From NCBI GenBank assembly GCA_001938485.1, contig MQRK01215724.1, positions 1 through 54,618 on the forward strand: a stretch of DNA of 54,618 nucleotides, given 5' to 3'. The translations under genes and the position numbers were made by a program. Positions within the stretch are counted from its first letter, which is position 1. Every line of letters starts with the position of its first letter. The notes beneath the pieces were generated by a model. That model searched no databases. It was not told where the DNA came from and saw nothing but the letters and a program-made list of their open reading frames with translations. Positions 1 to 54,618 of the stretch are shown one piece after another. Source of the stretch: Girardia tigrina (Eukaryota).

Positions 1-72
1 TTATCGAGTCAGATAATAATTATATGGACAAATGAAATTATAACTATTTTTTTGGATTGACACTGAAAATCG

Positions 73-368
73 TTGTTTGGATAGTCACAGACGAATATTT
101 TTCTCTGGATAGCCATAGAAAGTTATTATTTGGATAGCCACTGACGATTATTATTTGGATAGCCATAGACCATTATTATTTGGATAGACACTGACGATTA
201 TTATTTGGATAGCCATAAACCATTATTATTTGGATAGCCACAGACAATTATTATTTGTATAGTCATAGACCATTATTATTTGGATAGCCACAGACAATTA
301 TTATTTGGCTAGTCATAGACCATTATTATTTGGATATTCACAGACAATTATTATTTGGAGAGCCACAG
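73..368. repeat. 25-bp minisatellite (TTATTATTTGGATAGCCAYWGACVA) with alternating 50-bp higher-order structure
   Basis: About 12 tandem copies are visible; units alternate between ...CAC(T/A)GAC(G/A)A and ...CATAGACCA. Confidence 0.95.
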
Positions 369-762
369 TTGATAAGATTGCTACTGACAGTTTTTTTTGT
401 GTTAAACAATTATTATATTCTCGTTGCAAAGAACAATTTATTCCTGCTGTTCACGTATCTTTGTAAGGTTTTTTTTGTATTAGAATCAGTGTTACAAATA
501 AATCTTATTTATTCAACCCCATAACTTCATTTAATTATAGTGTTATTAAAAAACTTCATTATAATATATATATATATATACTGTATATATGAAAACAAAG
601 AATTTGTTTGTTTTTGGTCCACATAAAGACTGGTGCCAGGCCTACTCGATTTAATATTTAGCAGAAAGTATTCACAAAGTAAGACCGCATATAAATGATA
701 AAATCAAATCAAAATATTAATGTCATGCAAATATTGTAGTTAATGAAATAAAAGTTTTATGG

Positions 763-1955
763 TTAACTAAATGACAGATGTGCGATAGCACGCAAATATG
801 TCAATACATCTGTTTGACCATATGTCTCAACAGCACTTTGTACTTTTTCATACATGATCCCGTATCGCTTCTCAGGTAGATAATTTGCTCGGACAAAACC
901 TTGCAGAAAATTTATTTTCTGCTTCGTGCAGTCCATAAGCATACCGTCAAGGAAACACCACGTTGTTTTGTGACAACATTGTAGCAGCGACTGTAGACTG
1001 TTATGCCATCCTTCGCAAATGTTGTTCGTTCGTGCAACACCATCACCAATCGTCTGCATTTGATTCCAAGTTTAAATTGCAAATAAGGTAGGTTTGTAGT
1101 TTTCTCCACGACCACGCATGCAACGTCCTCTGATGTAAGTGTGCCCGAAGTAGGTCAGCACCTCTTCAATGTTATTAATTGCTGGTATCGAGTCTAATAA
1201 CAGTTCGAAGGCTTCTGTAACATCTTGTACTGGTACATGAGATAGGGCGGCAAGACAAAGAACAGCGATACACACATTTTTATTAGTTTAATATTCCACT
1301 TTCAATCCAACCTCATGTACTTTTCGTATTACGCTTTTGGCAAGATGGAAATAGCAGCCTGTAGTACGAGCATCAGGATTTTTTTCTTGAAATCCACCCA
1401 TTGCTGCCATTTCAAAATCTGTTCGAATAATTTTTGGTGCTGCCCAAGGATTTGGATGCAATACTTCCTGGAATAATCAGTCGTACATGGCACGTGTTTT
1501 ATCTGGTAAAAGACAATATAACGCAGCTGGATAACCTTTGACAAATTGAAAATGAATAGTGTAAAGCTGGAAAAATACTTTACTTTGCACATTAAGGTTA
1601 TTTCAATACTTAAAATTTTTAATTAAAATATTTTTGTCATTATTACCTAATAATACTTTAATAAATTATAATATATTCTGAAAATTATTCCATTTAAACT
1701 TAATATAAATTTTAAAATCATATTATTAAGAACAATTAAAATATTAGATTCTGGCCCACACAAGCCAAAATCATGGAATACTATACAAATATTAAAATGC
1801 TAAATTTACAAATATTGCTGATGATGATGTATGTAATCATCGAAACATGTCCAATAAATATATAAAAGAAGCTTTAATCAAATTATATTTTAAAAATATT
1901 AAAAGCTGGGGACAAACCACCTATGGACAAACCACTTGTAGTAAAACCTCTGCGT
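763..1955 (-). mobile_element. Mutator-like (MULE) DNA transposon remnant with frameshifted transposase
   Basis: Minus-strand fragments read ARTTGCYFHLAKSVIRKV (GCxFH), LAALSHVP..V.EAF, YFGHTYI and RTNNICEGWHN, all typical of MULE transposases. GGACAAACCAC subterminal-type repeats lie at about 1909-1935. Confidence 0.85.
1813..1856 (+). ncRNA. Minimal type I hammerhead ribozyme (Penelope pLTR type)
   Basis: The sequence reads TATTG-CTGATGA-T-GATG(tatgtaat)CATC-GAAA-CATGTC-CAATA. Stem I is TATTG/CAATA, stem II is GATG/CATC, helix III is the palindrome ACATGT, and cleavage is predicted after GUC (C1851). Confidence 0.85.
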
Positions 1956-2026
1956 ACTTTTTAAATTATTATTTTTAATTATTTTTTTTAAAAATTGTGT
2001 ATTTTTAAAAGATTAAGAAAAATTCT

Positions 2027-2450
2027 TCGAATAATCATGATTAAAATTAGAAATAACGAAACCAATTAGAGCGATGTCAAATGAAGAAAGATCTTCGGAG
2101 AGTTGTAATAACTCTAAATATTGTAGTAATAAAAATTCAACTGAGAATTGTCTCAATGTTCTTAATAGTATCATTTAATAATTATTAAAGATACCATTTT
2201 ACGGGCAATATTATAATAAATATTATTTAATCATATTTTCTATTTACCTATCATATAATTAGTTTTCTTTATAAAGATATTCATATTTTAAGATAGATTA
2301 ATCACTTTACCTTATTTTTAGCTAAAAATAGAAATAAAAAAAATGAGAACTATGTCAAACGGTGAACGATTTTCCGAGAGTTTTGATGACTCTAAATGTG
2401 ATATTAATAAATATCAAAATGATAATAGCCTCATTGTTCTTAACATGGTA
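2027..2450 (+). repeat. Two diverged copies of a ~140-bp exon-like unit; third copy at about 6128-6278
   Basis: The copies translate as MSNEERSSESCNNSKYC..CLNVLN and MSNGERFSESFDDSKCD..SLIVLN, separated by a GT...TTTTAG intron-like spacer. GAATAATCATGATTAAAA recurs near 6131. Confidence 0.55.
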
Positions 2451-2459
2451 ACACATGAT

Positions 2460-3400
2460 CTCGTAACACCAATTATCAGAAGACAAGAATTATTCCTGAT
2501 AAGTTTCGATAGATACTCAAAATGTTTTTGGATTTAAGAAAGACAAAAAATAATATTAGTTACAGCATTCATGACCTCTGAGGCAATAAACAAATATGAG
2601 AAAACACAAGGAGAGAGCTGGGGAAAATGCATTTCCTAAAGAGAAGAAAAGCTTAGAGATTATGAAAAAAACTTGTAGAGATTAAAATCGACGATAAAAA
2701 TCAATCGGAAGTATTCAAGAAGATTGATGAACTAATAGAGAAAATAGTGAAGAAAAAACTGTGGAAAAAGAACTTGCATATCTAGCGTGCAGCGTACGCC
2801 ATCGAAGAAAGAGAAATAAAGAGAGAAATAACTCTGAGAAATGTCAAAAAAGCAGAAGATATAAAGAATATCCAAGAGAAGATTTATGAATTTGAGCTGA
2901 AGGACATGAATATAAAAGTGGACACAAACGATAATGCAGCTAATTTATAAAAAATACTGAGGTTTAACATAAGTTATAATAAATTTAAAAGACTACCAAG
3001 TATAGTGTTTCACATAAAGTATAAAAATGTACAGGGTCTTTTGGATGTATGAGCCAGAATATGTGTCAGAATATTTTTCGGAAATAAATAAGTGGAAACA
3101 CTAAAAAGAAATATTTATAAAATACTTAATAGTGAATGCGAAAAATTAAATTTTATTAAAACTTTAAACAAAATTATATTAATCTAAAATTAATAAATAA
3201 AATCGAAAAAATGAAATAAATTTTTTTAAAATACCGAAATGCTAATTTTTATTAAAAATGAAGAACATTTACACAAAAATTTATCTAAATATTTTTTTAA
3301 GAAATTTAGGTTTAAATAAATTTCAATATTACAATATAAAAATATTTTTAGATAATTTATAAATTCAAACTCATTTAAAGACAAAAACAATCCTAAAATA
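2460..3400 (+). mobile_element. Highly decayed LTR-retrotransposon gag/protease-like remnant
   Basis: Purine-rich coding-like strand, with KNVQGLLDV*ARICV at about 3025-3067 resembling the retroviral protease LLDTGA motif. Confidence 0.35.
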
Positions 3401-3667
3401 TTCATCAAAGATTTCTTGAAAAATAGACAAACAGATGAGCAGAAAAAAATCTAAACAGAATATAAATAAGTTTATCTCTAAAGCCAGAAAAAAATACAAA
3501 ATAAATCGTAACAGATTCTTCCTGTTTCTTTCCTGATAATAAGAGTCATGGTTGAGATGAGATTGGCGAAGTCATTAGGGTCCGCTCTGAGGACAGCCAG
3601 ACAGCGTTTCATTTTGAGTCCCTTTTCAAGAAGATCTGAAGGTGCATAATATAAATAATTAATTTTT

Positions 3668-4344
3668 TACAAGCTTTTATTACGTTTCATTTGTTTGTCT
3701 GCCTGGATGCATCAAATCTTGCGATCGAAAATTCACCCACTTCCCGTTCACCTAACCACATGAAACTTTCAGGACTGATGTATTCTAGGTGACAATACAC
3801 TTTTTCCTGAAAATCTTTGAAAAACAATAATTATTTTAAATTATCTTTGCAAAAAAACACTTACGATTATTTGCAAATTTATACACTGTATTACATAGCA
3901 ATCTTTTTGTTTATTTTCATGAATGAAATTAAAACTCTATAAAATTACCAAATAATCATTATTATTACAAGCTTTTATTGCGTTTCATTTGTTTGTCTGT
4001 CTGGATGCATCAAATCTTGCGATCGAAAATTCACCCACTTCCCGTTCACCTAGCGACATGACACTTTCAGGACTGATGTATTCTAGGTAACAATACACTT
4101 TTCACTGTCACTGCTCATCTACCGCCTTTAGTTTGGCCGCAAAAAGTAATTAAAGTGTCGTTCTCATGTTTTCCTCAGTAGTAGGCTTTGAAATTTGCTA
4201 CATCTAAATGCAAATAGAAAGCGGGTTTTTGCCTAGTAGGCTTTGATAATTCAGTCAAAAAATGTGAGAAGTGGGTGAAATAGATACAGAACCGCAAACA
4301 TATGACAAATTATAAAAGCTTGTACACCAAAAAATTTTTTTGGT
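3668..4344 (+). mobile_element. Helentron-associated non-autonomous element (HINE/DINE-1-like) with duplicated 5' end
   Basis: Sub-TIR TACAAGCTTTTA at 3668 and 3966, each followed by TTTGTTTGTCTG and the same ~135 bp. Inverted sub-TIR TAAAAGCTTGTA at 4313-4324 is followed by the palindrome ACCAAAAAA/TTTTTTGGT (4326-4344). Confidence 0.75.
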
Positions 4345-5149
4345 ATGATTATACTTATTTATATTCTATTTCATAAATTAATAATTTTAATTGCCAATTT
4401 CCAAACGATCCTAATCTCACCGGAACATTATTCATTATATAAATAAACATCGAATACATAACAAATATGAATGACAGTTTTACAATTATTCTAATGACTT
4501 ATCCGTAAACTCCAAATATTTATTACGTGTTCTTTTGTTTCAAGCAGCAATATTAATAATAAAAAGAGAATAAAATGGAATGAACTGTTTTATTTCTGAT
4601 TTTAGTTTCGTAATGACACACTGTCGACCCCCCTTGCGCGTATGGGGAATGACAAAAACACCGGAATCTCCCTTCCTGTTATAAGAGTTAATAAAAAGTA
4701 TTCAATGAAAAGCAATTATTTAATGTAAATGTTAAATGAGACACGGAATAATAGTCTAATTTTTTGTTTGACTTAAACAATAGAAAATTAACAGATGTAT
4801 TTGAATTCATTCAAACGACTCAATTTTCTATTAATATTTTTTTTGAATTAATAAATTAATTAGCGTTTATTTTTAATTAAAGGTTTTCTTATTTTTTAAA
4901 TTAAAAAAAATGATTCAGTTTGAAATTTATCGTAATTTGTATAATTCTTTTTCCCCGGAGGGGTCGAGACAAAAACATCACTTAAAACTAAATCAACATA
5001 TAACTTTAATTTTCACTATTATTTTGAATTTAAATATTCATTTTATTTCTATTTAAAATTATTTTCCATTATTTTTCTTAAATGTTAAGAAAAATGTATA
5101 ATTTTATTTATATTTCTGTAATGCAAAATATATTTATTTTAATAAGCTT

Positions 5150-5960
5150 GCAATCAGGATTTCTAGAATTTTTTACAACATGTATATGTTATCCCTCAAG
5201 TGTCCCATGGGAATATTTAAACCATGATTTACGGTTTCATAAATAGAAAACAACATCCAAACTCACTGAATTAGGTCCTTTATCTATATCAGTGGTCTTC
5301 AAAATGTGTTCCGCGGAACCCTAGGGTTCCATGAAATCCCTCAAGGGTTCCACAAAAAAATCAGTAATTCAAAAGAAATTGCTTCATTTCTCATAAAAAA
5401 ACATAAATAAAACATTGCTACAAAGACAAAATGCAGAAACAAACTTGATGCAGAAAATGTCATGCGCCTACGGTTAACATCAATTTCTCCAAATATTGTC
5501 AAATTATGTGGTGAAAAACAAGCTCACCCAAGTCATTAATTCAATTTTTTTATTTTTACGTTTTTTATTGTGTAAATAGATGTTACATTGATTTTTTTTA
5601 TTTTTGAATAATTTTGAATTTATATTTAAGAAAGCTAACTATGCATAAATAAATTTATTTCACATGAGGGTTACGCGAGTTTTTGAAGTTTGAAGACCAC
5701 TGATTTATATTGTTACTCATCAAAGCTCTGTTGTGTTGTGTAGAGACCTGTATATGTTGTCTTGCTGTATAATTCGGTTCAATATTTTCCATTCATCTTA
5801 GTGACAAGAATGATAAGAAAAGGAAGTTTGTTATTAACTTCCAATTCTGTGGTGAATTTAATATTAGGATGCTGATCATTAAAAATTTTTAGGAATGTTT
5901 CTTTAAGAGATTGGTTTTTGAAAACAAGAAAGATTTATCTAGTTATCTTTTGTAGAGCAC
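5150..5960 (-). mobile_element. Penelope-like retroelement RT fragment interrupted by a hAT insertion
   Basis: The minus strand reads FLKIFNDQHPNIKFTTELEVNNKLPFL...KTTYTGLY, and decayed Penelope-like sequence (LIQ*VWMLFS) continues beyond the insertion. Confidence 0.8.
5290..5702 (+). mobile_element. Non-autonomous hAT (Buster/Charlie-type) deletion derivative
   Basis: 14-bp TIR CAGTGGTCTTCAAA/TTTGAAGACCACTG; 8-bp TSD ATCTATAT/ATTTATAT; retains the transposase C-terminus KTKCRNKLDAE..RLRLTSISPNI..KQAHPSH*. Confidence 0.92.
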
Positions 5961-7099
5961 AGGTTTTTAAAAATTAAATTTTAAAATTAAAATTTAAATA
6001 GATAATATTTTTAAAATATTTCTTGAAAATAAAATTTAATAAAGTTTCAATGTAGTTGAAATGCAAAATAAATTTAAAATTATTAATTTGATTCAAAAAT
6101 TCCAAAATAAAGAAATAAAAAAAATTGTTCGAATAATCATGATTAAAAAATCAGAAAAGAAATTTTCACCAACTGAAATGTAGAATTTGGAACAAACTTT
6201 CGAGAGCACTGACTGATAAAATTATCATTTTTGTAATAATAAATGTTGTAAAAATAATTGTGTCAATATTCTTAAAAAATTTAGTGCTAGTGTTGACCGA
6301 CCTATATATGATACAAGAAGAAAATCTCGGACTTAATTTTTTTTTAATTTTTTATTACTTATTCCGAATTATATGGAAAGTATTCCGCAATAATTGTTAA
6401 GTATTTTGTATTGTGTTTAACGTATTATAACTTGAAAGAAAAATTATTTTATCAAATTGTAATGTTGAAATGAATAAAGAACAATAACACTAGTTTAATC
6501 GATATTAGCTGTGAATTTATAAAATTATTTTTTTTGTATTTTATATATTGTGTTTACTGAGAAAAATCTTTGGAAAATTATTGACAAGGAAAAATAGTGT
6601 TTGTTGTGTATTATACCAGTGTCATTCACCTGATCAAAAGAACCATATCTGAGGGATTGAAAGAGAAACTGGATCTATCTGTCAGTGAATGTTCACTAAT
6701 CCATGTTTTGAAATGATGATTTGTCTCACCAATGTACGAGATTTAATACTTGTGACAGTTAAATTTGTACACAAAATTAGCTTTCACTAAATTGTCAGTT
6801 TGGATTTCATGGTAAGGTAATTTCTTACTTTGGATGTTACGGACACTATTTTAACATTATCGATATTTTTATAAATTGTATTTTTAAATCTTCTGAAACC
6901 TTCTGAATATAGAATTTTATTAATTTTAACGCGTTCCACTTAATTTCCATTCTTAATTTTGTAAGTGTGGATTTCATGTATCATTAATTTAATATTTTTT
7001 TTCTATTTGTTTATGAAATAAAAATATATATCGAATAGGCCATGGTTTCACTGTATATTTCCATGTTGCACTAAATACCTTTGTACAGTGAAAGTCTTC

Positions 7100-8356
7100 A
7101 AGAATCACGGAACGAAAGAACATGACTGGTTATTTCTCAGATGAAAGCCGAAACGTGCCTGTGTATTTAAAGCTAACACTCTTGCATCCGAAGCTGCGTG
7201 AGAAGATCATATAACTTTGTATTTGTCAAATGATTTCAACCCGATACTGGTTCTATGATTCACTACACTGGGCCAATACTGATTATTAATTTTAATATGA
7301 AATTATACGCCACAGTCGGGTACGACTAAATTCATTACCAAAAAAGGTCCTTCCCTTGTGATTCGTGTTTTTGAATCGATCAAGAGATCTAACGGTCTCC
7401 CAACTAGGACCCCACATCTTTTTTATAGGACTATCTAAGGAGAGATGTGCCTTTGGGGCTCTCCCTTAGGGCTCGAATACGCTGTAAAATCCATTTTCAA
7501 TATTACTACGATAACGTTTTCGGATGATGAGTGTACTCCGAAGCTGATGATGCTTGATCTGCTAGACTACCTAATAAGCATACAAAAGCATAGAGAACTT
7601 ATCTGTTGCTCTGCAATATATTCAGAATAATAAAGTCTTTCTAAAGCCCCAGGGTCTCTTTGAATAGTCGGGATTTATGACTGCAGTTCAGCATATTGAT
7701 AGTGAGACTGGTATTAGAATCAGAAAACACTATGAAATGTGCAAATCAAGATTTTACCTCGAGGTTGTCTTGTCCTTCTAGAAGGTCTTTTTGTATATCG
7801 CAAATAAAAAATCTATTAGCACAACATTGCACAATAAATTGTAAAAGAGTATGTTGTTCAAACTAATTCAAATGGCCCAAACTAGAATTATTTGTAATAT
7901 CATTACTAGTAGTGCAAGGTTGAACAAATTTTTCAATAGTGGAAAGGTACACAATAGGTTGTTTTTCTTTCATAATAGCTAGGTCTGCTTTCAACAAAGA
8001 CATCATTTGCTACCAAAAACACCTTCTATGATAATAATTGTCGGTTTTGTAAGGAGCATAGGGAAACAATTTAGCACTTGCTAGTTAACTCTGATTATCT
8101 TAAGTCTTTAATTATCAAAAGACATGATAAAAAGACTCTTTGGAATATTTATTGGTACCAACCTACGGCACGGACAAGTTCAGTCCGAAAAGCCGCATTT
8201 TTCCAGGATGGTACATATAAGCGACGGGATTTAACTGTTACAACGGATACTGAAATTTTGTTGATTGAGGCCAAGTGCTCCTTCGATTCTGATAAAAGCT
8301 TGAAGTTGAGAAAGGACTCCGTTTGTGAGAAGTATAACAGAATATTTTTTGAATAA
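7100..8356 (+). mobile_element. RLE-type (R2/R4/NeSL-like) non-LTR retrotransposon 3' remnant
   Basis: Zn-knuckle/RHD motif CRFCKEHRETI*HLL...KRHD, then RRDL...LLIEAKCSF...EKY, matching the PD-(D/E)xK restriction-like endonuclease. The 5' boundary is approximate. Confidence 0.75.
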
Positions 8357-9086
8357 TCAATGAATAAATTTTGAATAATTTTTTGAATAAATTTCATAAT
8401 TTTTTGAAAGATCGCAACATATTTTTTCTACTAAAGGAATGTTTGTATATAAAAAAGAGATATAAAAAGAAACCCTGAATTTTTGTATTTATTTGTTTTG
8501 TGTAAAAAATATCATAAAATAGTACATTAATCGAGATAAAATATATATATCGTAATATGAAAATTAATGGAAAAATCATTTTCTAAAAAAATACGATGAA
8601 CTGATTTAGCAAAAAATCAATTTATTTTCAAATGATTTTTTTCAATCTTTTATCAAAAATAATAAAAAGATTGTAGAAACTTATTGTAACAATTTAGTAA
8701 CAATTTTTATTAGAAATATTTTTTCAGTAATATTTTCAATTTTCATTTTATAACATTAATGTAAAATTCGATTTCTTCATTAAATATTTTTATTTCAAAT
8801 GTATAATTTGATAAAATAATAATTTCCTCTTCTCGTCGATATTAATTATTCATTCGTGAAATTTTACAGTTTCACGAAAAGCATTAAAATATGCTTTATT
8901 TGATGATAAAACAAAATCTGTTTGAATAAGTAATAAATTTGTGATAAAATTAGAAATAGAAAGTTAAATAAACCATAAGAAACAGAAGATCATACAGAAT
9001 AATGCATTTTAACTACGTCGGATAGACTGTATAGCGCGATCGACAAATGCAGTGTCGCTCAAATTAATCAGTCAGTACATTTTTTA

Positions 9087-9810
9087 ATGTTATTTAATTT
9101 GTGGTCTCCGACCTACTTTTTCCGATCGTTGTCTGTGTCATCTACTTATTTAAAATCTGGTAAATGCATCAACAGGCTAACAAACTTACTAAATAATAAT
9201 GGTTATTCAAAATCTTATATTGAAAGATTGATAAATGAAACTAATACTAAATTACTTGATAATTTTAAGAAAAATAATTGTGAGGTGAACTATAATTATT
9301 CACACCAATAATATTGATAAGGTTGGTCAATTAAATGAACGAAGAATAGGCTTTGTTCTAACTGATCCTTATTCAAAAGGATTTAAGAGATTTAAAAATT
9401 CTATTAAACGTTGTGATCCAAATAATTTACTGGGATTAAAGGTTGTTTCTCAAACATAAAAAGTTGAAACTATGTTTAGCAATAAATCTGTTACTCCGTT
9501 TGTCCTGTGTTCGGATTTAGTTTATCAATATTTTTGTAAAGGGTGTGATGCCACATATATTGCAGAGACGTCTCATCATCTCGGCAAACGAATCCAAGAA
9601 CACGGTCGAACTTATGGTATTAGTAATATTGCTGAACATAGAACGAAATGTAAAATTAATTTTGAGATAAATAATTTTACGGTTCTGTGTTCAAAATTTG
9701 CAACTTATTGGGAGAGAGTTGCATGTAGAGCTTTATTAATCAGGACCCACAATCTTAAAATAAATGTTCAAGCGACAATGTCAACCAATTTATTAAAAAT
9801 ATTTAATTAA
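9087..9810 (+). mobile_element. Penelope-like retroelement 3' fragment (RT thumb plus GIY-YIG endonuclease)
   Basis: LLNNNGYSKSYI followed by LVYQYFCKGCDATYIAETSHHLGKRIQEH...IAEH, the PLE GIY-YIG pattern with CCHH residues. Confidence 0.88.
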
Positions 9811-10039
9811 AAAGCAATTACATGATTTGATTACATAATCACTGCTTCCATATTTATCAAATTCCACAATTTATCAAATGATTTTGACAATTTATAAAAT
9901 AATTTTAAAACATGTTAAATTTTTTTATGTTGACTTTTTAATGAAATATAAAATGTTTTTAACTTTTGTTAGTCAAATTATATTGATAATGTTTTTAAAG
10001 GAAATAAAATTTTATTATTCTACTGAATAATATGAATGT

Positions 10040-11110
10040 TTCTAAAGTATGACTAAGAATCTTGGTCTCAAGGAACAAAATGTGTTTTACCTCCAAAACC
10101 AACTAATTGTTCATCACACGTTATGTCACACTCAGGTACAAAGTATTTTCGCAAAACATTGTTGAATAGCATCCAGATTTCAGAAAAAGCAGCAAATTTA
10201 TCTGAAACAATCCGATCATTTCTTGTCAAAGTATTATCAAACCACATTGACTGCAATAAAAACTTGAATCGTTTACATGACATACAAGCCTTGAAAAAAG
10301 GTCGCCCTTCTTTATGATTCCACAACTCATTCAAAACTGTTCTATTATCTCGATCTTTACCAGCTCGTAATAAAATTCCAATTCCAGCCATCAGTTCATC
10401 AAATTTAAAATTAGCCATGTAGAGAGAAAAACAAATGTTAAAATGAGTAGAAAATTGGTGACATAGAATAGCTGCTTTTCTATTAATGTGCATGAGGATT
10501 GTACGTGCGATTTCTTCATGTAAAAACAGTGGAAATGAATGTAATGGAGAGCTCGTACTTACTAAAAATCTTGGACGTTGAGTGAGAATGATTCTATTTC
10601 TTCTTCGATCTGGAATTGGTTCTCTACGTAAATAACACCCACTTTCGAATGAATATCACTATGATAAGAAGATGAATTATGATCATCACTGCTTCTCTCA
10701 CTGTCTGATGATGATCATTCACTAAATAAATTTATCTCACCTTCATCACTGCCGACCTGTATTTCACCTTGTGGTAATACATGAGCCATTTGGCATTCCT
10801 CAATAGCCTCAACAGTGATATCACAATTGTCATCATTATGCTCTTCAAATTCCTCTGTAACTCCCAGAGAAATACAAGCATCTCTAAATGTCTTGCGAAC
10901 TGGACGTTGTGTGTTGTGAGCAATTGATTTTTGAGATAGTTGTTCAGTTTGATGTTGGCCAGGAGTATGTGATGGCTTTTTCTGTCTAAGTAAACCTCTA
11001 TCAACAGGTTGACCAGTTATGGGACTGCTTTTTCCAATTTTAAGTCTTTCTGTCAATGGTGGAGGCATTGGAAACTCCTCATTATCTGATTCATTGTCAA
11101 TTCATAATTG
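10040..11110 (-). mobile_element. piggyBac transposase remnant (truncated)
   Basis: MSCKRFKFLLQSMWFDN, DKFAAF and YFVPECDITCDEQLVGF follow an acidic N-terminal region; TTAA/TIR ends were not found. Confidence 0.85.
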
Positions 11111-11679
11111 AAGTCTCTTATGCATTATGATGATGTACAAAGCAGGAAGGAGAGAGTGGATAATTATACAAAGCTTATAGGCCTAGCAAGTATTTAAATC
11201 TACTAAATCATATGACATATAATAATTTCTAAAAATAAAAATGTACATGAAAATAATGAAAATTTTTGTTTGCAATGCAATATCATTTAGTAAATTTCTG
11301 ACAACATTATCTATTATTATTGATAAAATATACTTCATGTCAATAAAAAGCCTTTCTGTCTCATAAATCATCAAATGATCTTAATGCAGTAAAATCATCA
11401 GAAAAGAAAGAAAATATTAAAAATATTTGCTTTCTAAATTTTGAATGTAAATTAAGGACTGATTGTAATGTCTTATAAGAAAAGATTCACTGAACTGTCG
11501 CTGATGACAATCAATAGTATAATAAACATTTTAAAGTAATTTAAGCAAATTATTGTCATATAAATATTTTTATATATATTGTCATATATATATTTTTATA
11601 AAGTAAAAAAGTTAATATTAATTTTGATGGAAATATTTAATTGAAATAAAATAAAAAGGAATATAAAGTTTAATATTAT

Positions 11680-12040
11680 ATTTGCGAAATGAAAATAAAC
11701 TAAACTATTTTTTGTAACTTTTATTTTACACGATTAAATCGAAGTAAATTAAAAATTATAATTTTATCCTTTGAAAATGTAATTCATTTGGAATCAAAAT
11801 ATAATTGCTAAACAATTAAATCGACGTAAATTAAAATGCGATTTTAATTTTATTTTCAAAACGTTATTTTATTAAATTTAAAAGTAATTTTTAAACTATT
11901 ATGAAAACGAAATTAAAATGCTATTTTATAGAATAGGGAATAATAAAATATTTGATAAACAGTTGAATTTAAATGTACAATAAAATTGAAATTTAATAAA
12001 AGATGCAACAAAATCTTTGTGACAAAATTTTAATAAATTC
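11680..12040. repeat. AT-rich dispersed repeat with inverted copy at about 29190-29640
   Basis: TTTAATAAAAGATGCAACAAAA..TTTGTGA..AAAATTTTAATAA matches the reverse complement at about 29205-29255, with further patchy similarity. Confidence 0.6.
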
Positions 12041-13677
12041 ACTTTATATATTTTTTAATTATATTATATATTCTAGAACGTTTTCTTGTTATACTGTAAC
12101 ATAAAGTTAAGCATGATGTAAAAAATATCTATTTAAATTTGCTTCTGTTGATTTTCAAGGGGATTGATTAGAATAATTACGTATTCAACCCCGCTATTGA
12201 AATCAACAAGGGAAGATTCAATTTAAAATTAAATAGATCTTCTAACCGCTTTATAAATATTTGAGTTTGTATTTAATAAACTTTGATGTGTACTTGATAT
12301 TTTAATAACAAATGTATAATTAATACTTTAATTTATAAATTTAAATTAATGAATAATAACACAATTCTTTTTAAATAAAAAGATATTTAGATATTCACAA
12401 AATTACAATATATATTTCTTTAAAGGAAAATTGATATAAATATAGCCTACGTGTGTAATGTAGGAATTAGAATGGTCACAAAACTTCGTTTGCAGACAAC
12501 CGATGATTTTTTAAGATAGATAAATATTATTATTTTATTATAAAAAAAATATTATTACTGATAAAACAATTTTAAAATATTTGATTTTTAAAATATAATA
12601 AATTATGAATATTATAAATTTGAATGCTCACCAAGCGTTGAGAATTATGGTTATCATAATATAATATATTATATTATATTATAATATAAACAATATAAGC
12701 GGTAATATTTAAAAGATTAAATTAGGTTTAAAATTTAAAATCTCAGTGAAAATTTTATTGTCAAACTAAAGAATATCGAATTCTCCGATTAAAACAAATT
12801 TCTTAAAATTGAAATTGAAACTAATGTTTATTTTATTGTCACTTCTCGAAAGTCAGTTTACAACAGGCCGCCACTGTCGACCTGGGTCTTTAAAAAGATT
12901 ATTCTCTCTCTTTTCTTTTGTAAAATTAAATTTTTAATGCAGCAGTCATTCTCATATTTCATATCTTAACATATATTAATTTATTCAGTTAGTTCTGCTT
13001 GATATAAATAATTTAGAAGAGATTTGGGCAAAAAGCAATCTACTTATGAATTTGTTTGGATTCACTAATTCTTCACTTAGAAACTGCAATTTTTATTTTA
13101 ATATAAATAAGGTATAATCTTCATTGAAGCCGTTCAAATGAAGATTTCGAATTTCTATTTAACTAGAATTCTGATAAATTAATAGAAATCAATTTAATAC
13201 TAATATCATACATAATGTTATGAAATAAAATCTTTATACAGAAAAATTATTCTTATCATCAGGGGATAATATTTCTAATTGTAACATAGCATAATCCAAT
13301 ATATATAAAATATTTAATCAAAATTCAAAATGGCATAGGAAACGGAGTTAATCCACGAAAAGAAGTGGCCAATGGGGATAGTCCGTGTAAAAGTGGTTAT
13401 AACGGAATGCTAATTCTTCCGTTAGAATCATTTTTAACCAATGAATAAAAAAATAAATAACAATAATTAACATTAATAACAAAGATAACTTTTAATCAAA
13501 AAAATACATGAGAAAAAAAATACATACTCGCTATCATAATCAGTAATAACAGTTTATCCGAACAGTAAATCCGAAATGTTAATTCATTTTTTAATTCCTC
13601 ATTATTATTATCATTATTGATTGGCAAATTTTAATGTCTATTGATCGAATTATTTTTGGCTTTTGCTTGGAATTGGC

Positions 13678-13996
13678 TGTAATGTCGTGGGATTCGTTAT
13701 TGGTTTTTTTTCTCGACATAAAATAAACTTTGTATTTATTTGTCAAATAATATTAAAACAATATTCATTTCAATTCAACAAATTATCCCAATCATTTGGA
13801 ACACAAAAAACTAAAACATAAGGTGATTCGCTCTGCACCAAAATTGTGTCGCGGCCGCACATTCACATTGGCCCCGAACTGTGGCGTCAACAATCAATAC
13901 ACAAATAGCAAACAACAATATGACAAATACACAAACATACCAATTTTAATACCGGCAAACACAACATGCGACCCCTGAAGTAGTGGGTACACTACA
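13678..13996. mobile_element. Possible solo LTR
   Basis: Termini TGTAATGT...ACACTACA and composition distinct from the flanks; no matching TSD. Confidence 0.35.
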
Positions 13997-14899
13997 GTCC
14001 GCATCAAGATGGTTTTGTCGTTGCAGCGCCTTTGCCAAAAGACGCTGGGCAGCCAAGGAATTAGATCAATAACGGTGCTGGTCTACCAACTGTTAAATCA
14101 ACACGGAATTCGAATAATGCCAATTTTGATGATTCCTACAAGGAATTCCTTGAGTACATTTATGAAAATGCTAATAACATTTTAATTCAATCGATAAATG
14201 ACGAATTAGATAATAATTGAGAGTTCATTATGAAGAAATTGAAAATTTAAAAAAAATTAAAGTGGAACAATTTCAAAAACTAAAACAAATAAAATTAAAA
14301 AAATACAAAATATGTTATTACTTTAATTTTGTTAAAACAATTATTTTTCTTATATATTTTAAGATTTCTAATAAATAAATCTGTTTTCGTTACTAGGTCT
14401 TAAAATCTCCATGATCTTCATATTAAAAAAATGGTTAAAATTACATTATGTTATTTAAAATGTTATATTTGTAAGCATGGAAAAACCATTGATCTGCAAG
14501 ATCATAACGCTTTACCGCTGTAGTGACCACTAAATAGCACGAAATCGTTTTCTTAAAATTTTCTCAAAAAAATGTAATTCACAAAAGAAAAATAATTAAA
14601 TTCAAAGTAAACAAATATTAATATTAATCAATTTTCACCTTTTGTTAAATTTCTTTAAATCAGTAAAACATTTTCATCCATAAAAAAAGTTTTTTCTTGT
14701 TTCAATAATAAAAATTTATTATCAATTATAAAAAGAAAATTCGAGAAAAGAAGTTCGAATTGAAAATCAATAGAACAGGTAAAAAATGTCAGGCACAATT
14801 TTTGTTTAATTGAAATTAATGATTTCTTTGCTATAAAAAATTTGTAATTACGTTTTAGTTATATCATTTCTGTTTTTTTGCAGTTTTGTTCGATAATTA

Positions 14900-15400
14900 A
14901 ATGTCTCTTCTTCGTTATTTCAAGTCGTGTATGAGTCTCTCTAAAGCTGTCTTTAAGAACGATGACTTCAAGAACTACCACTAAACGGAAAAATTGGATG
15001 TTTTCTCTGTCACAGAAATTCCCAATTCGATTTAAACTATTTAATCCATACGTAGTCGAATCGATGCGAAGGTACCGCGCAGGAAAAGACCGGTCAAGGT
15101 TGTCATTCTTGTCGGACAATGGTATGACTTCGCAAGGGGCTAAATGGCAGGCCACATGTTACATCTCGCAAGCCAACGAGTGCCTGTAATCTTCATGAGA
15201 TATTTATCTGACTTGTCTCCGTCGTGTTGCAGAATCAGTCCCTCGTGAACACAGACTGGGAAACTCGGTACTAATTCACGGCCAACCATCAGGCTAACAT
15301 AACAACTGCTTTCAGCGTATTCCTCAGATGTGGTCCCATTGGATCTTTACTTATTCACATCTAGAAATTATTCCTTACACAGAAAAATTTTTACTAAAAA
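14900..15400 (+). mobile_element. Highly decayed mariner-like transposase fragment
   Basis: NGRPHVT (DNARPH-like) and SAYSSDVVPLDLYLF (YSPDLAPSDY.LF-like) in different frames. Confidence 0.45.
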
Positions 15401-16029
15401 TTATGCTATCAAAATCTTTGTGATACATTTTTTGCATACGAAGACAAAATGTATCATGAATAATGAAGTTAACGAAAAGGTAAAATAAAATGATTGACAA
15501 AAATATAGTATTTTGAGTAAAATTTTGTACAATCATGTCCTTTTTAATATTTAATGTTTTTACATTTCTCCAATAGGGTATGTCATACTAATGCTCTATT
15601 TATTTTTAATGCAGTGTCACTTTTAGTACATAATATGGAGGGGTAGCTAGCACTCTTTAGTTTGGGTGAACCCTCTAAAGAGCGTAGTGGCTCAATACCA
15701 TTTGAAAGAAATGGGAGGCCCACATAATGACGAATTCTGAGTTGGTTTGCATAAAAAAGAACTGGAAAATCATAGCTAATGTTTCTTAAAATTGACTATT
15801 TTAGGTATTACATTTGATATAATCGATAATAATTCCTGTGTGATTTATTTTTAATAAAAAATCAAATAAGGAAACTTCTTGCTTTGTGATTAATTATTTA
15901 GTATCACAATTTGTGAATAAAAACTATTTTTTCGGTAAAAATCAACTAATTTAGTTAAGAAACTTTTCATTGTCGGTAATTAATCTAATATCTCTTAGAA
16001 AAGAAATAGTGCAAGCAAGCTCATCGGAT

Positions 16030-16276
16030 TGTAACCGTAATTATTCAATATTGTGGTGCTTTTATCCACGTAAGTGTGTTGATCAGTACATGTGCGTTTG
16101 ATAGTGAATGTGCATTGTTATTTATTCAGTGTCTATGGTGTGTTTTTGCTTTATGGCGTGTTTGTAAATTTTGTAAATGTATAGTACTATACAGGTTTGT
16201 TTGATGGTGAATGTGATTGACCTGATTATGTGCGACTTCTGTCCTCTTTTACATGAGTTGTACATACCCTGACAAC
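16030..16276. mobile_element. Possible short solo LTR
   Basis: Termini TGTAAC...ACAACA and a TG-rich strand; TSD not convincing. Confidence 0.3.
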
Positions 16277-17049
16277 AGGCGATGTGTTAATTCATTTAAA
16301 TGTTATTTTTTATTCATATTTTTTTTAGTTTTTACGCAAATAAATAAGATGAAGATAAAGAAGTTGATAAAGAAGAAGTTAAAGAAGGATGGACAAACAA
16401 GATAATGAAATTTCTATTTTTTTTATATTGTTTATTTTCCATCACATTAATTTGTTTTTTATTATATTAATTCCATTGCAATTATCCTGATAATTAAATT
16501 GTCATGATAATTGCAATTTGATTCAAAATTTAAAAAATTAATCAATGGAAAAAATAATATATTAAATCATAATACAAGAATACCCGACTACCAAAAAGTA
16601 ATAATCCGTAATTAGCCAGAATTGTCAAAAGAAGTCATTAATCCTTTTCTGAGAGTTATTTAAAAAAATTATACGAACGGTACTATTTATTCGAACTATA
16701 CTGTTATTTGTGATTTGACTCTAAACCGTTTTTTTGTTATGTGATAAGTAACTAATTATTTAGCGTTATATGATTTACTGATCCTGTTAATTCAAGTTTA
16801 CAATTAAAGTTATTTTGATTATTATTTACATTATTATTTTTTTACAACCAAATTCATCAATAATTTTTTTTGATCAGTGTGGTTTGCTTATTATTTAATC
16901 ATACTTTTAAGAGTAAAAATAGCGATTCTATTGTTTACCTGCTGTTTAATCAGAATCGTTATGTTTAAAAATATTATAATTGTATCTTCTTTTGCTTATA
17001 AAACCAGACCATCTTTACTCACTAAGCTGAATGACTATCATATATTGCC

Positions 17050-18720
17050 AAAAAAGTTCCTGTCGACTGAGTTCCTAACCATATGTGACTACTCGCAACG
17101 ATGCTTCGATCTAGTGCAAGATCATATTATAATGCATATAAAAGATTTACGCAATATTCCACTACTTTTTAGATTACAGCACGCTGGTCAAGTTCTAACA
17201 ACGAGCTGATGAAACCTGTTATTTGTGGTTTAAGAGCAATAGAACTAAGGATTAGTCAGAGTTAGTCCATATTCTCAGATATAGCTCTAAAAGTTTACGA
17301 AATTCTGTCAAGCAACAGTGGGAGACAAAACCTGACATTGCTATGAGCATGTGTAGGATTGTTCATTACTATTAAGGTGATGACTCATCATTGATTAGCC
17401 TTGTAAGAAAACTAGTTGTGACACCAATATCCACTGCCTTTGTAATTGTGATTTGAAATTAAGACTTCCAAAGATAGAGCTCTTTTGGATCAAAAGCCAA
17501 CGGTAAAAGAAGGCAGTGTTTCCTTAATGCAACTGTTCAGCCAAAATGCTAAAGAGACCTCAAAACAGAGAAAGAAATTCTTGCACAAGTCAACAAACCA
17601 AACATGGCATAATCAATACGTGAAAAATATAAAAGCAAAGCAAATATGACAACCAACCATTTATCTCTGTACCTCCACCTCCATTTCCACTGTAACGTTT
17701 GATGCTGATGATGTTGGAAATGACATGAAAATAATGATCCTAATGATGCAATACACAGTGAAAGTGCAGTTATACAAGAAACGATATTTCGGGTTAGAAA
17801 GGTGACATACTTCAATTTCTTTACTAATCTTTAATTGTAGACTGTTTAGTCTTTCTGATGGTTTCACACCAATGAACTGTCATTCCAAAATATTGTGGAG
17901 GCACTCGATGGACCAAAGTATTCAGGTAAAGGCCTGTCTGGTACAGTTTTTTAGTGTTTTAAAATGTTGATACTATAGATAGAGAGGCTGATTTTGAGAC
18001 AAATCTGCTGCTAGAACGTCTTTTTGATATCAGTAAGGTTATTCTTAAGCAAAGGAACACGGGCAGTGTAGTAGGATGTAAGTAACTTCCTGCAATAGTA
18101 AAAATCAGCTCTTAAATGTGATTCGCTGTTCTACAATATTTGGCTTACTTGTATTAACATGTGTGATCTTAAACCTGACAAAATGGATGTCTTGAAGCTG
18201 ATTACGACATGAGTACCAGAAGTTTACATACCCATGTTCTTTGAAATAAAGATAAAACACAATATCAGTTATGGATCTTGTTATCTAATAACGTTTGGAA
18301 GAGACAAAATTCAAGGGTCAAGGATGCCTCAGAGCCCTACTTAAAAAGCAAATTCTGGAGCACCTATTTCTCGGCTCTATTCAGAGAATCTTTTCCGTTT
18401 TCAAAATAATGATAAAAATGACTGAATGTGAACGAGGATCTACTGCAATTTGGCCTTGATATTCCAAAAACGGTAAACATCGATGCTTGTGACCTCAAGA
18501 TGACCTGATTGATTGGGAGGAAGAGACCATCACTGAACCAGTTTGCAAAGCAAGCATGACTTTGGCTAAACTAAATGAATTGAAAGTTAAACCCCTGGAG
18601 CTTCCTCCATATTCATTTCACACTCAAAGTCGGGAGAGTGCAGTCAAATGGGTTACTGAGGCGTCTAAATCAGTTTTTGGTTGGGCCAAGAGGACATCAT
18701 TTTACGTAAACAGTTAGTAA
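17050..18720 (+). mobile_element. Decayed DNA-transposon transposase, probably hAT superfamily (hATm-like)
   Basis: Fragments FHTNELSFQNIVEALDGPK, VYIPMFFEIK and FHTQSRESAVKWVTEAS resemble the LH.NELP.RH..LDG, VY.P.WF.IK and CHTQ.VER.VK.VTEAS motifs. The family assignment is from recalled motifs. Confidence 0.55.
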
Positions 18721-20167
18721 TCGGGAAGGGATGAATTTTCTTAAAAACAAAAAAACTGAGTTAAAGTTTTCCAAACATGAAAATTATATATTGAACGGAG
18801 TTTTTCTTCTATTTATCTGTATTTCAGTCATTAAAAATGTCTGATAAACACATGAAGTATCTACGCTATTTCATCACCTACTTGTTCTTATACTGAAATT
18901 ATTGTGATTTACTCGCGTTTCATCACTTATAGTACACGAAAACGGTTTTAGTTTACTTCCAACGTGCTTTGAAATGATTAAATTATTATTTATTAATACT
19001 TAATGTCTCTAGACGGTCATTTAAAGGCAAGCTTAATATATTTAATAGGAACATTATCGTATAACTTTCGTTTACACTTTCCTATAGATAAATGCAAATA
19101 TTATATATAAAAAATACAAAAAAACTCGAAAAATAAAAAATATATTTTCCTAAAATATTACATGCGCTATTGACCTAATCTCAATTTAGGCAATGCGTAG
19201 TAAACAATTTTCTGTCTGATTTAATTTTAACAAATATAATAAATAAAATAAAAATTTTTACAAATAATTATTAACACATTTTCACAATAAAAATAAATAC
19301 GTAACAATTATTTATTTATAAATTATCTTCGAATAAAATCGGCTACACAAAACATTCCAATGTCAAAATATGCTCGGCAGATTTATTCATCCAAATGCTT
19401 TGAAAATTATTTGTAATACTAAAAAAATAAATAATTAAATAAAATTATTTTTAAATATGTTAAAAAAAGAATTATTTTGTTAAATAAGGTTAAATGTTGT
19501 AATTTTATTTTGCCTTTTTTGCTTCCTTCCATAATTCATCACAGACTGAATAAAATATTATTTTCTTTTTGAATTTTAATATTATTTATTTATATTTTCT
19601 TTGTAAAAACAAAAATAAATTAATATTTGAATGACATTTTATAATTTTTCAATAAATACAATAATATTAACAAATAATTATTAATTATAGTGTTACTTTG
19701 TTTTTTAGATTATTAATAAATATGAGATTTAATATTATTTATTTATAGAAAAAAATGTTTTTATTAAAAAAATATTTTTTTGATGTTGATTATTTCATAT
19801 TTTCATATAATATTTTACCGCTTTTAATTAATCAAAAACAACAAATTATTAATAATGAATGGTTCGGTATAATAATAATAAAAGAAATATTTTTTTTATT
19901 TTTTTTGTTTTAATTAAATCAAAACTGTTAACTGTAGTCTGTTTTAATATTTATTATCTGACATAAATCCATTTTGCTAAAAGAACGCTTTAATTAAACC
20001 AAATATAATATAACATTTATATTCTAAACAAAATGTCCTTTTATTTCATTTTAAAATAAATTAAGATAAAAAAGTACTTTTAAATTTTGATACAATTTTT
20101 TTATTTATTTATATAAAATTTAGTTGACTTATGCTGTTTTAAAACTGATTTTAATAATACTCTTAGA

Positions 20168-20213
20168 ATTATTATTATTATTATTAATATTATTATTATT
20201 ATTATTATTATTA
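20168..20213. repeat. (ATT)n microsatellite; a (TTA)n/(TAA)n palindromic tract also lies at about 20660-20708
   Basis: Directly visible. Confidence 0.9.
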
Positions 20214-20830
20214 ACAACATCACAATTTGAATGCAAACATTTCTTGACAACACAAACAGATTCTTCACAACAATTTTCAGTGGTCATCTTTCTTTGATTG
20301 ATACAGTTTTTGTTAATATATTCAAATCTAAAAAATCAATGAATGGGAAAGATTAATAATAAATTTTAATTTCTCATAATTTTTATTGGATAAAAGTCAT
20401 TACATAATTTTTTAAATAAACATTAATTTTTTAAAATATGTTACATTTAATAAGTTAAAATCATTTACTGAAAATATCATTAAAATTCATAATTATCAAA
20501 CTTTAATTAATTAGTACTTAAAATTAATATCATTAAATTAATTTCATTAGATTTAAAATAATCAATCAAATAACTTATCAATCCCATCTCAGTTGGAGAG
20601 TCACAAATCTAAACAGCATACAAACAACAAACTTACAACATTCCAAATTATCCCTCACAATAATATTATTATTATTATTAATAATAATAATAATATTAAT
20701 ATTAATATTTTTTGAAGTAAATTTATAAGTATCTGAAATTTTTTGACTAAGAATTTCTTTTTAAGGATAATGGATTTTATTCGAAAAACATAATTTTAAA
20801 GCAATAATTTTTGATATTACTCTTCCTTTA

Positions 20831-22373
20831 TAAGCCTCCCCCGACTGTTACGGATAACTGAGAATTACAAATAATAATCAGCATTGGCGCACAGGGTAGA
20901 GAATCATAGACTCTGTATCGGGTAGAAGCCATTTAACAAATACAAAGTTTTCTGATCCTCTCACACGGCTTCAGATGCAAGAGTGCGAGCTTTCAATGCA
21001 AGGGCACGCTTCGGCTTTCTTCTGAGAAATAACCAGTCATGTTCCTTCGTCCCGGGATTCTAGAGACTTTTGGCTGCATAAACGCACTTTGTGTAATGGG
21101 GAAATGGGCAATGAAACATTCTCTTATATACCTTTGTATCCGGATTCCCTAAGATACGCAGTTCAAGATAGTCCGTTCCATTTTTCTTAAAATTACCAGT
21201 GTTTATGGACTCCTTAATCGCATTACTGAGATCAATCATCCTTTCTAGCTTCCAATTCCTAATGGAATTTCTTTCCTTGTTCCGCGCTCCTCTCCAGTGT
21301 TGAAAATTCTCAGGAGAAGGGTGCAATGTCCATTTCTGCCTTTTATGGTTTCTTTTATTAATGAACTGACTCATTAAAGTTTTATGTTCATGTAATCAAT
21401 TTTCTTTCAGAGTGGGACCTTTTACCTTCCAATACCTGTCCGATAATTTTGTAATTAACTTCTCTGAATTATTCCATCCGGGTTCAGTATCAACAATTAT
21501 ACTTTGAAATTGAACTGACAAAAATTATCGGTTCTTGATAACCAGATCTTTCTGAACTTTTTTAGGTAGTCTAGCTTTAGGTTTCCAAGCCATACGTGCG
21601 GTTTTATATCTTTTCAGATACAAAACTACGCAATCGAGATCAGAGTCGCAGTCATAAAGATGTTTGCATTGAACATCTTCAACTTTACCCATATTGTCTG
21701 CATACACTAAGAAGTAATCAATAAGGTCCCTTTTCATTGTCCCAGAATGGGTCCAGCTACTGCTTTACATCCATTGTGACAGAAGAAAGTGTTCAAAACT
21801 TTCATAACTCTCTTCTAGGCCAGTAATACTAATATTTTCCCATTGTCTGATGTATTTTCACAGTGTGCAAACTTTCCGACCATGGGTACTGGATCCTCTG
21901 CGTCATAGCTTATGCAACAGTTGAAGTCTCCTCCCACAATCGTCATAAACCCCAACTATCTGGCTTCGGTCTCTGCTTTAATAATCACGGCGGTAAGAAG
22001 GTCAAAGAAAGTAGTTTTCTCATCGTCACCGTATCCACAATCGGTGGGCGCGTAAGCACTTTCCGAGTTTGAAAAGTCTTTCTGAGAAGGCTTTAAACTC
22101 GATATCAATTGTAGGTAGTCTGGTCAGTAGAACGACACCTCTTTCTCTTATCTGTCCCCTCTTTGACTCACTGTTGTAAAAGGTTCACTTATTGTACTTT
22201 TCCATCACGACGCCCCATTTATGTGTTTTTGTTAGGATAGCTACTTCAGCATTTAATTTTTTAAAAGTGTTTATGACGCATAAAACTTTTTCGATATCGA
22301 AACCACAAACATTCCATGTACAAAACTTTAAACCAAAACGCGAACCCCCCCAGAGGGACACCGAACGGTCCAC
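20831..22373 (-). mobile_element. APE-type (RTE-like) LINE, 5' part, decayed and 3'-truncated at the start of RT
   Basis: The ORF starts LKFCTWNVCGF..EVAILTKTHKW (APE TWNV and ET motifs), continues LIDYFLV...DSDL (IDY..SDH), and ends near the pre-RT KA.G.D region. Confidence 0.8.
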
Positions 22374-22498
22374 AATTAGCCCGAGATCCTATTGTTTTTC
22401 GAGCGATCTCAACGTTCTCTATATTTGTCAAATTTTTCGTTGCAATGGGATTTTAAGGTGGTGACTCATGGATTGCAAGCCCTTGCTGAGAGGCACCT

Positions 22499-22555
22499 CT
22501 TCTCGAGTTTGGTTAGTTATCTAGTACCGCGACGAGGGCGCATCGAGAAGGCATC
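22499..22555 (-). ncRNA. Degenerate compact HDV-like ribozyme in the LINE 5' leader
   Basis: Minus strand: GATGCC(P1)-TTCTCGAT(P2)-GCG(P3)-CCCTCGT(L3)-CGC(P3')-GGTACT(P1')-AG-ATAACTAAC-CAAA(J4/2)-CTCGAGAA(P2'). P1, P1.1 and P4 are imperfect. Confidence 0.55.
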
Positions 22556-22600
22556 TAGAATATATACTCATATAAACACATATCTCTCAGTCCCAAGTTA

Positions 22601-22663
22601 TTCCCTGACTAGAAGTCGAACCTTGGGCCCCTGTGTGCAAACAGGAATCCTAACCGCTAGACT
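22601..22663 (-). pseudogene. tRNA-Glu-derived sequence (5' acceptor strand missing)
   Basis: GTCTAGCGGTTAGGATTCCTG-TTTGCAC-ACAGG-GGCCC-AAGGTTCGACT...GTCAGGGAA closely follows eukaryotic tRNA-Glu. A and B boxes are recognisable; the anticodon loop is damaged. Confidence 0.8.
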
Positions 22664-24076
22664 CTTTCTTAAACGTTTTTTACAACATTAGAACTAACTT
22701 AAATACATAAATTTAGAAATCAATAATGTTTCGGAATTTAAATTATAAAATATCTATTGCAATATTTATTTACGAATTTCCATGTCTCCTTTCCCGTGGA
22801 CGATTTAAATCAAAATTTTTCTGTTATATTTATGGAATGAAAATTGATAAAATATGCACTGCATTAATGCTTTATATATAAAGATATATAAATAAAAATA
22901 TTTAATTAAATTAAGTAAACTAAGTAAATGAATTTAAATAAAATTGAGAATTGTTCAATTTTTGAACAATATTTAATGACTCATTGGGTCAAATTCCGAG
23001 TTAGTTGTTGTAATTAGCCAGTTTGTCGAGTAATGTAATGCTAACTTGGTTGGCCAATCAAAGCGAGCCTTGAGCCAGTCAAAATGTCTTAATTTTTAGT
23101 CTTGTTTTTTGGTTTCAGAAATTTGTGATTTAATTTGTCGAGCTTTTGATTGAAATTTTGTAGAAAGTCCGACTGAAATTTTTTGTTGGATGTTAACTGT
23201 TTGATATTGTTGTCGATCATCGATTTGATTTCTGAAATTAGAAGAATAGTAATTATTTTGAAAAGAAATTATGCTCTAGTTACTGATTAGATGAAATTTG
23301 TCAAACTTTGATTTATTAAAGAAAATTTATAGAACCGTTATTTTTGAATTTGCATTACGAATTTTACTGAATCAGATAAAAAATATTTTATCACTCGCTG
23401 AGTGAACACCGAATAAAATGTACCCAGTAAGAACACAAAAAGCCAGTTTTTCAAACCAGGATAACTTTGCATCGGTCAGAATAAAAAATTATTTTTATAG
23501 GAAGTGAGATTTTATTTTAGAAGAAAGATTGGAAACAAACAAATCATTAATATATGATTAAAAGTATAATAAATCGTATTAAAATGTTGTTTTATTTTTC
23601 CCACCTCATTTAACTTCAACTGACACTAAATAAGTAATAATTCAACGGTAATTACTTTCAATTGGTGAGACAAAACGAACTGATGGATACGTCAGATTGA
23701 ATCAAATGTATTCCCTCAAGCAATAATATAATTTTAATCACTTTTGAATGTAATAAATTTTTTTTCATTTTCTAAAAAGTTTATGTTATCGTAAAATAAA
23801 CTTTTATAAATATAATGATAAATAATACTTGGGTTACTTATTTATTAATTTATTAAATATTTTGGAAAAGAATAATTTTTTTTTTAAAATACAAAATCAT
23901 CACGGAATAAATATTCCTACTTTTAGATTTTAGTTATAATATATAAGCAATAAACACTTTTTATCAAATGTTTCTACCTCAGAAAAGAAATTCAGAATAA
24001 GAGAGTTACCTACATGTTATACTATTTCTAAAGATTCTAATTAGTAAACATTTCAATTTAAAGGTCAATGTAAAAA

Positions 24077-24295
24077 ACTGATTTGTCAATAGGGTGTGAA
24101 TGATAAAATCGTTATTTTAACGTTTAAGTAAAGTACTAAGTTAACCAAAACGTTTAATTTGGTGAACACAGTAGTAAATTTTATTTTACTGATTTGTCAA
24201 TAGGGTGTGAATGATAAAATCGTTATTTTAACGTTTAAGTAAAGTACTAAGTTAACCAAAACGTTTAATTTGGTGAACACAGTAGTAAATTTTAT
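24077..24295. repeat. Perfect tandem duplication of ~108 bp (period 111)
   Basis: ACTGATTTGTCAATAGGG...GTAAATTTTAT occurs at 24077 and 24188. Confidence 0.95.
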
Positions 24296-24544
24296 AGTGA
24301 AACGTTAACAATTGTATTAACTACTTATATGACGAAACTCATAAATTCTAAGAATATAATTAAATCAGTTATTTAGTAACAAACAATTACTAACAATGAT
24401 TACTAAGATAATTACAATAATGTTACTTCTCGATCAAAATAACGGGTACACCGATCGATGATTATCAGGATAAACATAAAATTAACTAACATTTTAAGAT
24501 AAAATAAAGTATTTGGATTAAAAAAATTGTATATACACATTATA

Positions 24545-25408
24545 ATAAATATTAAAGGACCCGTCATGTATTACTGCTACACTTTTGTCTTTCATAGTTT
24601 CTGTTTTAATTTTAAATCGTAATTATTATTCTTATGTATTATTTATAGTTTCGAATTCATGTTGATTTAAAAGACGGTCGACCTGCATGATTTTTGGCCA
24701 ATTTCGATGGCTTCCTGGCGTGTTTTGTGTAAGTTGCAGGATTGGCAGAACCGCTTTGAAGCGGGCTACGTAGATAACCACGTCCTCTTGGGGATTTGCT
24801 CTTGTACCTCCGAAATTTTCATTTTATTAGCATATTTATAATTGCGGGGTCATTTGAGAATGACCTGCAAACATTATATTACATTGATATTTAACAATTT
24901 AATTTATATTCTATTAGTAATTATTATAAAATTCCTCATGAAATTCCTTGTCGAAAAAATCCAAGTCGACATTATTCGAAATAAGTGTTGATTTAACAAT
25001 CGGTGAACCTCCATTGATTTTAGTTTATTTTGTCAGCTTCCGGCATCTTTCGGCATAGAAGGTGCACCGAACGAACTGCCTAGATAGGGGCTGTAAGCCT
25101 CTCCCGACTAGACGGATAACTGAGTATCATAGAGACTACAGTACAGGCGTTGGTGTACAGAGTAGTCAGCCATAGACTCTCTATTGGGTAGAAACAATAA
25201 ATAGACAATTCAGAGCCTACTGATTTTCTCCCGCGGCTTTAGATGCAATGGGAGCTTTCAGGCAGATACGGGCTCTTCAGATTGACCACGTCCTTACGTG
25301 GATTTGCTCGGATTCCTCCGTAATTGCAGATTTTGATCATAGCGTGACCTGCAAACCAACAAACAAACAGACAAACAAACTGACTATTTAGATAAATATA
25401 TTATATAT
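24545..25408 (-). mobile_element. Non-autonomous Helitron-like composite carrying captured fragments
   Basis: The minus-strand 5' end has a (TTTG)n/TCTG microsatellite (about 25353-25380). The sub-5' block is repeated at about 24773-24872. The 3' end ...ATACATGACGGGT resembles the hairpin of the Helitron at 48134-48161 but lacks a clean CTAG. Confidence 0.55.
25082..25275 (-). mobile_element. LINE RT fragment homologous to 20831-21000
   Basis: Shared TAAGCCTC.CCCGACT...ACGGATAACTGAG...CATAGACTCT.TAT.GGGTAGAA; translates as SKAAGENQ followed by a YRPI-like motif. Confidence 0.75.
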
Positions 25409-26159
25409 AAACGAAAGGAGTAAATAAACATTCAAAACCGAACCCTATTATACTCTTTGTTTATGAAAATTGACTACTTCTTGATATCAGTTAATAGTGC
25501 TAAGGAATATGAAATATTATTTTATATAATCCTAATGTCCTTCTATAAAAATGCATTAAAACGGTCATCTGAGATTTCCTAAAAAACATTCAAATAGGTT
25601 TGAAGACAACAAATAAACCCTCTGTTCTTACAAACATTATGATCATTCCTATTTTCAATCAGAAATATACAATTTCATTCAACAAGATTAATGAGAAAAA
25701 TTAATTTTTTAGTCCCATTTTAATCTTTCTTTTCAATTTATTTTAATTTTTCTTAATGAGAAATAGAATACAGAATAAATCTGGTTTAATTAAAACGATT
25801 TTTAAGAAAAAAGAAAACGATTTAAAAAGAATGAAAAGAATAATTGGAAATTGTCTACAGATATTAAATAACTGAAACAATCAAACTCGGAGAAGAGGAT
25901 AATTATAAGAAAGATAATAGGAGCATTACAATAAAAACAGAGATAGGTTTATTCCATAATCAATGACTGACCTAGGAAGGTTAGTTGGTTTGGAATAAAC
26001 TGAAATTGTAGCCAAAATATTACACAATGGATGCTAATTTCATTATTATACATAATTATATAAATATTTCCACTTCATTAAAATATAAATTTTTAGAATA
26101 TTTTTAATAGTCATATAAATCCTTGCTTAATTTGAAAAGGTAGTCCGTCTAGTGGTCTG

Positions 26160-26204
<45 letters not shown>

Positions 26205-26208
<4 letters not shown>

Positions 26209-26871
26209 AGGGTTTCGAAAAATACATTCGAATACTTTTGATAAAATTTTATGTAGAAAAAATTTTAAAATAATTATTTTGGTAAAATTATTAATTTCAA
26301 ACAAAATAATATTTATTTTAACAAAATTTGGAATTGAAAATTAAAATTATTTTAGTCTGTTTTATTTTATCAATTTTTAAGGCTGATGAAAACTATTACA
26401 TAAACAGCAGCAAATTTAGTTTAGTTTACCCAAAAATTCTCTCGACAAAAACAAAACCAAGGAAGCAAGTAAACTTGTTATAAAGAATTATTTTTTATTT
26501 ATTATTTATTTAAAATATTCTTTTTTTTAAACCATAAGTATCCCGTATGGGAGAAAAAAGGTTTAATTTAAATCTAAACTATCGTTCGTTTTAGAGATTC
26601 ACAGTTTTTGCTGTAATCTGTTAACCCGTACGAAATATTAATTTGTGTTTGTGTTCTGTCATCAAGAATTGAATTATTATTATTGTTTTTGATTTGTTAA
26701 TTTTTTTTATTTGAAATAAAGTTTCATAAAAGAATTTGTGTTCATTGTCTATATATTTATGTTGGAAGTTCTTACTGATTAATTGGAGTCAGATTTACGA
26801 TTAAAGATTACAGAATAAAGATTTGTGTTTAAAAAGTAAATATTCAAGATTAAAGATTTTTAATACCAAAC

Positions 26872-26872
<1 letters not shown>
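26205..26872. mobile_element. Solo LTR (Gypsy-type termini) inserted in a (TA)n tract
   Basis: TGTTAGGG...CCAAACA with (TA)n on both sides; homologous to 40285-40939. Confidence 0.8.
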
Positions 26873-26913
<41 letters not shown>

Positions 26914-26950
26914 NATATAGGGTTCTTGATCAAAAGAAGACATCATTAAC

Positions 26951-29030
26951 TGTTGGGACCAGTGAGTTTTTCCTTCACGTCAGCCTCGGGGCTATTCGTT
27001 GCACCGGCACCGAGGCAGGCGAAGGAAAAACTCCCTAAATCTAAAAAACGAAAAATAAAATATTATAATGATAATTTATAATTAATTAATTAAAAAAGAG
27101 AAACTTTAAATTGTTTTTGACCCTTTGATCCTGTCGATTTGAATATTTTCTTGTGAGAATTTGATGGCCTAATTTGCTGACGTGGGTTTGATTGGAATTT
27201 TGACCATCTCTGGGTTGTTTCTATCTGAGGACTGTTGACTTAGTGAAGGATGATTGAAGGTTGACTGTGAGAATTGTCTGCTTGCTGGTTCTGTGAGTTT
27301 TTGTGACGAAAGATTGGTATAAATTCATCCGAATTTGTGCACTTGATCAGACTTTTTTCTTTGAATAAATTTTATTTAAAAAAAATTGTTTTGTACTTAG
27401 GTAATTTTTGGATTTTATTTCCTTTTTTTGAACTTGATGCAGGTTGGGGATCATCCTCAAGGCTGCCGATCTGTTGATATATAACGGTAGGTGCTTATAG
27501 TTCCTGCCGAGACTATTGACGATCAGGTAGGGAATATGAACAGGTTGTGAGGTAATTTGATGACTGCTGATCTATTTTAATAGATTAACGGCAGGTGCTT
27601 ATAGTACCTGCCGAGACTATTGACGATCTGGAAGTTTGAGAAAGTCCTTGCCAAGTTTCATTTCTAGAAGAGAATTCGTTTCTCTCAGTCTCCACCAATT
27701 ATTTTTTTGTTTTTTTATTTTTATTTTTTTAATTTTTTTTAATCCACTCATCGTCCTTATTCAGCATGGATAGGAAATATAACGAAAACAAAGATCAACA
27801 AAGAGAACTGCTGCTGGGGTTGCAGAAATGGAAAGGCGAATGTGCCAATTTATATGACGAATTGACGAAGAGGACAACCGAATTTGAGGACTACAGAAAG
27901 CATTCAGTTCCTCTATCAAATCACAAACCGGTTGTGGATAAATATTTATTAGAACAACAGAAAATAAAGTCCTTGCAAAACGAGGTCACCGAGATGAGAA
28001 TTCTGCAAAATATATCCAGCTACTACAAGAAGGTGATCGAAAAGGTCTCAGAAGAGCAACCGGAAATAATTATAGAAACAGCAAGCAAGGTTGGATCAAA
28101 TACGGAAAAGAAGCCTCTGGTGACGAATCAGAACATTTATGGGTCAATTATGAAAGAGAATATGGCATCATCTTCCTCTGGGGTGCTCAGCAGATCTCAG
28201 AAGTGGCGGGAGCAGAGGAAGCGAAAGGCTCAAATGTTTCAACAGGCCAAGAATGAGCTGCAAGCTGTTTTTAAAACCAGTCGTATTGAGGTTGACATCC
28301 AAGATGGAAAGACGGTAATCAGAAATGACGCCAGTCAAAGAGAGTCTTCTGATTTTGATACCTCGCATCAAATTTCTTTGTTTTTTCCAACAAATAATTT
28401 CAAAGAGACTCTAGAACAACAAGAATGGCTGGACTTTAAATCAAGACTTGAAATTTAGAAGGAGAATCGTGACCGACTATAGTTCCGCTCTATCACAACT
28501 GATAAAGGTGAAGAGTTTGTCAATCTATCAGATTTGGATGATTAGGGACGATAGGTGGATTGCCTTTGATTAGCATTTTCTTTTGTTATATTTTAATAAA
28601 ACAATGTCAACATATAATTTGTTCATGTTCTTTTAACTTTAATCTCTCATATGAAAATGATAAACTCATAATAAGAAATATTATAATCAAATAAAAAAAC
28701 ATGTTGAGGAAAAAATAAGATAATCATTAACTAAATAGAAGTAGCATAAGCCAACTTTCATAGACTTAATATATTTAAATATAATGTAGAACCCAATAGG
28801 TACTTCATCAACTTCACTGGCGAGATAAAAGGGCCAGATAAGGTTGATATGGTACGATATGGATCTCTAATAAGTGTGAGTTAGAGGCACTTAGCGGAGA
28901 GACATATCTAAATAATATGTTTTGTCAAAATAAACTCAGATGTTAAGGCATACCATGAAACAAATAAATTTACATTAATAAAATTAAAATAATGATATAA
29001 AATCCAACACCAATAATATCACACCCAACA
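26951..29030. mobile_element. 2,080-bp TG...CA element (long solo LTR-like) with a 4-bp TSD and an internal ORF
   Basis: Termini TGTTGGG/CCCAACA, flanked by TAAC at 26947-26950 and 29031-29034. No direct repeat is shared by the two ends, and no gag/pol motifs are present. Confidence 0.72.
27766..28458 (+). CDS. Hypothetical 230-aa protein with N-terminal coiled-coil-like region and basic WREQRKRK patch
   Basis: Longest ORF in the window, with higher GC than the background. A T-rich tract and TTCAG acceptor lie directly before the ATG, and AATAAA is at about 28595. Confidence 0.65.
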   Translation: MDRKYNENKDQQRELLLGLQKWKGECANLYDELTKRTTEFEDYRKHSVPLSNHKPVVDKYLLEQQKIKSLQNEVTEMRILQNISSYYKKVIEKVSEEQPEIIIETASKVGSNTEKKPLVTNQNIYGSIMKENMASSSSGVLSRSQKWREQRKRKAQMFQQAKNELQAVFKTSRIEVDIQDGKTVIRNDASQRESSDFDTSHQISLFFPTNNFKETLEQQEWLDFKSRLEI

Positions 29031-29889
29031 TAACTCAAAATTTTATTTCTAACACAATTCAAGTTTTTTAAACAGACATGTCCGAGGAAATTTTGAATTT
29101 TCTTTTTTACACAAACCATTATGAATAAAAGTAAATAAAAAGATGGATATAGTTATTTCATTTATTAGGAATTTAAATTTACACTTTTTTTGTTAAAATT
29201 TTAAGGTTATTAAAATTTTTCACAAAGTTTTTTGTTGCATCTTTTATTAAATTTTCATAAATTTAATCGTTTCTGAATTACATTTCCCAATTCTATAATA
29301 CAACATTTTCATTTTGTTTTCATAATCATTTAAATATTATTTTTTAGATTCGATAACATAACGTTTTAAAGATAAAATTAAAATCGCAATTTTCGTTTGA
29401 TTTAAAAACTTTTAAATTACCCCTTGTTTAGATAAAATAAAATTATATTTTCAATAATAAGTACGTTTTTAGTTTAATTAAACAACTTTTAAATTACCTT
29501 CGCATCTTTTTAAAATAACTTTTAAAATAAAAGTTATATTGCTTAAAAAATTGAAAATTATATTTTGATTTAAAATTTATGAATAATTATCAAAAGTTAC
29601 GAAATAGTTTTATAGTTTATTTATTATTTCTCAAAAATTAAATTTTATGTTTCATAAAATTGCAATTCACTTTATTAATAAATATATTTAATGGTTTTAT
29701 GTTCACATTAAAAATTAATTTTATATAAATTACTTTTTTACGCTATTTTATAAAAATTTCATTTTAACCTAATCTGAAAAAAAGAAATGTAAAATATTTA
29801 ATTATTAAATTGATTAGATTTCAAATCCGAAATTTTATGAACTCAAAAAAGCTACTAACAATATATATATTTATATCTTTTTTATATTT

Positions 29890-30685
29890 TATCTCTGGTT
29901 TAACAAAAATCACACACGCTCCATGGGCAATCATAACTAAATACAGAACTAACACACGGCCTCGAATTTCTGAATATTTCAAGAAGATAATCTTTCATGA
30001 AATGAGCATTAAAAAGAGATTTTATATTAATATTTTATCAGTTGATCATCAAAGTTATGCCTTTTTAAATTTAAAGAATGTTTCCTTTAGTCTATTGGAG
30101 AAATGATTGTTGTATCTCAACAGAGGCTTTTTCGGTTTCTTCACCAAGAATAGCTGACCACCAACAAATTCCCGAAGCACGTACCCATACGATTGATCCC
30201 ATCTGTAGTTCCGTCGATATGTCATCACCGAATCGCATGAATAATCGATTTGTAACTAATCTATGACAACTGTCACCTTTAACCCGATTTTTGTCACTCT
30301 CCTTATCGATCGTGGATTTGACAGTCGATTTATTTTGCAGACACACGTTTGGTGCCATCATTTTAAATTCATTCTCCAAAATATCGCTTTTCAAAATTTT
30401 AATATCGATATTTTTGGAATTACGATGGACGAGTACGAGAAAAAAATTATTAGAACAGACATAGCAGTCCTTAACTGGTGGTAACGGTTTAACTGTCTGG
30501 ACAGTTTTGCCTCGCGCAGACACGAAGTCAGAAACCAATACGTCATAACATTTCTCCAACTGAACTTCGAATAACTTAATGATTTTAAATTGTTCATCGG
30601 TTATTATCGAAATCTTTAAACATTGAAGTAATTTCACGGCCGAATTAAACAGTTCGACAAACCGATAAATGATATTCGCATTCAT
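29890..30685 (-). pseudogene. PWWP-domain-like gene or pseudogene
   Basis: The 197-aa ORF ends with LQMGSIVWVRASGICWWSAIL, resembling the PWWP signature G.LVW.K..G.PWWPA. A possible downstream exon (RGRVLVLYL/YDCPWSV) needs a frameshift. Confidence 0.5.
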
Positions 30686-31299
30686 TCTCTCAAAGGGATT
30701 TTTCCTTTTTTTTAATTAAATTAGCATTAAGTAACATGATGCAATCCTTTTCGACAAAAAACTTTTTCAAGTTAATCCATCAATATCGAGTTTTCAACAA
30801 TAAATTAAAAATTGACTTTTAAACAATGACACAATTTTTTTTATTTAATCGATCAATATCGAAATTCCAATATTACATAAATTTTCCACTTGCAGAAAAC
30901 ACTGCTCATCGAAATTGAAAAATTGTGAATTGTAAACAAACAAAAAAAACCAGTTTGGGAACTATAGAACAAATTATTTGCAATGAGATTGTGAGTATGA
31001 ATAGTTATGTAATCAATATTGTTTGTTACTAACAGAAGTAACTAAGATTAATTGCGTAATAATTATTGAGTGATTGCTGATTAAATTGATTGTGTAAAGT
31101 CAGTTGTGATGACACAATAATATGGGTTACTTGAATGTATGCTGAATGTATGTTGATAGTATATGTTTGTTTGAGAGTGTAAATCAATGAAAAGGCTTTG
31201 AAAATGTGAGTCATTATAACATCACTCTTTTCCCCATTAAATAGTTGAGATTATTGATATTGTGTTATAGTTAATAAATCATATAATCGGAATTTGTTA

Positions 31300-31970
31300 T
31301 TTGATATTAAATGGATAACAGAGATAATAGATCTTAGAATACGAAAATGAAAGTTAGTCGGAAGTATATTTCTGATAGGGCAGTAGCATTGAGTAAAGAG
31401 TTTAATATTAAATTAAAGGCTACTGGAAATTAAGGTCATGTTTCCTTTGATTGATTTAAGCAACGATAAGTGTATTATTTGAGATTCGTGTCGAGTTCAT
31501 TTAAGCCTACAAGTAAAAGAACATTGTATTGAGAGAAATGTTGAAATGATCGTAATCCCAGGGGGATCAACACCTTATCTACAAGCAAGAGATATAGGAA
31601 TTTTTCGTTCTTTGAAAGATTTGATATATTTTCGTATTAATGAATGGAAGAACTCTGATTCTATTGTTTATATCAAAAATGGTAATCCAAAACCGCAATC
31701 AAAGGAATTGGTTAATTCATGGGTCAGAGAATCTTTGAATGAATTGAAAACCGAAACCATATAAAACTCAATAATATCATCGAACCCTGACGATTGGCAT
31801 ATAGCAAATGTGTATGGTAGAAAGTTTTGCGAGGCTTGGGCTGTTTCAAACCAGATTGAACAATTTCCCTACGAGTCTATTTCCAGGGAAGATGTAGAGG
31901 ATCAGGATGTAGACTATTTAGATGATAATGATGATGTAGAATGTTTGGATTTCGTTAATGAATAAAGTAT
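31300..31970 (+). mobile_element. pogo/Tigger-like (DDE_1) transposase remnant
   Basis: VIPGGSTPYLQARDIGIFRSLK (IPGG.T..LQP.D.G), GNPKP..KELVNSWV and an acidic tail. Confidence 0.8.
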
Positions 31971-32834
31971 TATTGATATTTGTTTTCTTTTTTTATTCAT
32001 ATTTTGATATTTTTGTTAATGGGAATTGAAAGCACCATATATTATCAGGACCCAAATAGTATGACCAACTTAAAAAATTTAGTCATACTATTTAAATATT
32101 ATTAGTGATACTATTTGGCGATATCCGTTATATACCTTTTCAAATTTCGTAATTTTTGTCTGAATATTTAAACAACGTGTATTGATTTGACTTGTTTTGA
32201 GAAACGCTTGTTATTTAAATTTTACTGACTTTAAACCGAAACGATTCTTTTTGTAATTTTATTATTTAATTTAATTTAATTTTATGGAATTTTGGTTTGT
32301 CGAAAATCTTCTCGGTAATTTTGTAATCTTTTATTAATTTTTGTTATTTTTAAATCTCTTTAATAATTAATTCCCAACTACTTTAACTTTCTAGAAAAAT
32401 TTTAAATTTAATGTCCTTCAAAATTTATCCTTCTGGTTCTTAAGGTCCAAATACATTGTGAAGAGAATTATTATCGAAAATAATAATTGTATGTTGCGTA
32501 ATTTATGTATGGAATGTTTGAGGTGTGATCTTTGTATTGTTGTGTAATAGGTCACGACCGAAATAGTGTGTATGGTGAAATGAATGAGTGTATGTTTGAC
32601 CCAGATTGATGACGGCATTAATCAATATATATATATACTGATAATATTCCTCATTTTATTGTCTTTTAAATAAATTTTATGACAGTCTCGAAGTCTTCTA
32701 ACATACATATTATTATACAACAATCAGCAGTCTACATATCGAACAATGTTGATTCATAACCGTAGTGTTGAAATTGTACGTAAATTGTGCCTCTTTCTTT
32801 TATACATATCACACAACAAAAGGCAGATGAAGTA

Positions 32835-33073
32835 TTAGGTTGATGAATAAGTTCCCGCCGTTTTTTGAATTTTTAATCAATTCTTTTAATGAATTCTTCG
32901 AGTCATGACCGGGCGATTTCTACCAAAGAGGCATTGAAAAACTCTTTGAACGTTGGGAAGGAGTCGTGAACAATGGCAGAGATTATATTTGTGATTAATT
33001 TGTAGTAACTTTTTTGTTAAAAAATAAAATTTTAATTTTTCAAAAAACGGCGGGAACTTATTCTACAACCCAA
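32835..33073 (+). mobile_element. Non-autonomous mariner deletion derivative (MITE-like)
   Basis: About 33-bp TIRs TTAGGTTGATGAATAAGTTCCCGCCGTTTTTTGAA / TTCAAAAAACGGCGGGAACTTATTCTACAACCCAA, TA flanks, and a residual C-terminus GIEKLFERWEGVVNNGRDYI. Confidence 0.92.
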
Positions 33074-34689
33074 TACAAATAAAATCTGGTGCGTATAATA
33101 GTTGCGTTTAATATTAAAAAAGTTTAACCCATAAAAACCATTTCAGTCCAAATTAATTTTCCATTCAAATAAATATTTTATTAAAATATCATAAATAATA
33201 AAATTTAAATATCAAATATCATAAGAGAGCAAAACTCCCCAGTGCACAGACGTCGTTTGAATTTCAAGGTATGGTCTTGAAGGCATGGTGGAGTTAAACA
33301 GAATAATAAAAGTTGGTTGTTTTAAAATTCGAACAAGAATTGTGAATTTCAAAGCTTCTTTAATTGAAGTAAATAAACGCTTTTTATTTTGTTGTTAACT
33401 TATTTTACTCTAGTGCCACAAAGATTTTACTCAGTTTTAATATATTTTTTTAGAAACAGTGTAATGCAAATTGTTTAAAATTTAATAATAGTTAAAATTA
33501 TAACTTGCATTCTGTACTTAATACTTTAATTATAAAATTATTTAAAATCTCAAATTACCTCAGTGAACATGAAAAATGAACTCTATCCTCATAATAAATA
33601 TCATAATTGAAAAACATTCAGATCAATCCTCCTCTATAATTGAGAATACAAAACGAATATTTTCATTAAAATTTGAATGAACTCTAAAATCGATTTGAAG
33701 ATTAATTTCCTTTAAGAAATATATCTCCAAATGCACTTTCAGACAATTTCTATATTATATATGAAACGTTTCCATAGCAAACAATAAATGCAATAATTTT
33801 ATAATCATGAGTCCTTTACCTAAGTATTATTCAGCTATTTACGAACACATTAGGTCACAATTTTTGGCTTAATTTCAACAAAATGAATTTCTTGAAACGA
33901 AGAGTCTAAATAATTGGAGATACACGTTGCTTTTACTTTGGCGTCGGTTGAGTATTTAATCTCAGACTTTAAAGTAACAAAAATCTTTGCTGAAACTGTA
34001 CTTATTTGCTATTCTCTAGAAGAAAAAAATATTTATTAAATTAGATTTAAACTTATTTATTAAATTATTTTTCAATTATTTTTATTAAATTATTTAAATT
34101 TATTTATTAAATTACATTTAAAATGAAGTACATACGATTTTATCAGAAAAATGAAAATTCCAAAATTATAATAATACCACGTTTTTTTCGAAAATAACTC
34201 TGGTAGTAATATTATTTTTTTAATATTTTATTCGAATTCATAATAAAATTCAGACTAAGTGTTATTTTTATGGGTAGAATTTTTATTAATTAAAATAAAT
34301 AAGTAGGAAAATTAACTAAAAAAATTTGTATTTCAATTATTGATATTCTGTCATGTTCAAGAATACTGTCATTATCGAAATCTGTAGATTAATGCCTCTG
34401 AACTCATTTTTTTTGGAAAAATAGTGCTCAAGTCGTTCATGTTTAGCAATTTCAATTATTTTCAAAGGAGAAGATCTTGTCTAAATAAGCAGCCAGTAAA
34501 GCATTTGAGGCGTGTTCATTGGTAATCTTGCCCCATGAGTTTTTTTACCCAATTAATTACTTCACTTATTTTTGGTTTGATAAGTCTTTGTTTTCCTTAC
34601 GTTTTATATGATTTTCTAAATAGTCATTAACTTCACATTTAATATAACCCTTAAATGGTTTGTTGATGTCTATATCGAGTGATTGAATG

Positions 34690-35762
34690 TATCCTTTCGA
34701 TTTGTCAATGCACAAGGAAATATTTTATTTCTTTGGCACAATGTGTGCTTGATGAATCCCATAAGAATAATCCTCTTTGAAAAATCCTCTTTGTGATATA
34801 TGGATTTGTGCCAAATCCTGTTGCAAGAGCAAATCTGCAATTTCTGGGAGGAATGGAAACAGTTCATAATCAAGGATTGCTCGGTACTCCATGGAATTTA
34901 TGTTTTTAGTACACTTGACCAATGGGCCAGTACCAATGACTGCAAATCATTATGGAACCACCGCCGTACTTGACTGTTGGAAGAACACAATCAGAATGGA
35001 ATCGTTCATCAATGCACCGCCATGCAAATTGGCATCCATCGGAATGGAAGAGCGTAAAACGGGACTCATCGCTCCATATAATTTTCTGCCAATCAGCAGG
35101 AGTCCAGATACGTCTGGCATTGCACCAACATTGACGCCGCATGCGAATGGATTCTGAAATAAATGATTTTCTTGCACAAACTCTCACGTAGAAACCCAAG
35201 GATTTCGGCGAACTGTAGACATGCTAGCCTGTGTGTGGCCTGCATTGTACTCAGCAGTGATTTGCGCCAAGGGCATGCACCGCATCTATTTCATAAGTCG
35301 AACAAGCTGTAGTTGGTCACGATTGCCCAAACATTTTCGTCGGCCAGATCGCTCCTTGTTCACATGACTGTATGTGCTGCGATACTTTCGGAGAAATGAA
35401 TCGATTGTTGATTTGGGGTGACAGTTAGCTGTGCAATTTCACTCTGAGATTTGTTGCACAGATGGCAGCCATAGATTACGCCCTTCTCAAAGTCCGTAAG
35501 CTTATTTCGTAACACAATGAATAGCAATATAGTGAATAATAGTGAAATAGAAAAAACACTTCATGCAATATCATTTCTAAGAAATCTATTTATAGACAAC
35601 CAATAGGAAGGCCAACAACAGTATAAACTTTATCATTTCAATATACTGATAGTATGACAACCTTATAATTCTTTCATTTTAAATGACTTTCTCAATAAAC
35701 TCATAATATAACAGAAAAGAGTCAAATATGCTTCTGATCGAAGACTTTTGGTAGAGCAGGGT
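34690..35762 (-). mobile_element. Tc1-family transposon remnant
   Basis: LTDFEKGVIYG HTH start, WTPADWQKIIWSDESRF, TVKYGGGSIM and LLQQD; TIR-like right end near 35740-35762. Confidence 0.9.
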
Positions 35763-35849
35763 ATATTTAGTATATTTTCTTTAGTAAAAAAACTATGATT
35801 ATTTGATATAATGATTTCAATCCAAATAACTACCGAGGTATTTTTCTTT

Positions 35850-36330
35850 TAGATGTAGAAGGAAAGATTCTAGCCAGAATCATCGCGAACTGAATCACTT
35901 TGATCACCGCAGCGACACTGTATGAGTAGCAGTATGGATTCCAACCGGCAAGAGGAACTCAGTTTGCTTTAAGTATCTTAAGGAAACTGCAGGAGGAAGC
36001 GCGATACAAGGAAATCAATATTTATGATATCATTATCGACTTGGAGAAAGCATTTGACAGGGAGTTTCTCTAGAGCAGTTTAAAGAGACTAGGGATAAGG
36101 GGGAGAATTTTATAGACCGTCTAAGCTTTCATTAAAGGATTCGAAAGTTTTTTAAATAATGAAACCTTCAACATGGATAAAAGAGTGCGTCAAGGTTGTG
36201 TCATAGGGCCACTCATGTTCAATATTGTATTCGACAAGGTGATGAAAAGCAATATTAAACGGTCTCTCTGAATGAGTAATGATGAAAAATGAAGATGGAA
36301 GCTTCCCTGAAATCAACAGACTAGCGTATG
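35850..36330 (+). mobile_element. LINE (RTE-like) reverse transcriptase fragment
   Basis: GKILARII, QYGF, IDLEKAFD and VRQGCVIGPLMFNIVFD, with stops and frameshifts. Confidence 0.88.
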
Positions 36331-36416
36331 AAATGAACTTTTTATTTTAAAGCAAAACTTTCTGTGTGTACATAAATGCCCAAAATATTCATAAAAACCG
36401 AATAATAGTATGTATA

Positions 36417-36566
36417 AACCTTGTTATGATATATTAAAACTTTTTATTAATATGTTAAAACCTTTCTATAATGATACAAAACCTTGTATTAATATACAAA
36501 AAATTTTAATTAATATAAAGAAACCTTGTATTATTATAAAAAATCTTGTATTGATATATAAAAACC
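36417..36566. repeat. 21-bp degenerate minisatellite (AAACCTTGTATTAATATA...)
   Basis: About 7 copies; they explain the KPC/KPF repeat in ORF 36410-36616. Confidence 0.8.
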
Positions 36567-37421
36567 AAGTTTATCCAACAATACATACTCATCCTATTTC
36601 AATACATAACCTCTAAATAACTCATATAAATCCATTTTCAAGAAAATTTAAAATAAATGTTTATATAAATTTTAAAAAATTAAAAAAAAGTTTTTGAGGA
36701 GAAATTTATTCAGAATTAAGGCTCTAAATTAATTACAAAAAAACATTTTAAAATTGCATTTTAAGTTATTTTTATCATTAAAAAATACAGTTTGAGAAAA
36801 TGTGTAAATGAAAATTCTTCTAAAATTTGTTTTTATAATTAAGTTTTATGGCTCGGTAAATTGAAAACTTTAAGTATATTGAAATAATTTTATTTTGCTA
36901 ATTATCCATATGAACCCCAATGAGATTACAGAGAAATCTTGAGACAACTCTAAAAATTTTCCGAGATTTAGAAAAAACGTTTATTTTTCTTAAAAAAAAT
37001 TTTAATTTGTAAAAAAAATTTTCTTAAATAATAACCAAAAAAATTATTTCTATTAAGTTTTAAAATAAAAAATAAAATAAATTTTGAAATACGAATAATT
37101 GAAAATTAATTATATTTGAATAAAATTGAAAATTAATTGTTGATTTAAATAATAAATATTTTTTTACAAATATTTCTTTTTTTAATAAATAAAAATAAAT
37201 TTTGTTTTAAAAATCAAGGAAAAACTCAATTAAATATCATAATAATGCTGGAATAAAAATTTTAGAAATTTATTTATATATTAATGTGTGAGATATATCG
37301 GTAAAGCCAGGAGAGGATAAAGGAAACAAAATTTAAAAGGAAAATTAAAAAAATAGAAAAGAAAAGTAAAGCAGTGAAAAGAAAATAATAAACAAAAATG
37401 TTATTTTTAAATTAATTTGAA

Positions 37422-39332
37422 ATGAAAATTATAATATTTTTAATATTAATTGCTACAAATACTTCAGTTGCATATAACTGTTATTCTCTGAGAAAATCAA
37501 CAATAATAAGTAAATATGAAAAGTATTTTCGAAGTATGTGGTCAAATCAAAGTAGCATAATTACTATTAAAGACATCAATATGATTTTTCAAACATTTAT
37601 TAACACCACAATCAGAATTGTTATGACAACCATGTCAAACTCGCGGCCCGCAATGGTTTTAAAATTTTAACAAATTTTTAAAATTTTCTAAAAAAAATAT
37701 ATTTTAAAAATCAAATTTATTGAAAAAATAAAAACAAATCTTCGTGAAAATTTATACGAGGGCATTTCTATGTATTTTTCAGATCAACAATTATTAAATT
37801 TAAATAGTTAGGAAATTTGTTTAAATATTATTGTTTTTTTATTTTTTTGAATTTTATTAGGTCTAATTTGAGCAGTTTTTTTCATAAATATTAATTTTAA
37901 TCCGGTAATTTTTGTTAGTATTTTCTTTCTTAAGACAGAATATGCATTTTTCTTTAATATTACAATATTAAAGCCCTTCAATTTGTAGATTAAGCCAAAT
38001 ACGAGTAAAAAATGATCGATTGAAAGTGAACATCGTTGCTTTCAAGAAAAATGGGAAATTAAATATTTTTTCATTCAAGAAAAAGGTAAAATTTTCTGCT
38101 TCATATGTCGACAAACTATTTTGGTGTGCAAGAAATATAATATCAAAAGGCATCACAATACCTTCTATAATGAAGAATATAAAAATATTGTTGGAAAAAT
38201 GCGTGAGGAAAAGTTTATCGAATTAAAAGCAGTTCTTCGTAAACAACAAAGCATTTTCACTAAACCAGTTGCAGAAAATGTGGCCGCCGTAACAGCTAGT
38301 TATCGGTTATCGCATGTAATTGCAAAAAAATCAAAATCATTTATGGAAGGCGATTTCATCAGTGAATAATAGCAGCTGAAGAGTTATGCCCCCATATGAT
38401 AAATAAATTTATAAGCATTAGTTTATCCCGAAATACAGTTGCGAATAGAATCACTGACATTGCTTCAAATTTAAGAGACCAACTTCGCTCATTGGCATTA
38501 AATTTTGAAGTGTTTTCAATTGCAATCGATGAGAGTACTGATTTAACAGATATAGCACAGTTAGCCGTTTTTATTCGAGGATGTGATCGGAATATGACAA
38601 TAACCGAAGAGCTATTAGAAGTAATTACAATGCATGGTACAACAACTGGAGATGATATTTTCGATGCACTTATGATTGCTATTAAAAAATATAATCTTCC
38701 AATGAATAACTTGGTATCTTTGGCAACAGATGGGGCCCCTTCTATGACTGGAGTTACACGTGGTGTCGTTGGTAGACTAAAAGCTTATGTTAAAACCCAT
38801 CATAATAAATCTGTTCAACACTTCCATTGTATTATCCACCAGCCAGTCTTATGCTCAAAAGTAATTGAAATTGATAATGTATTTAAAACAGTTGCTAAAG
38901 TTGTACCAATTTTATACCAAATTTTGATGATTTGAAAAATGAGAAGCGGTGCATTATATTCAGCAAAAAATAAATGATATTCTTTTTTATTAATAAATAT
39001 GTTTCTATAAAAAATTTTTTGTTTTCTTTATGGTAAATTTATATTCAATTAACACTCAAAATTTGAATTTTTAATAAACCTAAGTAGATGTGGCCCGCAA
39101 AAATATTTTGAAGACAATTTTCGATGAATTTGGCCCGTATACCGAAATGAGTTTCACATGCCTGTGTTATGATAACAATTATTCAAAAGACTTTCGCTAT
39201 TTGACATTTTCTCAATTAATATTTTTTTTAATTCAAACTAATTTTTCAATAAATGAAAAAGTTTTAATATCAATTATTAATTATAAAGATTTTAATTGGT
39301 TAAAATTAAATCTAAACATTTTAAAAAAGTAA
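37422..39332 (+). pseudogene. Putative secreted-protein gene disrupted by the hAT insertion
   Basis: Signal-peptide-like start MKIIIFLILIATNTSVA. Coding-like sequence resumes after the TSD (CYDNNYSKDFRY...) in a shifted frame. Confidence 0.4.
37627..39164 (+). mobile_element. hAT (Buster/SPIN, GTF2IRD2-like) transposon, internally deleted
   Basis: TIRs CAACCATGTCAAACT / AGTTTCACATGCCTG; perfect 8-bp TSD TGTTATGA (37619-37626 and 39165-39172). Motifs: KYNIKRHH, LSRNTVANRI, FSIAIDESTD..AQLAVFIR, TDGAPSM, HCIIHQ. Confidence 0.95.
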
Positions 39333-40284
39333 TAATTAAATTAATATATTAAATTATAAATTACATTAAAATTAAATATTACATTCAAAATTATTTTAAT
39401 TTACTTTACTTTAAAATTAAATTATTTTTATTAATAGGAATTACAGAAAATACCTATCAGCCCACTACGTAGGAGAGACACAATCCGAATTAACACACAA
39501 AATGTACAATATCAACAACCAATTCAAAAAATTTCTCACAATTACAATCATTAGTAAATTAAATCATTAGTAAATTAATGTGCTTAAAAAGACATTGTGC
39601 TACAACAATAGTATCAATAAGTATCAGATTAAACTTTAATTAATTTGGGCTCTTTTAATCTTATCCTCTCATCCTCCTTTAAGGTTAAGTTTTAAGGATT
39701 CTATTATTAGATAAATAAAAGACAGAGATAAGTAAAGATGATGATTAGTTATATGTTAAGATTAAAAATTTTAAACGTGTTTTTATTTTTAAGTACTATA
39801 TAAGTTATTTCAAATTATATTACTATTGTCTATAGAAAGTTATTATAAAGATATAGACTTAAGTTTCCTTAAATAATTCATTTTTAAATGAAATTTACCT
39901 ATGATTCATCGAGAGACGAGAGAGCCAGTGGGTTCCGAATAATGAAATTATGAGTCGATTAGTTCGCTCTGATTGGTTAACTAGTCAGAAATTATTAAAA
40001 AACGAAATTATTATTAAAATTTTGGAACGAAAATATTTGAAATTTTTACGAAACCATTGCGAATATTTTGAAATGATATTTTTAATCGAAAAAGATTGTT
40101 AGAGACAAAATGTTTTTAATCGGATATTTAAAACAAAATTGTGATCAAATTTAAAAGGAACAAAATTTTAATTGTAAATTTAACTGAGTTTGTTTAGAGC
40201 GAGTTATTATTGAATTTGAATATTTTTTTATTTTTTATTGTCTTAATTAACTTTTATAAAAAAAGAAGTATCATGTTGCAAAAT

Positions 40285-40939
40285 TGTTAGGGTTCTGAAA
40301 AAATACATGTGAACACTTTTGAAAAAATTTTATATAGGAAATTTTTAAATAATTCTTTTAGTAAAATTAGTAACTTCAAATAAAATAATATTTAGTCTAN
40401 NNNNNNNNNNNNNNNNNNNNNNNNNNNNNNNNNNNNNNNNNNNNNNNNNNNNNNNNNNNNNNNNNNNNNNNNNNNNNNNNNNNNNNNNNNNNNNNNNNNN
40501 NNNNNNNNNNNNNNNNNNNNNNNNNNNNNNNNNNNNNNNNNNNNNNNNNNNNNNNNNNNNNNNNNNNNNNNNNNNNNNNNNNNNNNNNNNNNNNNNNNNN
40601 NNNNNNNNNNNNNNNNNNNNNNNNNNNNNNNNNNNNNNNNNNNNNNNNNNNNNNTTGATAAAAGAATTTGTGTTTATTATTCATATATTTATGTTGGAAG
40701 ACCTTTCTGAATAATTGGAGTCAGATCAAAAGATAAAAGATTATTGATTAAAGATTATTTATTGAGAATTATTTATAAAAGATTATTGATTAAGAATTAA
40801 AGATAAAAGATTATTGATTGAGAATTATTGATTAAAGAATTAAGAAAAGAGATTTACGATTAAAGATAAAGATTTAAGATTTGTATTTTAAAAAGTGAAT
40901 AATTGAATTAAAGATAATTTAATAATTTAAAACCCAACA
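40285..40939. mobile_element. Solo LTR with 4-bp TSD (contains assembly gap 40400-40654)
   Basis: TGTTAGGG...CCCAACA with TSD AAAT/AAAT; homologous to 26205-26872; internal expansion of ATAAAAGATTATTGATT units. Confidence 0.85.
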
Positions 40940-41849
40940 AAATTATCCTAATTAATTATCATTTCAAAGACTCAATAAAAACAATAAATCGCCCCAGCAC
41001 GAACCGCATCAACAAAACCATCAGTCAGTCTCTACGGCAACTTGCCGAGACTACCGAACAGTGTTTTTTTTGCTGAACCGAGGAATTAAAATAAAGCGTA
41101 TAATCATTTGTAAATGATCACTAATAATATCATTATAGTTTATATTAAATATATTGCAGGTAAAATAAATATAATATAGATATTTAGAATAAAAATAATA
41201 CTACTAAACCGATATAATTACTTCAAGTATTTCAAAAGTATATAACAGTTAATTTCGTAAAAAAGAGATATCTTATTGTAATTGTTCAAAAGAAAGGATA
41301 AAGATAAATTAGGATGGATATCTGACACTTGAATTGGTCTCTTATATTGAATTTGCACTAGAAGAATAAATGACAAATAAATAAAACATTACTATGGATG
41401 TACTTGCTATCGAATGCCAAAAAATATTATTCAAAAAATTTAATTCCTGACCCATGGTGATTAGTAAATTATTATTATTTTTAATAACTCGTATTATATC
41501 TGGAAAAAAAAATATATAAATATATTATATTGTATATAAATATATATGCTATAATAAAAATAACTAATAAAAATAATTACATAAATATAAAAAATAACTA
41601 AAAATTAAAAAAACAATTTAAACATAAATAAAACAACTTCCGAACCTTTTTCGACATATTAAATTAATTTGTCAACAATTCTTTTCTTTTACACGAGGAC
41701 AACAAGCTCTAAGGGAAGACTAAAAATAATTTACATTACATCAATAAATATCGTTTGAATGCGTATTTATTAATTATTGCTGTTTTAAATATTACTGAAA
41801 ACTGAACATTTTTGATTTACTTTTCATGGTACTTCTAATTTGTGGAGCC

Positions 41850-43045
41850 AGGAGAATGTAGCTCATGTTAGGTAACAACCCAGATGAAATGCCAAAGTAT
41901 TGGGAAATGTCTTAAAAAGCTGTCATGAAAGGAATCCTTGTTAAAACTTTTTTTGCTTGATATTACTGTCAATAAAATGCTGTTCTTATTAATGATGTTT
42001 TAATGGGCGTTCTCATTTACATTTGGATAATTATTGGAGGATTAATAAATGTGTAGTGGGCTCGATCACACTTTTCGTGATTGGGAAACCAAAAAGGAGA
42101 ACAAGATAACTACAAAATTTATTAACATAAAAATATTCCTTTACAATTGAAATCCCTCGTTGATCTTCAGTTTTTGCATTCGACATTTTTCGTAAATTTG
42201 ATTATTAAAACAAAAAAACGTTAATGTTGATTTAATTTTTCAAAAAGAATTTTTTTGTCCAACTAATTTAGGCATTTCTGCTTGATTTTTTTATAGGAAA
42301 ATGTGCTTCGAATAAATTAGTTGATTAATATTTTTTTTTAGTAAAATAGTAAAAAACATTGAATGTTAATTACATTAGTGAAATTTGCAAAAATTTAAAT
42401 GATTTGATTATTCAAGGAAAATCAAAGCGCCATACAAGGATTTGGTTGAGTTTAATGAAAGTCAATTTATTTGGATCTGTTATCGTTAATCAATAAGGAA
42501 CTACACTTAAAACAGTAACAATCAAATAATAGTAAGAAAAACTACAACTACTATGATTTTTTTATGTATTTTCAATACTGTACTCATTTCTAAATAGCCA
42601 AGGTCTAGAATATAAGCGGAATATGGAAGACGTTTAATAGCGTCAAGATTTCTTTTCTTTTTTTGGTTTGCCTGGTGGTGTGCGGTTTTGGGTTGTCTTG
42701 CTGCAAAATAGCAGGCTATTGATTAATGAAAGCGGGGGTATTTTAGCAAGTGTCATATATATACAATTCATTTTGGCACTCTAGAAGTGAATGGTTTTAG
42801 TTTGACCATCTGAGAGTAGCTCAAAGTTCACAATGTCCTCTAAATTCCTTTAACCACTCAAAATTGTCTTTATTGGTAATCGATTTAATATTGACTTTTT
42901 AGCTGTTTTATTAGTGTTATTAGTTAATATACATTACAGGATAAGGAAATCTGGTTTAAACTTCAAAATCTTAATTTTTTCAATGCTTTTGACTTCTTTT
43001 GTCCCAAGTGTATTATAGAAAAGAATTCGATAAAAAGACATAAAA
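41850..43045 (-). mobile_element. Possible very decayed LINE (APE start and RT end fragments)
   Basis: MSFYRILFYNTLG...KPDFLIL at about 43042-42935 and GFPI at about 42090. Confidence 0.3.
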
Positions 43046-44342
43046 ATCGAAAATAACTTTTAATTCACTCTATTAAAGCTTCAGTATGTTTATTGTTATT
43101 TTCTGAAATTTTCAGAACCAAAATAAAAATATCATTAAAAATAACTTTAATTTTCAGTCCACATAATAGGGTGACACTTTTTAAAGCAATAAATAAAAAT
43201 AAAATAAGGGATATGCATATCGTTAGGAATTAAAAATGATATTAAAATTTTTGAAAGAAGGTTATTTTAAATATGTACAAATTAAAATTTTTATATAATT
43301 AAATATATAACGTTTGAAAAAATAAAATTACTAAAATTAAGAAGATCATTTAAATTGCTAATAATAAAAATTTTTGAGAGTTTTTAATATAATATAAAAA
43401 ATTGAAGTGAAATAATTTTTATGTGGAACGATTTAAAAAAAATAATAAAATTAAATGAAACGATTAAATATTTTAAAATGTTATCGTAATTTAAAATTGA
43501 TTTATAAAATTAATATAAAAAAATCAAATATGAATATTTATAAGTATTTTTATTTATATCGGTTTAAGATTTATAAAACAAATTGTTTCTCAAAAAATAA
43601 TAAGTTTGTTTAAATATTAAATTTAAACATTTTTGAGTGGTATAATAAAAGTTTTGATGTCAGAAATATCTTATAGTAATAATTCCGATGATGTCCCTAG
43701 AACCACTAATACATATAAATTTAAAAACAGGATTTTTAAGCATACTTATTTAAAATTTATAAAATTAGAGGTAATTTAAGAATCCCAATAATAAAAAAAT
43801 ACTTATTATCGAAATTATAATATTTCAATTTTTTTATAAAATTGAAAATTTATTTATTTAAATAATGAACCAATAACTTATGAATTAAATACTCTTGAGG
43901 GAAATTCAGTCAAATGAATATATTATGGAGTTAAAGTAAAAAATATTAATAAAATAAATATAAAAATAAATAATTACAAGTATTGCAACAAAAAATTATC
44001 TTTTTCTAAAATATTTTTTTTATTAATCAAATTTTGATGTTACTCATCCATCGTACTTATGTTGTTGATCAGTACCGACCAGATACAACTACCTTTTGAT
44101 GAGCACGCCTAAAGTAGCATAACGAATGAGACACCGCGGAATGTCGTGATTGACCGATGAAACATAATCAGGAGGGTACACATAATAACCTGCTATAAAT
44201 ACAGCTGGTTCGCTGACCAAATATGCCACAATTTTAAACACTATGAGGGGTTAATTTAAATTTCCATCTCGCCAGAATGATTTATTATTTTTTTTATTTA
44301 AAGGTAAAATATTTTAATGTTAATATGCGTATTAAATATTTT

Positions 44343-44555
44343 AAAAAATTAAAAAAGGATATCATAAAACAACTATTAAAAAAATCAAATACGTACTTAA
44401 AAATAAAATATGTTTTTAATGTGTTTTTTAAAAATATTTCAAAAATTAAAAATGATATAATAAAAGAAAATCTTAAAAAATTAAATATCTATTTAAAAAT
44501 AAAAAATATCTTTTTAATGTGTCTATTAAATATCTTAAAATTAAAAATGATAAGA
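44343..44555. repeat. Diverged AT-rich tandem repeat with ~96-bp period
   Basis: AAAATTAAAAA.GATAT...TTAAAAATAAAA...TTTTTAATGTGT occurs about 2.2 times. Confidence 0.65.
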
Positions 44556-44856
44556 AAACCATTAAGTCATAACAATTTATATATTTTAATAGAAATTATG
44601 AAACAATTTTAAATCAATTTGAAAATAAATTTTTAGTTTTAATGGGAAAATTATATAATAAATTTGCATAATTTTAAGTAAATTTTGAAATAAATTTTTA
44701 GTTAAAATGTGAAGATTATTTAATAAATTTGCAAAATTTTAGAAATTGAATCGAAAAATTTAATAGATTAATTCGTGGCGGGAAAATTAAATTAACTGAA
44801 AAATTTGTTTAAATGTGTGAATTTTTGTTATAGTAATAAATTTTGGTGTTAAAAAA

Positions 44857-45690
44857 ATGAATCCTGATATTGAGGTTGCAACCACTTCTCACAAACACAT
44901 TAAAATTTTTGAACAATTAATAACGCGTTTTCTTTAACACATTTATCAACGCAAATTTTGATACGTTTCGATACGCCCAATTTCGACCATTTGATGATAT
45001 TGAACAGTAACAGTAACAAATCTACAACGCCAGATTTTGAAAGCGAAACAGACGAATTTTTCATTGAATATTTACGAAGAATATTTTGATCGAGGGACGA
45101 TATCCTTCCTCCGGATCCACTCAATTGTACCGAGATTCAAAGACGTTATTTCAAAATGTAAATTTTAATCATATGTTTATACGTTTTCTAATAACTGAAT
45201 ATATGTATTTGATTATTTAATTTGTTTTATTGATATATAATTTTACTTGATTTATTTGAACAGTTAGAACGAGGCGAGAGTTATCGTTCCGCATTTGTCA
45301 GTTAATTCTTTGATCCTTAAGCCAGTCGTAACCGTCGTTCCATCATCCATGTCGCATCATAAATTCCGTTCCGTGATTACTGACAGTGAAGCATCGTTCT
45401 TCCGAAGTGCAACTGAGAAGACTTGACAATTGCTTCGGTGAGATAATGCCAACGATGAGACGTGAAAAGGTTAATAAAGAAACGAAAACGTTGCCCATCT
45501 TTCTTAACCGATTCGAGTACAGTTTTCCATTCATGATTGTAAACCAGCGATTTACGAAAATTGATAGTATCAATGATTTGATTTATTTTATGCTAACAAT
45601 ATATTTAATTTATTTATTGTAGTTCATTAAATTGATTTGCTTTTGAACAAGTTTAACACGATGTAGAGTAAGATGGTCGATTAAGTCTTA
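44857..45690 (+). pseudogene. Unknown spliced gene remnant with frameshifts
   Basis: GC-richer blocks are separated by GT(45158)...CAG(45263) and ...GCTAAC...TAG(45622) intron-like AT tracts; no continuous frame. Confidence 0.35.
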
Positions 45691-46050
45691 AACTGAATTT
45701 TGGAAAGTTTCATTTCATAATTTTGTAACAAGCAACATTTTCCCTGTAGATTGTGAACATTAAGTCGCGAGTGATGTTGGCAAGTTATTTCAGATGGATC
45801 GATAAAGAATAATATATAATTGAATATTGATACATGATAAAGAATAGTAATGTATTAAAGGATAATAATAATTGAATTAGACATAAGGGTAACGAAATAA
45901 GTCTGGAGATAACAAATTTAGATAAGACTCTACAATAATATCGATCTACAGTGTGTCACAGCTTTGTGTAAATAAACATTAAAATATACAAATAATACGT
46001 TCAACAAATGAACCTTTTATAAATAAGATTAAGAATACACAATGTATAAT

Positions 46051-46564
46051 TGTTATATCGACGACATGAAATCAGATTTCAGGCAATCAACGAGAGTGAA
46101 AGTAATCGAACACAGATATACCCATATCTTGATATCATCCCATACCGATTTTGAGCTGGCTGGGGGCCCACGCCCCGTCCTCGCCTACTCGGATCTGAGG
46201 GCGCTCCAGATCCAACACTACATCGTAGATGAAAGGCGAAGGAGACGCGTCCGGTCACCCCGTAAAGATGTAAAAATAATATCGAGATAATACACATCGG
46301 GTTGAAATTAAACCCTCAAAAACCTCTGGGGGCTCAGAGTCTTCAACAATGTCAACACCTAAGGTGACAGTGACATCTGGTATTTATATGCACAGTGGAT
46401 CTTCTCTTTTGTTAAAAGTTCATAAATTCTCTATTATAGAGAGATCGGGGTAATATGGAAGCCATTTTGAGACAGTAAAGTCTTTGATTTCTAAAAATGA
46501 AGTTTCAGACTTGGACAGGAAAAATATTACTCATAGATGAATGAATTCATTCATTAGAGTAACA
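46051..46564. mobile_element. Possible solo LTR with GC-rich hairpins
   Basis: Termini TGTTA...TAACA, minus-strand TATAAATA at about 46381-46388, and hairpin GGATCTG/CAGATCC; TSD not matched. Confidence 0.4.
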
Positions 46565-47502
46565 TTTTGTTATTAGGTTGATGCAAAAGAAATGTCATTT
46601 TTAACCGTCAACTTTAAATGAACATAACTTTCTTTAAAATTAACTTTATTAGTCAAAATAAAAACCATTACATTGAACACACTGTTGCCAACGGGTAACC
46701 AATTTTCTTATTCCAGTTTCATAAAATTCTGGAGTTCTGGAGGCGATGAAGTCGTACAAGGCTCTTTCAGCATCTCATTGGTTTCTGAAGCATTTTTCGC
46801 GAAGGAACTGGTTGAAATGTTTGAAAAAGTGAAAGTCTGTGGGAGAAAGGTCTGATGAGTACGGTGGATGTGGCAAAGTTTCATATCCCAGTTCGTTTAA
46901 CTTCAGCATGGTCTTTCTTGCAACATGTGGTTGAGCGTTGTCATGCAGAAGAATTGGCCTCTTTCTAGTGAGTAATGCCAGCCGTTATTTTTGTAGTTCT
47001 TTTCTTTGTAGAAGACACGTTAAAACGACGATTTTTTTGATTTTCCTTTAATTCCTGCGGCACCCACTTGTCCAGCTTTTTCACTTCCCCGATTTTCTTC
47101 AGATGGTGAACAGCTGCTGATTGGTGAAAGTTGAGTTCTTGAGCGACTTCCCATGAATTTTTTGATTAAATTCTTCAAATAGTCGTCGTCAACTTGTGAT
47201 GGTCCACTACCATGTTCTTCATCTTCAAGGCTCTCATTGCAACTACGAAACTTAGAAAACCAACGTTGTACTGTTCGTAAATTAGTGGTAGGTTGTACAA
47301 TTACATTGTAAATATTCCGCGCCTTTTCTGTCGCTTTTCGACCTAGTTTGAAATCGTAAAATAAAATTGTTCTCATTTCCTTCATTTCTAAAATAAAATA
47401 AATATACCTTAAATTAACGACAATAATTTCATGCTTGGTATCAAAATATAGAGTAAAGTTTAAGCTTTAAAGTAAATTTAAATATGAATCTATTCATTAA
47501 CA

Positions 47503-48161
47503 TCTTCTTATCTTATAAAAGCCCAAGTCACTCACTGCCTGCCTGCCTCACTGCCTCACTAACGCTAAATTTTTGAAATGATTTTATAATCAATATATAA
47601 ATATTTTTATTATTAAAATATTTATATCATTATATCATTATGGATATATCTTATCTTATAAAAGCCCAAGTCACTCACTGCCTGCCTCACTGCCTCACTA
47701 ACGATGTCAAGAACGCTCATATTATCTACTTACAATTGTAAGTAGATATTTATATTAATAATAATTCATATGGAAAATTATTATTAGCAGAATTATTCAT
47801 GATAATTTTCCATATGAATTATTNNNNNNNNNNNNNNNNNNNNNNNNNNNNNNNNNNNNNNNNNNNNNNNNNNNNNNNNNNNNNNNNNNTTGGGTTGGCC
47901 TTTTGGAATTCAACATTTTTCATTCATTATATTTTTCGGTAGGATTTTCAACAATGGCAACTTCTCAAAAGGGTAATTTACTGAATAATGAACGAGTATT
48001 TACAAAAAGTATAGTTTATAAAGAAATTTTGTGAAGACACTTATTTCTAATGATTAAATGTGGAAAACAAATGAATTTTAAAAAAAATGTCTTTTGAAAA
48101 TTTATTTGAAATTTTATCTCTATATAATTATATCCGTCATACATGACGGGTTATTTACTAG
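47503..48161 (+). mobile_element. Non-autonomous Helitron with two 5' ends, inserted in mariner A
   Basis: A|TC start and CACT/GCCT microsatellite, with the 5' block repeated at about 47649. 3' hairpin CCGTCAT-AC-ATGACGG (48134-48149) is followed by CTAG|T. Contains an N gap. Confidence 0.85.
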
Positions 48162-48170
48162 TTTTAAATA

Positions 48171-49452
48171 TTAGGGTGAACCAAAAGTCTTTTCGTATTT
48201 TTTATTAAAAATTTAAACATAATTTTACAACAAATAAAAAAACATTTAAGTTTCAAAGTAAAGACCATTTGAATCTATAGCTTGAAGCCATCTATGGGCA
48301 AGTTGTGCGATCCCACTGCGGTACCAATTCTTGTTCTTAGAAGCGAAGAACTGGTGACACCTGTTTTCGACCTCGGCCAGATTATTGAAGCTGCAACCAC
48401 GAAGAAAGTGTGCCATAGACCGGAAAAGGTAATAGTCTGATGGCGCAAGATCCGGACTATACGCTGGGTGTGGAAGAAGTTCAAAGGCATCGAGTGTTTT
48501 GAATTTTTTCCTTTGTTTGTTTGGCGGTGTGCAGTTTAGCATTGTCCTGTTGGAGAAGAACTCACTTTCGATTGATCAAATCGGGGTATTTCTCGCCAAG
48601 TGCCGCATACATTCGATCAAGTTGGGCGCAGTAAAGGTCAGCGTCGATGGCACGACCATTTGGAACCAGCTCGAAGTTCCTTTGAAGTTCCACCAAACAC
48701 ACAAAAGTGCCTTCCTTGAGAAACGATATCGTTTCGCTACCGGTTTCGCCATTTGTCCAGGGTCCAACCATTGATTTTATTGGTCTGGATTACTGAAGTA
48801 AACCCACTTTTCAACGCAAGTTACAATTTGACGGGTGAAACGGTCATCGCGCGGATTTTCAAGCAATTTTTGATAAGTTTCGAAACGCTTTTCGGTTTGA
48901 ATTTGTGTCAATTCATGAGGCACTTCTCGACATCGTCTATTGACCTTGCCAAGAGCGTGAAGGTGTCGTACAATGGATGTTTGAGGATTATCGAGTTCGA
49001 CCGACAATCTGCGAGTACTTATTGAAGGATTTGTCACGACGGCTTCACGAATTGCTCCGAAATGTACGGTGATAGGTCGGCCTGAACGTGCATTGTCTCC
49101 GAGGTCAATGTCGCCTTCGTTGAACCATTTGAACCAATTTTGTGCAGTACGATTTGAGACCACATTATCGCCTTCAACTTCACATATCTTCTTTGTTGCT
49201 GCAGTTGCGTTTAAGCCCTGTTTCCAGTAAAGGCGTAAAAGAACACGAATTTCAAAATTTTCCATGATTTTTCTAAAATACCATAAAAATTATATTAACG
49301 ATTTATTAGAAGTTTTAATATTTATTGTGATAGAGCAGTTTAAGAGCTTTAAAAACATATAACACATGTATATAAAATATCTTTATTTGGTAATAACAAA
49401 CAATTGAACAAAAAGACGTAGAAAATACGAAAAGACTTTTGGTTCACCCTAA
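48171..49452 (-). mobile_element. Full-length (1,282 bp) mariner element B, transposase broken by stop and frameshifts
   Basis: Perfect 31-bp TIR TTAGGGTGAACCAAAAGTCTTTTCGTATTTT with TA TSD; motifs EVPHEL, IVTCVEKW, LLCVWWN and HPAYSPDLAPSDYYLF. Confidence 0.97.
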
Positions 49453-50639
49453 TATTTCACATAATGAATATTAAATACATTAAAAACGACATTTCTTTTG
49501 CATCAACCTAATATGAAGGACATTTATGTAATTTTCTAAATTCACTCGTTTATTCAACTATTTATGAAGCTCGATCTTTTGAAAAGTAGCCCCAAACAAT
49601 TATTTATTTAAAAAATATATTTTTGGTGCTTTGTAGTAAGATGTATCAAAAATATTTAGTCTAATTTATCTAACAAATCTGGAAATTACATTTACCTTAG
49701 CTTATCGAATTTCAGGCCATCCGCGAACGTGCTAATAGGTTTTAAAGATTTTTGGATAAAAATACTTAGATTATATTTTGAATTTCTCGTTTTACGTATA
49801 TTGTTTATGATTCTCCAACATTTGTTAAAATGTTTTTAAAAAGATTTCTTTTTAAATTAAAATATTCTTTCTCTTTCTGTGTTAGATTGGGAAATTATAA
49901 CATATTTTTTATAATTTGTTTTAATTTTTTCAATACCATTAAATCATTATGCCCGATATGTCGAAATAATTCATTAGGGACAGACAGAGTTTGATGATAT
50001 ATACGACTACATTTCCTGTCTTTATAATGGGATAAAAAGAATATTAGAATATTAAAGGAATAATCTAGTTAAGTAATCATAAGGGTGATCGCTTTTGTCT
50101 GGTGAGTTTTGTTGGAATACAGTATGTTAATACACGATTCATTCTGTCAATGTTTAAAGATCTACATCCCTTTTAATAATTAATGAAATTTTGAATTACT
50201 TAAGTAATCGAAAGCATTAATGAATTATACAAATTTTAATTTGCATTATAAAAATTATGTTGTGATATGAGATGAAAGAACATGGCGAGGAGGTTCTATG
50301 ATGAAGAAGAACATCAATTAGTTCCCATTTCATCTGGAATGGCATATGGAATCTGAGTTTTTATCAATTTTCTACGGGTAGATATTGAGCATTCTCACTT
50401 CTGAACCGAGAAGGATTTTGAAAGATATTATAAATAAGATTAAATATTTATTGCACACAAAAATGTTTCCTAAATTATTTAACTGAAAGGGCATTTTTTT
50501 TCTCGTCGTTGTTTTTTATTGAATTGTAATTACTGTAATATAATACTTATGATTGAAAAATGTTGTTATTTGAAATTAAAATTTCAAAACTACTTTTAAT
50601 ATTTCTTTCTATATTTTAAAATATTATTGTTACCATAAG

Positions 50640-51340
50640 TTCGTCTGCTCTTGGTATTATTTGAAGATTTGCGAGATCTCAATAGTTAAAATTATAAGTA
50701 TCCACATTTTGATCCTCAAAAATTTCAATTACTTTTTCTTTAATTTGTGCTCTTGTTATTTGTACTGACATGAATGCGGCTAGTTCGCTTTTAAAATATC
50801 TAAAAAAACGCCTTGATCGGATTGAATTATAGAGAATACAGTGTTGTAAATTGATATGTAATGATTTTTTCTTGCAATAAACTGATTTCCTCTCGCCTAT
50901 GATGAAATCAACAATTGTCTGTTGTCAGAATATCAGTGGAAAAAGATACAAGGTGCCAGTTTCGAATTGATAAATTCGATGGAAGTTGTTTCCTCAAATG
51001 ATCCGTCTTTATTTTTATAACAAGCCAAACCTGTCTTTTTAATTGCAACCATGCAACTAATATTACTTCCTCTACTAGGCTTAACTATTTTTTGGCATTT
51101 TGAATTCTTTGGCGAGTAACCATAAATTTTTCTTACATGTAAACTGACAGTTAAAAAAGTTAATTATCGGCATCAATCTGTTTGAAAAAAACGAGCATAA
51201 ATTTGTCTCATTTCCAATACTTTTAGGTTTTTTCTTTAAACATTTTTAAATAAACATTTTTAGTACAAGATTATTTGTTTGAACATTCACTATTGAGTAC
51301 AGATTTTTTTCGAAATAGAATAAGAGCGTTCATTATAGCT
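50640..51340 (-). mobile_element. IS630/Tc1-like (DDE_3) transposase remnant
   Basis: The minus strand reads YGYSPKN...RGSNISCMVAI...DGSF, DNC*FHH and LYSL*FNPIK (YSP.LNPIE-like). Confidence 0.75.
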
Positions 51341-52187
51341 ACAAATATTCAAATCTATTTAACAATAGATCTCCAATAATTAAAAATAATACAACATTTA
51401 AGACTGAATTTATGATTCATATATGAAATTTACCCATCGAAATAAATATAAATTAAGACAAACGGAAATGAGTTGCATCTTAGAGTCACAAGAAAGAGAC
51501 ATTATTCAACAAGACAATTTTAGAGACAATAAAAACGCCACTCAAATAACGTTAGAAGTCAAATAGATAGGGGAGGAGTAACAAATTTACAAAAGAATTA
51601 TTAGATTTTATTTATTTAACAAAGTTCCTTTTTATTTTATTTTCTAGATAGTAATATTTTATAAAATAAAGGATGATAAAACGTTTGTGTCTTGTCTGAC
51701 ATTATATATGATATTATGTTTTCATATTGATCATTTAATAAATTTTTATAAAAATAAATTAATTAAAATATAAAACTAAATAAAAATAAGAATTCTAGTC
51801 GTCATGAAAATAAATAAAAATATAAAAATATATAAAAAAAATGTCTTACATTTCTCTTATCTCCAAATCGAAAATGTTAAAGAAAGTAGTTGGTCAAAGA
51901 TGAGACAAATGTTTATTTATAAGTTTTATTTGTCTGTTTCTTTTGTTTTTATTTTTGTAGGTCTCCTCAAATCGATTACATTTCAGACGGAATTTTATGA
52001 ATAACTATCAAAATAATAATTGTCTCACAGCTTACAAAATGATTATTTTGCTAAATTCGAACCTGAAGTCATGCCAAAGGACACATTCATCATTTTTATC
52101 CCATCCAGTTAACAGATCATTATATTTTAGTAATAATTTATCGAAATATTCGAATCTGACATCACAAAACTTACTTGAATTACATCC

Positions 52188-52538
52188 TAAATATAATAAA
52201 CGATAAATAAATATATAATAAGCAATTTGCAGGGTACATGTATCCTTCCGTCTTTCGAAAAAATATATATTACTAGCAATTCCAATGAAGCCGCGGGTAA
52301 ATTGCCATCCGAATAAGCTGATTTCTTACTAAATAAATTAAGCGGGCATATGAAGGTTCCTCTCACAGTTAGATCTGTAAGGCGGTAGTTCAGATGGGTT
52401 TCTAAAGGACTCGCTTCTGACTCTCCTATCGAAGCAGCATTCGGATCGACGATTGATACTTGAATTATGTTGTCTTCTGGTATCGCGTTCAGTGGTTGAT
52501 TCCCTTCTTCTGATTGTCTGGACTTTACATTTGTAATC
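52188..52538 (-). CDS. Candidate internal or terminal exon of an unknown gene
   Basis: A TAG acceptor is followed by about 116 stop-free codons (ITNVKSRQSEEGNQPLNAIPEDNII...) in a GC-richer block; no recognisable domain. Confidence 0.35.
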
Positions 52539-54618
52539 TATTTTGCATAATAAATTAAGATTTTTTTCATATTTAATTTATATTTTCATATTAATTTGAT
52601 ATTATTTCATATTAAATTATTATACTAATATAAATACATAATCTTTCATTTGAGATTGAGAAATTTTAATTTTAAAATGAAAATTTTTCATATAAATATC
52701 GAAATCGGAAAAAAATGACTTGTTCATAAATTCGGTAATTACACTATTTCAGCAAACTGTGGCTGATTACACGAATTCGGCATAACATATAAATACTTTC
52801 GGTATGTCATTTAGTTTTTATTTTTATATTTTTAATAATTCGACTTTTTTCTGTATTCCCCATTTAAATTTAATGTTATCCAATATGGATCGCCTATTTT
52901 GACCATAAGACTGATTAGATGGGTTTATTCTGTCTGAAACACCAAAATCAGTCGTCAATATATGAAATTCAGAAAAAAACTTTTTTTAAATTTTATTATC
53001 ACAATACTTTTTAATAATCTGAAACTTAAATAAAAAAGCAATGATTTTTATTGTCATCAAATATTTTTTCCACATCAAAAACTAATGAAACTACTGTTTT
53101 TTATTAAACCTGTATTATTTAAACTGATTATTAGTTTATTTTAATTTATATTTCAACTTTTATTCCAAGCATTTCGACTAAATATTGTTTTTTATTTTGA
53201 ATATAATTTGGGAAGGGTACCTCTTTTACCCTGATGGTGAATTAATATTTATACTCATTAATGTTTTTATGAAATCTTATGTTCAGTTTAATTATAAATA
53301 TTTACTAATTTTACTTTTTAATAATTAACTGTAATAAATTAATATACTATTAAGGGTGTTAATAATAATAATAAAAAATAATAAATAATTATTGATTTTT
53401 TAACTTAATTAAAAAAAAAACAAATTAAAATTACTTAGAGACGATTTTTATATTTCCGCTAATACAATACAATCATTGAAAGACGACAATTTATTTCTCC
53501 AAGTCCTGTTCATTCAAAATAATAATTGATCTCCAATTTCTGTACATTTAAAATGATAATTTATCACTTAAATTAACGAACTATTCTTACACATCCGAAA
53601 CGGAAATGTATTACTTCAATTATCTGAGAACGAAATTTAGTACAAGCATCAACTATTTCAAGAACTGCCGTATGGCGTAAATAATGGTAAGTAAATGATA
53701 ATTATTTACTTTTCCTTTAAATTTCACTATTTCCTTTTCGTAATTAATCATACCTTTTTTTATTCTTCAGCTAAATCAATATCAGTTAATATAAATACAA
53801 TAATATTTATATATTTTTCTTTTATAAAAAGTAATATACATTAAAATAAGTTTTTAAATATATCAATTTTTTTAAATGATAATATATAATTGTAAAAGAC
53901 CTAACTGAACAAACTAATTGTTAAATGAACTCTCTTAACTATATTATTATATAAATATTTAAAATGGACAAAGTAAATTATAAAAATTGAACAAGGGTGG
54001 TTCAATAATTTTTGTATGTGAGACACTAGGCAAATTTTATGTTTCAAAAAGACAAAATAGCTTAAACGGCTTTATTTTTCACAAAATTAAAACTTTTCCG
54101 AACAGCGTATTAAAACTATTCATAATATATACAATATATATATATATATATGAACTAAACTCCAATTTTTATGGAGAATATATTAATAATAAATTAAAAA
54201 TGGAAGGAATAAAAAGGAAGAAAGCATTTAAACTGACAATAATCATCAAACATTGAAAATAGCATAACTTAGTACGAAAGTTAAATAAATTATCTAACGT
54301 CAAATATTCCTTTAATTTTTTGATGAAATCTTTGAACAAATTTCATTGTGATTTGAAATTGATTGACGATAATTAATTATTCTTTTGTTATTAAAAAGTT
54401 TGATATTTTGGATTGTTGGATTGAAGGTTACAGGAATTTTGTGAAGAATGAATTGATTGACGGAGTTTCTATTTTCACGATAGTGTTTTTTGTCTCAATG
54501 TCTTTTGATTCTAGAGGTAAATAAATCCATTTCGAAAATTGGATAAAAATGTTCATGGCAATAATTGCGATGGATTTTTGTAATCAATTTTTTTAACATA
54601 TATTGATATATATATATA

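Follow-up and report, generated by a model that had tools for sequence, protein, structure and literature searches.

Solo LTR and its genomic copies

In a 54,618-nt stretch of Girardia tigrina DNA (contig MQRK01215724.1, hereafter the window), a segment of 2,080 bp at 26951..29030 (plus strand, as are all features below) starts with TGTTGGG, ends with CCCAACA and encloses a reading frame. Is it a solitary long terminal repeat (LTR) that carries a gene of its own, or a non-autonomous gene cassette mobilized by an integrase? The original prediction, made from the sequence, put forward both. Most of the features on which it drew are present: the two termini, an exact 4-bp target-site duplication (TSD), TAAC, at 26947..26950 and 29031..29034, recognized from the sequence and from genome copies, and an interior free of gag, pol or transposase (0 families found by Pfam). 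The likeness it saw to the termini of neighbouring solo LTRs is not borne out, with TGTTGGG occurring once and CCCAACA twice in the window.

Within the window, the combination of inverted termini and TSD is at chance level, with 12 TG..CA pairs that have a 7-bp terminal inverted repeat (TIR) and a 4-bp TSD against a mean of 9.5 and a maximum of 15 in shuffled sequence (n = 20). Genome-wide copies were therefore the decisive test. A DNA search (40 scored of 3,519 first-look candidates) returned copies at 88–94% identity, most of which end at the ends of the element itself, and the exact 16-base start motif of the LTR occurs 712 times in the genome compared with 0 for the control. Among 30 loci examined, window included, perfect 4-bp TSDs flank 13 of the 18 two-ended copies of the same subfamily (A), and all 13 differ, as the original prediction would have it. 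The recurring ends and the 712 start motifs contradict the notion of a single-copy sequence with boundaries not reproduced elsewhere. TGTTGGG starts with 4-bp TSDs were also found in two related subfamilies, at 8 of 30 loci in B and 12 of 30 in D; subfamily C is represented by one gapped locus and the protein P0006, and its 3′ end lies off its contig. Shared by A, B, and C is a long GC-rich hairpin at the LTR start, in the predicted U3 (26961..27036; z = −6.0, with equal stability in 0 of 200 shuffles), which belongs to no Rfam family, as Rfam gave no credible match.

Parent element

Copies elsewhere in the genome link the LTR to a retroelement interior. An LTR end followed by a primer-binding-site (PBS) motif, with a spacer of 9–10 nt, was found at 24 genome junctions (control 0), 21 of them from the present LTR family and three from another. 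The PBS motif is presumably complementary to tRNA-Lys. The reading frame ahead of the junction is of A type in eight cases and of B type in three; a search for D LTRs joined to the PBS gave 0 matches, leaving D without a PBS link. Downstream of the PBS lies a leader of ~3 kb with 60-bp tandem repeats and then gag, an order seen at L091, L092, and L097 and supported in Pfam by zf-CCHC and by Retrotrans_gag, the latter falling slightly short of its cut-off (E 1e-4). At four loci (L092, L179, L182, and L184) gag stands upstream of env, and the ~2.6 kb of coding sequence between the two matches no Pfam family. The env glycoprotein matches Monjiviricetes_fusion (PF24664, E 3e-40) and lies directly upstream of protease (PR) at eight loci; a class III/gB-like env between gag and pol is a feature of gB-type errantiviruses. 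The order within pol is PR, a dUTPase-like stretch (weak, E 0.035), reverse transcriptase (RT), RNase H (RH), and integrase (INT), recognized by the Pfam protease, RVT_1, RNase H, and rve families; PR-RT-RNase H-integrase is the Ty3/gypsy (Metaviridae) order. The series env-PR-RT-RH-INT was observed at L175, L184/185, L187/188, and L189, and at L175 an LTR starts 1.4 kb after the integrase region.

The assembly is fragmented, and the passages from 5′ LTR to pol (L092/L109) and from pol to 3′ LTR (L175) lie on separate contigs. No contig holds both LTRs and the whole interior, so that the gene order was pieced together from overlapping copies, which sum to an element of ~18 kb. The gag-pol linkage with PBS and polypurine tract expected of paired copies was thus found for PBS, gag, and pol and not for the polypurine tract: both 3′ junctions seen (L175 and L199) have a C-rich run instead, and a purine-tract pattern search yielded one locus without a link to the interior and no true 3′ LTR. 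The missing tract weakens the label “canonical” and leaves the status as an LTR unaffected. Copy ends, PBS/gag junctions, and pol junctions together identify 26951..29030, with near certainty, as a solo LTR of subfamily A from a GAG-ENV-POL Ty3/gypsy errantivirus.

An intron within the LTR

A 364-nt GT-AG intron (27401..27764) occupies the 5′ untranslated region of the LTR gene. LTR bases 451–814, bounded by the AG|GT donor and the CAG acceptor, are exactly missing from two genomic copies, and a junction-pattern search returned six further matches that represent three insertions, making five independent intron-less insertions in total. For a GT-AG segment to be lost exactly from DNA, the element RNA must have been spliced ahead of reverse transcription. 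Because the loss is this precise in five independent genomic copies, the intron is real, and it is spliced from RNA that is later reverse-transcribed. Both termini, together with perfect TSDs, are present in L053 and L274, two of the intron-less copies. In a tree of unassessed branch support that omitted L274 as too short, the other four fall at four places, with nearest neighbours that bear the intron and are 4–6% away. Among A copies the donor is identical in 33 of 43 and the acceptor in 38 of 47. Both splice sites had been singled out beforehand: the donor AG|GTAATT at 27400/27401 is the one used in the intron-less copies, and the T-tract with CAG ends at 27764, a single base away from the ATG (27766).

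No intron-less copies occur among 30 B and 30 D loci. Assembled RNA contigs from four runs cover the LTR, and none of the 13 joints listed matches the intron, a result that is weak either way. One RNA contig crosses the donor unspliced, and DNA may be present. These data consist of contigs only, which are blind to transcript starts, ends, strand, and level, their reads are cut at the T-tract, and runs with small word shares were excluded.

A predicted transcription unit

The LTR appears to hold the signals of a small gene on either side of this intron. A TATA box at 27318..27323 is the predicted core promoter; the two commonest 9-mers at this site contain TATAAA in 39 of 44 A copies, TATAAA is present in 15 of 15 B copies, and in all four subfamilies, A to D, a TATA-like motif precedes the donor by 75–86 nt. 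It is followed by an initiator-like TCAGA and a predicted 52-nt non-coding exon 1 without ATG (27347..27400), for which the start site is placed at the A of TCAGA (27349, TATA+31). The initiator-like motif near +30 is clear in A and C and variable in B and D. The stretch from TATA or initiator to the donor lacks an ATG in A, B, and D, the ATG of the reading frame lies 1–11 nt past the acceptor, and the order TATA, donor, acceptor is conserved in A–D.

At the other end, the AATAAA that had been noted downstream of the reading frame is found at 28595 and is followed by a GU-rich downstream element (28595..28634), with a predicted poly(A) site near 28615 that would form the R/U5 boundary. Among A copies, 42 of 46 have this AATAAA; it is less fixed in B (16 of 25) and in D (13 of 25). 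In A, C, and D the hexamer lies ~45–52 nt after the stop codon. A GU-rich element follows it in both A and D, and the 3′ homology between A and B begins at 28618, that is, at this first AATAAA/poly(A) region.

Transcription probably starts ~30 nt past the TATA box and ends near 28615, which would make the solo LTR a complete small gene. The simplest reading of the layout would be a U3 of ~400 nt, an R of ~1.27 kb that contains intron and reading frame, and a U5 of ~410 nt. An R of 1.27 kb would be far longer than those known from retroviruses, which counts against such a layout. Faithful copying of the provirus would in that case need retention of the intron and read-through of the 5′ poly(A) site, and the rarity of intron-less copies fits the required retention.

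Selection on the LTR gene and decay of the window copy

The reading frame of the family spans 27766..28545 (259 codons plus stop) and encodes a protein of 258–259 aa. The open frame of 230 codons first described is indeed there, extending to 28458 (230 aa), but it is not intact, because in-frame stops at codons 231 and 239 cut the family frame short. The window copy has therefore already decayed, and the view that it stayed open while all else was broken fails on these two premature stops. The stop at codon 231 is present in only 3 of 47 copies.

A protein search (150 scored of 3,053 candidates) recovered relatives at 81–100% identity. Of 50 distinct A copies, 46 are full-length, comprising 13 open, 27 with stops, and six frameshifted, in a sample that consists of the best matches to the window protein and so favours intact copies. 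Variants found in single A copies (313 non-synonymous, 114 synonymous, and 29 stop) have a dN/dS of 0.86, which is neutral. Variants present in at least four copies (37 non-synonymous, 40 synonymous, and three stop) have a dN/dS of 0.29. For comparison, four other frames give 0.86–1.55, and the antisense frame with mirrored third positions gives 0.36. The comparison across copies proposed at the outset thus yields a signal of constraint. Subfamily B has only 11 shared variants (dN/dS 0.57), too few to judge. The four LTR subfamilies carry versions of the frame at 36–49% amino-acid identity, and between them pS is 0.77–0.96 (saturated) against a pN of 0.34–0.43 in a set of intact copies (13 A, three B, and two D) and one partial C. 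The frame is under purifying selection and is a real gene.

The LTR flanks of A and B are 83% and 89% identical. Because saturated frames sit in flanks this similar, old alleles of the gene appear to have been swapped between LTR backbones. The frame is still present in 19 of 22 LTR starts with >1.1 kb downstream (13 A, five B, and one C). These belong to 40 sampled loci, drawn from the first 100 start motifs on the list apart from one that the purine-tract search supplied. An accessory gene within an LTR that survives solo-LTR formation, as the original prediction had it, is thereby strongly supported by the linkage to PBS and gag, by selection, and by the intron-less copies.

The protein has no identified relatives beyond these LTRs: all eight database relatives belong to subfamilies A–D, and no outside relative was found by Pfam, among PDB sequences (best E 0.11), or in a search of limited power for longer or fused forms, with remote homologues possible. 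Foldseek gave no match at E ≤ 0.001 for a low-confidence model (pLDDT 54), the best ESM Atlas value of 0.82 is below the useful range, and comparison with the internal frames of the element itself showed no likeness (best E 0.17). With 0 Pfam families and no known family matched, the frame is recognizable neither as gag nor as a host gene. One relative, P0002, bears the name “sucrose-6-phosphate hydrolase”; we rejected this name, as P0002 has no Pfam match and is 85% identical to the LTR protein.

Predicted features of the protein

The LTR protein is predicted to form a coiled-coil dimer. Codons 7–93 (27784..28044) correspond to a predicted parallel coiled-coil dimerization region, based on helices in the monomer model and on a homodimer prediction. 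For residues 7–93 of a sister protein the latter scored 0.56, compared with 0.16 for the best of three controls, at a contact agreement of at least 75% and a pLDDT of at least 66. In tests on eukaryotes, 17 of 29 solved homo-pairs and 0 of 30 single chains attain this mark; the numbers are low, and coiled coils might attain it through resemblance. The monomer model is helical and of low confidence (mean pLDDT 53.7). An Arg/Lys-rich helix (28189..28233) contains EQRKRK, which is invariant in 37 family proteins. A C-terminal block with a hydrophobic core and a Ser/acid tail (28483..28542), behind the stops in the window copy, is among the best-conserved parts across A–D, and we take this tail to be like a SUMO-interacting motif (SIM) or an LIR. 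No transmembrane stretch was detected in the LTR protein, and a leucine-rich export-like motif, by a simple pattern, occurs in two of four subfamily proteins at differing places. The role as a regulator or anti-silencing factor put forward in the original prediction is plausible.

Intronic hairpins

The intron contains rod-like hairpin units of ~70 nt. Unit 1 (27463..27530, z = −3.8) has a purine-rich internal loop and is a candidate response element; unit 2 (27563..27635, z = −6.1) coincides with direct repeat D19. Their number per intron ranges from one to three: C and D have a single unit, A usually has two, and B has as many as three. The structure is kept across A–D, all eight units that were folded have z between −3.8 and −8.7, and the hairpins are the only upstream DNA detectably common to D and the other subfamilies. 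Pairing is preserved in 92.6% of 980 cells (35 of 116 units), with changes that are mostly one-sided G-U. Of the two strands, the sense strand gives the better fold in 114 of 116 units, which is partly expected from its G/T skew. Covariation is weak: double changes were seen in 4 of 28 pairs, and 365 of 500 shuffles reach the count and 41 of 500 the covariation score. An inverted repeat could also serve as a site in DNA, which speaks against an RNA reading.

A possible regulatory circuit and its alternatives

We hypothesize, tentatively and at somewhat less than even confidence, that the dimeric Arg/Lys-rich LTR protein acts on the hairpins of its own intron to move expression away from the short, spliced mRNA and towards full-length, unspliced RNA. 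The spliced short LTR mRNA would encode the regulator and would lose the hairpin response element along with the intron. The putative RNA-binding Arg/Lys helix of the dimer would recognize the intronic hairpins, and the bound regulator may hold back splicing, polyadenylation in the 5′ LTR, or both. It would further promote export of the intron-retaining genomic RNA, and the genome would keep the response element, following the logic of Rev, Rex, and Rec. We favour such a Rev/Rex-like switch because it alone joins the retained intron, the intronic hairpins, the basic helix, and the dimer. The broader proposal, that a Ty3/gypsy errantivirus independently evolved a feedback circuit in the style of complex retroviruses wholly within its LTR, with solo LTRs acting in trans on proviruses and alleles being swapped among them, we hold to be doubtful.

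With the same gene anatomy, the protein could instead be a nuclear anti-silencing factor, with the basic helix as nuclear localization signal and a SUMO-interacting tail that decoys the SUMO-dependent heterochromatin machinery. The strong conservation of the C-terminal block in A–D would agree with this, and cassette exchange, as suggested by saturated alleles in similar A and B flanks, would suit a host conflict. The SIM likeness, however, depends on the consensus motif, the core also fits an LIR-type F/Y-x-x-L in A–C, and D is without the fourth hydrophobic residue. There is precedent in Daxx, where repression is described as acting through a C-terminal SIM with acidic, CK2-phosphorylated residues bordering its hydrophobic core (PMC12295420). 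A search for host SUMO was negative, Pfam giving ubiquitin-like matches (7 of 8 loci translated) and the motif pattern 0. The conserved intronic hairpins would be left unexplained, and we consider this reading, the main rival of the switch, unlikely. A DNA-binding transactivator with the logic of foamy Tas or HTLV Tax would make the one to three repeat units palindromic enhancer sites in DNA, matching a coiled-coil dimer with a basic helix and a unit number that varies between subfamilies in the manner of LTR enhancers. Yet most substitutions are of a kind that leaves G-U pairing intact in the sense strand alone, the units are situated within a spliced intron, past the predicted start, and the basic helix follows ~50 residues C-terminal to the coiled coil, an arrangement unlike that of bZIP proteins. 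A transactivator of this kind seems improbable.

In MMTV-sag-like fashion the frame might lie in U3 and be expressed from its own U3 promoter or a subgenomic spliced RNA, with the genomic start past it, a short R, and the function left open. In MMTV the LTR is reported to contain two promoters and to encode accessory factors (PMC2723071). Intron-less copies would likewise result from splicing in the 3′ U3, and four further AATAAA hexamers lie downstream. This layout nonetheless has little chance, since TATA(A/T)A is absent between LTR positions 530 and 2045 and the first AATAAA is followed by a GU-rich downstream element and stands where the 3′ homology of A and B sets in. Finally, the segment could be a Ginger-like or other non-autonomous TIR cassette, or a passively carried host-gene fragment without a role in the element. 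Solitary copies with 4-bp TSDs predominate (712 start motifs versus 21 PBS junctions), singleton variants accumulate neutrally, and only 13 of the 46 full-length A copies are open, all of which would fit such a reading. The same ends, however, precede PBS and gag and follow pol elsewhere in the genome, junctions that largely refute the integrase-mobilized cassette of the original prediction. Purifying selection on shared variants and between subfamilies, and the confinement of 8 of 8 database relatives to four LTR subfamilies, with no likeness to the internal frames of the element, also stand against it, and we regard it as very improbable indeed.

Relation to known elements

GAG-ENV-POL Ty3/gypsy errantiviruses of the HSV/gB type are known from Platyhelminthes, Nematoda, and Bryozoa (PMC13524379). 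The present element is like them in gag-env-pol order, a class III-type glycoprotein (PF24664), PR-RT-RH-INT, and a PBS near the LTR end, and its env resembles, by eye and unaligned, the printed env row of Smed_errantivirus_1 from S. mediterranea, a likeness that makes a planarian host likely. As described there, the LTR search extended 3 kb beyond gag at 5–14 kb spacing and >99% identity, and no LTR was called for eight of nine flatworm entries; it likely would miss a 2.1-kb LTR behind a ~3-kb leader. The main text of that study contains no “accessory”, “splic”, or “solo”, and “intron” appears in a reference only. Troyka elements have CG..CG ends and a 3-bp TSD (PMC12440569). They were ruled out here by TG..CA ends and a TSD of 4 bp. 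Giant LTR elements are reportedly described in the main planarian genome papers.

Protein genes inside or overlapping the LTR, such as HIV nef and foamy bel, are familiar from vertebrate retroviruses, MMTV included, where the reading frame lies in U3. Those of MMTV are the LTR-encoded accessory genes sag and Naf (PMC2723071). The present gene resembles all of these in its position and in a spliced message. In contrast to them it belongs to a Ty3/gypsy element, has no sequence likeness and no transmembrane segment, is predicted to lie in R, and would have promoter, intron, and poly(A) site all within the LTR. Bdelloid rotifer LTR retrotransposons carry family-specific non-env ORF3s, some of them coiled-coil, with spliced messages (PMC5408684). 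These too are extra orphan frames in Ty3/gypsy-like elements with spliced expression, but as described they are apparently internal beside gag and pol and would be lost on solo-LTR formation, whereas the present one lies within the LTR.

In the Rev/RRE, Rex/RxRE, and Rec/RcRE systems an oligomeric Arg-rich protein made from spliced mRNA is paired with a structured element in unspliced RNA. Rem and RmRE form such a regulator-response-element pair in MMTV (PMC2723071). The likeness of our system to Rev, Rex, Rec, and Rem is one of proposed logic alone: no homology was found by Pfam, PDB sequence, or Foldseek, the LTR protein is ~258 aa with no consistent export signal, and its binding is putative. 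To our knowledge, no protein-plus-RNA-element control of unspliced RNA is known in Ty3/gypsy elements, and a literature search on such control returned a foamy-virus review as its sole result. Further searching of the openly accessible literature turned up no description of a Ty3/gypsy LTR that contains a gene with an intron. Against the sources considered, the parent type (PMC13524379), LTR accessory genes (MMTV), and rotifer spliced ORF3s are known, and an intron-containing gene within a Ty3/gypsy LTR appears to be new.

Implications

Solo-LTR formation is normally a disarming of the LTR element by its host, after which promoter DNA alone remains. Here the remnant retains a whole gene, so that recombination multiplies a coding unit. 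We predict long, coding LTRs for those published flatworm errantiviruses in which none was called. A single protein with a single 70-nt hairpin provides a compact candidate pair for the balance of spliced and genomic RNA in errantiviruses. If the proposed circuit is true, an R of ~1.3 kb would encode a spliced Rev/Tat-like regulator together with its intronic hairpin response elements, and each fresh solo LTR, of hundreds, would be a free-standing gene that acts in trans on all proviral copies.

LTR hairpin and element interior

Near its 5' end (window positions 26961-27036), the LTR is predicted to fold into a hairpin of very high stability (z -6.0), which is retained in LTR subfamilies A-C and missing in D. 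In proviral copies, the leader between the site where the tRNA primer binds (PBS) and gag is ~3 kb long and includes 60-bp tandem repeats (locus L091, 3742-4064, and related leaders). There are at least two leader types, each of which occurs downstream of both A and B LTRs. In one copy (L182, 5657-8301), the zinc knuckles of gag are separated from the start of env by a coding stretch of ~2.6 kb that returned no significant match in a Pfam search and possibly encodes additional accessory domains.

A second LTR family (L070, L080, L082, and L107) has terminal nine bases and a PBS motif identical to those of the main family, with an Asn-rich gag-like frame downstream. At three other loci (L101, L096, and L098), the LTR end and PBS are followed, immediately or past a ~300 bp leader, by host-like coding sequence, recognized by eye in L101 as laminin-type EGF repeats. 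These loci may represent truncated proviruses or inserted processed transcripts.

Related and neighboring coding sequences

The LTR-encoded protein is also present in public metagenome-type collections (P0002 cluster), where one entry carries the misnomer sucrose-6-phosphate hydrolase. These occurrences likely derive from animal DNA within the samples. Ubiquitin-like coding stretches are extremely numerous genome-wide and often sit within longer frames (150 of 2,210 candidates scored; examples at L231-L238).

Elsewhere in the window, a minus-strand stop-to-stop frame of 207 codons (30092-30715) ends in a PWWP-like motif identified by eye; a Pfam search of this frame gave no significant match. 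Broken transposons are represented by a weak GIY-YIG fragment (9460-9810), DDE_Tnp_1_7 (10068-10655) and DUF4371 (38366-38935) fragments, and a mariner-type element with 39-bp inverted ends (48166-49457); a tandem array of a 25-bp unit (47-390) is grouped with them.

LTR junctions

Directly 5' of the 3' LTR, both L199 and L175 (minus strand, where the junction lies at 1822) have a C-rich run and no polypurine tract, and the PBS is offset from the LTR end by 9-10 nt (L067-L090). The parent element's plus-strand priming and end processing appear to be non-canonical.
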